Position numbers and translations under genes: made by a program
Shown here: piece by piece, positions 1-42,107 of the stretch
How positions within the stretch are numbered: position 1 is the first letter of the stretch
Layout: every line of letters begins with the position of its first letter
DNA from: Lawsonibacter sp.
Lineage (GTDB): Bacteria; Bacillota; Clostridia; Oscillospirales; Oscillospiraceae
Assembly (NCBI GenBank): GCA_022794495.1
Contig: JAAWEX010000001.1
Coordinates: 1-42,107, forward strand
Length of the DNA: 42,107 nucleotides
Direction: 5' to 3'
The notes under the pieces: generated by a model
The model's database searches: none
What the model saw: the letters and a program-made list of their open reading frames with translations, nothing else
Told to the model about the DNA's origin: nothing

Positions 1-137
1 AGGAAGAAAAACCGCCAGCGCCCCCCAGTCCTCTTCCAAAAGAAAATCCCCAGTCCCAGAGGAAGGACCACTGTAAATATCCCGGCCAATGCCATGGCTG
101 TCATCGTGGCTTGGGCCACCATCAGATTATGTTCCAT
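1..137 (-). CDS. YhfC-like intramembrane metalloprotease, N-terminus (runs off window)
   Basis: Hand translation MEHNLMVAQATMTAMALAGIFTVVLPLGLGIFFWKRTGGRWRFFF; RBS AAAGGAG upstream; the hydrophobic helix plus basic loop resembles YhfC N-termini. Confidence 0.55.
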   Translation of the reverse strand, partial: MEHNLMVAQATMTAMALAGIFTVVLPLGLGIFFWKRTGGRWRFFF

Positions 138-250
138 GTTCTTCAGCTCCTTTCTGAGGACACCGTACACCATCCAGAAGGGGGAAGGTCAAGGGTTTTT
201 TGAAATTTTTTAAGCTTCCAGTGGGGGGAAGGGACAGCCTGCGGCCGTCC

Positions 251-922
251 CTACGAAATTTCTGTCACCGTCAGCCGCTCCCCCGCCACCCGGAATTTCA
301 CCTCCAGCCCGGCGAAGGCCATGCCGTAGACCCGGTCCGGGTCGTCCTGATACTGGGGGCGGGGGTCCTGGGCCAGCACGGCCAGCAGGGCGGCGCGCTT
401 GTCCTCCGGGACGCGGTCCAGCAGCGCCGGAGAGCAGTCCACCGCCAGGTCGGCCCCCTTGGGCTGGGCGGCGAAGCCGCCCACCGCGTCCGGCTTACAG
501 TCGGCGTAGGGCAGGTAGGGCTTCACATCGTAGATGGGGGTGCCGTCCAGCAGGTCGGCTCCGGCCACCACCAGAACGGGCCCCTGCGCCCGGTCCTGCC
601 GGATTTCCAGCAGCCGGACGCAGGACAACCCCAGGGGGTTGGGCCGGAAGGGGGACCGGGTGGCGAACACCCCCAGCCGCACGTTCCCTCCCAGCCGGGG
701 CGGCCGGACAGTGGGGGACCAGCCTTCCCGCCGGGCCTTGGAGAACTCCCAGATCAGCCAGACGTGGGAGAAGCCCTCCAGCCCCCGGAGGGCGCTGGGG
801 TCCCGGTATTCAGGCTCGAAGACCACCTCGGCGGTGAGCTCCTCCACCAGGCCGCTCTGCCGGGGGATGCCGAATTTTTCGGAGAAGTCGCTGTGGATAT
901 GGGCGATTGGCTGTATATCCAT
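251..922 (-). CDS. trmO: tRNA (N6-threonylcarbamoyladenosine(37)-N6)-methyltransferase TrmO/TsaA
   Basis: Motifs KFGIPRQSG, GLEGFSH, TVRPPRLGG, GVFATRSPFRPNPLGLS, DLLDGTPIYDVKPY, QDPRP; RBS AGGAGG. Confidence 0.93.
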   Translation of the reverse strand: MDIQPIAHIHSDFSEKFGIPRQSGLVEELTAEVVFEPEYRDPSALRGLEGFSHVWLIWEFSKARREGWSPTVRPPRLGGNVRLGVFATRSPFRPNPLGLSCVRLLEIRQDRAQGPVLVVAGADLLDGTPIYDVKPYLPYADCKPDAVGGFAAQPKGADLAVDCSPALLDRVPEDKRAALLAVLAQDPRPQYQDDPDRVYGMAFAGLEVKFRVAGERLTVTEIS

Positions 923-993
923 AAAAAATCCCTCCTGGGCCTATTATAGGCCACAGGAGAGATTTTGTCCAATCAGCTTCTGAATATTAGGGT

Positions 994-1317
994 TTACAGC
1001 TTTGGAACTGCCAGTTGTGTCAGCCATCTCTGCAATTTTTTTGCCGGAAATCCGGTCAATGAATAATTTTCTCCGGTTTTACTGTGGATTGTGACTTTGG
1101 AAATGAAAAGTATGGAGCCAACGGTGAACCCCTTTACTTCGCTGATTGGAAGGTCCATGAGAACCGTACCAGACAGGTCCATGTGAAAACAGACGCGCTG
1201 GTCTGTGACATAGATTTTCCCCTGAAAGGGCTTTTGGGTCAGGCCCTGCTTCTGATAAAGGGACATGGGCCCCTTGCCAATCAGTGTTTCTCCGGCCTGT
1301 AATTGAAATTTTGCCAT
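994..1317 (-). CDS. small PH/GRAM-like domain protein
   Basis: 107 aa from the ATG at 1317 with RBS AAAGGAG; QGKIYVTDQRVCF motif typical of bacterial PH/GRAM domains; lower GC than flanks. Confidence 0.65.
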   Translation of the reverse strand: MAKFQLQAGETLIGKGPMSLYQKQGLTQKPFQGKIYVTDQRVCFHMDLSGTVLMDLPISEVKGFTVGSILFISKVTIHSKTGENYSLTGFPAKKLQRWLTQLAVPKL

Positions 1318-1452
1318 AGCTGTCGTCTCCTTTCTATTCCGCGGCTTAGCGGTACGGCTCATTATATAACATTTTGTTTTGCCGGTCAAGATAACAAAAT
1401 GTTTTATCTATACTTTTTGTGTCTACCCTGATGTTGAAAGGAGCGGCGCAGA

Positions 1453-1674
1453 ATGTATAGGCGGATACGTGACTTGAGGGAAGATCATGACCTGCTTCAA
1501 AAGGATCTGGCAAAATATCTGCAATGCAGCCAAGTGAGCTATTCCCACTATGAATTGGGAAAGCGGGATATTCCAACAGACGTGCTGATCAAATTGGCGG
1601 CGTTTTACCATACCAGCACAGACTATTTGCTGGGACTTACCGATGTGCGGAAACCCTATCCCAACATGAAATGA
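1453..1674 (+). CDS. XRE-family helix-turn-helix transcriptional regulator
   Basis: RIRDLREDHDLLQKDLAKYL...YSHYELGKRDIP...STDYLLG; RBS AAAGGAG. Confidence 0.9.
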   Translation: MYRRIRDLREDHDLLQKDLAKYLQCSQVSYSHYELGKRDIPTDVLIKLAAFYHTSTDYLLGLTDVRKPYPNMK

Positions 1675-1766
1675 CAGAAAAGGGGCCGCAAATATGAATT
1701 GCTTGTGTATTTGGGCCGGTTTATGGTAGGATGAGGGCAGAACAGAAGGACGGGGAGGAAAAATGA

Positions 1767-1794
1767 GAGGGGGCCGCACAGGCGGCCCCCTTCT
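1767..1794. terminator. GC-rich hairpin between the convergent XRE and CBS genes
   Basis: AGGGGGCCGC-ACAG-GCGGCCCCCT inverted repeat. Confidence 0.6.
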
Positions 1795-2223
1795 CTATGG
1801 TATGATGATATTCTCCGAAATCTCGCACAGGGCCTGGGCGGCCTCTATGTCATACCGGCCGCTGCGGGCCAGGTCAGACAGGGAGATCACCCCCACCAGC
1901 TTCCCGTCCTCCACCACCGGCAGGCGGCGGACCTGGTGGAGGGCCATCAGCCGGGTGGCCTCCCGGCAGTCGTCCCCGGGGGTGACGGTGGCACAGGAGC
2001 GGGTCATGATATCACGCACCGGGGTCTGGGCCGGGTCCTCCTCGGCGGCCACGCACCGCAGGACGATGTCCCGGTCGGTGACCATCCCCCGCAGCCGGCG
2101 GTCCGGTGAGCACACGGGCAGCGCCCCCACGTTGTGCCGGCTGATGAGCCGGGCGGCCAGGGCCGCGGAGGAGCCGGGCTCCACCGTTACCGCGCCGGGG
2201 TTCATAAGTTCCTTCACCTGCAT
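1795..2223 (-). CDS. CBS-domain pair protein
   Basis: VGALPV, GMVTDRDIVLR, VRRLPVVEDGKLVGVISLSDLA. Confidence 0.9.
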   Translation of the reverse strand: MQVKELMNPGAVTVEPGSSAALAARLISRHNVGALPVCSPDRRLRGMVTDRDIVLRCVAAEEDPAQTPVRDIMTRSCATVTPGDDCREATRLMALHQVRRLPVVEDGKLVGVISLSDLARSGRYDIEAAQALCEISENIIIP

Positions 2224-2333
2224 GGAAAACCACCCTTTCGGCCAAAATCGGTTTACCGCCAGTCTGCCCGGAAAAGCGGGGGACTATACCCCGGCGCGGG
2301 GGAGAAATTTGCATAAATTGGCAGTCTTTCCCC

Positions 2334-2362
2334 TTGCCAAAGGGGGCAAAGGGTGGTACAAT
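2334..2362 (+). promoter_or_regulatory. sigma70-type promoter for mgtE
   Basis: TTGCCA(2334-2339)-17 nt-TACAAT(2357-2362) with extended -10 TG. Confidence 0.75.
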
Positions 2363-2397
2363 AGCGTAAGATGTAAAGAAAACATAAAAATTGCATC

Positions 2398-2603
2398 GGA
2401 GAGGAAGTGGGACCTGAAATGGAAGGCCGAAGTTGCCAGACAGGCACAAAGGAGAGCTGCCACGAACAGGGGGCGGCGGACCGGGGCCGGAACGGGTCCC
2501 CGCCTCGCCGCCGGTAATCCAGAGGGACCAGCGTCCTTCTCCTTGTCACGTGCAGCCACAGGCCCGCCGCGCCCAAGAGGGGTACGGCGTGCCTGTGGCT
2601 TTT
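2398..2603 (+). promoter_or_regulatory. structured mgtE 5' leader with intrinsic terminator (candidate attenuator/riboswitch)
   Basis: GGAGAGGA(2398-2405) pairs with TCCTTCTCC(2534-2542); GC hairpin at 2472-2512; terminator AGCCACAGGC(2554-2563)/GCCTGTGGCT(2591-2600)+TTT; 32-codon uORF at 2419-2517. Confidence 0.65.
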
Positions 2604-2641
2604 GTGCCTCGCGTTTGAGAAAGCGAGAGGAGGAGAACACA

Positions 2642-3985
2642 ATGCACGATAACTACAACCTGGACCAGCTGATGGAGCTGGTTCAGGAGCGGAAATTCCG
2701 CGCCCTGCGGGAAATTCTAGTGGAAATGAACGAGGTGGACATCGCCGAATTTTTGGATGAGCTGGAGGTAAACCAGGAGATTTTGGTCTTCCGCCTGCTG
2801 CCAAAGGCCATGGCGGCGGAGGTCTTCGCCTATCTGGAGGAGGACCAGGAGAAGCTGATCGGCGCCCTCAGCGACAAGGAGCTGCGCGAGGTGCTGGACG
2901 AGCTGTATCTGGATGACACGGTGGACCTGATCGAGGACCTGCCCGCCAACCTGGTCAGCCGCATCCTGCGCAACACCGACGCCTCCACCCGCAGCCAGAT
3001 CAACCAGCTGCTCAACTACCCCAAGGACTCCGCCGGCTCGCTGATGACCACCGAGTTTGTCTATCTCCACCCCAGCAACACGGTTGAGGAGTCCTTCGCC
3101 CGCATCCGGAAGGTGGGCCTGGACAAGGAGACGGTATATACCTGCTATGTCACCGCTAACCGGGTGCTTCAGGGCGTGGTAACGGTAAAACGGTTGCTCC
3201 TGTCCACCTACGAGACCAAAATCAGCGATATCATGGAGACCAACGTGGTGTCTGTCCCCACCCACGAGGACAAGGAGGAGGTCGCCCAGCTCTTCTCCAA
3301 GTACGACCTCACCGCCCTGCCCGTGGTGGACGGGGAGGACCGGCTGGTGGGCATCATCACCGTGGACGACGCCATGGACGTTATGGAGGAGGAGGCCACC
3401 GAGGACATCGAGAAGATGGCCGCCATCCTGCCCACCGACAAGCCATACTTCCAGACCGGCGTAGTGGAGACCTGGAAGCACCGCATCCCCTGGCTGCTGC
3501 TGCTGATGATCTCCGCCACCTTTACCGGCACCATTCTGGGCTTTTTCGAGGAGGCTCTGGCCGCCAACGCCGCCCTCACCCTGTTCATCCCTATGCTTAT
3601 GGACACCGGAGGCAACTCCGGCGGACAGGCGTCAGTGACCATTATCCGCGCTATGTCCCTGGGGGATGTGGAGTTTGCCGACTGGCTGCGGGTAATCTGG
3701 AAGGAGCTGCGGGTATCTGTCCTGTGCGCCCTCACCCTGGGGGTGGTGGTCTTCGGCAAGGTGATGCTGCTGGACCGAAAGGATGCGACCGTGGCGTCGG
3801 TGGTAGCGCTGACCATCTTCTTTACCATCGTCATCGCCAAGCTCATCGGCTGCACCCTGCCTATGCTGGCCAAGCGCCTGGGCTTCGACCCCGCCGTCAT
3901 GGCCTCCCCCTTTATCACCACCGTGGTGGACGCCCTGTCCCTGCTGGTCTACTTCGCCATCGCCACCCAGATTCTGGGACTATAA
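2642..3985 (+). CDS. mgtE: magnesium transporter MgtE
   Basis: MgtE N domain, CBS pair (SAGSLMTTEFV, GIITVDDAMD) and TM motifs (RIPWLLLLM, MDTGGNSGGQ, DPAVMASPFITTVVD); RBS GAGGAGG before the ATG at 2642. Confidence 0.95.
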   Translation: MHDNYNLDQLMELVQERKFRALREILVEMNEVDIAEFLDELEVNQEILVFRLLPKAMAAEVFAYLEEDQEKLIGALSDKELREVLDELYLDDTVDLIEDLPANLVSRILRNTDASTRSQINQLLNYPKDSAGSLMTTEFVYLHPSNTVEESFARIRKVGLDKETVYTCYVTANRVLQGVVTVKRLLLSTYETKISDIMETNVVSVPTHEDKEEVAQLFSKYDLTALPVVDGEDRLVGIITVDDAMDVMEEEATEDIEKMAAILPTDKPYFQTGVVETWKHRIPWLLLLMISATFTGTILGFFEEALAANAALTLFIPMLMDTGGNSGGQASVTIIRAMSLGDVEFADWLRVIWKELRVSVLCALTLGVVVFGKVMLLDRKDATVASVVALTIFFTIVIAKLIGCTLPMLAKRLGFDPAVMASPFITTVVDALSLLVYFAIATQILGL

Positions 3986-4270
3986 GCGACGCCCCCGGCC
4001 TGAAGCCGGGGGCGCTGTACTGTCAAAAAGCACCCCAGTGCAAAAAGCATACTCAAAAAGCTCTACCTCCTGGATTGCGCCGGCCTGTGCCTGCAAGTCC
4101 TGCATCTCCTCAAATTTCTTGTATTCTTCAGGGGACAACAGTGTTTCAAAATGAGTAACCATCTTGTCAATCTTATCGGTGAGCACAGCAAATTCGGGGT
4201 CGCGTATGCGTCTGCGCTCCCATGGGCTGATATTTCCATAATAAAGTTCGTGTATCATGGATTCCCTCAT
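3980..4270 (-). CDS. small hypothetical protein, DUF6809-like
   Basis: MIHELYYGNISPWE...LLSPEE...ELFEYAFCTGV pattern typical of this Clostridial family; RBS AAAGGGGG; C-terminus runs into the mgtE terminator. Confidence 0.6.
   Translation of the reverse strand: MRESMIHELYYGNISPWERRRIRDPEFAVLTDKIDKMVTHFETLLSPEEYKKFEEMQDLQAQAGAIQEVELFEYAFCTGVLFDSTAPPASGRGRRL
3988..4015. terminator. terminator hairpin after mgtE
   Basis: CGCCCCCGGC-CTGAA-GCCGGGGGCG. Confidence 0.7.
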
Positions 4271-4350
4271 GGCCCATCCCCCTTTCTATTGCAGGGCCTT
4301 TCCAGAATATTTTCCACGTTTAAACCGTCCTTTCTTTTTTCCGATATTGC

Positions 4351-4462
4351 TTGAAAGGAAAGCTGACGCATGGTATAATATTTACGTCGCTTTTGCCTTT
4401 TGGCAATAGTCGGATGAGGAAGTGGCGTGTTTCTTTGATCGGTGGGCGCCACTTCCTTCTAT
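4351..4462 (+). ncRNA. candidate antisense sRNA (promoter plus terminator) in RHH cassette 1
   Basis: TTGAAA(4351-4356)-17-TGG TATAAT(4374-4379), then hairpin AGGAAGTGGCG...CGCCACTTCCT followed by TCTATTT. Confidence 0.55.
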
Positions 4463-4638
4463 TTCCCCTCGAGGTCGTCGTGTACCTTATGGACACCACG
4501 CCTGACTATTTCCGCCTTTGATACTTCGAGTTTTTTAGCACACTCGTCCAGCCTTTCGGCTGTTTCTTTATCAAGGCGGACTTTCAGGGAAATGTCTTTG
4601 GGATTATCGGTAGGACGACCCATTTTTTTACTCCCCAA
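4459..4638 (-). CDS. CopG/Arc-like ribbon-helix-helix protein
   Basis: KKMGRPTDNPKDISLKVRLDKETAERLDECAKKLEVSKAEIVRRGV; RBS GAGGTG before a TTG; start codon uncertain. Confidence 0.7.
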   Translation of the reverse strand: MGSKKMGRPTDNPKDISLKVRLDKETAERLDECAKKLEVSKAEIVRRGVHKVHDDLEGK

Positions 4639-4659
4639 TATCATCACCTCACTTTTTGG

Positions 4660-4698
4660 GGTCGCTTATATTATAACTTACCGACGCCGTTAAGTCAA
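4660..4698 (-). promoter_or_regulatory. sigma70 promoter of RHH cassette 1 with imperfect inverted-repeat operator
   Basis: Minus strand TTGACT-17-TATAAT; GGCGTCGGTAA and TAAGCGACCCC flank the -10 as an imperfect inverted repeat. Confidence 0.7.
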
Positions 4699-4750
4699 GG
4701 GGATTTGAGAAAAAAGACGGCCCCCGGCGTAAACCGGAGGCCGTTTCCGC

Positions 4751-5074
4751 TCACAGGTCATCCATATTCCGCAGGTAGGCCTCTGCGCCGTAGCGCAGGC
4801 AGCGGCGCAGGCGGTGTTCCCCCCGCTTGATGGTGCGGGAGACGGTGGACTTGTCCACCCCCATCGACTCCCCGATCTCCCGCATATTTTTCCCCTCGGC
4901 GTAGTACAGCAGCAGCACCTGGCGCTGCTTTTCCGTCACATCCTCCCGCAGGGCACGGATCAGGTTGCGCTTCAGGCGGCTGATCTCCTGGCTGTTGTCG
5001 GCGGCCATCTGGCGGGAGTACATGGCCATATCGGCGGCATAAAGCTTTCCCTTTCTATATCGTGTATTTGGCAT
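4751..5074 (-). CDS. stand-alone sigma70 region-4 (HTH) domain protein
   Basis: VTEKQRQVLLLYYAEGKNMREIGESMGVDKSTVSRTIKRG. Confidence 0.85.
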   Translation of the reverse strand: MPNTRYRKGKLYAADMAMYSRQMAADNSQEISRLKRNLIRALREDVTEKQRQVLLLYYAEGKNMREIGESMGVDKSTVSRTIKRGEHRLRRCLRYGAEAYLRNMDDL

Positions 5075-5288
5075 TGCGGCGATACCCCCTGTCGTAGTAG
5101 CGCTCTGTCAAAACGGCCAGCTCGTTGGCCTCCCGCAGCATGGTGGACAGCATCCGGATGCGGTCCTGGAGCTGACAGCGCTTATCCGCGTTTTTTGTGC
5201 CCTCCAGCAGGTACTCCAGCTGGCAGATCCGCAGGTCCAGGGCGTGGGCGTGGGCCCGGTACTCCAGCGACAGCTCAGCTAACGTCAT
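5055..5288 (-). CDS. hypothetical coiled-coil protein
   Basis: 77 aa ORF with RBS AGGAGG, overlapping both neighbours in an operon-like arrangement. Confidence 0.75.
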   Translation of the reverse strand: MTLAELSLEYRAHAHALDLRICQLEYLLEGTKNADKRCQLQDRIRMLSTMLREANELAVLTERYYDRGYRRNAKYTI

Positions 5289-5460
5289 AGCAATCCTCCT
5301 TATCCTTATCTCTCAAACACCGGGCGCACAGAAGCCTTCCGTGTCTGCTTCCGCCCCGGTCGAAACTGTACTGCTCTTCGCCGCACCGGGCACAGAGCCA
5401 GCCTGGACGCTGCCTCTGTATGTCCCAAAGGGGCGGAGCGAAAAAAATTTTCTTTTCTAC
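5275..5460 (-). CDS. small CxxC...CxxC zinc-ribbon protein (start codon uncertain)
   Basis: LCARCGEEQY...LLCARCLR; overlaps the downstream gene start; RBS-like GAGGT is followed by GTA rather than a canonical start. Confidence 0.5.
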   Translation of the reverse strand, partial: VEKKIFFAPPLWDIQRQRPGWLCARCGEEQYSFDRGGSRHGRLLCARCLRDKDKEDCYDVS

Positions 5461-5489
5461 TTGACATACCTCACTTTCTTTGTTATAAT
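5461..5489 (+). promoter_or_regulatory. consensus sigma70 promoter of the tRNA pair
   Basis: TTGACA-17-TATAAT with extended TG. Confidence 0.9.
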
Positions 5490-5520
5490 AGCGTTCGCTG
5501 TTGGTGGACAGCCGCCATGT

Positions 5521-5596
5521 GCTGGTGTAGCTCAGCCGGTAGAGCAGCTGATTTGTAATCAGCAGGTCGGGGGTTCGAATCCGTCCACCAGCTCCA
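5521..5596 (+). tRNA. tRNA-Thr(TGT)
   Basis: 76-nt cloverleaf, GCTGGTG/CACCAGC acceptor stem, anticodon loop TTTGTAA, GGTTCGAATCC, encoded CCA. Confidence 0.97.
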
Positions 5597-5736
5597 CATC
5601 GACACAAGCGCTGGATCGCTCGCTTCCGTGCAGGCACGAGAGCTCGTTCCCTTCGCTGTGTCTCCTTTCCAAATCGAACCCGCTTCGCTGGACTTCGGTT
5701 TGGGGCCGCCCCGCAGGCGGCCATACAATCGCATAC
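5597..5736. repeat. structured inter-tRNA spacer, possible short interspersed palindromic element
   Basis: 140-nt spacer with nested imperfect palindromes (GACAC...GTGTC; CCAAATCGAA...TTCGGTTTGG; GGCCGCC...GGCGGCC) and repeated CGCTTCGCT-like words. Confidence 0.35.
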
Positions 5737-5821
5737 GGAGGAGTTCCCGAGTGGCCAAAGGGGGCAGACTGTAAATCTGTTGCGTTTTGCTTCGGTGGTT
5801 CGAATCCACCCTCCTCCACCA
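5737..5821 (+). tRNA. tRNA-Tyr(GTA)
   Basis: 85 nt with long variable arm, GGAGGAG/CTCCTCC acceptor stem, anticodon loop CTGTAAA, encoded CCA. Confidence 0.97.
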
Positions 5822-5822
5822 G

Positions 5823-5860
5823 CTTGGAGTAAAGATTGCTTTACTCCAAGTTTTTTATTT
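5823..5860 (+). terminator. intrinsic terminator after tRNA-Tyr
   Basis: CTTGGAGTAAAG-ATTG-CTTTACTCCAAG followed by a T tract. Confidence 0.85.
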
Positions 5861-5900
5861 TCAGGCACTTTTTTCCACCAGTTAAGAGCACAAAGGAATA

Positions 5901-5955
5901 GAACGTATGTCCCATTTCCTTTGTATATCATACATTTGTTCTACCACCTTGTCAA
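5901..5955 (-). promoter_or_regulatory. sigma70 promoter overlapped by two LexA (Cheo)-like boxes
   Basis: Minus strand TTGACA(5955-5950)-17-TATGAT(5932-5927); GAACGTATGTCC (5901-5912) and minus-strand GAACAAATGTAT (5941-5930) resemble GAAC-N4-GTTC. Confidence 0.55.
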
Positions 5956-6059
5956 CCGCTTTTGCCGAGCATTTTGCGCGGCAAAGACCGAAATAAGGGA
6001 CTTTTATCACCCTGGCTTTCAAGGCCGAGACCCACTGACCCACACGGAAAAATGTCTGA

Positions 6060-6108
6060 AAACGCCACAAGCGCGCCGGATACAGAATCCAGCGCGCTTG
6101 TGGCGTTT
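6060..6108 (-). terminator. terminator of the minus-strand Mo operon
   Basis: AAACGCCACAAGCGCGC...GCGCGCTTGTGGCGTTT long stem. Confidence 0.75.
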
Positions 6109-6144
6109 CCTTACAGCCAGGATGAGGATGTCCACCGATATTCC

Positions 6145-6492
6145 TTATTCATGCCCTGAGCAGCCAGGACCGCCCACATAGTCGGAAATCATGTCCAGGC
6201 GGTAAGCCTCCATGGCCTCCACCGCCTGCTCCACCGTCATCCCGGCAGCCAGATACCGGGTAACGCCCGCCTGCGCGATGGTCTCAAAAAAATCGGCGTC
6301 ATGGACCGGGCCGCACAGCAGGGCCTCACACTGGGTGTCAACGATATGCCGGGCCAGGTCATCCGTAACGTAACGGGCCGGGGCGCCGGTCTCCAGATCA
6401 AAAATCATCACGCCCTTTGCCTCCTCCATCGTATCGGGAATCAGGGCAGATCTGTCATTTTTGTCAGCAGCGGCAGCAATCATCATAGTCAT
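6145..6492 (-). CDS. NifX/NifB-like (dinitrogenase FeMo-cofactor biosynthesis family) small protein
   Basis: 115 aa with MIAAAAD...MIFDLE...CEALLCGP...AGVTRY pattern of NifX-fold proteins; RBS AGGAGG. Confidence 0.6.
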   Translation of the reverse strand: MTMMIAAAADKNDRSALIPDTMEEAKGVMIFDLETGAPARYVTDDLARHIVDTQCEALLCGPVHDADFFETIAQAGVTRYLAAGMTVEQAVEAMEAYRLDMISDYVGGPGCSGHE

Positions 6493-6498
6493 TTCCTC

Positions 6499-7351
6499 CT
6501 ATTCTTCAAACAACAATATGTCCCGCGGCGCAATGGCGGCGGTGAACTCCTCTTTTTCCTCCAGGGCCCGCCAGGCCGCCTTGTCCAGCTCCATCCGCAG
6601 AGGAGGGGCGTCCCGGGCAGCCCCCCGGGGGGACAGCGTCTGTAAAGTTTTTGCAGCCGGACAGCCGGGCGGCGGCCTCGGTACCTGGGGTGTGGAAGAG
6701 CTGGGACAGGTCCTGGACCGGACAGGACTGCCCCCGGTCGATGACGCACACCCGCTGGCAGCTGCGGAACACCTCCCCCCGGTCGTGGGACACCCAGAGG
6801 ACCGTGCCGGGGAACTGGTCCAGCGTCTCCATCAGCTCCAGCTCCAGCTGGTACTTGAGATAGCTGTCCAAAGCGGAAAAGGGCTCGTCCAGCAGCAGGG
6901 TCCGGGGATCCGAGGCCAGAATCCGGGCCAGAGCCGCCCGCTGCTGCTGGCCTCCGGACAGCTGGCCCGGCCGCTGGTCCGCCACCCGCTCCAGCTGAAA
7001 ACGGCGGAGCAGTTCAGAGGATACCCGCTCCCGCTTCCCCCGGTCCCGAACGGCGGCGGCGATGTTCTGGGCCACCGTCATGTTGGGAAACAGGGCGTAC
7101 TGCTGGAACAGGTAGCCTACCCGGCGGCGCTGGGGAGGCAGGCTGATTTTGGCGGCACTGTCAAAGAGTGTAATGCCGTCCAGAACAATCTTCCCCCCGT
7201 CCGGCGTCATGATCCCGGCAATGCACCGCAGAGTCACCGACTTGCCGCAGCCCGAGGCTCCCAGAAGAGCCAGACGCTCCTCCTCCGCCTCAAACTGAAT
7301 CTGAAGGCGGAACCCGCCCAGCTGTTTTTGAATGTCTACCGATAGGGCCAT
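6499..7351 (-). pseudogene. modC: molybdate ABC ATPase ModC with frameshifting internal deletion near the C-terminus
   Basis: Walker [28 protein letters not shown]; after FTDAVP the plausible C-terminus (PLRMELDKAAW...PRDILLFEE*) lies in another frame, joined at CCCCCCGGGGGG (6621-6632). Confidence 0.75.
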
Positions 7352-7355
7352 ATTC

Positions 7356-8021
7356 TCACCTCCCCGCCCTCTGCCGGGTCTCCAGCAGGTTGATAGCCAG
7401 CAGAAAGACGGCGGAGAGGGCGATGTTGGCCAGCACCCACCCCAGGGCCCCGGCGTCGTCCCCGGTGCGCCACAGCTGGTAGACCGTGGTGGAGATGGTG
7501 TCGGTGCGGCCCGGGGTATAGCCCGCCACCATGGAGGTGGCGCCGTACTCCCCCAGGGCCCGGGCAAAGGCCAGCACTGTCCCGCCCAGGATGCCCTGCT
7601 TGCAGCAGGGCATCTGCACCCGCCAGAACACCCAGGTATTGGACCGGCCCAGGGTCCGGCCGGCGTCGGCCAGGTTTTGGTCAAAGCTCTCAAAGGCCCC
7701 CCGGGCGGTGCGGTACATCAGGGGAAAGGCCACCACTACGGTGGCGAAGATGGCCGACTGCCAGGTCATGACCAGCCGCAGGCCGAACACGCTCTGCACC
7801 CAGGCTCCCAGAGGACGCTTAGGTCCCAGCAGGAGCAGCAGCAGCCAGCCCACCACCGTGGGGGGCAGCACCAGGGGCAGGGTGAGGACCACATCCAAAG
7901 CCCCCTTGACCGCTCGTGGCAGCCTGGCGGTCCAGTGGGCGGCGGCAATGCCCAGAAAAAACACCACCACGGTGGAAATGGCCGCGATGCGCAGGGAGTT
8001 CAGCAGCGGATACCAGTCCAT
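7356..8021 (-). CDS. modB: molybdate ABC permease ModB
   Basis: LPLVLPPTVVG, FPLMYRTARGAF, LAFARALGEYGAT. Confidence 0.93.
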   Translation of the reverse strand: MDWYPLLNSLRIAAISTVVVFFLGIAAAHWTARLPRAVKGALDVVLTLPLVLPPTVVGWLLLLLLGPKRPLGAWVQSVFGLRLVMTWQSAIFATVVVAFPLMYRTARGAFESFDQNLADAGRTLGRSNTWVFWRVQMPCCKQGILGGTVLAFARALGEYGATSMVAGYTPGRTDTISTTVYQLWRTGDDAGALGWVLANIALSAVFLLAINLLETRQRAGR

Positions 8022-8030
8022 AAGTACCTC

Positions 8031-8107
8031 CTGTAGGGGGCGGCCTCCGGGCCGCCCCGAGTTGTTCCCTTGCTGTCGCGGGGCGGCGCAGAGACCGCCC
8101 CCTACAG
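8031..8107. repeat. GTAG-type REP doublet (REPIN-like)
   Basis: 13-bp terminal inverted repeat CTGTAGGGGGCGG/CCGCCCCCTACAG, each end with its own GC hairpin. Confidence 0.65.
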
Positions 8108-8614
8108 CTAGCCCAACGGGGTAAAGCCCACATTCTCAAAAATTTTGGCGGAGCTCTCCTTCTGGAGGAAGACCAGGAATGCCTTGGCTTCGACTGGGTG
8201 CTTACTGTCCTTCAGCACGGCGGCGGGATAGATCACCTGGCCGCACATCTCGGCGGCAGCGGTGTCCACCACGGTCAGCTTGGCGGAGGCGGCGTCGGTA
8301 CCGTAGATGATGCCGCAGTCCACGGCGGCCTCGGACACCTGGGTGGTGACCTCTTTCACATTGGAGCCGTAGGTCAAGGTTCCGGCGGCGGCCAGGGCCT
8401 GCTCGTCCAGCTCATAGAATTCGAAAATCTTTTGGGTGTACTGGCTCACCGGGACGTCGCTGTTGCCCATGGACAGCAGAACGGGGATATCCTTCTCGGT
8501 TACGATGTGGCCCTTGCGAAACCGGGCATCCTTGTACTGGTCCTTGATGATCTGGGTCATGTCGTGGCAGGGGACGTGGCCTATGGCGTCCTCAGTACGG
8601 ATCAGCTTCATCAT
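8108..8614 (-). pseudogene. in-frame chimera: MoeA-like molybdopterin-binding protein N-terminus fused to ModA C-terminal half
   Basis: MKLIRTEDAIGHV.CHDMTQII...FRKGHIVT...LLSMG (MoeA-like) joins NSDVPVSQY...GSNVKEV...DCGIIYGTDA...VIYPAAV (ModA); no signal peptide. Confidence 0.75.
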
Positions 8615-8642
8615 AACACCTCATTTTTTCTTGGGAAATGGG

Positions 8643-9431
8643 TCAGCCTCCCGCCCGCTCCTGAATGAGCTGGGCGGCGATGGACACGGCAATCTCCGCC
8701 GGGGTCTCCGCTTTAATGTCCAGACCGATGGGGGTAGTAATCCGGGCCAGGTCGGCGTCGGCATAGCCCATCTCCTTCAGCCCGGCAAATACCGCCGCCG
8801 TCTTTTTTCGGCTGCCGATTACGCCGATATATTTGGCCGGCGTCTTCAGCACATGGGCCTGAACCGTCAGGTCGTCCTTGTGGCCCCGGGTCATAACGGC
8901 CACGCAGTCCTCGGCTGTAATATCCTGATAGGCGGCGGGATCGTCGTTTTGGATCAGCCGGGTCTCCTCTACGCCGGGGAAGAGCTCAGGCCGGCAGAAG
9001 TCCTCCCGGTCCTCCAGCACTACACACCGGAAGTCCACCGCCGCCAGGGCGGGGACCAGAGCCTGGGCCACATGCCCGCCGCCGAAGATGAACACCCGCC
9101 CGGCCTCCACCAGCGGGATATCGGCGGGCGAGACCAGCACCCGCCGGGTCTCTCCCTCCAGCCGCTCCAGACCCAGAACCAGGGAATCCAGCATCTGGGT
9201 GCTGTAGTAGCGCTCGTTTCGGATAAAGCGGATATTCAGGCCCTCCAGATGGCGCTCCAGCGCCTCTCCCCGATAGCCGGTAACCACCAGGATGGGGTCA
9301 GCCCCCGCCCGGCGCATCATGTCCGCTACCCGGCGGATCATGGTCTGCCCGTCCACCGGGAGCATGGGCTTGAAAGCCCCCATCCGGGATGAGACCCCGG
9401 CGGCCAAAATCAGGCCTGCCAGCTGTGTCAT
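8643..9431 (-). pseudogene. in-frame chimera: MocA/MobA-like nucleotidyltransferase N-part fused to XdhC C-terminal domain
   Basis: LILAAGVSSRMGAFK...PADIPLVE joins AGRVFIFGGGHVAQAL...MTRGH...YIGVIGSRKK...PIGLDIKAETPAEIAVSIAAQ. Confidence 0.75.
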
Positions 9432-9448
9432 ATTGTTTCCCTCCCGAT

Positions 9449-10238
9449 CTAAGCGATGTCCAGCCCCAGCTGCTCCGCCGCCTGCAGGGCCCGATGGTAG
9501 CGCCGCTCCCAGGCCGCCAAAGCCTTGGGGGTTCTGCACAGAGAACGCTTCGCCCCAAAGCGCTGATGCAGGCTGACCGTCCGCTCCCCCTGCACCAGCT
9601 TGTCGGCCAAATAGAGCAGGGCGGCCTCCACCCCGGCCTCCTCGGGCAGGTCGTGGTGGACGCAGATGACCTCTCCCAGCACAGGCCAGCCCTCCTTGAC
9701 CATGAGCTCGCCGCAGGCGTGGGCGTGGTCCGGCCAGTCCCGGACCAGGTCGTGAAACAGGCAGGCGGCACAGCCACCCCCGGTTGACGCCTCCGTGCGC
9801 CACCACGGCGATATCCCCCTCAGATTGGGCAAGGATATCTCGAACCGCCCCCGCCATCCGTCCCCCGGCCTGAGCAAAGCTCTCCCCGCCGGGGGGCGGG
9901 TAAGTCCCGAGCTTCTGCCCCCGCCGGGCGTACTCCGCCGGCCAGCGCCTTTTGATTTCCTCAAAGGTCAGGCCGGTCCAGGCGCCGGTATCCATCTCGG
10001 CCAGGCCGCTGTCAGGATAGACCGGAACACGCTCCTCCGCCAGAATATGGGAGGTCTGGACACAGCGCAGAGCCGGGCTTGTATAGACGGCGGCAATGGA
10101 TTTCTCCCTGGCCCAGTCCCTCAGCGCCCCGGCCTGCCGCCGTCCCGCCTCAGACAGTGGAGCATCTTCGGCGTAGCCGCAGGTGTGCGTCTCTCGGACC
10201 TGGGGTTGTCCGTGGCGGATCAGATACAGGGTTCGCAC
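9449..10238 (-). pseudogene. histidine phosphatase N-part joined out of frame to an HD-domain C-part
   Basis: LYLIRHG...YTSPALRCVQT...VVAHGGVNR, then a frame change at about 9765 to ACLFHDL...HAHACG...HHDL...LYLADKLVQG. Confidence 0.7.
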
Positions 10239-10253
10239 ATCGGCTTTCTCCTC

Positions 10254-10640
10254 TCACACTCCCGTTTTTCGGGAAATACACAGGGAATAACCCGGCTTCA
10301 CGCCCCGGGGCCAGTCCGGGCTGCGGAGAATATCCGGCAGGCCGCAGTCCCGGCCCGACAGCACGGCGCCCGCCCACAGAGAGGTCAGCGCGGGGGTGTG
10401 ATCCTCAAAGAGAACCGGCTCCAGGCCGGCCTGTCTGAGCCGGCCCTCCAGGCCCTCCCGGCTGTCCAGCCGGCCCAAGAGGGTGTGGGCGTCCCCGCCC
10501 TTCCGGGCATACAGGTCAGAGAGGACCAGACCTCCCCCCGGCTTCAGGACCCGGGCGCACTCCCCCAAAGCATCCTCCGGCCTCTCCATCTGGGACAGAG
10601 CGCACTCGATCAGCACCCCGTCAAAGGTTCCCGCCGGAGT
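10254..10640 (-). pseudogene. C-terminal half of a class I SAM methyltransferase (DVU_1556-like)
   Basis: FDGVLIECALS...ECARVLKPGGGLVLSDLY; SAM motif I and a start codon/RBS are absent. Confidence 0.7.
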
Positions 10641-11571
10641 GGAGACCGCAGAGGGGGTGGTCGCAGGCGGAAGGGACCAGGCTCTCCCGGGGGATGAGAC
10701 CCCCGGTCTGGCCCACGATGTCGTCCAGCAGCTGGCCCATGGTGTACCGCTCCCCATCCCCGGGGAGGGCGGGCACCCGGCCAAAGTAGCTCACCGGCTG
10801 GAAGTGCACCCCCCGGACAGTGGGGCTCCAGGCCAGACCGAAGCGGATGATATCCCCGACCTGGTCCGTGTTCACCCCGGGTACCAGGGTGGGCACCAGG
10901 ACCACTCCTACGCTTTCCTCCGCGCAGGCCATGACAGCCGCCCCCTTGGCGCCCAGCAGCTCCCGGCCCCGGAGGGCGCGGTACACCGCTTCCGTTATCC
11001 CGTCGAACTGTAAAAACACAATATCCAGCCCCGCCCGGGCCAGCGCGTGGAGATACGCGGGGTCCTCCGCCAGCCGCAGGCCGTTGGTGTTCAGCTGAAC
11101 ATAGGGACACCCGGCTTTCTTGGCGTGGGTCACGATTTCCGGCAGGTCATCCCGCAGGGTGGGCTCTCCGCCGCTGAGCTGGAGCAGGGTGCCGCCGGTC
11201 TGTCGAACCATATCGTCAATCCAGCCCTTCACCCGCTCCAGAGGCGGGTCTTGCGTCTGGCTGTTGTCCGCGAAGCAGAAGCGGCAGCGCAGGTCACACC
11301 GGTCGGTGACCTCCAGAAGGGTGCAGCAGGTGTTTCGCAGGTGCTTCCCGCACAGGCCGCAGTCCTCCAGACAGCGCAGGCCCTCCTCCGCCCCGATCTC
11401 CTCCCGGGGGCCGGTCCAGTCCTCCAAGGCCTCGCTCCCCTGCCAGACCAGAGCGGAGAACGCCCCGTGCTCCGGGCAGGTCTTTTCCAGATAGCAGCGG
11501 CCCTCCCGCTCCACCCGCACCGCAGGGACGCGCTTCAGGCAGACAGGACAGACACTGGTGGTTTTGTGCAC
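10621..11571 (-). pseudogene. radical SAM protein (TrsS-like), C-terminally truncated
   Basis: TTSVCPVCL, KTCPEHG, CDLRCRFC (CX3CX2C), QLSGGEPT, LNTNG, VHFQPVSYFGR; stops abruptly after CDHPLCGLHSG where the methyltransferase fragment begins. Confidence 0.75.
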
Positions 11572-11572
11572 A

Positions 11573-12205
11573 TCAAACACTCCTCTCCAACAGGCTCCGC
11601 TTCTGCATCCCGGTTCCGGCAAATCCGGTAAGGGCTTGGGCACAGACGCGCTCCGGGACAGGACCTCCCGCCTCCGCCAGCGCGCGGCGGGCATATTCCG
11701 GGTCTGGGGGAGTCACCCCATACAGAGTGAGCGCCCCCTCTTTCAGGGTGTAGTCCACCACCCCCGGGCAGGCCAGCAGCACGCCGTCCAGCGCCCACAG
11801 CCGGCCCTTTCCTGCCAGCCGGCCGCCCTGGGGGAGCATCCGCCGGACAAAGCTGCCGCAGGGACAGGGCCCGGGCAGGAGTCTCCCCATGTCGCCGGTC
11901 CGGTAGCGGAGGAAGGGCATGGCCCGCCGGTCCAGGGTGGTGAACACGAGCTCCCCCATGCCGTGGGCGAAGAAGTCCACCGTCCGCTCCTGGTCCTCCC
12001 GGCGGAAAAATATCCGCTTGGGGGAGGCCGTGGTGCCGGAAGTCTTAAGCGTTACAACGCGCTCCACCTCGGCCCCGCCGCAGCACAGCCAGCGCTGAGG
12101 GTCGGCCCGGAGCTGGTCCGCCGTGGTAAACGGAATACGGGCCAGATCCTCCCGGGTACAGATGTCCTCCGGTCGGACCGCTCTCAGGTGCTCCCTATAG
12201 AATGC
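11573..12205 (-). pseudogene. phenylacetate-CoA-ligase-like AMP-binding protein (DVU_1553-like), N-terminus missing and internal deletion
   Basis: FYREHL...IPFTT...TSGTTASPKRIFF...FFAHGM is directly followed by GELVFTTL...RYRTGD...CPCGS; the central domain is absent. Confidence 0.72.
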
Positions 12206-14250
12206 TGATCCATTTTTTTCAAAAGCTCCGGTGAGATGAGCAGGGGAGCCCCGGTATGTGCGTTCTCCATAGATGGCGCCTCCTCCGGTTTATAGCGCAG
12301 CAAAAGCTGCCGTTTCAGCCAGCGGCGGCTGTCCCGGCTCTGGGTAGCGGTGGGGACGGGGTCGTCCCACAGCCCGCCCTCCCTTTCCGGGAAAATGGCC
12401 CGCAGCAGGTGGGCCGCCGCCTTGCCCCTCCGGGCGAACACGTCCCTGCAGTTGGCGCAGTAAACCAGATAGGGCAGAGGACTGGCCTCAATCCGGTTTT
12501 GGGCCACCCCCTGGGCATATTTGGGGTTGGCAATCTCCACCTGCCCGCCCCAGCCGCAGCACTGGGCGTACTCCCCCTCCAGGGGAAGGGCATCCAAATG
12601 AAAACCAGCCTTTCGGGCCAAAGACCGAACAGCCCTCTGAGTCTCCGGGAAATCCCGGCTGGGGCAGGGGTCAAATACCGCGGCGGTCTGCCCCGCGCCG
12701 GATCGGAAGACAGGCAGGTCCCAGCTGTCCAGCAGCTCATAGAGGGACATCCCCTCCGCCCGGGGCAGGTGACGGGCCAGCTCCTGGCGGCAGTTGAGGC
12801 AGGCGAACACCACTGTGGGCCGTCCCAGGTCCTCCCAGACCCGTGCGAACTCTTCCACGGTCTCGCTGTGGAGCTTTTCCTCCCCCGCCCACTCCGCCGG
12901 CGCACCGCAGCAGCCCAGATAGAGGGCCGATTCAGGCTCATGCTCCAGGAGGGTGCGGAAGCTGTCCAGAACCAGCCGAGGGTCAGAGCCCCCCAGGCGG
13001 CATCCGGGGAAAAACAGATATTTGGGGTTCCCGTTCCCGTCAGGGTCCAGCAACAGGGAAGCCTCCCCATTGGAAAACTCCATGTCCCGCAGCCAGAACT
13101 CGTGGTAGGCCCAGGGCATGGCCTCCTCCTCCACCATCCGCCGGTGGCTGTCCAACAGATAGGTACCGGTGTCCAGAGAGACGGGGCACACCTCCTTGCA
13201 CAGCCCGCAGTGGTTGCAGGTGGCGATGAAGCGGGTGGCCAGCCGGGCCTTTCGGGACAGGCTCACCGGCTCAATGGTGGTCTGGACCTCCTCCTCCACC
13301 CGCTTGGGATACTTGTGGTAGCTGCGCATCAGGTCGCAGTATTTGACGCAGGCGTCGCACTGGCACTGTTGGCACCGGCCCGCCTCGGCGGCGGCCTCCT
13401 CCCTGGTGAGAATGTCCTCCCCCGCCCGGCGGGCGGGGGGCGTATAGGGCAGCAGCGCCGGGTCCGGGTGGAAGCGGGTGGAGAAATCCCGAAAGGGTTC
13501 GTTCATCCCGCCCACTTTTAAATACCGCTCGATGGCCTTGGCGGCAAGCAGCCCGTCAGCAATGGCCTCCATCACGGTCCGGCCCGCCAGTTCTCCGCCC
13601 AGGAATACGCCGTCCCGCCGGGAGGCGCAGGCCCCCCTGCCGGACAGCTCCAGTCCAAAGCAGTCCCCTCCTGCCCCGGTGGACACATAGACCGCGTCCG
13701 CCTGGACTTGAGCCAAATCCGTGACTCTCTGCCCGAGGCGGAAGTCCACCTTTTCATACATGAACTGGCGCTCCAGCTCAGGCATAAATACCTCCTCTGG
13801 CAGGAGAGACCATAGGGAGCCGCCTACTCGTTCTTCTTTCTCGAAGATAACAACCTCGTACTTTTTTGAGGCCAGGCGCAGAGCGCAGGCCAAGGCGCCG
13901 GGACCCGCCCCGATCACAGCGATCTTGTTGGGCCTCCTGGGCAGATTATAGCTGTTGGGCTTGATATTGGGGGCGTGGGCAATAGCTGCCGCCTCCAGGT
14001 CCCGCAGGGCGACGGCCCCTCCCCTGGCGGAGAAGACGCAGGCCGCCTGGCAGGGCTGGGTACACAGCCGGCTGACAATGCCGGGAAAGGCCACCGTGTC
14101 CCGGTAGAGCCGAAAGGCGGCGCTGAAAGCCCCCCGCTTCATATGTCCGATGAACGCCCGGATGTCCAAGCCGAAGGGGCAGACCGAGGCACAGGGAGGC
14201 GGATCGTCCTGCATACAGGTCCGGGCCAGCTGGGCACGGAAGTCACTCAT
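12184..14250 (-). pseudogene. FAD/Fe-S (GltD-like plus dicluster/CCG) oxidoreductase, C-terminus apparently truncated
   Basis: PPCASVCP, CTQPCQAAC, VIGAGPGALACA, CQQCQCDACVKYC, CNHCGLCKEVCP, FFPGC, CCGAPA, CCGWGG, CANC; ends where the AMP-binding fragment starts in another frame; RBS AGGAGG. Confidence 0.7.
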
Positions 14251-14278
14251 AGGGATACCTCCTGAGTAGAAAGAGAAA

Positions 14279-14308
14279 GCAGGGCGCGGCGCGCCGCCGC
14301 GCCCTGCA
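14279..14308 (-). terminator. hairpin downstream of the aldehyde oxidoreductase gene
   Basis: GCAGGGCGCGGCG...CGCCGCGCCCTGC followed by a T-rich run on the minus strand. Confidence 0.55.
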
Positions 14309-14329
14309 TAAAAGGCCCGCAGGAAAAGC

Positions 14330-16336
14330 TTAGAAGGGCTTGGCGGCGTTCTTGTCGTCCAGGGGCTCATAGAAGCTGTCACCGCCGAATTTGACGGGGT
14401 GCTCCTTGATGTCCGCCAGACGCTCGTACATATCGTCGCCCAGGAAGTACTTTTCCGGCTGGAAGGGCGCTTCGCCGGCGGCGATGGCGTCCATGCCGGC
14501 CTTGATCTTGTCGGGGGAGGCGGGCAGCTCGTACACGCGCACGCCGCAGGCCCGCTTGATGCCGTTGATGACGGCCATATGGCCGGAGGCCTGGAAGGCC
14601 TCGGAGGAGCCAGAGGAGCCGAAGGGGCCGATTTCGTCGGGCCGGTCGATAAGAATCACGTTGATATCGTCGGGGGTGTCGGTGCAGTAGGGCACGCCGG
14701 ACCGGGCGATGTTGCCGTGAATCTTCACGTCGTCATAGTTCTCGGTGAGGGCGAAGCCGATGGAGTGGGAGATGCCGCCGTAGGCCTGGCCCAGAACAGC
14801 CGCGATGTTGCCCGGCTTGCCCACATCGGTGACGCAGGCGAAGCGGACACAGCTGGCCTTGCCGGTCTTGACGTCCACCTCTACCTCGGCGATATTGAAG
14901 CAGTAGGTGTAGGAGGGATTGGGGTTGCCCACGCCGGTGTTGGGGTCCATACGGCAAAGCTTCTTGCCCCGGGGGGCGGCGGTGGTGCAGGAGTAGGTGC
15001 CGTGGTAGCGGGTGGGCAGGCCCTCGGCCACCATCTCGTCATAGGTGCGGTAGGTGCCGTCGGGCTTACGCATGGCGTCCAGCAGCTTATTGGCCGCGTC
15101 GATGGTGGCGTTGCCGCTCATGAAATGGGTGCGGCTGGCGCCGGACATGCCGGAGTCGGGACACAGCTTGGTGTCGTTCTGCACCAGCCGGACCTGCTCA
15201 GGCTTGATGCCCAGGGGCTTCAGGGCCTCCAGCGTGAGCATCAGGGAGCCGATGTCGCCGCCCTGGCCAAGCTCCTGATAGGTGTCGTACTTGGTGATGG
15301 TGCCGTCCGGGTTGAGCTCCAGGTCGGCGTGGGCCTCGTCGGTGGCCCCCTCGGTGACGTTGAAGCCGCCCCAGGCCACGCCCACGCCCCGGAGCTTTTC
15401 GGGAGTGGAGGTCTTCTTCGCGTGCTCCACCATCTCCTCATAGACGGGCTTGGCCTTGATCATGATCTCCTCCATGGGGTACTGGGGGTAGTCGTAGCTG
15501 GCGGTGGTGGTGTCCCCCTCGCGGGCGATATTGCGCCAGCGGATCTCAAAGGGGTCCAGCCCCAGCTTCTCGGCCATCAGATCCATCATGGACTCGGAGT
15601 GGGTGTAGGCCTGGGGGGAGCCGTAGGAGCGGTAGGCGGTGGCAAAGTTGTGGTTGGTGTTGGCAATGCGGCCCAGAGCGGCCACATGGGGCACGTTGTA
15701 GGGGAAGTAGACGTGGCGGACCACCTTGGTAATCAGGTCGTCGCCGTAGTCATACAGGCCGCAGACCTTGGCCAGAGCGGTGGGGCGCACCAGGGGCTTG
15801 CCATAGTACTCGCCGTCCTTGGGAACCTTGACCGAGATGTCCTCAATCGCGGCCTCGCCCCGCATAACCTTGGCGGCGGCCATCACGGCGTCGATAATCT
15901 GCTTGTAGCCGGTGCAGCGGCAGACGTTGCGGTGCTTGGTGAACCACTCCCGGGCCTCCTGGCGGGTGGGGTTGGGGTTGCTCATCAGCAGAGCGTAAGT
16001 AGAGACAATGAAGCCAGGGGTGCAGAAGCCGCACTGCACCGCGCCGCAGTTCATCCAGGCGATCTGGATGGGGTGGGGATTCTGGGGCGTGCCGATGCCC
16101 TCGATGGTGATAACCGTGCTGTACTCCTTGATGGCCCGAACCTTGCGGGTGCAGGAGCGGACCAGCTCGCCGTTGGTAATCACAGAGCAGGAGCCGCACA
16201 CGCCGGTGCCGCAGCCCACCTTTGTCCCTGTCAGGCCGATACGGCGCAGAATGTCAGACAGCGTGTCCACCTCCGGGTCACAGGAGAAAACGCGGTCCAC
16301 ACCGTTGATATTCAGCCACATTTTTCTAAGGTTCAT
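14330..16336 (-). pseudogene. Mop-like molybdopterin-dependent aldehyde oxidoreductase with a large in-frame internal deletion
   Basis: 2x[2Fe-2S] motifs (GCGTGVCGSC, QCGFCTPG, CRCTGY), then RPTALAKVCG.YDYGDDL jumps directly to ...AYRSYGSPQ; 668 aa versus about 900 aa for Mop; hammerhead and first Moco-binding region missing. Confidence 0.8.
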
Positions 16337-16683
16337 GGTGCTGTCCTCCTCGAATCAAGAATAAAGAAATGATTTCTCAGCTCTCGTCCTTGTAGTATAG
16401 ATGAAAATTTTCCTTTCGGCAATGCAGAAAAACAACAAAAAAAGAACAAACAAACAATGTATTAGCAATATTTTTATATCTATATATTTTTAATTATTCT
16501 GTAAATATATAAAATTTTTTCCAAAAATTCATATATGGCAAATCGAAAATAACGACAGCCAGGTTTTAATAAATTAATTTTCATTCATTATAGCTAAACC
16601 TGTCATTAACTATCATATAATTCATATTTTTCGTTGATATTTCATATTTTTTCAACTATAATACGCTTATTCTATTTCTTCAT

Positions 16684-17136
16684 ATGAAAAATGAGGAAAA
16701 CTTCATGGCGTTAGATGAAAAAATCGCGGAGCTGCTGTCGCAGAAATTTCACTGCTCCCAGATCATGATGCAGATCGGGCTGGACGCGCTGGATTTGGAC
16801 GAGCCCAACCTGGTCAAGGCCATGACCGGGCTGGCCGGCGGACTGGGAGGCTGCGGAAAAAACTGCGGCGCACTCACAGGCGGCGTGTGCATGATTAGTC
16901 TCTTTGCCGGCCGGGGTGCCGCAGAAGGGGAGGCCGGCCCGGAGTTTGAGACTATGGTCTCCGAATTTTTATTATGGTTTGAGGAGACCTATGGCAGCGC
17001 GGACTGCGGTGACATTATCCAGGGAGACAAGGACAATATCTCCTCCACCTGCCCCCAGCTGATCTGTGCTACCTGCCGGAAAGCACTGGAGCTCCTGCAA
17101 AGCTATGGTTTCCCTGTAGAGAAGGTGTTGGAATAA
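16684..17136 (+). CDS. C-GCAxxG-C-C family redox-active protein (DVU_1555-like)
   Basis: FHCSQ, GLAGGLG, CGALTGG, ADC, TCP motifs; start may be the ATG at 16705. Confidence 0.85.
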   Translation: MKNEENFMALDEKIAELLSQKFHCSQIMMQIGLDALDLDEPNLVKAMTGLAGGLGGCGKNCGALTGGVCMISLFAGRGAAEGEAGPEFETMVSEFLLWFEETYGSADCGDIIQGDKDNISSTCPQLICATCRKALELLQSYGFPVEKVLE

Positions 17137-17405
17137 TCTCCCATCTTTGCCGGCTTATGGTGCTGCTCAATGCTATCCCAGATGAGATCAATGCGAGGAA
17201 GCCAAAATAAGCAATATCTGTGCGAGGTCTTTTTTATAGACAGAGATGTAATTCAGCATTGAGATATTCAATCAAAAGCCGATTGCTCCCACCACGGTAG
17301 AAATCATGGCATTCTTGCAAAATCAGCTGCCGCCCTGGCCGCAGCAGGAAAACCCGGCGGGGAAACGGCGGGACAAAGAGAGCTAAGCGGAAGCTTATTC
17401 CGAAC

Positions 17406-17449
17406 AAAAAGCACCCAAAAGTGCCGAAAACGGCTCCTTGGGTGCTTTT
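17406..17449. terminator. hairpin next to the att-like repeat
   Basis: AAAAGCACCCAA...TTGGGTGCTTTT. Confidence 0.55.
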
Positions 17450-17456
17450 GATACAC

Positions 17457-17498
17457 TTTGTAATCAGCAGGTCGGAGGTTCGAATCCGCCCTCCTCCA
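17457..17498 (+). repeat. att-like partial tRNA direct repeat (Thr/Tyr chimera)
   Basis: 17457-17488 matches tRNA-Thr 5552-5583 at 31/32 nt; 17477-17498 matches the tRNA-Tyr 3' end at 21/22 nt. Confidence 0.8.
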
Positions 17499-17573
17499 CG
17501 CCGCGGCGGCGTGGAAGCCCAGAAAAAACAGCTCCCCGGCCTTTAGGCGGGGAGCTTGCTTGTAATCACAGGC

Positions 17574-17984
17574 TTAGAAATACTTCTTCACGCCCTCGGG
17601 AGCCAGGGACTCATCGTCGCTGATGGTAATGGTAAACTTGATGTTGTGCCGCTCCGCGAACTTGTTCAGCCAATCCAGGAACAGCTCGGTCTCGTTGTTG
17701 CACTCGCCGCCCACAATCTTGGTGAGGCTGTCGATAAAAATGTGGGTGATATCGTAGTTGCCCGCATACATGCCGCTGATAAAGCCTTTCAGAGCGGTAT
17801 AGCCGGCGATATCATACTCGCTGGCCTCTACCAGGCGGATGTGGTAATGGATATCGAAGGTCAGTTTGTTGCCCTTTTCAATGCAGACTACATTGCCATG
17901 CTCGGTCTGGACCGCGTTGTTGATCATTTCGATTACATGCTTAGTCTTGCCAGAGCCCTTCTTGCCCATGATAACACGAATCAT
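17574..17984 (-). CDS. conserved Clostridial small P-loop-like protein
   Basis: MIRVIMGKKGSGKTK...GFISGMYAGNYDITHIFIDS; RBS AAGGAG; terminator hairpin at 17531-17556. Confidence 0.8.
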   Translation of the reverse strand: MIRVIMGKKGSGKTKHVIEMINNAVQTEHGNVVCIEKGNKLTFDIHYHIRLVEASEYDIAGYTALKGFISGMYAGNYDITHIFIDSLTKIVGGECNNETELFLDWLNKFAERHNIKFTITISDDESLAPEGVKKYF

Positions 17985-18067
17985 GTGTATCACTCCTTAT
18001 CATTTTGACATTGGGGTGAACGCCCTCTGTTTACCTATACTCTACCATATCCCGGCTCCTTTTTCAA

Positions 18068-18331
18068 CTAAAATAATTGTGAATTTTTTGGGGCGTGGAA
18101 AATGGCCGGACATCCCCCCATTGATTGCCGCACCGTGTCCAGACAGCAATCCAGCTGCTTTCGGAGGATTTTGTCGGAATCGGACAGATATTCGCAGATC
18201 GCGTCTAACCCATCCACATCGGGGTCCACCGCCTGGTCCAGCCCTCTGGAAATCAGAAACACCGCGTGGATACCCCTGGAGATTCGGTTCACTGTCACAT
18301 CCAAATCAAGTAATTGTTCCTGTAACGTCAT
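18068..18331 (-). CDS. small hypothetical helical protein (cargo of RHH cassette 2)
   Basis: 87 aa with strong RBS AAGGAGG. Confidence 0.65.
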   Translation of the reverse strand: MTLQEQLLDLDVTVNRISRGIHAVFLISRGLDQAVDPDVDGLDAICEYLSDSDKILRKQLDCCLDTVRQSMGGCPAIFHAPKNSQLF

Positions 18332-18341
18332 GATTTCCTCC

Positions 18342-18447
18342 TTGATTTTTCCCCGGAGGTATGGCATAATCAGATTTGTCATTCCTCCGGGGATGGTGTT
18401 TTAGAGTGTTGGCGGCTTTGCTAGGGGTGCCAGCACTCTATTTTTTC
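18342..18447 (+). ncRNA. candidate antisense sRNA (promoter plus terminator) in RHH cassette 2
   Basis: TTGATT(18342-18347)-17-TGG CATAAT(18365-18370), then AGAGTGTTGGC...GCCAGCACTCT hairpin followed by a T tract. Confidence 0.55.
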
Positions 18448-18614
18448 ATGTCCTGCTCCACAAGATCAATTCCCTTTTCAATTACCTGTGTTCGGGATAC
18501 ACCAAGCGTATCTGCGCAGCGCTGCAATTTGGCCGCTGTCTCTTTGGTCAACCGCAGTCCAAGATTGACGCTTTTGGTAATCTCCTTGTGGGGCCGGCCT
18601 GTACGCGGAGACAT
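18438..18614 (-). CDS. CopG/Arc-like ribbon-helix-helix protein (not in the ORF track)
   Basis: Hand translation MSPRTGRPHKEITKSVNLGLRLTKETAAKLQRCADTLGVSRTQVIEKGIDLVEQDMKK (58 aa); RBS GAGGTG. Confidence 0.75.
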   Translation of the reverse strand: MSPRTGRPHKEITKSVNLGLRLTKETAAKLQRCADTLGVSRTQVIEKGIDLVEQDMKK

Positions 18615-18630
18615 TCCATCACCTCACTTC

Positions 18631-18673
18631 TTGCTCCAGCAATAATTATAATCTTGCTCGGGCAAAAAGTCAA
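18631..18673 (-). promoter_or_regulatory. sigma70 promoter of RHH cassette 2 with two TTGC-N4-GCAA operators
   Basis: Minus strand TTGACT-17-TATAAT; TTGCTCCAGCAA and TTGCTCGGGCAA flank the -10. Confidence 0.75.
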
Positions 18674-18685
18674 GAGGAAATCTGA

Positions 18686-18734
18686 AAAAAGAAGTAACCG
18701 CCCTCGCGTCCAACCAAGGCGGTTACTTCTTTTT
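18686..18734. terminator. bidirectional terminator
   Basis: AAAAAGAAGTAACCGCC...GGCGGTTACTTCTTTTT. Confidence 0.8.
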
Positions 18735-18861
18735 GGGTAACTAAGTTTTGGGGACTAACCGTCTGCCGGCAGCGCCCTTTCTATATTATTAGTATAGTCG
18801 CATGGTTTGGTTTTGTCAATACCCTGTTCCCTCGGGGAGTATCCTTTTCGCAGATTTTAAT

Positions 18862-18941
18862 GTAGGGGCCGCCGCCCTCGGCGGCCCGCCAAAACGCAAT
18901 GTCTCCCCTAGTTTCGGGCCGCCCAGGGTGGCGGCCCCTAC
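18862..18941. repeat. GTAG-type REP doublet (REPIN-like)
   Basis: GTAGGGGCCGCC/GGCGGCCCCTAC terminal inverted repeat with internal hairpins. Confidence 0.65.
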
Positions 18942-18990
18942 GGCCGGTCTCCGGATAAAATGCGCGGTTGGGGCACTCCCTTCCCTCGGA

Positions 18991-20316
18991 TTACAGCTTA
19001 GCCAGCAGCTCTTTGCGCAGGTCCTCGTAGCCGGGCTTGCCCAGCAGGGCAAACATGTTCTTCTTGTAGGCCTCCACGCCGGGCTGGTTGAAGGGGTTGA
19101 CCTCCAACAGGTGGCCGGACAGGCCGCAGACGTACTCGAAGAAGTAGATCAGGTAGCCCACGCTCTTCTCGCTGATCTGGGGCAGCTCAATAAGCACATT
19201 GGGCACGCCGCCATCTACGTGGGCCAGGATGGTGCCCCGCATGGCCTGCTCGGCCACAAAGGACAGAGGCTTGCCGGACAGGAAGTTCAGGCCGTCCACA
19301 TTGGCGGGGTCGTCGGGGATCATATACTCACCGTCGGGCTCAAACTTCACCACGGTCTCGAACATCAGGCGCTCGCCGTCCTGGATGTACTGGCCCATGG
19401 AGTGCAGATCGGCAGTGAATTCCACGCTGGCGGGGAACAGGCCCTTGCCGTCCTTGCCCTCGCTCTCGCCGTAGAGCTGCTTCCACCACTCGGCGAAGAA
19501 GCGGAATTTGGGCTCATAGCCGGCCAGCACCTCGATGCTCTTTCCGGCCTGATACAGACCGTGGCGGGCGGCGGCATACTGCCAAGCGGGGTTATCCAGG
19601 CCGGGGACGGTGAGCTCCTCCATCGCCTGGCGGGCGCCGCCCATCAGGGCGTCGATATCCACTCCGGCAACGGCGATGGGCAGCAGGCCCACAGCAGTGA
19701 GGACGGAGAACCGGCCGCCTACATCGTCGGGGACCACAAACTCCTCGTAGCCCTCAGCGTCAGCCAGGCCCTTCAGGGCTCCGCGGGCCTTGTCGGTGGT
19801 GGCGTAGATGCGCTCCTTCGCCCCCTCCTTGCCGTATTTCTTCTCCAGCAGCTCCTTGAAGATGCGGAAGGAGACGGCGGGCTCGGTGGTGGTGCCCGAC
19901 TTGGAGATGACATTCACCGAGAAGTCCCGGTCGCCGATGAGCTCCAGCAGCTCCAGCAGCGCGCCGGTGGACAGGCCGTTGCCGGCGAAGAAGACATCGG
20001 GGGTGTCCTTCTTTTTCAGGTTGTAGTTGTTGGACTTGATTACCTCAATCACCGCCCGGGCGCCCAGGTAGGAGCCGCCAATGCCAATTACCACCAGCAC
20101 TTGGGATTGCTGCTGGATCTTCTTGGCCGCCGCCTGGATGCGGGCAAACTCCTCCTTGTCGTAGTCACGGGGCAGGAATACCCAGCCGGTGAAGTCGCCG
20201 CCGGGGCCGGTGTGGGCGGCCACCATCTCCGCCGCCTTGGCCAGCCTGTCCTGCCTGGAGGTAAGATAGTCCTCCGGGATAAAGCCGTTGAGTTTGGAAA
20301 GGTCGAGTTTTAACAT
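18991..20316 (-). CDS. pgi: glucose-6-phosphate isomerase
   Basis: [63 protein letters not shown]. Confidence 0.97.
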
Positions 20317-20456
20317 GGGATCATTCCTCCTGTGAAAGAATGGGTTCGTACCTGCTTTTATTATATCACACCCTAAGCCAATTTTCACCGTAAATTCATA
20401 ATTTTGTAAGCCAGAAGAATTTTTATCTGGATCCAGAAAAAAATTGATTTTTACTA

Positions 20457-20485
20457 TTGACAAACCCCCCTCGCGTTAGTATAAT
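20457..20485 (+). promoter_or_regulatory. consensus sigma70 promoter of tRNA-Val
   Basis: TTGACA-17-TATAAT. Confidence 0.88.
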
Positions 20486-20499
20486 AATTTTTGCTGTTT

Positions 20500-20575
20500 G
20501 GACGATTAGCTCAGCTGGTAGAGCATCCGCTTGACGTGCGGGAGGTCACAGGTTCAAGTCCTGTATCGTCCACCA
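20500..20575 (+). tRNA. tRNA-Val(GAC)
   Basis: GGACGAT/ATCGTCC acceptor stem, anticodon loop TTGACGT, GGTTCAAGTCC, encoded CCA. Confidence 0.96.
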
Positions 20576-20581
20576 TAAAAA

Positions 20582-20613
20582 CCGCTCTTTTCGAGAGAAA
20601 AGAGCGGCTTTTT
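20582..20613 (+). terminator. terminator after tRNA-Val
   Basis: CCGCTCTTTTC-GAGA-GAAAAGAGCGG followed by a T tract. Confidence 0.85.
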
Positions 20614-20864
20614 CTAACTTTTTTGCTTGTTTTATGTGACAGCATACGCTCTTGCGTAATTGTTAGGGTAGCAGAGATACCAAAATCAGCACCATGCCAA
20701 TGGCAGGCAGGGTGCTGATTTTGCTTTAATTTTCCCCTTTGAATGGTGTTCAATGGCGATGCCTTCCATATAACAATTGTTGAAAGAAGTCCTGTAGACG
20801 CAAATCTCCACGCTATCCTTCCCTGTGAAGGGCAGGATAGCAATCTTTAAAATTCTTAGCAAAA

Positions 20865-20893
20865 TGTAGGGGCGGCCACAGGCCGCCCCTACA
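20865..20893. repeat. GTAG-type REP palindrome
   Basis: TGTAGGGGCGGCC-ACA-GGCCGCCCCTACA. Confidence 0.6.
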
Positions 20894-20977
20894 GAACGGG
20901 TAGCTTCCCGCCCTACCTCTTTGATTGCACCAGAAGGACTGGGGTGGGAGATATACAGGTCCTTCTCATTTGTTTTC

Positions 20978-21670
20978 CTACGACGCCTTGGATTCGTTGA
21001 GAAATGGTCTTACAATGGTCCGAAGAAAGAATCTTCCAATCATACAGGGGAGTGAAAAGCCAAGAAGGAGCAGATATAGCCCGCTCAATGGGAAAAACAG
21101 CACAGCCAGCAGCGGAAGGCCGTAACCGCAAATTGCCGCTGGAACAGTTCGCTGGGGGCTTGCGACCCCCAGCAATAATGACAGCCGCATGGTCTCTTTC
21201 CAATTCTTCCAGCTGTCCAACAGACTATATAGGTATCCGGCGGATAGCAGTGTTACAAGAAAAATTGTGGAACAAACAAGAAAAGGAAAGAGAAACAGCA
21301 GGGAAGAGGAAACCTGGCGGAAATAGAACCAAGCTCCAAATCCAGCGCATATAAGTGGAACTGCTGTTAGCGCAAAGGCAAAATAGCTCTGCTTCCATTT
21401 GTACCGGAATGCTTCCCCATATATCTGGAGACATTTGACTGGCTGATCCTGCACGATCCTACCCACTACCTGGTTTAGCGCAAAAAGGCCGAGGGGAATG
21501 GTAACGATTGGAATGCAGCTCAGCAGAAACAGAAGATTTACTTTCAGCAACGTACCGCAGTTACGACCTAAAAGGTCAAAGAAACAGGAAAAGCCCGTTT
21601 TTTCAGCGGAGGTGTCCTCCTGCTCTGGGAATGGAGGCATGAGATCATTGTAGTCACTTTTGAAAAACAT
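20978..21670 (-). CDS. DUF624/YesL-like membrane protein
   Basis: LLKVNLLFLLSCIPIVTIP motif, several TM helices, adjacent to a sugar ABC operon; RBS AAGGAGGAG. Confidence 0.8.
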   Translation of the reverse strand: MFFKSDYNDLMPPFPEQEDTSAEKTGFSCFFDLLGRNCGTLLKVNLLFLLSCIPIVTIPLGLFALNQVVGRIVQDQPVKCLQIYGEAFRYKWKQSYFAFALTAVPLICAGFGAWFYFRQVSSSLLFLFPFLVCSTIFLVTLLSAGYLYSLLDSWKNWKETMRLSLLLGVASPQRTVPAAICGYGLPLLAVLFFPLSGLYLLLLGFSLPCMIGRFFLRTIVRPFLNESKAS

Positions 21671-22068
21671 ATTGTTGCTCCTCCTTCAATTCTATACGAT
21701 ACAGAACAATTTATTGAACAGGAGAATATCATACTTTCTGTTTCGCTTCAAGTGTCTGTCTGCATTTTAGCATACTCTGAAGGATGGGAGGAGTTCTAAT
21801 GACCAAATAAAAAATTGACTCCTTACCTTTATAAAATACATTTTAGTAAATACGCACAAAAAAATATGATAATTTTCTATATTTTGACGATTTTGACCCG
21901 AAATATGGCGTTATGTGGTTCAATCTATATATAAAGCGATTTTAGCGATATAAGAATATATTCTAAACACAAGGCGACATTTACAAAGAGAAGACTTTCA
22001 TATTAAGATAGACAAAACTGCGTTGGGTGAATGTGTTGCAGCGCAGAAAAAGGAAAGGATGTGGAGTT

Positions 22069-23385
22069 ATGAAAAAAATCCCCCGCATGATGGCAGCAGC
22101 TCTGCTCGTTGCGCTGCTGCTGTCAATGGTTGGGTGTGGTTCCTCTGACGGAAAGACCCACCTGACCTTCCAAATCTGGGACACAGCCCAGCAGGCGGGT
22201 ATGCAGGCCATGTGCGATGCCTACACCGCTCAGCACCCTGATGTAGTCATCGATGTGCAGATCGTCAGCTGGAACGAGTATTGGACCAAGCTGGAGGCCG
22301 CCGCCGAGTCCAACACCCTGCCGGACATCTTCTGGATGCACACCAACCAGCTGCTGTACTATGCCGACTTCGGTATGCTGGCCGATGTGACCGACCTCTA
22401 CGATGATGTGGAGAGCGGTTACTATCAGAACCACTTCTCCGAAATTTCCCTGGGCAACATCAGCGGCTCCAACGGGCGCTACTACGGCGTGCCCAAGGAT
22501 AAGGACAACGCTGTGCTGGTCTACAACAAGGAGATGTTCGATCAGGCCGGCGTGGCTTATCCCAACGACGACTGGACCTGGGACGACCTGGTGGACGCTT
22601 CCCAGAAGATCTATGATGCCACCGGCAACTACGGCTATCTGGCCTATCTGGATGACCAGCTGGGCTATTGGTCCTACGTCTACCAGAACGGCGGCTACAT
22701 CCTCAGTGCTGACAAGACCACCTCCGGCTTCAACCAGCCTGGCGGCAAGGAGGCCATGGAATTCTATATTGGGATGCAGAAAGAAGACTGGTGTCCCGAC
22801 CAGACCTTCTTCACCCAGAACGGCGCGGGCTCCACCTTCTGGTCTGAGAAGGGCGCCATGTTCATGGAGGGCTCCTGGAGCCTGCTGGGCGCCATTGAGA
22901 ACAACCCCCAGATGGACGGCAAATGGGACATTGCCAAGCTGCCCAAGGCTCCCAACCCTGTCCACACCGACGAGAGCCTGGATCAGGACGGCCGGGCCTG
23001 TATGTCCAACGGCCTGTGCTACTCCACGGGTGCGCACGGCAAAAACCTGAACATCGCCCTGGACGTCATCAAGTTCTTCGGCACCGAGGAGGCCCAGCTG
23101 ATCCAGGGCCGGTCCGGCGCGGCCATTCCCGCCTATCTGGGCGCGGAGGAGAGCTGGCGGGAGGCCTGGAACAAGTTCGACTATAAGATCAATGTGGATT
23201 GCATCTTTGAGCAGTTCGACTACGCCATCCAGGTGCCCTACAACTCCGCCAGCCCCCGCTGGAAGAGCCAGATCCTGGACGTGCTGAACCAGGTTTACGC
23301 CGGCAATCAGGATGTGGATGCCGGTCTGGAGAAGATCGAAAACATCGTCAACACCGAGACCGCCAATAAATTGGCCGGTAATTGA
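22069..23385 (+). CDS. carbohydrate ABC transporter substrate-binding lipoprotein
   Basis: Lipobox LSMVGC, LPDIFWM, LVYNKEMFDQAG, WTWDDL. Confidence 0.92.
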   Translation: MKKIPRMMAAALLVALLLSMVGCGSSDGKTHLTFQIWDTAQQAGMQAMCDAYTAQHPDVVIDVQIVSWNEYWTKLEAAAESNTLPDIFWMHTNQLLYYADFGMLADVTDLYDDVESGYYQNHFSEISLGNISGSNGRYYGVPKDKDNAVLVYNKEMFDQAGVAYPNDDWTWDDLVDASQKIYDATGNYGYLAYLDDQLGYWSYVYQNGGYILSADKTTSGFNQPGGKEAMEFYIGMQKEDWCPDQTFFTQNGAGSTFWSEKGAMFMEGSWSLLGAIENNPQMDGKWDIAKLPKAPNPVHTDESLDQDGRACMSNGLCYSTGAHGKNLNIALDVIKFFGTEEAQLIQGRSGAAIPAYLGAEESWREAWNKFDYKINVDCIFEQFDYAIQVPYNSASPRWKSQILDVLNQVYAGNQDVDAGLEKIENIVNTETANKLAGN

Positions 23386-23399
23386 GAGGAGGGCGTACT

Positions 23400-24290
23400 G
23401 TGAAAAAACCTAGACTGTCCGCCGCCGAGCGCCGGGAAGAAAACTGGGGCTGGATCATGGTGGCCCCTACCATCATCGGCCTGTTTATCCTGAATATCTG
23501 GCCTTTCATCCAGACCATCTATACCAGCTTCTGCGAGCATCTGGGCTTCGGCCACTATAAATTCATCGGCATCCAGAACTATGTGGATATGTTTGGCAGC
23601 ACCGAGTTCTGGAAGGCCACCTGGAACACCGTCTGGTTCTGCATCCTCACCGTGCCTGTGGGCATGATCCTGGCCCTGTTCGTAGCTATGCTGCTGAACA
23701 CCAAGGTGAAGTTCAAGGGCGGTTTCCGCACCATTTTCTTCCTGCCCCTGGTCTGCGCCCCTGCCGCTATCGCCATGGTGTGGCAGTGGATCTTCAACGG
23801 CCAGTATGGCATTCTGAACCAGATTCTGGGAACCAACATCCAGTGGATCACCAACCCCAAGACCGCCGTGCTGGCGGTGGCCATCGTCTCCGTGTGGAGC
23901 AGCGTGGGCTATGACGCGGTGCTTCTGCTGGCTGGCCTTCAGAACATCCCCAAGACCCTGTATGAGGCCAACAGCATCGACGGCGCCGGCAAGGTTCGCC
24001 AGTTCTTCACCATCACTGTGCCTATGATCTCCCCCTCGCTGTTCTCTGTGCTTATCATGCGCCTGATGGCCTCTATGAAGGTCTACGACCTGATCTACAT
24101 GATGTCCGATGACACCAACCCGGCCATGGCCGATATGCAGAGCCTGATGTATCTGTTCTACCGCTCGTCCTTTGTAGCCGGCGACCGCGGCTATGGCTCC
24201 GCCATCGTTATTTGGACCGTTGCCTTGATCCTCCTTGTGACCCTGATCCAGTTCTGGGGTCAGAAGAAATGGGTCACCTACGACATTTAA
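23400..24290 (+). CDS. carbohydrate ABC transporter permease
   Basis: FRTIFFLP, LAGLQNIPKTLYEANSIDGA (EAA loop); GTG start with RBS GAGGAGG. Confidence 0.92.
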   Translation: MKKPRLSAAERREENWGWIMVAPTIIGLFILNIWPFIQTIYTSFCEHLGFGHYKFIGIQNYVDMFGSTEFWKATWNTVWFCILTVPVGMILALFVAMLLNTKVKFKGGFRTIFFLPLVCAPAAIAMVWQWIFNGQYGILNQILGTNIQWITNPKTAVLAVAIVSVWSSVGYDAVLLLAGLQNIPKTLYEANSIDGAGKVRQFFTITVPMISPSLFSVLIMRLMASMKVYDLIYMMSDDTNPAMADMQSLMYLFYRSSFVAGDRGYGSAIVIWTVALILLVTLIQFWGQKKWVTYDI

Positions 24291-24303
24291 GGAGGGCTCG
24301 ATA

Positions 24304-25125
24304 ATGAAATCAAGCAAGGCAAGCAAGTTCCTCGTTTACTTCTTTCTGATCCTTGGCTCCCTCATTATGATCTTCCCCTTCCTGTGGATGTTCTTCACCA
24401 GCTTTAAGACGGTGCCCGAAAGCATGAGCATTCCGGCCACCATCTTCCCCTCCGCCTTCCGGCTGGACAAGTACAAGGAGGTCCTCAACAACCTGCCTTT
24501 TGCCAAGCTGTACTGGAACACCATTCTGCTGGTCTTCTTCCGGGTGGTCTGCGCGATTGCCTTCAGTTCCATGGCAGGCTACGCCTTCGCCAAGCTGAAG
24601 TTCCGCGGCAAGGGACTGCTGTTCACCGTGATCCTGGTGCAGATGTCCCTGCCCAGCCAGATTTTCCTGATTCCTCAGTACCAGATGGTCGCTAAAATGG
24701 GAATGGCCAACACCATCTTCGCCCTGGTTTTCCCGGGTATCGTCAGCGCCTTTGGCGTGTTCTTCCTGCGGCAGACCTACATGAGCATTCCCGACGAGGT
24801 GGGCGAGGCCGCCTATCTGGACGGCTGCAACCAGTGGCAGACCTTCTATAAGGTCATGTTCCCCCTCACCGGTACCTCCGTGGCCGCCCTGACCATCTTC
24901 ACCGCCGTATTCGCATACGGCGACCTGATGTGGCCTCAGATCGTCAACAATGATGTAACCAAGTTTACCCTCTCCGCCGGCCTGGCCACCCTGCGGGGCA
25001 TGAACACCACCGACTTCCCCATGCTGATGGCTGGCTCCTTGCTGGCGATGCTGCCAATGATCGTCCTGTATCTGATCTTCCAGCGCCAGTTTGTGGAAGG
25101 TATTGCCGGTACCGGCGGCAAATAA
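24304..25125 (+). CDS. carbohydrate ABC transporter permease
   Basis: MAGYAFAKLKFRG, IPDEVGEAAYLDG, IFQRQFVEGI. Confidence 0.92.
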   Translation: MKSSKASKFLVYFFLILGSLIMIFPFLWMFFTSFKTVPESMSIPATIFPSAFRLDKYKEVLNNLPFAKLYWNTILLVFFRVVCAIAFSSMAGYAFAKLKFRGKGLLFTVILVQMSLPSQIFLIPQYQMVAKMGMANTIFALVFPGIVSAFGVFFLRQTYMSIPDEVGEAAYLDGCNQWQTFYKVMFPLTGTSVAALTIFTAVFAYGDLMWPQIVNNDVTKFTLSAGLATLRGMNTTDFPMLMAGSLLAMLPMIVLYLIFQRQFVEGIAGTGGK

Positions 25126-25235
25126 TTCGATTCCTTTCTTTTATCTCCCCCTTTTCCATACAGCCCCGGCGGTAATTTTACTGTCCGGGGCTGTCACCCT
25201 AAATGACTACAATTTGCTCAAGGAGGCACTTCGCT

Positions 25236-27422
25236 ATGGTCCTTTACGACGCACAGAATAAAACCTACACCCTGCACACCAAAAACACCACATACCAGAT
25301 GACGGTATGGGATTACCGCGTACTGCTTCATGTCTACTACGGGCCAAGGCTGGAGGGGGAGGATCTGTCCTATCTTCTTCGCTGTAAAGACCGCGGTTTT
25401 TCTCCCAACCCCAACGAAGCAGGCCGCAACCGCACATTTTCTCTGGATACCTTTCCGCAGGAGTACTCCACCTGCGGCGTAGGGGACTTCCGTCTGCCTT
25501 CCATTGAGCTGGAACTCCCCAACGGAAGCCGCACAGCAGACCTGCGGTATGTAAGCGGTACAATTCGGCAGGGAAAATACAGCCTGGAGGGCCTGCCCGC
25601 CTTTTACGGCAATGAGGACGAGTGGGAAACGCTCTCTATTCTCCTGCGGGATGCGGCCGCTCAGGTGGAAGTGGAGCTGCTCTATGGCGTTCTGGAGAAG
25701 TATGACCTCATCACCCGTGCCGTCCGGGTAAAAAATACCGGCGCTGAGACGGTTCGTCTGTGCCGGTGCGCCTCCCTGTGCCTGGATTTTGTACACTCCG
25801 ACCTGGATATGATTACCTTCAATGGGGCCCATGTGATGGAGCGCTGCCCCAGCCGCGTCCCCTTACACCCGGGAATACAGGGAGTAGACAGTGTTCGCGG
25901 CGCTTCCAGCCATCAGCACAACCCCTTTGTTGTCCTGTGCGGGCATGAGACCAACGAGGACTACGGCCTGAGCTATGGAGCAATGCTGTTGTACAGCGGC
26001 AATTTCCAGGCCATGGCGGAGGTGGACCAGTTCACCAACTCCCGCCTGGTAATGGGGCTCAACCCCTACCAGTTCAGCTGGACGCTGGAGCCGGGCATGA
26101 CCTTCACCGCTCCCGAGGCGGCCATGGTCTGCTCCCCTTCCGGATTTGGACAGATGAGCCGCCAGTTCCATCGGGCAATCCGCCGGAATCTGATTCGTGA
26201 TCCCTGGGCCGGACGCCGCAAGCCAGTGCTGATCAACCACTGGGAGGCCACCGAGATGTACTTCACCGCGGACCGGCTGGTGGAGATTGTTCAGGATGCC
26301 CCCGAGCTGGGCCTGGAGCTGTTTGTCATGGATGACGGTTGGTTTGGCGCCCGGAATGATGACAACGCCGGTCTCGGGGACTGGTCTGTGAATGAGGAAA
26401 AGCTCCCGGGCGGTTTGGAGGCCCTGGTGGCCCGGATCAAAGACCTGGGTATGGAATTTGGCATTTGGATCGAGCCGGAGATGGTCAATGAGGACAGCGA
26501 CCTCTACCGCGCCCACCCGGACTGGGCCTTGAACGTACCAGGCCGAAAGCCTTCCCGGAGCCGCAATCAGCTGGTGCTGGATTTCTCCCGCGCTGAAATT
26601 CGGGAGCATATCTACAGCCAAATTAAAAAAGCGCTTTCCAGCGCCGATATCTCCTATGTGAAGTGGGATATGAACCGCAGTCTCACAGAGGTCTGGTCTG
26701 CTGGGCTTCCCCCGGAGCGCCAGGGGGAGGTCTATCACCGGTATGTTTTAGGCGTGTATGATTTTGCGGAGCGTCTGCGGCGGGATTTCCCTGATATTCT
26801 TATTGAAGGGTGCTGCGGCGGCGGCGGCCGGTTCGATGGCGGTATGCTCTATTACACCCCTCAAATCTGGTGCAGCGACAACACCGACGCGGTGGACCGC
26901 CTGCACATCCAGTATGGCACCTCCTTCTGCTACCCTGTATCAACAATGGGGGCTCATGTCTCCGCTGTCCCCAATGCCGTAACCAGCCGCATCACTCCCA
27001 TGGAGACCCGCGGGGTGGCAGCCATGCACGGTACCTTCGGCTATGAGATGGATCTGAGCAAATGTACTCCGGATGAAAAGGAGACCATCAGACGGCAGAC
27101 GGCATTCTTCAAGGAACACTACGACCTGATTCAGGACGGGGACTATTACCGCCTCAGCGACCCCTTCCAGAACGGCTCCTACACCGCATGGGAGCATGTT
27201 TCCCATGACCGGCGCGAGGCCCTGGTCAGCCTGGTCACTGGATCCTTCCGCAGCGCACCGCCTTTTCTGACGCTGCGCATCAAAGGCTTGGAGCCGAAGC
27301 TGCGCTATCGGATTAACGGAGAAGGAAGCTGGCTTGGAGCTGTGCTGATGCAGGTAGGCTGGCCGCTTCCCATCATATTGGGAGATTATCAGGCCTTGCA
27401 GCTCTATCTCGAGGCGGAATAA
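25236..27422 (+). CDS. alpha-galactosidase, GH36
   Basis: FVMDDGWFG, GLGDW, WIEPEMV, YVKWDMNR, CGGGGRFD, WCSDNTDA; RBS AAGGAGG. Confidence 0.95.
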   Translation: MVLYDAQNKTYTLHTKNTTYQMTVWDYRVLLHVYYGPRLEGEDLSYLLRCKDRGFSPNPNEAGRNRTFSLDTFPQEYSTCGVGDFRLPSIELELPNGSRTADLRYVSGTIRQGKYSLEGLPAFYGNEDEWETLSILLRDAAAQVEVELLYGVLEKYDLITRAVRVKNTGAETVRLCRCASLCLDFVHSDLDMITFNGAHVMERCPSRVPLHPGIQGVDSVRGASSHQHNPFVVLCGHETNEDYGLSYGAMLLYSGNFQAMAEVDQFTNSRLVMGLNPYQFSWTLEPGMTFTAPEAAMVCSPSGFGQMSRQFHRAIRRNLIRDPWAGRRKPVLINHWEATEMYFTADRLVEIVQDAPELGLELFVMDDGWFGARNDDNAGLGDWSVNEEKLPGGLEALVARIKDLGMEFGIWIEPEMVNEDSDLYRAHPDWALNVPGRKPSRSRNQLVLDFSRAEIREHIYSQIKKALSSADISYVKWDMNRSLTEVWSAGLPPERQGEVYHRYVLGVYDFAERLRRDFPDILIEGCCGGGGRFDGGMLYYTPQIWCSDNTDAVDRLHIQYGTSFCYPVSTMGAHVSAVPNAVTSRITPMETRGVAAMHGTFGYEMDLSKCTPDEKETIRRQTAFFKEHYDLIQDGDYYRLSDPFQNGSYTAWEHVSHDRREALVSLVTGSFRSAPPFLTLRIKGLEPKLRYRINGEGSWLGAVLMQVGWPLPIILGDYQALQLYLEAE

Positions 27423-27430
27423 CGGCAGCA

Positions 27431-27474
27431 AATCAAGCTGGCGCGAAACAAATTCGTTTCGCGCCAGCTTGATT
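27431..27474. terminator. bidirectional terminator
   Basis: AATCAAGCTGGCGCGAAAC...GTTTCGCGCCAGCTTGATT. Confidence 0.85.
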
Positions 27475-28340
27475 CAGGTTTTTCCATATAGCTTGTTTTG
27501 AGACCGCCATTCACGTGGCGATACGCCGTAGCGCTGTTTGAAGGCCTTGGAAAATTGGAGTTGATTGGGATAACCGCACGAAGCGGAAATATTGCTGATT
27601 GCCATGGATGTATTTCTCATTAAATCTGCTGCTTTTATCAGCCGCAGACGGATCAGAAATTCTTGAGGGGGCACCCCCTTTTTCTCCTTAAAAAGCTTGC
27701 TGAAATAACTTCGATTGAGCCGGCAGGCATTCGCAATCTCCTCAACTGTTATATTGCGCTGGTAATGAAGTTCCATATAACTGATCGCTTCCTGCACATA
27801 AAAGTCCCGAAACTGCGTCTGGTGTTTCTCCTGCCGTGTGGTGGAGGATTGGATCAGTGCATCCAAAAAGAGACACAGATGGCCAATTAAGCAAAGCGTT
27901 GAATCTCTGGAATGGCCGGCAATATACAGCATAATATCCCGTACCTGCTCCGACTGTTCCACACTCTTGGGCCGGTAGATTGGCTGCACAGCACTCAGTC
28001 CTGCCTCATTTAGATATTCAGTTGCCCGCAGACCGTCAAACTCCAGCCAAACATATTTCCAAGGCTCCGCCTGGTCCGCACTGTACATGTTGATTTGACC
28101 AGGAGAAATCAGAAACCCCTGCCCAGCTTCCAGGTCATATCGCTGGACAGTTCCATCTGCCGCAGTGGCATCCAAAAAACCTCGACCAGAAATCACATAG
28201 TGAAATAGGTAATGGTTCCGGATAAATGGTCCAAAGGAATGGAGCGGGGTACACTGTTCCCAACCAGTTTGAAATAATCTGAAGTTTAATAATTCTTCAT
28301 TTGGGAAGACGGAAAAGGAGAAATTGTCCATTTTATCCAT
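27474..28340 (-). CDS. AraC-family regulator (MsmR-like)
   Basis: GWEQCTPLHSFGP...YLFHYVISGRG; C-terminal double HTH (LNRSYFSKLFK, FSKAFKQRYGVSP). Confidence 0.92.
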   Translation of the reverse strand: MDKMDNFSFSVFPNEELLNFRLFQTGWEQCTPLHSFGPFIRNHYLFHYVISGRGFLDATAADGTVQRYDLEAGQGFLISPGQINMYSADQAEPWKYVWLEFDGLRATEYLNEAGLSAVQPIYRPKSVEQSEQVRDIMLYIAGHSRDSTLCLIGHLCLFLDALIQSSTTRQEKHQTQFRDFYVQEAISYMELHYQRNITVEEIANACRLNRSYFSKLFKEKKGVPPQEFLIRLRLIKAADLMRNTSMAISNISASCGYPNQLQFSKAFKQRYGVSPREWRSQNKLYGKT

Positions 28341-28464
28341 GCCTGATACCCCATTTCTTTTGCGAGTGCCAAAGAGCATAACTCTCAATCAGCACATTCT
28401 GCCTGGAGTAAGCCGATTATATCACATAAAAGCTCTAGAATCAATAAAGTCAGCTGAAAGGCCC

Positions 28465-28763
28465 TCAACCGCCCTCGTTCGAGGCATGGCCGCAAAAGTT
28501 CAAAAGCTGGGCTGTCCGCCGGCTGGCTTCGACGCCTGTGTGACATCCAGCGTACTGCCCGGCTCCGGGCATACTCTGTGCATCGTGGATACCGCTCCAG
28601 CCACGGCGGCCTGACCGACGGCTGCGCCGGCATTACCAGGGAAATGGGGACGGTGGCCGCTTATTTCCAGAAGAAGGTCCTGCGGGAGGTGCCTGAGGGA
28701 GAAATCCATAAAAATTTCCCTGCCCTTTGGAAGGAGTGCGGCGACCGGGCCAGGCCTCTGTAA
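28465..28763 (+). pseudogene. galK: galactokinase remnant (internal deletion plus frameshift)
   Basis: ALVRGMAA...GFDACVTSSVLPGSG (start of the GHMP ATP motif) joined to HTLCIVDT, then after a frameshift SSHGGLTD...EMGTVAAYFQKKVLREV...CGDRA, resembling Clostridial galactokinases. Confidence 0.65.
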
Positions 28764-28795
28764 CACGATTTCTTGACAAAATCATCAAACTATCC

Positions 28796-29845
28796 CTACT
28801 CCAGCTGGATACCGCGAAATACTTTTTCCAGCTGCGGAATAGGGGCGCTATGCTGGACACATCGCACGGGGCGGCGGCGGTAGATGCTGTAACAGCCGTT
28901 GCAGGCCAGACAGGCGCTCTCATCCAGCTCCCCTGACCGCAGTCTGGCCACAAAGTCCGGCTGACAGATCAGGGCCCGGCTGAAAGAAACAAAGGGAATT
29001 CCTGCCGCAAGTACCTGCTCCGCATCCGTACGCGAGAATATTCCCCCCACCAAAATCAGCGGGAGGGCAGTGCTTGCCTGTGCGGCGGCGGCCTCCTCCA
29101 GATAAAAAGGCTTTTTGCATCCGGGTCTGGTGTTAAAATCCACGCCGCTGATTTCCGCGCCGTCCACGCCGGTCTCCCGCAAAAGCTCCAGCAGGCGGTG
29201 GAGGTCGCCGGAGCCATTGGCGTCGATCTTCACCAGCAGGGCAAACCGGGGACCGCAGGCGGCGCGTATTTCCCTCAGAATACGCGCCGGCAGACGGAAC
29301 CTGTTTTCCAAACTGCCTCCATACTGGTCGGTCCGCCTGTTGCCCTGGGGATTCAGAAAGGAAGAGAGCAGGTAGCCATGGGCGCAATGAATCTGCACCC
29401 CATCCAGGCCGGCCTGGAGGCATAGCTGGGCGGCCTGGACAAATTGGAGCACAAGCCGGTCCAACTCCAGCGGCGAGAAGTCCTCCGGCGCTTTTGCAGG
29501 CCTTCCGTTGACCTGTGGCAGGGCTTTGGGGCCGCTGTGGCTGAGCTGCATCACCAGCCTGCTCCCGCAGAGGTGGACTCCCTCGGCGGCCCGGCGGAGC
29601 AGGTCGAGCCCGGCGCGGCTGTCCAGTACAGGCTGGCCCTCGTCCGCCCGCTGGTCCCGGTCCACACAGACATGGCCCGTTATCACCAGGCCAACCTGAT
29701 TTTGGGCCAGCTCGATCAGGGTATCTGCCCAGATATGAGTAAACTGGCCGTCTGGTTCGGCCAGATGCTCGTTAGTGGCGGAGCGCACTGTCCGGTTACG
29801 CAACGTCAGGGGGCCGAGCTGGGCATGCTCCCATAAATCATACAT
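28796..29845 (-). CDS. NADH:flavin oxidoreductase (old yellow enzyme family)
   Basis: LRNRTVRSAT, QLSHSG, DGVQIHCAHGYLLSSFL, NRRTDQYGGSLENR, C-terminal CLACNGC. Confidence 0.92.
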   Translation of the reverse strand: MYDLWEHAQLGPLTLRNRTVRSATNEHLAEPDGQFTHIWADTLIELAQNQVGLVITGHVCVDRDQRADEGQPVLDSRAGLDLLRRAAEGVHLCGSRLVMQLSHSGPKALPQVNGRPAKAPEDFSPLELDRLVLQFVQAAQLCLQAGLDGVQIHCAHGYLLSSFLNPQGNRRTDQYGGSLENRFRLPARILREIRAACGPRFALLVKIDANGSGDLHRLLELLRETGVDGAEISGVDFNTRPGCKKPFYLEEAAAAQASTALPLILVGGIFSRTDAEQVLAAGIPFVSFSRALICQPDFVARLRSGELDESACLACNGCYSIYRRRPVRCVQHSAPIPQLEKVFRGIQLE

Positions 29846-29869
29846 CAAGCGTCCTCCTCTCAGCGCAAC

Positions 29870-31192
29870 TCAGTGGAAATTCTCCTGGGCGTACCGGGTC
29901 AGCTCCTCCCGGAAGTCGGGGTGCGCCACAGAGATCATTGCCTGAGCCCGCTCTAACAGCGACAGACCAGAGAGCTTTACCACACCGTACTCGGTAGCCA
30001 CATACTGGATCATGGTGCGGGGGGCGGAGACGGTGCTGCCACTGGGGATCGCCGCTACAATATTGGATTTCCGCGTCCCGGTCTTGTCCACCCGGGAGGA
30101 GTTGATGCAGACAAAGCCCTTTCCGCCCTGAGAGCGGAATGCTCCCTCCAAAAAATCCATCTGTCCGCCGATGCCCGACAGCTGCCGGGTGCCGGCGGAT
30201 TCGCCGTTCTCCTGCCCCATCAGGTCCAGCTGCACGCCGCCGTTGATACTGATGAAATTCTTCAATTCAGCCATGCGGTAGGGGTTGTGGATGTAGTCCA
30301 GGTCGCCGGGGTGGAAGAGCTCCGGCTCCGTGCCCAGCCAGTCATACAGCTCCTGGGAGCCCATGGCCAGATTCCAGGCGGACAGGCCGGTATCCAGCTC
30401 CTTTCGGGCGTTGGTCAGCTTGCCGGCCTGATAGAGCGTCATAAAGGCGTCGCTGATGGTGCCAGTGTGACAGCCGATATCCTTCAGATCGGACTGTGCG
30501 ATCATATTGGCCACCGTGAAGGGCACGCCCCCCACACCCAGGGCGAGGACCGCGCCGTCAGGGATCTCTGCCACCACCAGCTCCGCAATCTTTTTGTCAA
30601 TCTCAGAGGCTTCCTTGTAGCTGCGCACCGGAAGGGGCTCGTGTTCGCCCTCTACAATGTAGTCGGCCTCGGACAGGCTGACCCGGTGGGACCCGTCCAC
30701 CCCCTGGAGCCGGGGCAGGCGCTCGTTGATCTCAAAGACCACGGTGCGGGCGTTTTCAAGAATAGTGCGCCAGGCGAAATTGGAGATGCCCAGCCCGCAG
30801 CAGCCCTGGTCATCGGGCTTTGAGACAGGCACAAAGGCCACGTCCACCCGAATGTGGTTCCGGTACAGCTCCGGCAGGGAGCGCAGCATCACCGGCAGGA
30901 ATTTCACCAGTCCCCGGCTCTGGAGCCTGCGCTCATAGTCACCGATGTGCCAGCTGTAGTAGGTAAAGGAGCTCTGCTCCGGGTCCTGCTCTACTACCTC
31001 AATCCGGGGCCGAATCACCAGTCCGCCCCGAATCTTCACATCCTTCAGTTCACCTTTCCGTCCGGCCAGAGCCCGGTCCATCAGCTCCGGAAAGCCCGCC
31101 CCGAAGCCGTAGTCCACCCAGTCTCCGGACTGCACCGCCTTGGCCGCAGCCTCTTCCGGGGTAACAAATTTACTTTTGTACTCCGCCAACAT
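29870..31192 (-). CDS. acyl-CoA:acetate CoA-transferase (But/4Hbt-like family)
   Basis: SGDWVDYG, KIRGG, LGVGGVP, DLMGQ..GESAGTRQLSGIGGQMDF, YVATEYG, VAHPDFREEL. Confidence 0.9.
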   Translation of the reverse strand: MLAEYKSKFVTPEEAAAKAVQSGDWVDYGFGAGFPELMDRALAGRKGELKDVKIRGGLVIRPRIEVVEQDPEQSSFTYYSWHIGDYERRLQSRGLVKFLPVMLRSLPELYRNHIRVDVAFVPVSKPDDQGCCGLGISNFAWRTILENARTVVFEINERLPRLQGVDGSHRVSLSEADYIVEGEHEPLPVRSYKEASEIDKKIAELVVAEIPDGAVLALGVGGVPFTVANMIAQSDLKDIGCHTGTISDAFMTLYQAGKLTNARKELDTGLSAWNLAMGSQELYDWLGTEPELFHPGDLDYIHNPYRMAELKNFISINGGVQLDLMGQENGESAGTRQLSGIGGQMDFLEGAFRSQGGKGFVCINSSRVDKTGTRKSNIVAAIPSGSTVSAPRTMIQYVATEYGVVKLSGLSLLERAQAMISVAHPDFREELTRYAQENFH

Positions 31193-31275
31193 TGTTTTTC
31201 CCCCTTAACTTGCATAATATCATATTTTATTGGAAAAGCCCGGCTTTTGCAAGCCGGACTTTTTGATTTTGAAAA

Positions 31276-32652
31276 TTACTCCGCCCAGATTTCCTCATCG
31301 GACGGGATGTACATATTGGGCACCTTGTAGGAGATGCGGCTGACATTCATCAGGTGCGTGTACCACAAATTCTCGCTAATGATGTTGTTGCCCCAGGTGC
31401 CGCAGCCCAGAGTGGTGGTGGGATTCAGGCCGTTGTCCATAGCCCCGCCCAGGGCGGTGCCGCCCACCTGGTTGACGGCGTAACGAGAGACGTTGACCAC
31501 GCCGGGAACCGCCTCGATATGCTCGGCAGTGTTGGAGTGGATGACCACGCTGTGGCCCATGCCCTCCATAGCCAGGTTGGCCCGGGCAATCTCCATGCAT
31601 TCCTCCCAGCTGTCATACAGGAACAGCGCCAGCATGGGGAACAGCTTCTCCTTGGACAGCACTTCATCCCGCGCGTAGCCCTTAGTGCAGCACACCAGAA
31701 CCTTGCTGTCAGCGGGCACGCCCTCCAGGCCGGCCAGGTCGGCCATCTGCTGGACGGTGGTGCCAGTCCATTCCTTATTGAAGATGCCGCCGGGGAAAGC
31801 GCTGTCGCGCACCTTGTCCGCTTCCTCCTGGGTGCCGATGTAATAGGCGCCGTTGGCCCGCAGCGCGGCGATCATCTCCTCCGCCTTGTCCCGGGGGCAA
31901 ATGACATTCTGCTCGCAGGTACACAGCACGCCATTGTCGAAGGTACGGCCGGCAATGACCATTTTGGCCACCTCGTCATAGTCCACATCCCGGTCCACCA
32001 ATACCTGGACGTTGCCCTGTCCCACGCCGTAGACCGGCTTGCCGGAGGAGTAAGCGGTCTTAACCAGAGCGGGGCCGCCGGTACACATACACAGGTCCAC
32101 AGACCGCATCAGGCCGGCGGACAGCTCCATGGTGGGCTCGGGGATAATCTGGATCAGGTTCTTGGGCATGCCCAGTTGATCCAGGGCCTCGTTCATCAGC
32201 TCCACGGTGCGCACGCCCACGCCCTTGGCACGGGGATGGGGACAGATAATGACGGCGTTGCCGCACTTCAAGGCACACATGGAGTTATGCATGGGGTTGA
32301 TGACCGGGTTGGTGGTGGCGGTAACGCAGCCCACCACGCCAATGGGCTTGGCCACCTTGACAATACCGTTGACCTCGTCCCGCTCGATGATGCCCCGGCT
32401 CTTCTTATCCTTCATCCGCCACCAGGTGCTCTTGGATTTGTTCTCACACTTGGCTTTCTTGCTGTCGTACCGGCCCATGCGGGTCTCGTCCACCGCCATA
32501 TGGGCCAGCTCTTCCGCATGGTCATAGACCGCCTTGCCGATGGCCCGGACCGCCTTGTCCACGTCCTCCTGAGACAGCTTCGCAAAGGCCTCCTGGGCCG
32601 TCCGGGCCTTCGCTACCAACTCATTCAAATATTCTTGGACATCCATATTCAT
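31276..32652 (-). CDS. CoA-acylating aldehyde dehydrogenase (SucD-like)
   Basis: KPIGVV, TNP, TGG, AYSSGKP.YGVGQGN, FDNGVLCTCEQ, KEKLFP, NPTTTLGCGTWG, EEIW; resembles clostridial succinate-semialdehyde dehydrogenase. Confidence 0.88.
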   Translation of the reverse strand: MNMDVQEYLNELVAKARTAQEAFAKLSQEDVDKAVRAIGKAVYDHAEELAHMAVDETRMGRYDSKKAKCENKSKSTWWRMKDKKSRGIIERDEVNGIVKVAKPIGVVGCVTATTNPVINPMHNSMCALKCGNAVIICPHPRAKGVGVRTVELMNEALDQLGMPKNLIQIIPEPTMELSAGLMRSVDLCMCTGGPALVKTAYSSGKPVYGVGQGNVQVLVDRDVDYDEVAKMVIAGRTFDNGVLCTCEQNVICPRDKAEEMIAALRANGAYYIGTQEEADKVRDSAFPGGIFNKEWTGTTVQQMADLAGLEGVPADSKVLVCCTKGYARDEVLSKEKLFPMLALFLYDSWEECMEIARANLAMEGMGHSVVIHSNTAEHIEAVPGVVNVSRYAVNQVGGTALGGAMDNGLNPTTTLGCGTWGNNIISENLWYTHLMNVSRISYKVPNMYIPSDEEIWAE

Positions 32653-32679
32653 AATAAAAAGCTCCTCTCAATAAATTCA

Positions 32680-32692
32680 TCAGATCATCTGA
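32680..32692. promoter_or_regulatory. FadR/GntR-type operator palindrome
   Basis: TCAGAT-C-ATCTGA perfect palindrome upstream of the ALDH gene; related copies at 37053, 37124 and 37911. Confidence 0.65.
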
Positions 32693-32759
32693 CTTTTTTG
32701 CCGGGGAAAAACAGTCACGCTCCCCAGACCGCCAGATTTTACACCTGGACCTGGTCTGG

Positions 32760-33908
32760 CTACAGTGTTTTCCGGTAGAGCATCTCCACATCCTTGCTGG
32801 TGGTCTGCCGGGGATTGGTCAGGATGTTGCCGCTCTTCATGGCGTCCGCCGTCATTTCAGGAATCTTGTCCTCGGTGACTCCCACCTCGGACAGGGTGGC
32901 GGGGATGCCCAGCTCCCTATTCAGCTGGCGCAGGGCGTCGGCCAGCATGTCGGGGGTAAAGGAGTCGTCCGCAATTTTGCCGTTCGCGATGTAGCTGTAG
33001 ATTTTGCGGTAGCGGCCGTTGTCGGCCAGGGCGTTGAACTCCACAATGTTGGGCAGGAGGATGGAGTTGGCCACGCCGTGGGCTACATGGAAGAAGCCGC
33101 TGACAGGATGGCTCATGGCGTGTACATTGCCCAGCTTGGCCCAGGCGAAAGAGATGCCGGCCAGGGTGGAGCCCAGCATCATGCTGCATGCGGCCTCCTC
33201 GTTGTCTCGAGAGGCGACGAACCGGCGGATACTGCCGCCAATCAGCTCCATGGCTTTCTCCGCCATAGCGTCGGTGAAGGGATTGGCCTCCTTAGAGACG
33301 TAGGCCTCCAGCGCATGGATGAATGCGTCAACGCCGCAGGACGCGGCCACGCCGGCAGGCAGGGACATAATCATCTCCGGGTCCAGCAGGGCATAGCTGG
33401 GGATCAGGTTGTAGCTGATGATCGCCATCTTGTAGTTGGTGGAGGCGTCGGTAATGACGGAGGAGGCGGTAACCTCACTGCCGGTTCCTGCGGTGGTGGG
33501 GATGGCAATCAGGGGGATGGTGGGACCCGGGACCTTCTGGAAGCCCACATAGTCGGTGACCTTGCCGCCGTAGGTGGCAAGAATCCCCACAGCCTTGGCC
33601 ACATCCATAGGACTGCCTCCCCCCAGCGCTACCACACACTTGGCGCCGGAGGCCTTGTAGCCCTCCAGGGCGGCGTGGACAATGTCGATGGTGGGGTTGG
33701 GCTGAACATCCAGGAAGTCGCTGCATTTCACGCCGGCCTCGGTGATGATCTTCTCCACCCGGTCCACCACACCCACACCCTTCAGGCCTGGGTCGCTGAT
33801 GAGGTAGACCGCGTCACAGCCGGCACTTTTGAGAACCTCCGGCAGGCGGTTCAGGCAGCCTTTGCCGAAAATAATGTCCTGGGGAATCTTGAAGCTGAAG
33901 TCTTTCAT
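32760..33908 (-). CDS. iron-containing alcohol dehydrogenase
   Basis: GGGSPMD, IPTTAGTGSE, DAFIHALE, HAMSH, HGVAN. Confidence 0.94.
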   Translation of the reverse strand: MKDFSFKIPQDIIFGKGCLNRLPEVLKSAGCDAVYLISDPGLKGVGVVDRVEKIITEAGVKCSDFLDVQPNPTIDIVHAALEGYKASGAKCVVALGGGSPMDVAKAVGILATYGGKVTDYVGFQKVPGPTIPLIAIPTTAGTGSEVTASSVITDASTNYKMAIISYNLIPSYALLDPEMIMSLPAGVAASCGVDAFIHALEAYVSKEANPFTDAMAEKAMELIGGSIRRFVASRDNEEAACSMMLGSTLAGISFAWAKLGNVHAMSHPVSGFFHVAHGVANSILLPNIVEFNALADNGRYRKIYSYIANGKIADDSFTPDMLADALRQLNRELGIPATLSEVGVTEDKIPEMTADAMKSGNILTNPRQTTSKDVEMLYRKTL

Positions 33909-33933
33909 AATAATTGCACCTCTTTCAAATCGA

Positions 33934-35235
33934 TCATGCTGCTGCCGCACTGCGCATCATATGGACCAGGAACAGGGAAATACCTGGGATGTAGGTGACC
34001 AGCATCAGAACAAGAACCAACGCGATGAACATGGGGATCACTTTTTTCACCTGCTCTGAAAATACCACACGCTTGTCGATTCCGTTGGCGACAAACAGGT
34101 TAATCCCAAGGGGAGGCGTAATCAGGCCCATGGTCAGGTTCATCACCATGACCACGCCAAACTGGATGGGATCATAGCCCAGAGAGGTAACCAGCGGGTA
34201 GAGGATAGGGGTATAGATGTAGGTAGAGGCGGTGGTCTCCATGAAGCAGCCGTTGATGAGCAGAATGATATTGATAAACAGAAGAATGAGTATCCAGTTA
34301 TCCGTAATACCCAGCACCAGGGCGGAGAGCTTGGCGGGCACCTGCTGCTTGGTAACAACAAAGCTGAAAATATTAGCGGTGGCCACGATGAACATAATCA
34401 TGGAGGAGGTCTTTACCGCGTCGAAGCTGATGTCGATCATGTCAGTAAGCTTGACCCCCTTGTAGATCAGCCAGGAGGCCAAGAAGCCGTAGACGCAGGC
34501 CACAGCGGCGGCCTCAGTGGGGGTAAACAGGCCGGAGTAAATTCCGCCCAGAATGATAACCGGCATAAGGATAGCCCAAATGGCAGTACGCAGAGCCCGG
34601 AAGACGCCCCGCGGGCTGATCCCCTTTTTCCGGGAGCCCCAGCCGTTTTTAGAGGCAGCGTAGACGGACAGGACACACAGGGCAACGCCCATCAGAATGC
34701 CGGGGATGGCGCCGGCGGCGAACAGCTCGCTGACCGACTCGCCGGTAATAAGCGCGTAGTTGACAAAGGGAATACTGGGGGGAATGATGCAGCCGATAAT
34801 TCCGCCAGAGGCGGCCAGGGCCGCAGAGAATCCGGCGGGGTAGCCGTCATCAATCATCTGGGGGATCATAATGCCGCCGATGGCCGCCACGGTGGCGGGG
34901 GCGGAGCCGGAGATGGCCGCAAAAAACATGCAGGCCACAACGGTCACCACGCCCAGGGAGCCGGGCATCCAGCCCAGCAGCTCATAGCACAGGTCTACAA
35001 TCTGCTTGGAGATTCCGCCCCGGCCCATAATGGCGCCGGCCAGTACGAAAAGGGGGATGGCGATCAGGACAGTGGAGTCCAGGGCGGTTACCATCCGCTG
35101 TACCGAGACGAACAGCTGGGATGAGTTGGCGCCGGCGATCATGGCCGCCATGGGCGCCACGCCGATACAGACCGCCACCGGCGCGCCGATGACCAGGAAG
35201 ATAGCTAAAACAACAAATAGTGTGGCAATCACCAT
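33934..35235 (-). CDS. dctM: TRAP transporter large permease DctM
   Basis: AIPLFVLAG, FFAAISGS, IIPPSI, FTPTEAAAV, GLITPPLG. Confidence 0.94.
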   Translation of the reverse strand: MVIATLFVVLAIFLVIGAPVAVCIGVAPMAAMIAGANSSQLFVSVQRMVTALDSTVLIAIPLFVLAGAIMGRGGISKQIVDLCYELLGWMPGSLGVVTVVACMFFAAISGSAPATVAAIGGIMIPQMIDDGYPAGFSAALAASGGIIGCIIPPSIPFVNYALITGESVSELFAAGAIPGILMGVALCVLSVYAASKNGWGSRKKGISPRGVFRALRTAIWAILMPVIILGGIYSGLFTPTEAAAVACVYGFLASWLIYKGVKLTDMIDISFDAVKTSSMIMFIVATANIFSFVVTKQQVPAKLSALVLGITDNWILILLFINIILLINGCFMETTASTYIYTPILYPLVTSLGYDPIQFGVVMVMNLTMGLITPPLGINLFVANGIDKRVVFSEQVKKVIPMFIALVLVLMLVTYIPGISLFLVHMMRSAAAA

Positions 35236-35285
35236 ATTATCACCTCATTTAATCGGGGTACCTGCGCACGTTCCTCGTGCGCAGG

Positions 35286-35780
35286 TCACTCGCGGGGCTG
35301 GAGATAGGATTTGTGCCGGAAAATCTGGAGCAGCATGTGGACAATTCCGATGATGCTGCTCACCGGCACGATCCCATAAATCATATACATGGGTACATGA
35401 AGCGCGGGGGAGGTCTGGCCGCTGCGGATAATCCGGTCTACCAGCACAAAGCCATAGTAGACGGTAACACACAGAAACGCGATGGTTACAACGTCAGACA
35501 GCAGCCGGAAGTACTTCCGGCTCTTTTCCGGAAAACATTTTTCCACAAAGATGCTGACGCCAATATGCGTGCCGCTGTAGCGCCAGCCGGCGGCAATGCC
35601 CAGGAAAGAGGTGTAAACGCACATGTACCGGATGATCTCGTCGCCCCAGTTGAAAGAAAAGTGGAACATATACCGCAGGATGACGTTCATCACCATAATA
35701 ACAGCCATTGCCATAATAAGAATGCTGGAAATAAGCTTGGTAATCGGGGTCTTGTCTATAAAGTCAATAACCTTTTTCAT
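35286..35780 (-). CDS. dctQ: TRAP transporter small permease DctQ
   Basis: 4 TM helices, NVILRY, W.DEI.RY, SPALHVPM. Confidence 0.88.
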   Translation of the reverse strand: MKKVIDFIDKTPITKLISSILIMAMAVIMVMNVILRYMFHFSFNWGDEIIRYMCVYTSFLGIAAGWRYSGTHIGVSIFVEKCFPEKSRKYFRLLSDVVTIAFLCVTVYYGFVLVDRIIRSGQTSPALHVPMYMIYGIVPVSSIIGIVHMLLQIFRHKSYLQPRE

Positions 35781-35842
35781 ATATTGCCTCCTCACGGCGG
35801 TATTCTGTCCGGCCGGGCCCGGCCCGGCCGGACAGAGGTCCC

Positions 35843-36919
35843 TTAACCCTTTACGTCGGCTACGGCGGCCTTGAAAGAGTCCACCAAATCGTCGCCCACC
35901 TTGCCGCGGATGGCGGCCTCAACATCGGCGGTGGCGTCTACAAAGAGCTGCTTCTGCTCGTCGGTGGGGTAGTAGACCTTCAGGCCCTTACCCTCCATCT
36001 CGGCCAGGTAGTCCTTCTCGTTCTGGAGGTTGAACTCCCGCTCGTACTGGCAGTACTTCGCGCCGTACTCCTCCATGAGAGCCTGGAGGTCAGCGGGCAG
36101 TTTGTTCCAGGCCTCGCTGCTCATTACCACAATGTAGGGGTCGTAGATGTGGGGGAAGTAGGTCATGTACTTGACCACCTCGTTAAAGCCCATGGAGTAG
36201 GTCAGAGCGATGCCGTTCTCCTGACCATCCACGGTGCCCTGCTGCAGAGCGGTGTACAGCTCAGAGAAAGCCACAGGAGTGGCGGAGGCGCCCAGTGCGT
36301 TGACCAGCTGCATGTGCAGATCGTTCTCTTGGGTGCGGATCTTCAGGCCAGCCATATCAGTGGGGGTCTGGATTTCTTTCTTGGAGTTGGAGAACATACG
36401 CAGGGAGTTGTCGCACCAGCCCAGGAACTTCCAGCCAGCATCCTCCTCGGTGCGGCGGCCCAGCTCTTTGCCAAACTCGCCGTCATAGACAGCCCAGCCT
36501 GTCTCGTAGTCGTCAATGAGGTAGGGCATAGAGGTGATATACATGTCCTCGCTGAAGCCGGCCACGATGCCGGAGGAGATAACCGCGCAGTCCACGGTGC
36601 CCAGGGTGATGCCCTCCAGGGTTTCACGCTCGGCCCCCAGCTGAGAGGCCGGGTAGTGCTCAATAATCAGGCGGCCATTGGAGGCTTCTTTTAGCTCTTC
36701 AGCCATCTTCTCGGTGGCCAAGGCAAGCCGGTCATTGGTGGAGGAGGAGTGGGCCCAGGAGAGGGTATAGACGGTGTTGTCGCCGGTGGCTGGGGCGTTG
36801 CTCTTGTCGCCGGTGGCGCTGCCCGGATTGTTGGGGGTGCTGTTGCCGCCGCAGCTGGCCATGGCAAGACACATGGCGCAGGTCAGCAGGGCGCTGATAA
36901 ATCTTTTGGTCTTTTTCAT
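35843..36919 (-). CDS. dctP: TRAP transporter substrate-binding lipoprotein DctP
   Basis: Lipobox AMASC, SQLGAE, GLKIRT, FSELYTALQQGTVDGQEN. Confidence 0.93.
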   Translation of the reverse strand: MKKTKRFISALLTCAMCLAMASCGGNSTPNNPGSATGDKSNAPATGDNTVYTLSWAHSSSTNDRLALATEKMAEELKEASNGRLIIEHYPASQLGAERETLEGITLGTVDCAVISSGIVAGFSEDMYITSMPYLIDDYETGWAVYDGEFGKELGRRTEEDAGWKFLGWCDNSLRMFSNSKKEIQTPTDMAGLKIRTQENDLHMQLVNALGASATPVAFSELYTALQQGTVDGQENGIALTYSMGFNEVVKYMTYFPHIYDPYIVVMSSEAWNKLPADLQALMEEYGAKYCQYEREFNLQNEKDYLAEMEGKGLKVYYPTDEQKQLFVDATADVEAAIRGKVGDDLVDSFKAAVADVKG

Positions 36920-37052
36920 GTTATAACATCCTTTCCTTAATCGAAGTTTTGCCGTTGGTCGGTCCACTGCAAATTCCTGATTCGCATTCCACCTTCCTCC
37001 ATTTAAAGCCTTGATTCAAGTTATTTCATCAAAAGGTCCAGCGGTTAAGGCA

Positions 37053-37136
37053 TCATATCATCAGACCTATTTGACGTGCAGTGTATAATACCACTCTGGT
37101 AAATCTTCGGCGCTTCTATAACATCAGGTCATCAGA
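37053..37136. promoter_or_regulatory. two FadR/GntR-type operator sites upstream of dctP
   Basis: TCATATCATCAGA (37053-37065) and TCAGGTCATCAGA (37124-37136). Confidence 0.55.
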
Positions 37137-37168
37137 TCTTTTTCTTATAGCTCCACATCCGCAGTCTA

Positions 37169-37849
37169 TTACATATCCACACTTTGGGAGTGACGCTCTG
37201 TAGTGTCCAAATGATCGTTTACCGCCTGGATGCAGGCCAAGAGATCCCGGCTGCGGATAGCCCGCAGAATCTCCCGGTGGGCGGCATAAGCGTCCTGTAC
37301 TATTTCGTGGTGGCAGAACATGCGGTAAAGCAGGTTGCTGCGCATGTCGGCAATCATATTGTTGATCTGGATCAGCATAGGGTTTTGGGTATAGGAGATC
37401 AGTGCTTGATGGAAGTCCTGGTCCGCTTCTACATACGCATCAATGGGGCACTTCCGCCCCAAAATATCCACCAGCTTCTCCAGAGCATCCAGCTCAGAGC
37501 AGGTAATCTTGTCGTAGATGGAGACAATATTCCCCACCTCGAGAGTGCGGCGCAGCTCCAAATAGTTGATAGTATTTTCCGCACTGGGGAAAAAGCCCAT
37601 GAACTGAAAAAAGTTCCGGGCACTGTTGTCTACAATATAGGTGCCTTCTCCCTGGCGAGATTCCACAATTCCGTAGGCATTTAAAATCTTGATGCCCTCC
37701 CGCAGGGAGGAGCGGCCCACGCCCAGTTCTTCAGCCATATCGGATTCCCGGGGCAGCTTGTCGCCTACCTTTAATTCCCCTTTTTGAATGGCAAGCCGTA
37801 CCGCATCTACCACCTGTGTGGTTGCACTGATTCGTTCTGGTTTCTTCAT
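37169..37849 (-). CDS. FadR/GntR-family transcriptional regulator
   Basis: GDKLPRESDMAEELGVGRSSLREG...QGEGTY; FCD domain (DQDFH, NPML, HL). Confidence 0.93.
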   Translation of the reverse strand: MKKPERISATTQVVDAVRLAIQKGELKVGDKLPRESDMAEELGVGRSSLREGIKILNAYGIVESRQGEGTYIVDNSARNFFQFMGFFPSAENTINYLELRRTLEVGNIVSIYDKITCSELDALEKLVDILGRKCPIDAYVEADQDFHQALISYTQNPMLIQINNMIADMRSNLLYRMFCHHEIVQDAYAAHREILRAIRSRDLLACIQAVNDHLDTTERHSQSVDM

Positions 37850-38229
37850 GTGGACGCCCACTTTCGCTCAGGCGGCAGCCTGTGTGATAATTGGGAGAGA
37901 GGCGAATAAGTCTGGTAATCAGATGTATTGTGTTATACAAAAAAGACAGCCAGCGCTCTTCCATTTATGTATGTATTATATATATTTTGCGGAAACTGTC
38001 AATACCATTTAGTTAGATTTTATGATTTCCACAAATCTAAGGGAACTATTTTGTGTGCTTTGCCGTTTAATTGGTCTGCCGCCTTTTCCGTCTTACTTTG
38101 GACGGGATAATGATTCCGCCGGCTTTAACGGCCAAAATCGGGTAACCCAATTAGAGGTGATCACGCCGTCTTTGATACACCCATAGCCCGATCAAGCGCT
38201 TCCGTCGGCGCTGTTGAGAGATACTGAGT

Positions 38230-38511
38230 CAGTGACAGCAGGCCCAGCTGCGGGAAAAGCCCGGCTTTCCCCACAAGCGGCTGGTGTTCACTGCGGCGGA
38301 CCACAACGACCGGATGATCACCGAGTACAAGGGCAATCCCATCGGGCAGAGCAGCCGCTGCATCAAGGAGCAGCTGGATGAGTTCCAGCGCATTATGCAC
38401 ATAGCGGGCGGCTTCGACAGCCTGCCGGCCAATCAGTTCGTGGCCGGCACCGTGCTCACCTCCACCTCTCCGGCCTACGCCCGGTTCAGCGAGATCGGAA
38501 AAATCAAATAA
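38230..38511 (+). pseudogene. fragment of a TIM-barrel class I aldolase-like protein (Cgl0159-like) joined to an unidentified C-terminus
   Basis: KRLVFTAADHNDRM resembles the AADH motif of class I aldolase-like proteins; an in-frame stop lies just upstream; terminator at 38525-38557. Confidence 0.4.
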
Positions 38512-38573
38512 ATCAGTTCCATAGGGAGGCCCCCAGAGCTTACGCTCTGGGGGCCTTCATTTTGAAAAGAGGA

Positions 38574-38941
38574 TTATGGTTCTCTGTTCAGCACACGGCC
38601 AGAGACCTTCAGCACAAAAGGCCAGTTCAACTGGGTAAGGAAGCCCACAGCTTCACAGGCGGCATCCACACTCATGGCTTCCATATCCGCCATGGGATAG
38701 GGGCGGCCCAGGTATTGATAGGTGCTTGTCCCCAGCCGGTGGTAGGGGAGAAACTCCAGGCTGCCGCAGCTGGCCAGAGAGGCACAGAATTCCGCCGTGC
38801 GCAGAACATTCTCCCGGTCGTTGTGGAGCACCAGGCGCAGCGCAGCGGGCACCCCTTAAAAAACACGACAGTCCGCAGGCCGTCTCCGTCCTGGTTGGAG
38901 AGGCGTTCGATGCGGAGGATGGTTCCTTTCCTGTTGTCCAT
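38574..38941 (-). pseudogene. glycyl-radical enzyme activating enzyme remnant
   Basis: QDGDGLRTVVFFKGCPLRCAWCS joined out of frame to NDRENV...LEFLPYHRLG...Y.YLGRPY. Confidence 0.85.
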
Positions 38942-39018
38942 GGCGGCATCTCCTGTCTTTTGATAAAATTTTAGGCCCCCCGAAGGGGGCCGCATAAGGG
39001 AAAGAATGGAGGTAAGCG

Positions 39019-39445
39019 TTAAGAAACCTGGGCGGTTCGGGAGATAATATCGTTCTGGGTCTCCTTGCAGTCGTTGCCGTACTTCTCGCAGCGGTCGCAC
39101 AGGAGCTTGACGTCCTCACAGCCCTGGAAATCCGCCGCCAAAGCGTCGCACAGGCGCTGCATGGACAGCTTTTTCTCGTCAAATACAAGGTGCTTGACGG
39201 CATACACACTGTTAATCAAATCGGCTACACCAATGGCGTCGATGCCCTCGGTAAGGATCAGCTCATAGCCGGCGGTAGTCTCGCCCCAGCCTCGGACAGC
39301 CTTGCGGTTGATATACAGCGCGCCGCAGTCCCGCAGCGCGGCCGCCTCCTCGGGACACTGCTTGAGCCACTTCTCATAGGTAGAGCGGCTCACCCTCAGA
39401 CTCCTGCATCCCCCTGGTGTAAATCACCGCGTTCTCCAGGTCCAT
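39019..39445 (-). pseudogene. glycyl-radical enzyme (PFL superfamily) remnant made of four spliced segments
   Basis: DLENAVIYTRGMQESEGEP / GETTAGYELILTEGI / IGVADLINSVYAVKHLVFDEKK...LAADFQG...KYGND / QNDIISRT; Cys loop and RVxGY glycyl loop absent. Confidence 0.8.
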
Positions 39446-39545
39446 ACTCCTGTGGATACGGTAGCGGAGCAGATACTGTGTGGGGCTCATGCGCACCACG
39501 CTCTGAAAGCACCGGCAGCACTCCCCCTGGCTGACATTCACGCTT
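39437..39545 (-). pseudogene. AraC-family HTH fragment fused to the GRE remnant
   Basis: SVNVSQGECCRCFQSVVRMSPTQYLLRYRIHRSMDL. Confidence 0.65.
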
Positions 39546-39625
39546 GGTTCTGCTGTTGTTATATCGAATTCCACCCATTTTTCCGCCGGATTGCACAGCT
39601 CCGCACAACGGCGCCGGTGGAGCCC

Positions 39626-40210
39626 CTAGGTGTACAGCCGGATAATCTCCTCCGCTACCGCCCGCTTGGAGCAGCAGCGGTCCATCGCCTGATGGGTGAT
39701 GTAGTGGTGGGCGTCGGGCTCCGACATCTTCAGTTCGCGGATGAGCAGCCACTTGGCCCGGTTCACCAGGCGAATCTCCTCCATCTTTTCCTCGACGGGC
39801 TGGACCTTTTTCTCATAGCTCCGCAGCCGCTCTCGGGCGGCGGTCATCCAGTTCAGCCCCCGGAGGATGGCGTCCCGGGGGACAGGCCTGGGCAGGACAA
39901 AGACCCCATGCTTCTCCACCCGGCTCTGGATGGAATCATACAGCGCCGCCGCCGCGAAGAGCAGCACCACCGTTCCCCCGGCGCGGCAGCAGTCGATGGC
40001 GAAGCGGACGCCGGCGTCGTCTGGGAGGGGGGAGTTGACGAAAACAAAGTCAAAGTCCTGGCTGTTTCGGGTGCGCTCCGCCGCCCCCACGCTGGCCACG
40101 GTGACAATGGGGGAGCAGACGCTTTCAGGCAGGAGGGAGAGCAGGGCGTTTTGAAACTTTTCTGAGGCCGACACGATGAGCACACTGTAGACCCGCTCCT
40201 GTAACTCCAT
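39626..40210 (-). CDS. ANTAR-domain antiterminator with degenerate receiver domain (NitR-like)
   Basis: EEIRLVNRAKWLLI...MSEPDAHHYI..QAMDRCCSKRAVAEEII; RBS GGAGGG. Confidence 0.9.
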   Translation of the reverse strand: MELQERVYSVLIVSASEKFQNALLSLLPESVCSPIVTVASVGAAERTRNSQDFDFVFVNSPLPDDAGVRFAIDCCRAGGTVVLLFAAAALYDSIQSRVEKHGVFVLPRPVPRDAILRGLNWMTAARERLRSYEKKVQPVEEKMEEIRLVNRAKWLLIRELKMSEPDAHHYITHQAMDRCCSKRAVAEEIIRLYT

Positions 40211-40240
40211 ATGCATCCCCTCCTCCCTCCGAAATCGACG

Positions 40241-41452
40241 TCATCTCTTAAAATATTCCTCCGCCACCGCCCCCGGGACGGCAGACCGGATAAATTCGCT
40301 GGACCGCGCCGCGGACACCGCTGCCGCCCGGTCCCGGGGCAGAGACTGGAGTCCGGACAGGCTCTCGCCGTCCGCCTGGTAGAGGTTCAGGTCGGCGGCG
40401 GGGGACAGCTCCAGAGCTCGCTCCATGCCCAGCAGCCCCGCCTGAATCATCAGGGCGAAGGCCAGATAAGGGTTGGCGGCGGGGTCGGGGGAGCGCAGCT
40501 CCGCCCGGCGGTACTCCCCCGCGGCGGCGGGGATGCGCACCAGCTGAGAACGGTTTTCATGGGACCACGAGATATATTTGGGGGCCTTGTGGCCGCCGAA
40601 GCGGGCGTAGGATTCCTCTGTGGGGTTGAGGAACACGGTCATGTCGGCCACCTTGTCCAGCACTCCGGCCACCATCTGGGGCAGGCAGTCCCGGCCGTCC
40701 TCAGCCTTTACCGACATGTTGATGTGAAAGCCGCTCCCCGGCGCGCCGGGCAGGGGCTTGGGGGAGAAGTCGGCGCACAGGCCGTTTCGCTCTGCGATGA
40801 ACTTCACAATGGCCTGGAAGGTCATCACGTTGTCCGCCGCGGTGAGGGGGTCGGAGTATTTGAAGTCGATCTCATTCTGGCCCGGCCCCTCCTCGTGGTG
40901 GGAGCACTCCGGGGAAATGCCCATCCGGGCCAGGGTCAGGCAGATCTCCCGGCGGATGCTCTCCCCCTTGTCGTCGGGGGCGATGTCCATATACCCGGCT
41001 CTGTCATAGGGGATTTTGGTGGGCTCGCCGGTTTCGTCCCGCTGAAACAGGTAAAACTCCTGTTCCGCGCCAAAGAGAAAGCGGAGCCCCCGCCGCTCCG
41101 CCTGCGCGATGGCGCTGCGGAGCAGGGCCCGGGTGTCGCAGGGGAAGGGCCGCCCGTCTGGGTAGTGGATGGAGCAGAACATGCGCACCACCTGTCCGTG
41201 CTCCGGCCGCCAGGGCAGGAGCATCAAAGTGTCCGGGTCAGGCCGGAGCAGCAGGTCGGACCGGGCCTCGTCCCCGAAGCCGGCGATGGCGGAGGCGTCG
41301 AAGGCAATGCCGTACTCGAAGGCCCGGGACAGCTCTGAGGGCACAATGGAAATATTCTTCTGCCGCCCGAACACATCACAGAAGGTCAGGTGGACAAAGG
41401 CCACTTCCTCCTCCTGGACATACTGAAGCACTTCTTCCCTGGTATATTTCAT
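40241..41452 (-). CDS. glnA: glutamine synthetase type I family protein
   Basis: FDASAI.GF, GAEQEFYLF, SHHEEGPGQNEIDF, PKP..G.PGSGFHINMS, ENRSQLVRIP, ELRSPDP.ANPY. Confidence 0.88.
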   Translation of the reverse strand: MKYTREEVLQYVQEEEVAFVHLTFCDVFGRQKNISIVPSELSRAFEYGIAFDASAIAGFGDEARSDLLLRPDPDTLMLLPWRPEHGQVVRMFCSIHYPDGRPFPCDTRALLRSAIAQAERRGLRFLFGAEQEFYLFQRDETGEPTKIPYDRAGYMDIAPDDKGESIRREICLTLARMGISPECSHHEEGPGQNEIDFKYSDPLTAADNVMTFQAIVKFIAERNGLCADFSPKPLPGAPGSGFHINMSVKAEDGRDCLPQMVAGVLDKVADMTVFLNPTEESYARFGGHKAPKYISWSHENRSQLVRIPAAAGEYRRAELRSPDPAANPYLAFALMIQAGLLGMERALELSPAADLNLYQADGESLSGLQSLPRDRAAAVSAARSSEFIRSAVPGAVAEEYFKR

Positions 41453-41555
41453 AACCGCTTCCGCTCCTCTTTATTGAAATTCCCAGGTATTATACCACAG
41501 TCCGGGACGATTTTCCACCACAGTGAACAGAATCCTGAAAAAACGAAAAAACAGG

Positions 41556-41584
41556 TTGACAGCGCCCCGCCCTGGGCGTATAAT
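41556..41584 (+). promoter_or_regulatory. consensus sigma70 promoter for GSIII
   Basis: TTGACA-17-TATAAT. Confidence 0.88.
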
Positions 41585-41593
41585 GCGTCCATA

Positions 41594-41646
41594 AAGGCAA
41601 AGGCGTCTTTTAGGTTGATTCCTGAAAGGCGCCTTTGTCTTCTTTT
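41594..41646 (+). terminator. leader terminator with an ANTAR-like motif in its 5' arm
   Basis: 21-bp stem 41594-41614/41621-41641 followed by CTTTT; GGCAAAGGCGTC at 41596-41607. Confidence 0.7.
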
Positions 41647-41660
41647 ATGCGTTTTCGCCC

Positions 41661-41730
41661 TGTAGGGGCCGGCACCCTCGCCGGCCTGGAGCATCCAATC
41701 AGAGCGGGCCGCCGTCTTCGGCGGCCCCTA
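41661..41730. repeat. GTAG-type REP doublet in the GSIII leader
   Basis: GTAGGGGCCG...CGGCCCCTA termini with internal hairpins. Confidence 0.6.
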
Positions 41731-41771
41731 TGGGGGAAATCGGAGTTTAAACAGTGAAAGGGTGACGAAAA

Positions 41772-42107
41772 ATGGCGGCAGTTCCGGAGTATTTTGGCAG
41801 CATGGTATTCGATGACAGGGTGATGAAGGCCAACCTGTCCGCCGAGGTATATCAGTCGTTGAAGAGGACCATTGACCAGGGAGAAAAGCTGAATATCGGG
41901 GTGGCCAACGCCGTGGCGGCGGCCATGAAAGACTGGGCCGCAGCCCATGGGGCGACCCATTTTACCCACTGGTTCCAGCCTCTCACCGGCGTCACCGCCG
42001 AAAAGCACGACAGCTTTATCTCCCCCTCGCCCGACGGCGGGGTCATCATGGAGTTCTCCGGCAAGGAGCTGATCCAGGGGGAGCCGGACGCCTCCTCCTT
42101 CCCCTCC
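41772..42107 (+). CDS. glutamine synthetase type III, N-terminus (runs off window)
   Basis: Hand translation [15 protein letters not shown]...[29 protein letters not shown]...[16 protein letters not shown]. Confidence 0.95.

What the first reader, a model, noticed from the sequence alone, without database searches (positions are those of the whole stretch)
3980..4698. RHH repressor / antisense sRNA / small cargo cassette, copy 1
Seen, reading the minus strand: a consensus promoter whose -10 is flanked by an imperfect inverted repeat, then AGTGAGGTGAT RBS, a roughly 60-aa GRP-containing RHH gene, a hairpin with CAAAG in its loop, an oppositely oriented extended -10 promoter (4351-4379) that would make a roughly 75-nt antisense RNA ending at that hairpin, a 16-codon uORF (4267-4317) overlapping ATGA, and the DUF6809-like gene. 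Known: this two-layer logic matches pMV158 copG-rnaII-repB and phage P22 arc-sar-ant. Inference: this is a stand-alone chromosomal cassette with no rep or phage genes that tightly silences a small cargo protein. It could be an undescribed TA-like, defence or minimal selfish module.
Basis: partly seen in the sequence, partly recalled or inferred. Interest (0 to 1): 0.78.

Follow-up and report, generated by a model that had tools for sequence, protein, structure and literature searches.

The report
Orphan phage-type repressor-antisense RNA cassette
This is a damaged chromosomal copy of a small gene-silencing cassette that is widespread in gut Clostridia and in phages of Firmicutes and Fusobacteria, in which a tiny repressor and a predicted antisense RNA likely keep a downstream gene switched off; phage copies often guard antirepressor genes, while this genome carries seven copies, mostly beside ordinary host genes.

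Summary
The anatomy is real and confirmed in independent assemblies. It is not a one-off module: this genome holds 7 copies. A reverse promoter at a fixed distance follows 60 of 74 repressor genes in the genus (controls 2 of 74 and 2 of 71), 21 of 29 across Clostridia and 12 of 15 in phages, and the leader helices covary. In phages the gene behind it is often an antirepressor, so the unit works like P22 arc-sar-ant. The leader fits a pT181-type pre-emptor/ribosome-site switch (inferred; the second conformation is only partly supported).

Two corrections. The '16-codon uORF' is the in-frame remnant of a 90-codon first DUF6809 gene. The DUF6809 gene has lost its last 11 codons at 4029, while a 98.8% identical copy elsewhere is whole and follows a serine recombinase.

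No antisense transcript could be shown, cargo function is unknown, and toxicity is unsupported. No paper was found in the searches made. The scan's earlier notes report the same cassette family on other DNA, mostly phages. New here: many orphan chromosomal copies under purifying selection, with swapped modules.

The parts
4670..4698 (-). Sigma-A-type promoter of the cassette (TTGACT-17-TATAAT); predicted start near 4663
   Evidence: a forward promoter of score >=10 in 66 of 74 homologues; identity to L125/L126 begins exactly at 4698
4658..4688 (.). Imperfect inverted repeat around the -10 (arms 4680-4688 and 4658-4666), likely RHH operator
   Evidence: 7 of 9 pairs here; >=7 of 9 in 44 of 65 homologues, mean 6.9 vs 5.6 shuffled; half-sites differ with RHH subtype. 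Binding not tested.
4643..4653 (-). Ribosome-binding site of the RHH gene
   Evidence: sequence
4459..4647 (-). RHH (CopG-family, GRP-motif) repressor gene; likely start TTG 4638
   Evidence: Pfam RHH_1; PHROG 876; alignment A2
4416..4459 (.). Hairpin 1: terminator hairpin of the predicted antisense RNA, variable loop (CAAAG on the mRNA side)
   Evidence: 89.5% of cells paired, 8 of 10 pairs with changes on both sides in 26 sequences
4386..4465 (+). Predicted antisense RNA, about 75-80 nt, two hairpins
   Evidence: promoter and hairpin conservation; fold z -4.55; no Rfam family; transcript not shown
4351..4379 (+). Extended -10 promoter for the antisense RNA (TTGAAA-17-TG-TATAAT)
   Evidence: conserved at fixed distance in homologues
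4341..4413 (-). mRNA leader structure: outer stem (4403-4413 with 4341-4350), small hairpin, inner stem (4383-4390 with 4362-4370); its 5' arms are covered by the antisense RNA
   Evidence: covariation: 23 of 27 pairs of the whole structure with changes on both sides, 0 of 500 shuffles; G-U pairs on the sense strand point to the mRNA
4353..4359 (-). Predicted anti-Shine-Dalgarno segment (overlaps the -35 of the reverse promoter)
   Evidence: folding with the antisense-covered region blocked; covariation not significant
4328..4334 (-). Shine-Dalgarno GAAAGGA of the first cargo gene
   Evidence: sequence; conserved in the subfamily
4267..4317 (-). 16-codon in-frame remnant of a first DUF6809 gene (90 codons in relatives), still coupled by ATGA
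3980..4270 (-). Second DUF6809 gene; native sequence ends at 4029, last 11 codons replaced by 15 read from the mgtE terminator region
   Evidence: whole end seen in L126 and as a loose end in run X5
3987..4019 (.). Host hairpin after mgtE; left flank
   Evidence: one such hairpin at the empty sites of G002 and G005
4717..4744 (-). Terminator of the host sigma-70 region-4 gene; right flank, insulates the cassette promoter

Best explanation
This is a chromosomal, damaged copy of a likely phage- or mobile-element-derived control cassette in which an RHH protein likely represses its own promoter and a predicted 75-80-nt antisense RNA likely blocks translation of the downstream cargo by refolding the mRNA leader. 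Shown: the parts, their conservation, the covarying leader helices, the antirepressor cargo in phage copies, and the damage to both DUF6809 genes here. Inferred: without the RNA, the 5' arms of the leader hold the anti-SD segment and the ribosome site is open; with the RNA bound, the freed segment pairs with the ribosome site (pT181-type pre-emptor switch; in streptococcal phage copies the same stem ends in a U run and would terminate). Such a unit would give a short burst of cargo when it enters a cell lacking repressor and RNA, then silence itself. The DUF6809 proteins fill the slot of Bro-N, ORF6N or Rha antirepressors and most likely act as small protein-binding establishment factors of a mobile element (weak inference). 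In this copy repressor and RNA gene are intact and the cargo is likely inactive.
For: Reverse promoter >=10 points in 60 of 74 genus loci vs 2 of 74 sense and 2 of 71 distal controls; 55 of 70 genus, 20 of 21 DUF6809-type, 21 of 29 class-wide and 12 of 15 phage loci, sense controls 0, 0, 1, 0. Leader covariation 0 of 500 shuffles on four of five measures (8 of 500 on the fifth) in the window's subfamily and 0-1 of 500 on all five in the genus type. The 3' arm pairs with the antisense-covered arm in 11 of 12 phage, 18 of 20 DUF-type, 15 of 21 class and 49 of 55 genus loci, and with the downstream RBS region in 9 of 12 phage and 8 of 20 DUF-type loci vs 0 and 0 for a distal control. SD unpaired 0.97 free vs 0.00 blocked in this copy; 14 of 26 down, 0 up in its subfamily. 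Antirepressor cargo: phiCD211, phiFN37, Javan489, Funu2, Javan367, five class-wide loci, own contig C50. Hairpin 1 of phage scaffold L257 closely matches that of chromosomal copies. Damage.
Against: No strand-resolved RNA data; the antisense RNA is not shown. The anti-SD:SD helix has no significant covariation, and the anti-SD overlaps the reverse -35 box, so the match could be a by-product. Downstream pairing is not enriched in the genus type (5 of 55 vs 9 of 55; redone with the whole SD 15 of 58 vs 5 of 58) and weak class-wide (5 of 21 vs 2 of 21). A control blocking only the first 48 nt also closed the SD in 7 of 26 loci, this one included. The window's DUF6809 subfamily was not found in viral contigs or PHROGs. 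Orphan cargo is under purifying selection (dN/dS 0.17 on 10 pairs), so orphans in general are not simply dead. Kin are not independent, so all counts overstate.
Confidence: 0.6

Rival explanations
1. A type I toxin-antitoxin-like addiction module: the cargo is toxic and the antisense RNA is its antitoxin; this copy has been disarmed.
For: Patchy, multi-copy, behind housekeeping genes. Purifying selection. Of 55 intact family-A cargo genes behind this RHH, none lacks the reverse promoter, while repressor and RNA often outlast the cargo. The lost end of DUF6809 is its most hydrophobic conserved part. Some Ant-domain proteins are toxic (PMC2701414 passage).
Against: Intact family-A cargo occurs without the linker in 7 of 94 scored loci (read by eye), behind a divergent Arc-like or XRE gene in the 5 of these that were scanned. 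The slot also holds antirepressors, an HNH nuclease and an excisionase-like gene. No PADLOC hit. DUF6809 is charge-rich and 90 aa, unlike a small membrane toxin.
Confidence: 0.17
2. The host keeps orphan cassettes as a library of repressor and antisense specificities that silence matching cassettes of incoming phages or mobile elements in trans.
For: 7 copies in a 70%-complete genome, with different operators among those analysed; three hairpin-1 types among five purD-linked copies; tandem arrays where only the last unit has cargo; RHH dN/dS 0.08; shared hairpin type with a phage.
Against: No matched phage target was identified for this copy; 54 of 74 orphans keep intact cargo of three families, which a pure decoy would not need; many genomes of the genus have no hit (29 of 95 positive).
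Confidence: 0.12
3. The cassette is the end module of a serine-recombinase integrative element, and the window holds what is left after the element was deleted.
For: L125 and L126 carry a 587-aa recombinase (Resolvase, Recombinase, DUF4368) ending about 220 nt before the -35, are 99.9% identical over 1903 nt, and have different 3' flanks. L131 lies behind a MobA relaxase.
Against: The 9 nt before the window's -35 match those of the G462 cassette, so the window looks like the unoccupied state and the element like a later insertion at the promoter; L125 may be an assembly chimera; most DUF6809-type copies lie between host-like genes.
Confidence: 0.1
4. Same parts, but control is by convergent transcription or by direct decay of the duplex, not by leader refolding.
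For: The two promoters face each other 290 nt apart; such interference is known for pIP501 (PMC5703833 passage); the second conformation lacks covariation.
Against: The leader helices covary with G-U pairs valid on the mRNA strand, and their 3' arms lie outside the antisense RNA.
Confidence: 0.15

Closest known systems
Phage P22 immunity I region (mnt, arc, sar, ant; 'ant moron')
   Same: RHH repressor gene, antisense RNA gene and effector gene in one unit; homologous cassettes guard antirepressors and sit inside phage morphogenesis regions; high flux and degraded copies (PMC2629481 passages).
   Different: No mnt-like divergent gene, no ant gene in this copy, no Pfam Arc or Rfam match; the RNA does not cover the ribosome site, whereas sar does (recalled); found as chromosomal orphans in Clostridia.
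pMV158 copG-rnaII-repB
   Same: CopG-family RHH plus countertranscript inhibiting translation of the second gene (PMC4485353 abstract).
   Different: No rep gene; RNAII has one hairpin, this RNA is predicted to have two; no ctRNA family at threshold.
pT181 RNAI / pIP501 RNAIII antisense attenuation
   Same: Pre-emptor arm competes with a stem that holds the ribosome site (PMC5703833 passages); same geometry here, with U runs in streptococcal phage copies.
   Different: Sits between two cistrons behind an RHH gene, controls no replication; this copy has no terminator-like U run at the second stem.
Type I toxin-antitoxin systems
   Same: Small gene silenced by a cis-encoded antisense RNA, scattered chromosomal copies.
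   Different: Co-transcribed repressor, exchangeable cargo, no toxin family match.

Membership tests
P22 immI (arc-sar-ant) | RHH repressor gene first in the operon | tested here: met
   Pfam RHH_1, PHROG 876
P22 immI (arc-sar-ant) | Repressor binds the operator of its own promoter | not testable with these tools
   inverted repeats that differ with RHH subtype are suggestive only
P22 immI (arc-sar-ant) | Antisense RNA made between repressor and effector gene | tested here: inconclusive
   promoter and hairpin conserved; contigs cannot show strand
P22 immI (arc-sar-ant) | Antirepressor gene downstream | tested here: not met
   DUF6809 in this copy; met in homologues
P22 immI (arc-sar-ant) | Divergent second repressor (mnt) and prophage location | tested here: not met
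   upstream is a host terminator and sigma-70 region-4 gene; no phage gene among window proteins scanned
pMV158 copG-rnaII-repB | CopG-family RHH | tested here: met
pMV158 copG-rnaII-repB | Replication initiator as second gene | tested here: not met
   cargo is DUF6809
pMV158 copG-rnaII-repB | ctRNA family match | tested here: not met
   best Rfam rows are far below threshold; the ctRNA_pGA1 row (19.6 of 45 bits) lies on the host terminator
pT181-type antisense attenuator | Pre-emptor helix covered by the antisense RNA | tested here: met
pT181-type antisense attenuator | Alternative stem holding the ribosome site | tested here: inconclusive
   folds here, enriched in phage and DUF-type copies, no covariation
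pT181-type antisense attenuator | Alternative stem is an intrinsic terminator | tested here: not met
   no terminator-like site there in this copy; U runs seen in streptococcal phage copies
Type I toxin-antitoxin | Cargo is toxic | not testable with these tools
   no family match
Type I toxin-antitoxin | Toxin gene always linked to its antisense RNA | tested here: inconclusive
   family-A cargo lacks the linker in 7 of 94 loci; 11 of 15 distant DUF6809 loci had no RHH hit

The most novel reading that the evidence does not exclude
Gut Oscillospiraceae have domesticated phage antirepressor-control cassettes into a dispersed, recombining library of repressor/operator and antisense specificities parked behind housekeeping terminators. 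These either silence matching cassettes of incoming phages and integrative elements in trans, or release a small effector when an invader titrates the repressor or RNA: an undescribed two-layer sentinel system.
Probability: 0.13. Interest if true: 0.8.

Novelty: new variant of a known kind. Interest (0 to 1): 0.5.

Why it matters
It points to an uncatalogued antisense-RNA family (no Rfam match) and a Gram-positive counterpart of P22 arc-sar-ant that joins an RHH repressor to a pT181-like leader switch. The unit is present in cultured phages (phiCD211, Funu2) and in many copies in gut Clostridia chromosomes, so it is testable with simple reporters. The natural set of repressor/operator and RNA variants could also supply orthogonal switches for Firmicutes. 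This particular copy is a damaged member and matters mainly as a snapshot of how the cassettes move and decay.

Tried and rejected
Rfam: no family at threshold for this region or ten homologous loci; SR6 and ctRNA rows are at chance level. Viral-contig scans with the RHH, a linker pattern and the DUF6809 alignment found nothing; these scans need near-exact words, and tblastn on annotated phages did find 30 records. The RHH alignment was too diverged for a contig scan. Fusion of cargo to longer proteins: none found, weak evidence. The DUF6809 model is low-confidence (pLDDT 68.5, pTM 0.37); Foldseek gave nothing and VIA-align only generic helices at Z about 5. Atlas: only DUF6809 clusters; family-A cargo only leads under 0.9. 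Family-A cargo is not detectably related to DUF6809 or to the Javan489 small gene, and weakly to the gene before a Bro-N/KilAC gene in L217 (probability 45%). RHH-DUF6809 complex prediction returned no verdict. RNA runs gave contigs only: two of four end near the predicted mRNA start (4644, 4641), two run on; a weak hint that says nothing about strand. Target-site duplication of the terminator was considered: the two flanking hairpins resemble the single one at empty sites but are not identical, left open. A regulatory leader peptide was rejected because the ORF is a gene remnant. The paper on sar structure was not held.

Full report
Observation. Reading the minus strand from 4698: a promoter (11 of 12), an imperfect inverted repeat, an RBS, an RHH gene, a hairpin, a reverse extended -10 promoter (11 of 12), a 16-codon ORF and a DUF6809 gene. 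Contigs of runs X17, X18 and X20, from three studies, cover the unit and both junctions without differences. The host is likely a mouse-gut member of the Oscillospiraceae; this is inferred from run labels and names of homologues.

Site. The unit lies between the converging ends of mgtE and a sigma-70 region-4 gene. In G002 and G005 the two genes are separated by a single hairpin; in G003, G004, G016, G019, G021 and G024 unrelated inserts of about 1.8 to 4.2 kb fill the gap. At DNA level only 4 of 111 other genomes of the genus match the cassette at all, each in short pieces, so this subtype is likely a horizontal arrival.

Family. The RHH has 87 matches in 29 of 95 genomes of the genus. I fetched most and analysed 74 distinct ORFs. 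A reverse promoter scoring at least 10 follows 60 of 74, nearly all 61-88 nt after the stop (range 51-99), against 2 of 74 and 2 of 71 in controls. Class-wide 20 of 201 genomes match and 21 of 29 loci carry the promoter. This genome holds 7 linker-bearing copies. The linker is the constant part: it also follows other small regulators. Cargo varies: 39 intact family-A, 11 family-B and 4 family-C genes, 3 broken family-A, and 17 with other, broken or no cargo among the 74. Flanks identified are housekeeping genes such as purD (5 loci), yifB, prfB and addA (14 of 49 proteins got a name at the strict cut-off), and a hairpin lies within 60 nt before the -35 in 35 of 64 loci vs 13 in a control.

Phage link. 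The RHH belongs to PHROG 876 and hits 30 phage records. Of 15 fetched, 12 have the reverse promoter. An antirepressor follows directly or after one small gene in phiCD211, phiFN37, Javan489, Funu2 and Javan367; in Javan52, Javan751, Javan53 and Javan443 the next gene is hypothetical, and phiHugo lacks the linker. Five class-wide loci carry Bro-N or ORF6N cargo and six carry DUF6809; contig C50 of this genome carries Bro-N. This is the layout of the P22 ant moron (PMC2629481, passages seen).

RNA mechanism. In 26 members of the window's subfamily, four helices show changes on both sides in 23 of 27 pairs, 0 of 500 shuffles, with slid controls near 40% paired vs 83%; the shorter genus type gives the same result. 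G-U pairs valid only on the sense strand place the leader helices on the mRNA. The predicted antisense RNA covers their 5' arms but not the ribosome site. Blocking that region closes the SD in this copy (0.97 to 0.00 unpaired) and in 14 of 26 subfamily members, with none opening. The freed arm pairs with the downstream region in 9 of 12 phage and 8 of 20 DUF-type loci, with 0 in distal controls. This matches the pre-emptor and stem-loop IV of pT181 (PMC5703833, passages seen). Against: that helix shows no significant covariation, is not enriched in the genus type in the first test (5 of 55) and only modestly on redoing it (15 of 58), overlaps the reverse -35, and a partial-block control also closes the SD in 7 of 26. 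Over 65 genus loci folding gave 21 down and 4 up. No transcript was shown; RNA runs gave unstranded contigs only.

Damage. The 16-codon ORF begins and ends like a 90-codon DUF6809 gene in relatives. Lengths of 273, 210, 144 and 51 nt in different lineages all keep the frame to the ATGA overlap, so the remnant likely still serves translational coupling. The second gene leaves the family sequence at 4029; L126, 98.8% identical over 673 nt, has the whole end. In L125 and L126 a large serine recombinase element abuts the -35 exactly; the window's flank resembles that of another cassette, so the element more likely targets the promoter than carries the cassette. An RNA-library contig joins mgtE to 4370, a form without cargo.

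Function of cargo. Unknown: no PADLOC or PHROG hit, no informative fold. Orphan cargo and RHH genes are under purifying selection (dN/dS 0.17 on 10 pairs and 0.08 on 25 pairs, crude estimate). Family-A cargo without the linker in 7 of 94 loci argues against a strict RNA-antitoxin dependence. I rank a burst-then-silence establishment module first, addiction second, and an immunity library third.

Literature. No paper holds 'DUF6809'; combined searches found none describing the unit or only general reviews and P22-type papers. Seen: PMC2701414 passages, PMC2629481 passages, PMC4485353 abstract and outline, PMC5703833 passages. Subscription journals and supplements of large structured-RNA surveys were not searched and could list this motif. 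Earlier AI notes of this scan describe the same family on other DNA; they are not independent support.

Verdict. Real, undescribed in the literature searched, a new variant of the arc-sar-ant / cop-antisense-rep kind; this copy is a damaged orphan. Interest 0.5.

Noticed in passing
window 18068-18672 (minus strand): Second cassette: promoter, RHH 18438-18614 (40% identical to copy 1), genus-type linker, family-A cargo 18068-18328 with an extended C-terminus; a different operator.
   Followed up: partly
G000 contigs C50, C111, C112, C162, C180, C25: Five more linker-bearing copies; C50 has a 127-aa gene and a Bro-N gene, C111 has no cargo and lies between two similar terminator hairpins; C25 has family-A cargo behind a divergent Arc gene without linker.
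   Followed up: partly
L125:91-2072 and L126:1-1233: A DUF4368-type large serine recombinase element ends exactly at the cassette's -35 box, which may be its attachment site.
   Followed up: partly
L127, L128, L129, L135, L141, L237, L052, L094: Tandem arrays of two or three RHH-linker units with different repressors, in most cases with cargo only after the last unit (L094 has cargo after both).
   Followed up: no
L034, L036, L038, L040, L045: Cassettes at the purD 3' end in five genomes share the site but carry three hairpin-1 types and different operators, suggesting module exchange.
   Followed up: partly
L023-L028 (mgtE to sigma-r4 gap): Insertion hotspot holding unrelated small gene sets, several with signal-peptide-like starts plus PadR or XRE regulators.
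   Followed up: no
window 1763-3985: The 740-aa ORF overstates mgtE; the MgtE domains start near residue 322 and a CBS-domain gene lies on the opposite strand at 1795-2223.
   Followed up: no
window 8031-8107, 18862-18941, 41661-41730: REP-like GC-rich inverted repeats starting GTAGGGG recur in the window and after the whole DUF6809 gene in L126.
   Followed up: no
window 5521-5596, 5737-5821, 17457-17499, 20500-20575: tRNA-Thr, tRNA-Tyr and tRNA-Val genes; a partial duplicate of the tRNA 3' half at 17457-17499 may mark an old integration.
   Followed up: no

What the first reader, a model, noticed from the sequence alone, without database searches (positions are those of the whole stretch)
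6499..16336. Whole Mo/aldehyde-oxidoreductase operon collapsed by at least eight splice-like deletions
Seen: abrupt domain switches at about 6621-6632 (modC), 8463-8470 (MoeA-like to ModA), 9100-9116 (MocA-like to XdhC), 9762-9770 (phosphatase to HD), 10631-10640 (radical SAM to methyltransferase), 11946-11958 (ligase internal), 12200-12210 (oxidoreductase to ligase) and 15734-15745 (Mop internal). The surviving segments show almost no nonsense or frameshift point decay. Several junctions fall on peptide words that I recall both parent segments sharing (MG, PLV, GELV, GDDL). Inference: decay is driven by many microhomology-mediated deletions rather than point mutation, which implies a very active alternative end-joining or slippage process in this lineage. 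An assembly artefact is the alternative.
Basis: partly seen in the sequence, partly recalled or inferred. Interest (0 to 1): 0.75.

Follow-up and report, generated by a model that had tools for sequence, protein, structure and literature searches.

The report
Operon eroded by eight stepwise deletions
A mouse-gut bacterium has lost about a third of a molybdenum-enzyme gene cluster through eight real DNA deletions and no stop or small frameshift mutations, likely by ordinary slippage at short repeats after a tungsten enzyme likely made the cluster redundant; less-deleted strains still exist, so the decay can be followed step by step.

Summary
Against intact same-genus relatives, the Mop-type aldehyde-oxidoreductase/molybdate operon lacks eight blocks of 194 to about 1,400 bp (about 5.4 of 15.4 kb), and 9,261 surviving coding bases show no stop or small frameshift. 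It is not misassembly: contigs from four studies bridge all eight junctions without a difference. Microhomology is only half the story: four junctions carry 9-11 bp repeats, one has 2 bp, one likely 0, two are short and unresolved. That mix matches spontaneous RecA-independent deletions in Salmonella, so no special end-joining system is needed. The collapse is recent and stepwise: same-species strains keep full-length ModC and oxidoreductase or carry other deletions. A second operon (sugar uptake, contig C30) collapsed the same way, while about 920 shared genes are nearly all whole. The genome keeps a tungsten-type aldehyde oxidoreductase with its transporter and the pterin-synthesis genes, a likely reason for redundancy. 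No repair defect was shown: recA, recJ and mutL are present, mutS and recF fall in assembly gaps, and an addA frameshift looks private to this assembly. Verdict: real, known mechanism, unusually deletion-skewed decay.

The parts
14330..16336 (-). Mop-type molybdopterin aldehyde oxidoreductase, 668 aa instead of 977, in-frame internal deletion of 927 bp
   Evidence: (NF045668 in intact L016); exact protein on 28 contigs
15736..15746 (.). Junction 8: 11-bp repeat GGTCGTCGCCG (GDDL), one copy left
   Evidence: X14 contigs end at 15746 and begin at 15736
12201..14250 (-). Pyridine nucleotide-disulfide oxidoreductase/dicluster protein (NF045663 family), C-terminal 70 aa lost
   Evidence: 688 aa here, 753 aa in same-species alleles (P0004 has 2 substitutions before the junction)
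12201..12202 (.). Junction 7: only 2 bp shared; 515 bp lost, including a small Cys-rich gene and the ligase start
   Evidence: undeleted near-identical allele L029; X14 contig ends agree
11573..12202 (-). DVU_1553-family AMP-dependent CoA ligase remnant, start lost and 160 codons lost internally
11949..11957 (.). Junction 6: 9-bp core repeat AGCTCCCCC (GELV), imperfectly longer; 480 bp lost
10639..11571 (-). Radical SAM protein TrsS, first 311 of 427 aa
10638..10639 (.). Junction 5: likely blunt (0 bp shared); about 601 bp lost
   Evidence: X14 contigs end at 10638 and begin at 10639; the parent allele itself was not seen
10254..10638 (-). Methyltransferase, C-terminal part only
9449..10238 (-). 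Histidine phosphatase-HD gene broken by a 269-bp frameshifting deletion
9761..9769 (.). Junction 4: 9-bp repeat GCAGGCGGC
   Evidence: X14 contig begins at 9761
8643..9431 (-). In-frame MocA-like::XdhC chimera, 262 aa; junction 3 near 9097-9107, about 1 kb lost, repeat short and unresolved
   Evidence: shared by same-species variants
8624..8650 (.). Seam where relatives carry moaA-moaC-MOSC; here those genes lie whole on contig C160 (relocation, not loss)
8108..8614 (-). In-frame MoeA-like::ModA chimera, 167-168 aa; junction 2 at 8463-8472, 10-bp repeat TTGCCCATGG (MG), 1.3-1.5 kb lost
   Evidence: all 14 other listed cluster members are the same chimera, 97-100% identical
7356..8021 (-). modB, whole (221 aa)
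6506..7351 (-). modC, 281 aa instead of 348; junction 1 at 6621-6632 in a C-run/G-run quasi-repeat, 194 bp lost
   Evidence: 348-aa alleles and a different modC deletion exist
6145..6492 (-). NifB/NifX-like gene, whole, last gene of the cluster
   Evidence: (PF02579, weak, E 0.005)
16705..17136 (+). DVU_1555-family C-GCAxxG-C-C gene, whole, divergent from Mop

Best explanation
This is a molybdenum aldehyde-oxidoreductase operon broken by eight real DNA deletions that differ between strains of one mouse-gut species, likely made one at a time by ordinary RecA-independent slippage or annealing at short repeats, after a tungsten-type aldehyde oxidoreductase likely made the operon redundant. Shown: the deletions, their repeats, the absence of point lesions, less-deleted alleles, a second operon with the same pattern, and an apparently whole tungsten pathway. 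Inferred: the order (the two in-frame chimeras first; modC, phosphatase, TrsS, oxidoreductase and Mop later), the redundancy, and that 0.2-2 kb deletions arise more often than nonsense or frameshift changes in this species. A fork that stalls would re-pair at a nearby 9-11 bp GC-rich repeat, or rejoin with almost no homology, and drop the DNA between. Selection removes such events from needed genes, so they pile up only in dispensable loci.
For: Real: 20 of 24 listed runs hold 96-100% of the sampled words; X1, X9, X10 and X19 (4 studies) bridge all 8 junctions and X12 and X20 bridge 7 of 8, with 0 other letters. Spectrum: 4 of 8 junctions with 9-11 bp, one 2 bp, one likely 0, like Salmonella's 19 of 30 and 11 of 30 (Fisher p 0.69). 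Recent: dN/dS to relatives 0.20-0.23 against 0.21-0.275 between intact relatives. Stepwise: 753-aa oxidoreductase and 348-aa ModC alleles at about 96-99.7% identity, plus a different modC deletion; X14 contigs break exactly at 4 junctions. Lineage-wide: C30 sugar operon has 8 deletions and no stop and a further deletion in other strains; gaps of 100 bp or more missing from this genome 50, from G016 16. Redundancy: AFOR_C gene with TupA/TupB/ATPase, ferredoxin, two moeA and moeB, moaA-moaC-MOSC-mog whole; AFOR_C in 7 of 112 genus genomes and in none of the 5 relatives that hold the Mop-oxidoreductase stretch.
Against: No deletion rate was measured, and both loci were found because they have deletions. 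Point lesions do occur in other strains' remnants (a truncated lipoprotein on 19 contigs). The 50 to 16 asymmetry mixes deletions here with insertions in G016, and mostly falls outside called genes (11 against 6 with a genic breakpoint). 12 of 14 genes are hit, slightly more than random placement gives (P 0.06), a weak hint of selection. Four of the 5 relatives with the Mop stretch are draft genomes (58-95% complete), so their lack of AFOR_C is not proof. The tungsten gene is split over two contig ends, its TupA and TupB scores are under the family cut-offs, and its substrate is untested. Most parent alleles are known only from relatives at 79-86% identity.
Confidence: 0.58

Rival explanations
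1. Selection-driven loss at an ordinary deletion rate: the redundant operon is still transcribed, and each deletion is favoured because it cuts expression cost or removes a useless protein.
For: About 25% of Salmonella deletions raised fitness (PMC3386194 passages). 12 of 14 genes are hit, mostly once (P 0.06). Promoter-like sites remain upstream of Mop (6 found, 3.2 expected). The fully deleted allele is near-identical in many studies.
Against: Nonsense or frameshift changes, a promoter change or one large deletion would serve the same end, yet none is seen in 9,261 nt or in C30. In-frame chimeras persist across strains.
Confidence: 0.27
2. A repair-defective deletion mutator: loss of AddAB resection, mismatch repair or RecF pushes breaks and stalled forks into end-joining or strand annealing, as in Ca. 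Sodalis pierantonius.
For: addA has a one-base frameshift near codon 67 in this assembly, the only clear small frameshift in an otherwise whole gene among 920 orthologues. MutS_V is found in 111 of 111 other genus genomes but not here; recF is not found.
Against: A whole 1,200-aa AddA, 98.8% identical, exists in the species, and none of 3 frameshifted pieces tried is in the protein collection. mutS and recF lie in assembly gaps: mutL starts 55 bp from a contig end, mutS2 is cut by a contig end, and gyrAB are missing with recF. recA, recJ and mutL are present without stops. Shared genes are not eroded genome-wide.
Confidence: 0.12
3. Targeted cutting: CRISPR self-targeting or another nuclease cut the operon repeatedly and each break was repaired with a deletion.
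For: The genome holds a 51-repeat CRISPR array on C187.
Against: None of 49 spacers matches the intact operons, L029 or the genome beyond 16-20 base partial hits; the junctions share no motif.
Confidence: 0.02
4. Assembly artefact: the junctions are chimeric joins made by the assembler.
For: The genome is a fragmented, 70% complete assembly; only contigs, not raw reads, could be laid; five of the seven runs laid are flagged as possible sources of this DNA.
Against: Contigs of independent studies bridge the junctions at even depth, including unflagged runs X19 and X20; the exact deleted proteins are on 28 and 41 contigs; the repeats are far shorter than assembly words.
Confidence: 0.01

Closest known systems
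Spontaneous RecA-independent deletions at short homologies (Salmonella; PMC3386194, passages read)
   Same: Bimodal junctions: 6-15 bp repeats in about half or more, 4 bp or less in the rest; one repeat copy left.
   Different: Here natural, 0.2-1.9 kb, and eight stacked in one operon; that assay saw only deletions over 2 kb, one at a time.
Deletogenic replication slippage in Ca. Sodalis pierantonius (PMC4948707; abstract and two of three parts of Results read)
   Same: Repeat-bounded, GC-rich, partly imperfect junctions; deletions outnumber nonsense changes.
   Different: That is an intracellular symbiont lacking recFOR and sbcC, with genome-wide 2-100 bp intragenic deletions. This is a gut commensal with recA, recJ and mutL, larger deletions and few affected loci.
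Deletional bias in bacterial pseudogenes (PMC6054270, passages read)
   Same: Unselected genes shrink by deletion.
   Different: There 81 of 104 deletions in 53 pseudogenes of other taxa were 15 nt or less (set chosen for 3 or more indels). Here all 8 exceed 190 bp and no small frameshift is seen.
Mop / DVU_1551-1555-type aldehyde oxidoreductase cluster (NCBIfam NF045663-NF045669, NF045646)
   Same: Same gene set and order in intact relative G009.
   Different: Here 12 of 14 genes are broken or gone; moaA, moaC, MOSC, mog and the regulator sit at another locus.
Class I tungsten oxidoreductases (WOR) of gut bacteria with TupABC (PMC13328260, passages read)
   Same: The genome encodes an AFOR-family gene beside Tup-like transport genes and a ferredoxin, the likely functional stand-in.
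   Different: Clade, metal and substrate were not tested; a molybdenum-to-tungsten handover is inferred, not shown.

Membership tests
Short-homology (RecA-independent) deletion | Short direct repeats at many endpoints, far above chance, one copy retained | tested here: met
   4 of 8 with 9-11 bp; chance 1.75e-4 each
Short-homology (RecA-independent) deletion | A minority class with 4 bp or less | tested here: met
   2 bp at 12201-12202; likely 0 at 10638/10639
Short-homology (RecA-independent) deletion | Independence of RecA | not testable with these tools
   repeats are below the 25 bp RecA needs (PMC3386194); recA is present
Alternative end-joining (features recalled, not from a call) | Microhomology at essentially all junctions | tested here: inconclusive
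   4 clear, 2 absent or 2 bp, 2 unresolved
Alternative end-joining (features recalled, not from a call) | Initiated by double-strand breaks | not testable with these tools
   no break source found; CRISPR spacers do not match
Classical NHEJ | Ku present | tested here: not met
   PF02735 found in 0 of 5 genomes, including this 70% complete one and a closed relative
Sodalis-type slippage mutator | Loss of recFOR/sbcC | tested here: inconclusive
   recF not found but its region, with gyrAB, is unassembled; recO, recR and sbcC not searched
Sodalis-type slippage mutator | Genome-wide intragenic deletions, mostly 2-100 bp | tested here: not met
   4 deletion rows and 5 frameshift rows among 920 orthologues; operon deletions are 194 bp or more
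Mop/DVU_1551-1555 cluster (ancestral state) | Members pass NCBIfam cut-offs in an intact copy | tested here: met
   L016: NF045668 1115/1100, NF045663 688/530, NF045646 531/490, NF045666 425/300, NF045669 144/103; NF045664 and NF045665 fall below their cut-offs
Functional conserved gene fusion | Fused form conserved in other species | tested here: not met
   none of the 8 relatives' loci aligned shows a junction; listed chimera alleles are 97-100% identical; no distant search with a chimera was run
Tungsten aldehyde oxidoreductase system | AFOR-family gene with Tup transport and pterin genes | tested here: inconclusive
   present but TupA and TupB score under cut-off, the gene spans a contig gap, metal untested

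The most novel reading that the evidence does not exclude
A free-living, recA-positive gut commensal whose loss-of-function mutation spectrum is dominated by 0.2-2 kb deletions rather than point changes (16 deletions to 0 stops in two loci of this genome), caught with living intermediates while it trades a molybdenum aldehyde oxidoreductase for a tungsten one. This would be a natural deletion-prone lineage without the classic symbiont repair losses.
Probability: 0.3. Interest if true: 0.65.

Novelty: new variant of a known kind. Interest (0 to 1): 0.4.

Why it matters
Bacterial pseudogenes usually vanish too fast, or by one large deletion, to show how genomes shed operons. Here two operons in one species keep a ladder of strain-level intermediates, so the long-standing question of mutational bias versus selection in gene loss becomes testable with public mouse metagenomes. 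If the deletion-to-point ratio is really skewed, it points to an unidentified replication or repair trait in a common gut commensal. The likely molybdenum-to-tungsten handover is a concrete case of metal-enzyme replacement in the gut. The junction chemistry itself is textbook.

Tried and rejected
Misassembly: rejected. A ninth deletion at 8624-8650, and gaps for mog and the HTH-cupin regulator: rejected, genes whole on C160. MutS loss: 0 matches here against 111 of 111, but explained by contig ends; open. recF loss: assembly gap; open. addA frameshift as cause: weakened; open for the youngest deletions. Ku: absent here and in 4 relatives. topB: no match over cut-off here or in 3 of 4 relatives. 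30 of 42 G016 genes missing at colinear sites were scanned; none gave a core repair family. CRISPR targeting: no match. Relaxed selection from allele diversity: operon proteins were no more variable than the retained moeA pair. The deleted sequence of the second X14 allele was not displayed in either laying. The metagenome scan gave 5 loci, only L029 near-identical. The core-stop filter left 10 rows in 8 genes here against 6 rows in 3 genes in G016; these were not inspected one by one and may stem from my over-long ORF starts. Eleven GC-rich gene-free stretches were not followed up. Earlier scan notes: none found. Literature searches listed nothing on this species or pattern; subscription papers are not covered and no supplements were read.
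Full report
Setting. The window is contig C16 of a 1.95-Mb, 213-contig, 70% complete genome. Names on related proteins suggest Lawsonibacter, Oscillospiraceae (inferred). Of 24 runs listed, 20 hold 96-100% of the stretch's sampled words; 13 of those 20 are labelled mouse or mouse gut.

The observation. Five of 111 other genus genomes hold the Mop-oxidoreductase stretch. The closed relative G009 shows the intact cluster: C-GCAxxG-C-C protein, Mop-type aldehyde oxidoreductase, dicluster oxidoreductase, DVU_1553 ligase, TrsS radical SAM, methyltransferase, phosphatase-HD, MocA-like, XdhC, moaA, moaC, MOSC, MoeA-like, modABC, mog and a NifB/NifX-like gene (the methyltransferase and MocA-like labels come from the window's remnants). 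Aligned to 8 relatives' loci, the window lacks blocks at all eight places named: 194, 1,294-1,526, 990-1,059, 269, 601, 480, 515 and 927 bp, about 5.4 of 15.4 kb. A ninth gap at 8624-8650 is a relocation: moaA, moaC, MOSC, mog and the regulator are whole on C160. No stop occurs in 15 of 15 surviving segments (9,261 nt) and each keeps one frame. dN/dS to relatives is 0.20-0.23, no higher than between intact relatives, so the decay is recent.

Not an artefact. Seven runs were laid, all as contigs. X1, X9, X10 and X19, from four studies, bridge all eight junctions with no other letter; X12 and X20 bridge seven in the pieces shown. Five of the seven are flagged as possible sources, but X19 and X20 are not. 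The exact deleted Mop and oxidoreductase proteins are recorded on 28 and 41 contigs.

Junctions. Four carry 9-11 bp repeats (8463-8472, 9761-9769, 11949-11957, 15736-15746), against a chance of 1.75e-4 each. An undeleted near-identical allele, L029 (98% and 93% identical on the two flanks), shows only 2 bp at 12201-12202. X14's contigs stop and start at 9756/9761, 10638/10639, 12202/12201 and 15746/15736, the pattern expected when deleted and undeleted alleles share a sample; the overlaps of 2 and 11 bp equal the repeats found independently, so the 0-bp overlap at 10638/10639 likely marks a blunt join. This second allele is inferred; its sequence was not displayed. The modC junction lies in a C-run/G-run quasi-repeat and the MocA-XdhC junction is unresolved; the PLV word is not shared by the XdhC parent. 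In Salmonella 19 of 30 spontaneous deletions had 6-15 bp and 11 had 4 bp or less (PMC3386194 passages); 4 of 8 does not differ (p 0.69).

Stepwise history. Clusters at 90% identity contain 753-aa oxidoreductases (one with 2 substitutions before the junction, on 6 contigs) and 348-aa ModC alleles, and also a different modC deletion that fuses it to the downstream gene. All 14 other listed members of the MoeA-like::ModA cluster are the chimera at 97-100% identity, and matching contig lengths suggest strains with that chimera but whole ModC. The two in-frame chimeras are therefore likely older, the others younger.

Beyond the window. Against the closest relative by recA (G016; 2.36 of about 2.9 Mb fetched, 84% identical), gaps of 100 bp or more number 50 missing here and 16 missing there; with a breakpoint in a called gene, 11 and 6. 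Among 920 orthologues only 4 deletion rows and 5 frameshift rows appear, so the genome is not generally degenerating. One of them led to a second collapsed operon on C30 (LacI regulator, sugar ABC transporter, GH32 hydrolase and two neighbours): 8 deletions of about 60-1,936 bp, 3 with repeats of 9 bp or more, no stop, and a further deletion in other strains. Against a pure-deletion picture, other strains carry a truncated lipoprotein there, on 19 contigs. Both loci were found through their deletions, which biases the tally.

How skewed? Stops are 2.6% of substitutions in these segments. With a substitution rate near 2e-10 per base (recalled), nonsense alone would be about 5e-9 per kb per generation, above the highest Salmonella deletion rate of 1.25e-9 per deletable kb (that assay missed deletions under 2 kb). 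Eight to zero here has probability 0.004 if both were equally likely (hand calculation). In a published pseudogene set 81 of 104 deletions were 15 nt or less (PMC6054270 passages). This suggests, but does not measure, a deletion-heavy supply; selection for each loss is the main rival (12 of 14 genes hit, P 0.06).

Why this operon? The only MoCoBD_2 match in the assembly is the broken Mop. The genome instead has an AFOR-family gene with TupA-, TupB- and ATPase-like genes on C175, and a ferredoxin, two moeA and moeB on C157, whose end appears to hold the enzyme's start. AFOR_C is found in 7 of 112 genus genomes and in none of the five with the Mop stretch. Class I tungsten enzymes of gut bacteria oxidise aldehydes (PMC13328260 passages). 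Keeping pterin synthesis while shedding molybdate uptake, MocA-like, XdhC and Mop fits a handover to tungsten; this is inference.

Repair genes. recA, recJ and mutL are present without stops; Ku is not found. mutS and recF are not in the assembly, but their sites are contig gaps. addA has a one-base frameshift near codon 67, but a whole allele 98.8% identical exists and three frameshifted pieces were not in the protein collection. No mutator allele is established. CRISPR spacers do not match the operon.

Verdict. The mechanism is most likely the known short-homology deletion route, not a special end-joining system. What is unusual is the skew towards medium deletions in a free-living commensal and the survival of intermediates. 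Searches listed no paper on this case within the library held. New variant of a known kind; interest 0.4.

Noticed in passing
L164:1800-5250 (G000 C30): Second collapsed operon (LacI, sugar ABC transporter, GH32 hydrolase and neighbours): 8 deletions, no stop; other strains carry a further deletion.
   Followed up: yes
L188:9477-14170 (C175) and L189:5602-11219 (C157): Tungsten-type aldehyde oxidoreductase with Tup-like transport genes, ferredoxin, two moeA, moeB; rare in the genus (7 of 112).
   Followed up: partly
L163:10790-13869 (C160): HTH-cupin, moaA, moaC, MOSC and mog whole beside type IV pilus genes, apart from the operon.
   Followed up: yes
L192:250-260 (C178, addA): One-base frameshift in a G run separates the Walker A motif from the rest of AddA; likely private to this assembly or strain.
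   Followed up: partly
L170 end (C195) and C36 start: The only one of 112 genus genomes with no MutS_V match; contigs end just upstream of mutL and inside mutS2.
   Followed up: partly
window 8643-10238, minus strand: The 269-bp deletion opens a 531-aa read-through frame from the phosphatase into MocA-like::XdhC, recorded as one protein (P0019).
   Followed up: partly
window 39022-39393, minus strand: Short fragment matching only positions 544-606 of 647 of PF02901 (pyruvate formate-lyase-like); possibly another remnant.
   Followed up: no
L165 (C126:18000-18700): Regulator gene with a frameshift and a 779-bp deletion running into the next gene, against G016.
   Followed up: partly
L168:1565-5031 (C187): CRISPR array of 51 repeats; the repeat changes midway and spacers 1 and 20 give the same hits; type I-C-like by recalled repeat.
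   Followed up: partly
L029, against window 12041-12080: Cluster of 15 differences in 40 bp within an otherwise near-identical allele, suggesting a recombined tract.
   Followed up: no
window 5521-5596, 5737-5821, 20500-20575: tRNA-Thr and tRNA-Tyr just beyond the operon's end, tRNA-Val further on; the relatives' loci show other flanks, so the operon's position varies.
   Followed up: partly

Follow-up and report, generated by a model that had tools for sequence, protein, structure and literature searches.

Arc and Mnt are ribbon-helix-helix (RHH) proteins, and Arc represses its own synthesis. In phage P22, the arc-sar-ant genes lie in the immunity I region (immI). According to the available text of PMC2629481 and PMC13397905, the P22 "ant moron" combines a small repressor, an antisense RNA and an antirepressor-type gene among the late genes; the phage versions of the cassette reported here match it in order and position, lying either behind a terminase gene (loci L038 and L088) or within the tail genes (Streptococcus phage Javan119). 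In the plasmid pMV158 (pLS1), the segment Pcr-copG-rnaII-repB likewise contains an RHH autorepressor, a countertranscript and a downstream target, and the parts of PMC5703833 and PMC5717011 that treat it state that the countertranscript blocks target translation and that de-repression occurs on entry into a new cell; in our cassette, cotranscription of the corresponding genes is suggested by their arrangement. For the RNAI molecules of pT181 and pSK41, the relevant part of PMC5703833 describes binding of an upstream antisense RNA that results in a stem closing the ribosome site, as is predicted for some but not all copies of our cassette. Finally, the type I toxin-antitoxin loci covered in the available text of PMC2701414 resemble the cassette in having a small ORF that an antisense RNA silences in cis (predicted in our case) and in occurring in many chromosomal copies.

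We analyzed a cassette that probably works like P22 arc-sar-ant and pMV158 copG-rnaII-repB while belonging to neither. It lies in a window of 42,107 nucleotides of Lawsonibacter sp. DNA, and coordinates below refer to this whole stretch. The features of the cassette are as follows.

18645-18673, minus strand: sigma-A-type promoter of the RHH-cargo operon, TTGACT-17-TATAAT, 11 of 12 matches
18654-18665, no strand: putative operator 1, TTGC-N4-GCAA, within the -35/-10 spacer
18631-18642, no strand: putative operator 2, TTGC-N4-GCAA, covering the predicted start site
18618-18628, minus strand: ribosome-binding site (RBS) of the RHH gene, as read from the sequence
18438-18614, minus strand: RHH repressor gene, 58 aa, PHROG 876 family, beta-strand SVNLGLR
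18376-18446, plus strand: predicted antisense RNA of about 70 nt with two hairpins (fold prediction, ends approximate)
18402-18446, plus strand: 3' hairpin and U run of this RNA, an intrinsic terminator with a variable loop (CUUUG here)
18379-18396, plus strand: 5' hairpin of this RNA with a cUCCGg tetraloop (fold prediction)
18350-18393, minus strand: long mRNA hairpin (ON state), whose 3' arm contains the anti-SD CCUCC at 18359-18355
18342-18370, plus strand: extended -10 promoter of the antisense RNA, TTGATT-17-TGgCATAAT, whose -35 box abuts the cargo SD
18337-18342, minus strand: cargo Shine-Dalgarno sequence (SD) AGGAGG, the predicted partner of the anti-SD once the antisense RNA is bound
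18125-18331, minus strand: core of the cargo gene (family A), 69 aa, an acidic helical hairpin
18068-18124, minus strand: 18-codon read-through tail, in this copy only, with identical letters in DNA contigs of other runs

The preliminary description had assigned to this minus-strand cassette a promoter, paired TTGC-N4-GCAA palindromes, a 58-aa RHH gene, a hairpin with CAAAG in its loop and a reverse extended -10 promoter, and all of these parts were found where it had placed them. The 87-aa cargo that it listed is present as an ORF but consists of a 69-aa family protein and an 18-aa local tail; the orthologues L002-L004 terminate after residue 69, and the tail in the window arises from a lost stop. 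The two palindromes lie 23 bp apart and flank the -10 box (family D5), and a promoter scoring ≥10 was found upstream of 59 of the 65 scored RHH genes. The 58-aa ORF matched PHROG 876, "transcriptional repressor", at E 1e-11 and Pfam RHH_1 at E 0.0046, the latter under the curated cut-off, and its dN/dS among the four copies at the window's site was 0.10. Contigs from three of four other runs (X15, X17 and X18) reproduced the cassette with 0 differences, and X1 with 2, indicating that it is not an assembly artefact. RNA-library contigs from two studies also cover the cassette; because they show neither strand nor level and their ends (18608, 18636, 18657 and 18719) scatter, these ends mark no start site.

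Next, the distribution of the cassette was analyzed. An exact pattern search returned 51 stretches in the GTDB genome collection, with titles mostly from Oscillospiraceae, and 5 in IMG/VR. Profile matches, including relatives' loci, numbered 89, of which 70 were distinct and 68 remained after removing two partial self-matches; we refer to these 68 as element-selected copies. A covariance model of this set detected 1-16 copies in each of 16 of the 40 other genomes of the genus and none in 24, in a scan that scored 84 candidates per genome and in which several genomes had supplied the model; across the order, 8 of 150 genomes matched. The window genome gave six model matches in total, and its five further copies of the intergenic element each lie downstream of an RHH-type gene. 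Several unrelated cargo families occur in the cassette family. The proposals of a diversified family and of swapped cargo, originally drawn from two cassettes, are borne out by these copy numbers and cargo families and by the beta-strand types described below. The other of these two cassettes is:

3980-4698, minus strand: first cassette, comprising an RHH gene with an S-K-R strand, a longer intergenic part and a DUF6809 cargo

The two cassettes had been called paralogous. They are indeed related, but only distantly: their RHH proteins are 38% identical, and the RNA model gave the intergenic part of the first cassette 19.9 bits (E 0.006), compared to 126 bits for the second. Orthogonal regulation of the cassettes, which had also been proposed, is suggested by their sequences. 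The DUF6809 cargo of the first cassette runs into the host terminator, and the cassette is flanked by two similar terminators, of which two relatives have one; this arrangement fits either an insertion or a recombinational deletion. Its interior had no match in the 40 other genomes, and an empty site was found in G002 and G005.

The intergenic region was then examined for an antisense RNA. Promoter-like sites numbered 4 per kilobase at the cassette, compared to 1.3 ± 1.1 in shuffled sequences. Folding of the 71-nt plus-strand RNA gave -32.7 kcal/mol (z -5.3), and the hairpin at 18402-18440, with CAAAG in its loop, is followed by a T run on the plus strand. In the element-selected copies, the predicted RNA measured 66-76 nt in 67 of 68, and cUNCGg was present in 56 of 68, inside a predicted loop in 52. 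The antisense strand folded better than its complement in all 68 copies and by shuffle z-score in 60 of 67, and the terminator hairpin showed 62 G-U wobbles on the antisense strand versus 16 on the mRNA. Covariation, which a real RNA had been expected to display, was observed in the cassette hairpins: two-sided changes amounted to 138 cells, compared to 40.5 in shuffled and at most 46 in slid alignments, and in the terminator stem they occurred at 11 of 11 pairs, which are not independent events because the arms come in a few related types.

The reverse promoter is conserved in the 68 copies by construction because the selection patterns contained it, and the test was therefore repeated on phage contigs chosen by the RHH protein alone (the best 80 of 553 and the best 80 of 91 loci, giving 94 distinct phage units). 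A reverse promoter scoring ≥10 in a fixed window was found in 71 of these 94 units, whereas 20 shuffles gave a mean of 6 and a maximum of 10, and its -10 box lay 54-86 nt past the RHH stop in 67 of 69 units. Thus, RHH homologues elsewhere, to which the preliminary description had pointed as the place where its claim might fail, do in most cases carry the promoter. An Rfam scan gave no match at gathering score in the window, an E-value scan returned only sub-threshold hits, and 20 related loci contained no cassette match and one HEARO match nearby. Literature searches found no description of the cassette. The candidate RNA HMP2_11368, given as 62 nt, from Firmicutes and near Bro-N in the available part of PMC8040213, may be a member and could be a prior listing of the cassette RNA. 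About four tandem repeats of the 5' part of the antisense target were seen in one cassette, L296 (about 1700-1800).

The predicted antisense RNA stops about 35 nt short of the cargo SD, and folding of the mRNA suggested a switch. In the long hairpin, GGAGG of the 5' arm is predicted to pair with CCUCC of the 3' arm, leaving the SD free; the stem (18350-18366/18377-18393) ends 7 nt ahead of the SD. When the part covered by the antisense RNA is blocked, CCUCC is predicted to pair with the SD instead. The energy needed to open the SD in the window copy increased from 0.4 to 7.7 kcal/mol with 20 nt of downstream sequence and from 3.7 to 6.2 kcal/mol with 35 nt. On blocking the target in phage units, it increased in 53 of 54 (2.9 to 9.2 kcal/mol) and decreased in none, and SD closure was 9.4 kcal/mol versus 3.1 kcal/mol with the spacer shuffled. 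Among the element-selected copies, with 35 nt of coding sequence included, the energy rose in 42 of 67 and fell in 16 of 67. The switch was absent in 19 of 68 copies, which have CGCC instead of CTCC (1.9 kcal/mol versus 2.7 kcal/mol shuffled). The anti-SD:SD (OFF) stem showed one pair with two-sided changes in 8 cells, a level matched by 27 of 500 shuffles, and the long hairpin showed no clear strand preference (54 versus 41 wobbles) and could partly be a DNA palindrome. We counted 21 phage units in which a U run follows the SD-closing stem, as it does after stem-loop IV of pT181 in the part of PMC5703833 that describes it. At the SD, AAATCAAG has a complementary stretch in cargo codons 7-10 (TTACTTGATTT; window 18298-18350, minus strand), as is the case in many family A genes; the match may reflect a further pairing that closes the SD, or may simply follow from a conserved L-D-L.

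The RHH beta-strand and the operators were compared across units. Each RHH type has its own palindrome pair, one in the promoter spacer and one past the -10 box. Forty beta-strand triplets occurred among 137 units, and the operators tracked the strand: with pairs matched on protein identity outside the strand, operator similarity for same- versus different-triplet pairs was 0.60 versus 0.49, 0.65 versus 0.50 and 0.66 versus 0.49 in the 50, 60 and 70% bins, values that include some miscalled promoters and are partly due to shared ancestry. Operator 1 was retained in 11 of 11 units with an N-G-R strand. The NNR, SQR, EKR, MRR, NRR and SKR types were found, with visibly similar operators, in both chromosomes and phages. 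An IMG/VR scan using only operator 2 and the RBS of the window returned three matches, all of them phage cassettes; in each, the RHH strand was of the (N/S)-G-R type, the RNA element was present and the small ORF differed from that of the window. The RHH and operator type of the window recur at the prfB site and in the array L291 (G184:C23, about 460-1750), where three RHH-RNA units follow one another in tandem, each with a different operator; in the first two, a 4-codon mini-ORF takes the place of the cargo.

The phage units further indicated the origin of the cassette. Their operons are ordered as RHH repressor, antisense RNA, small gene and antirepressor. We scanned 65 of the 87 first downstream ORFs, leaving out near-duplicates, further RHH genes and clearly unrelated genes, and found Bro-N, ANT, Rha, AntA or ORF6N/C domains in 27. 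The ORF after a small first ORF (n = 34) had an antirepressor-type domain in 15 cases, HNH/NUMOD4/AP2 in 5 and none in 14. The small first ORFs are helical and often overlap the next gene by start and stop. Javan119 carries the RHH gene, the element, an 83-aa ORF and an annotated putative antirepressor. The window genome itself has a complete version behind a PBSX terminase (L038, G000:C50, 759-2289), with a 127-aa ORF and a Bro-N protein; at the same prophage site and with the same RHH, L088 (2271-2743) has a family A cargo and no antirepressor, a pair that reads as a cargo swap at a conserved element. On another phage contig (L094, 1320-2607), an IscB gene with a HEARO RNA lies directly downstream of the cassette. 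The phage origin and the predicted regulation are well supported at the sequence level, and the window cassette can be read as the regulatory head that such an antirepressor operon has in phages, standing on the chromosome with the antirepressor missing. The earlier view of paralogous cassettes captured the family but missed both the phage antirepressor origin and the loss of the antirepressor.

The cassette was next compared with the described systems. As in P22 immI, the RHH gene stands first in its operon and has predicted operators on its own promoter. Several features differ from P22. No match to the Rfam sar family was obtained, and there is no divergent mnt; upstream of the cassette are a terminator, an ORF-less unit and pgi. 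The window copy has no downstream antirepressor, which is present only in phage relatives, and the cassette operators are diversified into at least 40 types. Unlike Sar, the predicted RNA starts near 18376 and leaves the SD at 18337-18342 uncovered, with refolding predicted. The Sar sequence listed in PMC13397905 starts on what appears to be the ant start and ribosome site. The RNAII of pMV158, in the excerpts of PMC5703833 and PMC5717011, has 48 nt and a promoter inside repB, whereas the cassette RNA has about 70 nt, two hairpins and a wholly intergenic promoter. A plasmid replication module was rejected: no Rep domain was detected among 70 cargos and 34 following ORFs, the cassettes examined had neither a Rep gene nor an origin, and the RHH had no plasmid match. 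In contrast to pT181 and pSK41 as treated in the available part of PMC5703833, the cassette has no replication function and is coupled to an RHH autorepressor, which is absent from those plasmids.

The cargo was then characterized. By its position, it appears to be the small first gene of a phage operon. Family A has 157 members at 90% clustering and 83 matches among 50% representatives, a few of the latter being long unrelated proteins, and it was present in 6 of 300 genomes of the bacterial family. AlphaFold predicted two long helices forming a helical hairpin (pLDDT 91). The family is acidic (median pI 4.4), and a membrane segment was found in none of 47 members (best 19-residue hydropathy ≤1.4). 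This acidic cargo without a membrane-length hydrophobic stretch, together with an RHH gene in the operon, differs from the type I toxin-antitoxin loci in the text of PMC2701414 available to us. No Pfam or PHROG family was assigned to 43 family A members, and Foldseek against PDB and BFVD gave no match at E ≤ 0.001 for the cargo model; Rop and similar folds appeared only at E > 4, as any hairpin would give, and were rejected. The best ESM Atlas matches were unnamed clusters (0.90-0.92), and a "Derepression protein" at 0.79 was discarded as under the useful range. Two IMG/VR pattern queries for the family A cargo returned nothing, and the cargo profile matched phage small ORFs weakly (best E 0.012 versus 0.16 for reversed controls). 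At L041 (G000:C25, 1218-1762), a family A gene lies beside a divergent Arc-family gene (PF03869) in a mnt-like arrangement without the antisense element.

The standalone chromosomal copies were examined by a neighbour census with NCBIfam, in which many neighbours received no name. Copies often lay behind housekeeping genes, and those named included pgi, prfB, carB, groEL, purD, PFOR, eno, galT, obgE, lexA, ispF, sigH and addA; no integrase was among the named neighbours, and phage genes occurred only at two terminase-linked copies. Several chromosomal sites are common to 4-7 copies from related genomes. At the pgi site, the cassette is present in G002, G005 and G021, the site is empty in G001, G003, G009 and G010, and another gene occupies it in G016 and G019. 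Contigs of two runs skip 18090-18755 (short side 29 letters). In G016 and G019 (L009 and L017), the site holds a different islet with a gene for a secreted-looking protein, which is preceded by its own hairpin and reverse-promoter-like leader. A transposon or MITE was rejected at the pgi site, where neither a constant target duplication nor terminal repeats were present. Downstream of the groEL-site cassette, L021 and L053 have a gene for a GTPase resembling EF-G and tetracycline-protection proteins (under curated cut-offs).

Damage to the copies was uneven. Of the 68 element-selected copies, 10 had a broken or missing cargo (9 flagged and one with a shifted tail) and none a broken or missing RHH gene, an asymmetry equally expected if unrepressed cargo were harmful. 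In L290, most of the RNA and the cargo start are deleted with the RHH gene intact, and in L002 the RHH promoter has no -35 box. Pooled pairwise dN/dS in seven site groups (36 copies, which are not independent) was 0.21 for RHH and 0.26 for cargo; since intact cargo genes are also under purifying selection, the cargo is not mere baggage.

We propose, with slightly better than an even chance, that the cassette is a chromosomal phage-operon head, with RHH autorepression and antisense-driven refolding, which hosts retain for silencing phage operons in trans. With high probability, RHH dimers bind both palindromes flanking the -10 box and repress their own promoter, and each beta-strand type would read its own operator. 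The reverse promoter very probably yields the two-hairpin RNA of about 70 nt. It is likely that this RNA leaves the SD uncovered and pairs with the 5' arm of the long hairpin, so that the freed CCUCC would close the SD; where a U run follows, the SD-closing stem could also act as a terminator, as in pT181. In a naive cell, an incoming phage would then express the small gene and the antirepressor in a short burst. More tentatively, and at somewhat less than an even chance, the part selected on chromosomes may be the repressor, acting in trans on phage cassettes with the same operator, with the cargo as an accessory; by analogy, this step would resemble P22 immunity I blocking ant of a superinfecting phage. 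An autorepressed RHH protein may, however, be too scarce to act in trans. Among reasons for retention, we rank a repressor library first, followed by a non-membrane toxin, a domesticated cargo and neutral relics.

It is rather unlikely that the cassette is a doubly silenced toxin module, in which the 69-aa cargo inhibits growth, the RHH protein and the antisense RNA serve as antitoxins, and units persist as addiction or abortive-infection modules firing when host transcription stops. In P1 and P4, Icd or Kil likewise lie ahead of the antirepressors, and the small helical ORFs standing first in phage operons are in keeping with such a role, as are the ten cargo losses against no repressor loss, the cargo dN/dS of 0.26, the multi-copy, patchy and polymorphic presence, and the double negative control. 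However, all 47 members analyzed lack a membrane segment, no toxin family or fold was matched, and 19 of 68 copies have lost the switch, mostly with the cargo still intact. Furthermore, RHH types swap freely over the same cargo, which argues against RHH as the protein antitoxin of a type II system.

It is less probable still that the RHH-RNA head has become a constant-level expression device for a cargo that serves the host, perhaps by binding a repressor or SOS regulator. The same sites are held across several species (carB, purD/PFOR, groEL, prfB, pgi and ispF), purifying selection on the cargo was observed in each of the seven site groups (0.13-0.35), the family A gene at L041 pairs with an Arc-family gene without the RNA element, and the anti-SD loss in 19 copies would permit expression. 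Against these, no more than 6 of 300 genomes of the bacterial family yielded family A and 24 of 40 genus genomes had no element match, the cargo is frequently broken, and the neighbours are unrelated. Finally, that the copies are neutral relics, scars of prophages behind housekeeping genes deleted to a short, decaying, silent head, is improbable, since the clear phage origin, the commonness of broken cargos, insertions and deletions, and the losses of the cargo stop in the window and of the -35 box in L002 are outweighed by dN/dS well below 1 for RHH and cargo at dS 0.3-1.7, by the RHH gene being broken in none of 68 copies, by compensatory changes and by the lack of an integrase among named neighbours.

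Retention of phage-operon heads for silencing in trans, our preferred reading, could extend to gut Oscillospiraceae keeping captured heads as a dispersed library of programmable repressors, a possibility that we regard as doubtful. If so, each 600-bp unit would contribute one RHH protein, with three beta-strand residues serving as a code for the operator of one phage class, and a genome's units, by number and type, would determine which phages fail to express their antirepressor along with the rest of their first-burst genes. The library would then amount to a hitherto undescribed form of anti-phage control that can be read from sequence, and it would offer Gram-positive synthetic biology a natural set of at least 40 orthogonal pairs of repressor and operator with one antisense switch apiece. 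The logic of an RHH autorepressor combined with an antisense RNA is classic, and the RNA family is new to Rfam; it appears to regulate the Bro-N/Rha/AntA "antirepressor" genes that are so widespread in Firmicutes phages, and our searches found no paper on how these genes are controlled. The pairs of beta-strand and operator constitute a directly testable RHH recognition code, and the standalone copies raise the question of whether hosts collect phage repressor specificities as a defence or harbour a new class of small non-membrane toxins.

Several minor observations were made around the cassette. Around their -35 boxes, the two opposed promoters match each other in inverted orientation over 24 nt at 79% (18332-18355/18659-18682). 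Just upstream, the ORF-less unit (18680-18819, minus strand) has a TTGACA-17-TATACT promoter, a short leader and a 17-bp perfect hairpin; it is present in L002 too and is retained in alleles without the cassette. It resembles what would be left of a Clostridial small-peptide locus, namely its leader and terminator, after deletion of the peptide gene. A GC-rich inverted repeat at 18862-18941 with 27-nt arms has about 28 related places in the genome, as a REP-like intergenic repeat would. A fragment at 17457-17494 resembles the 3' half of a tRNA and gave no ARAGORN call; read contigs from other organisms extend it into a full tRNA-like 5' part.
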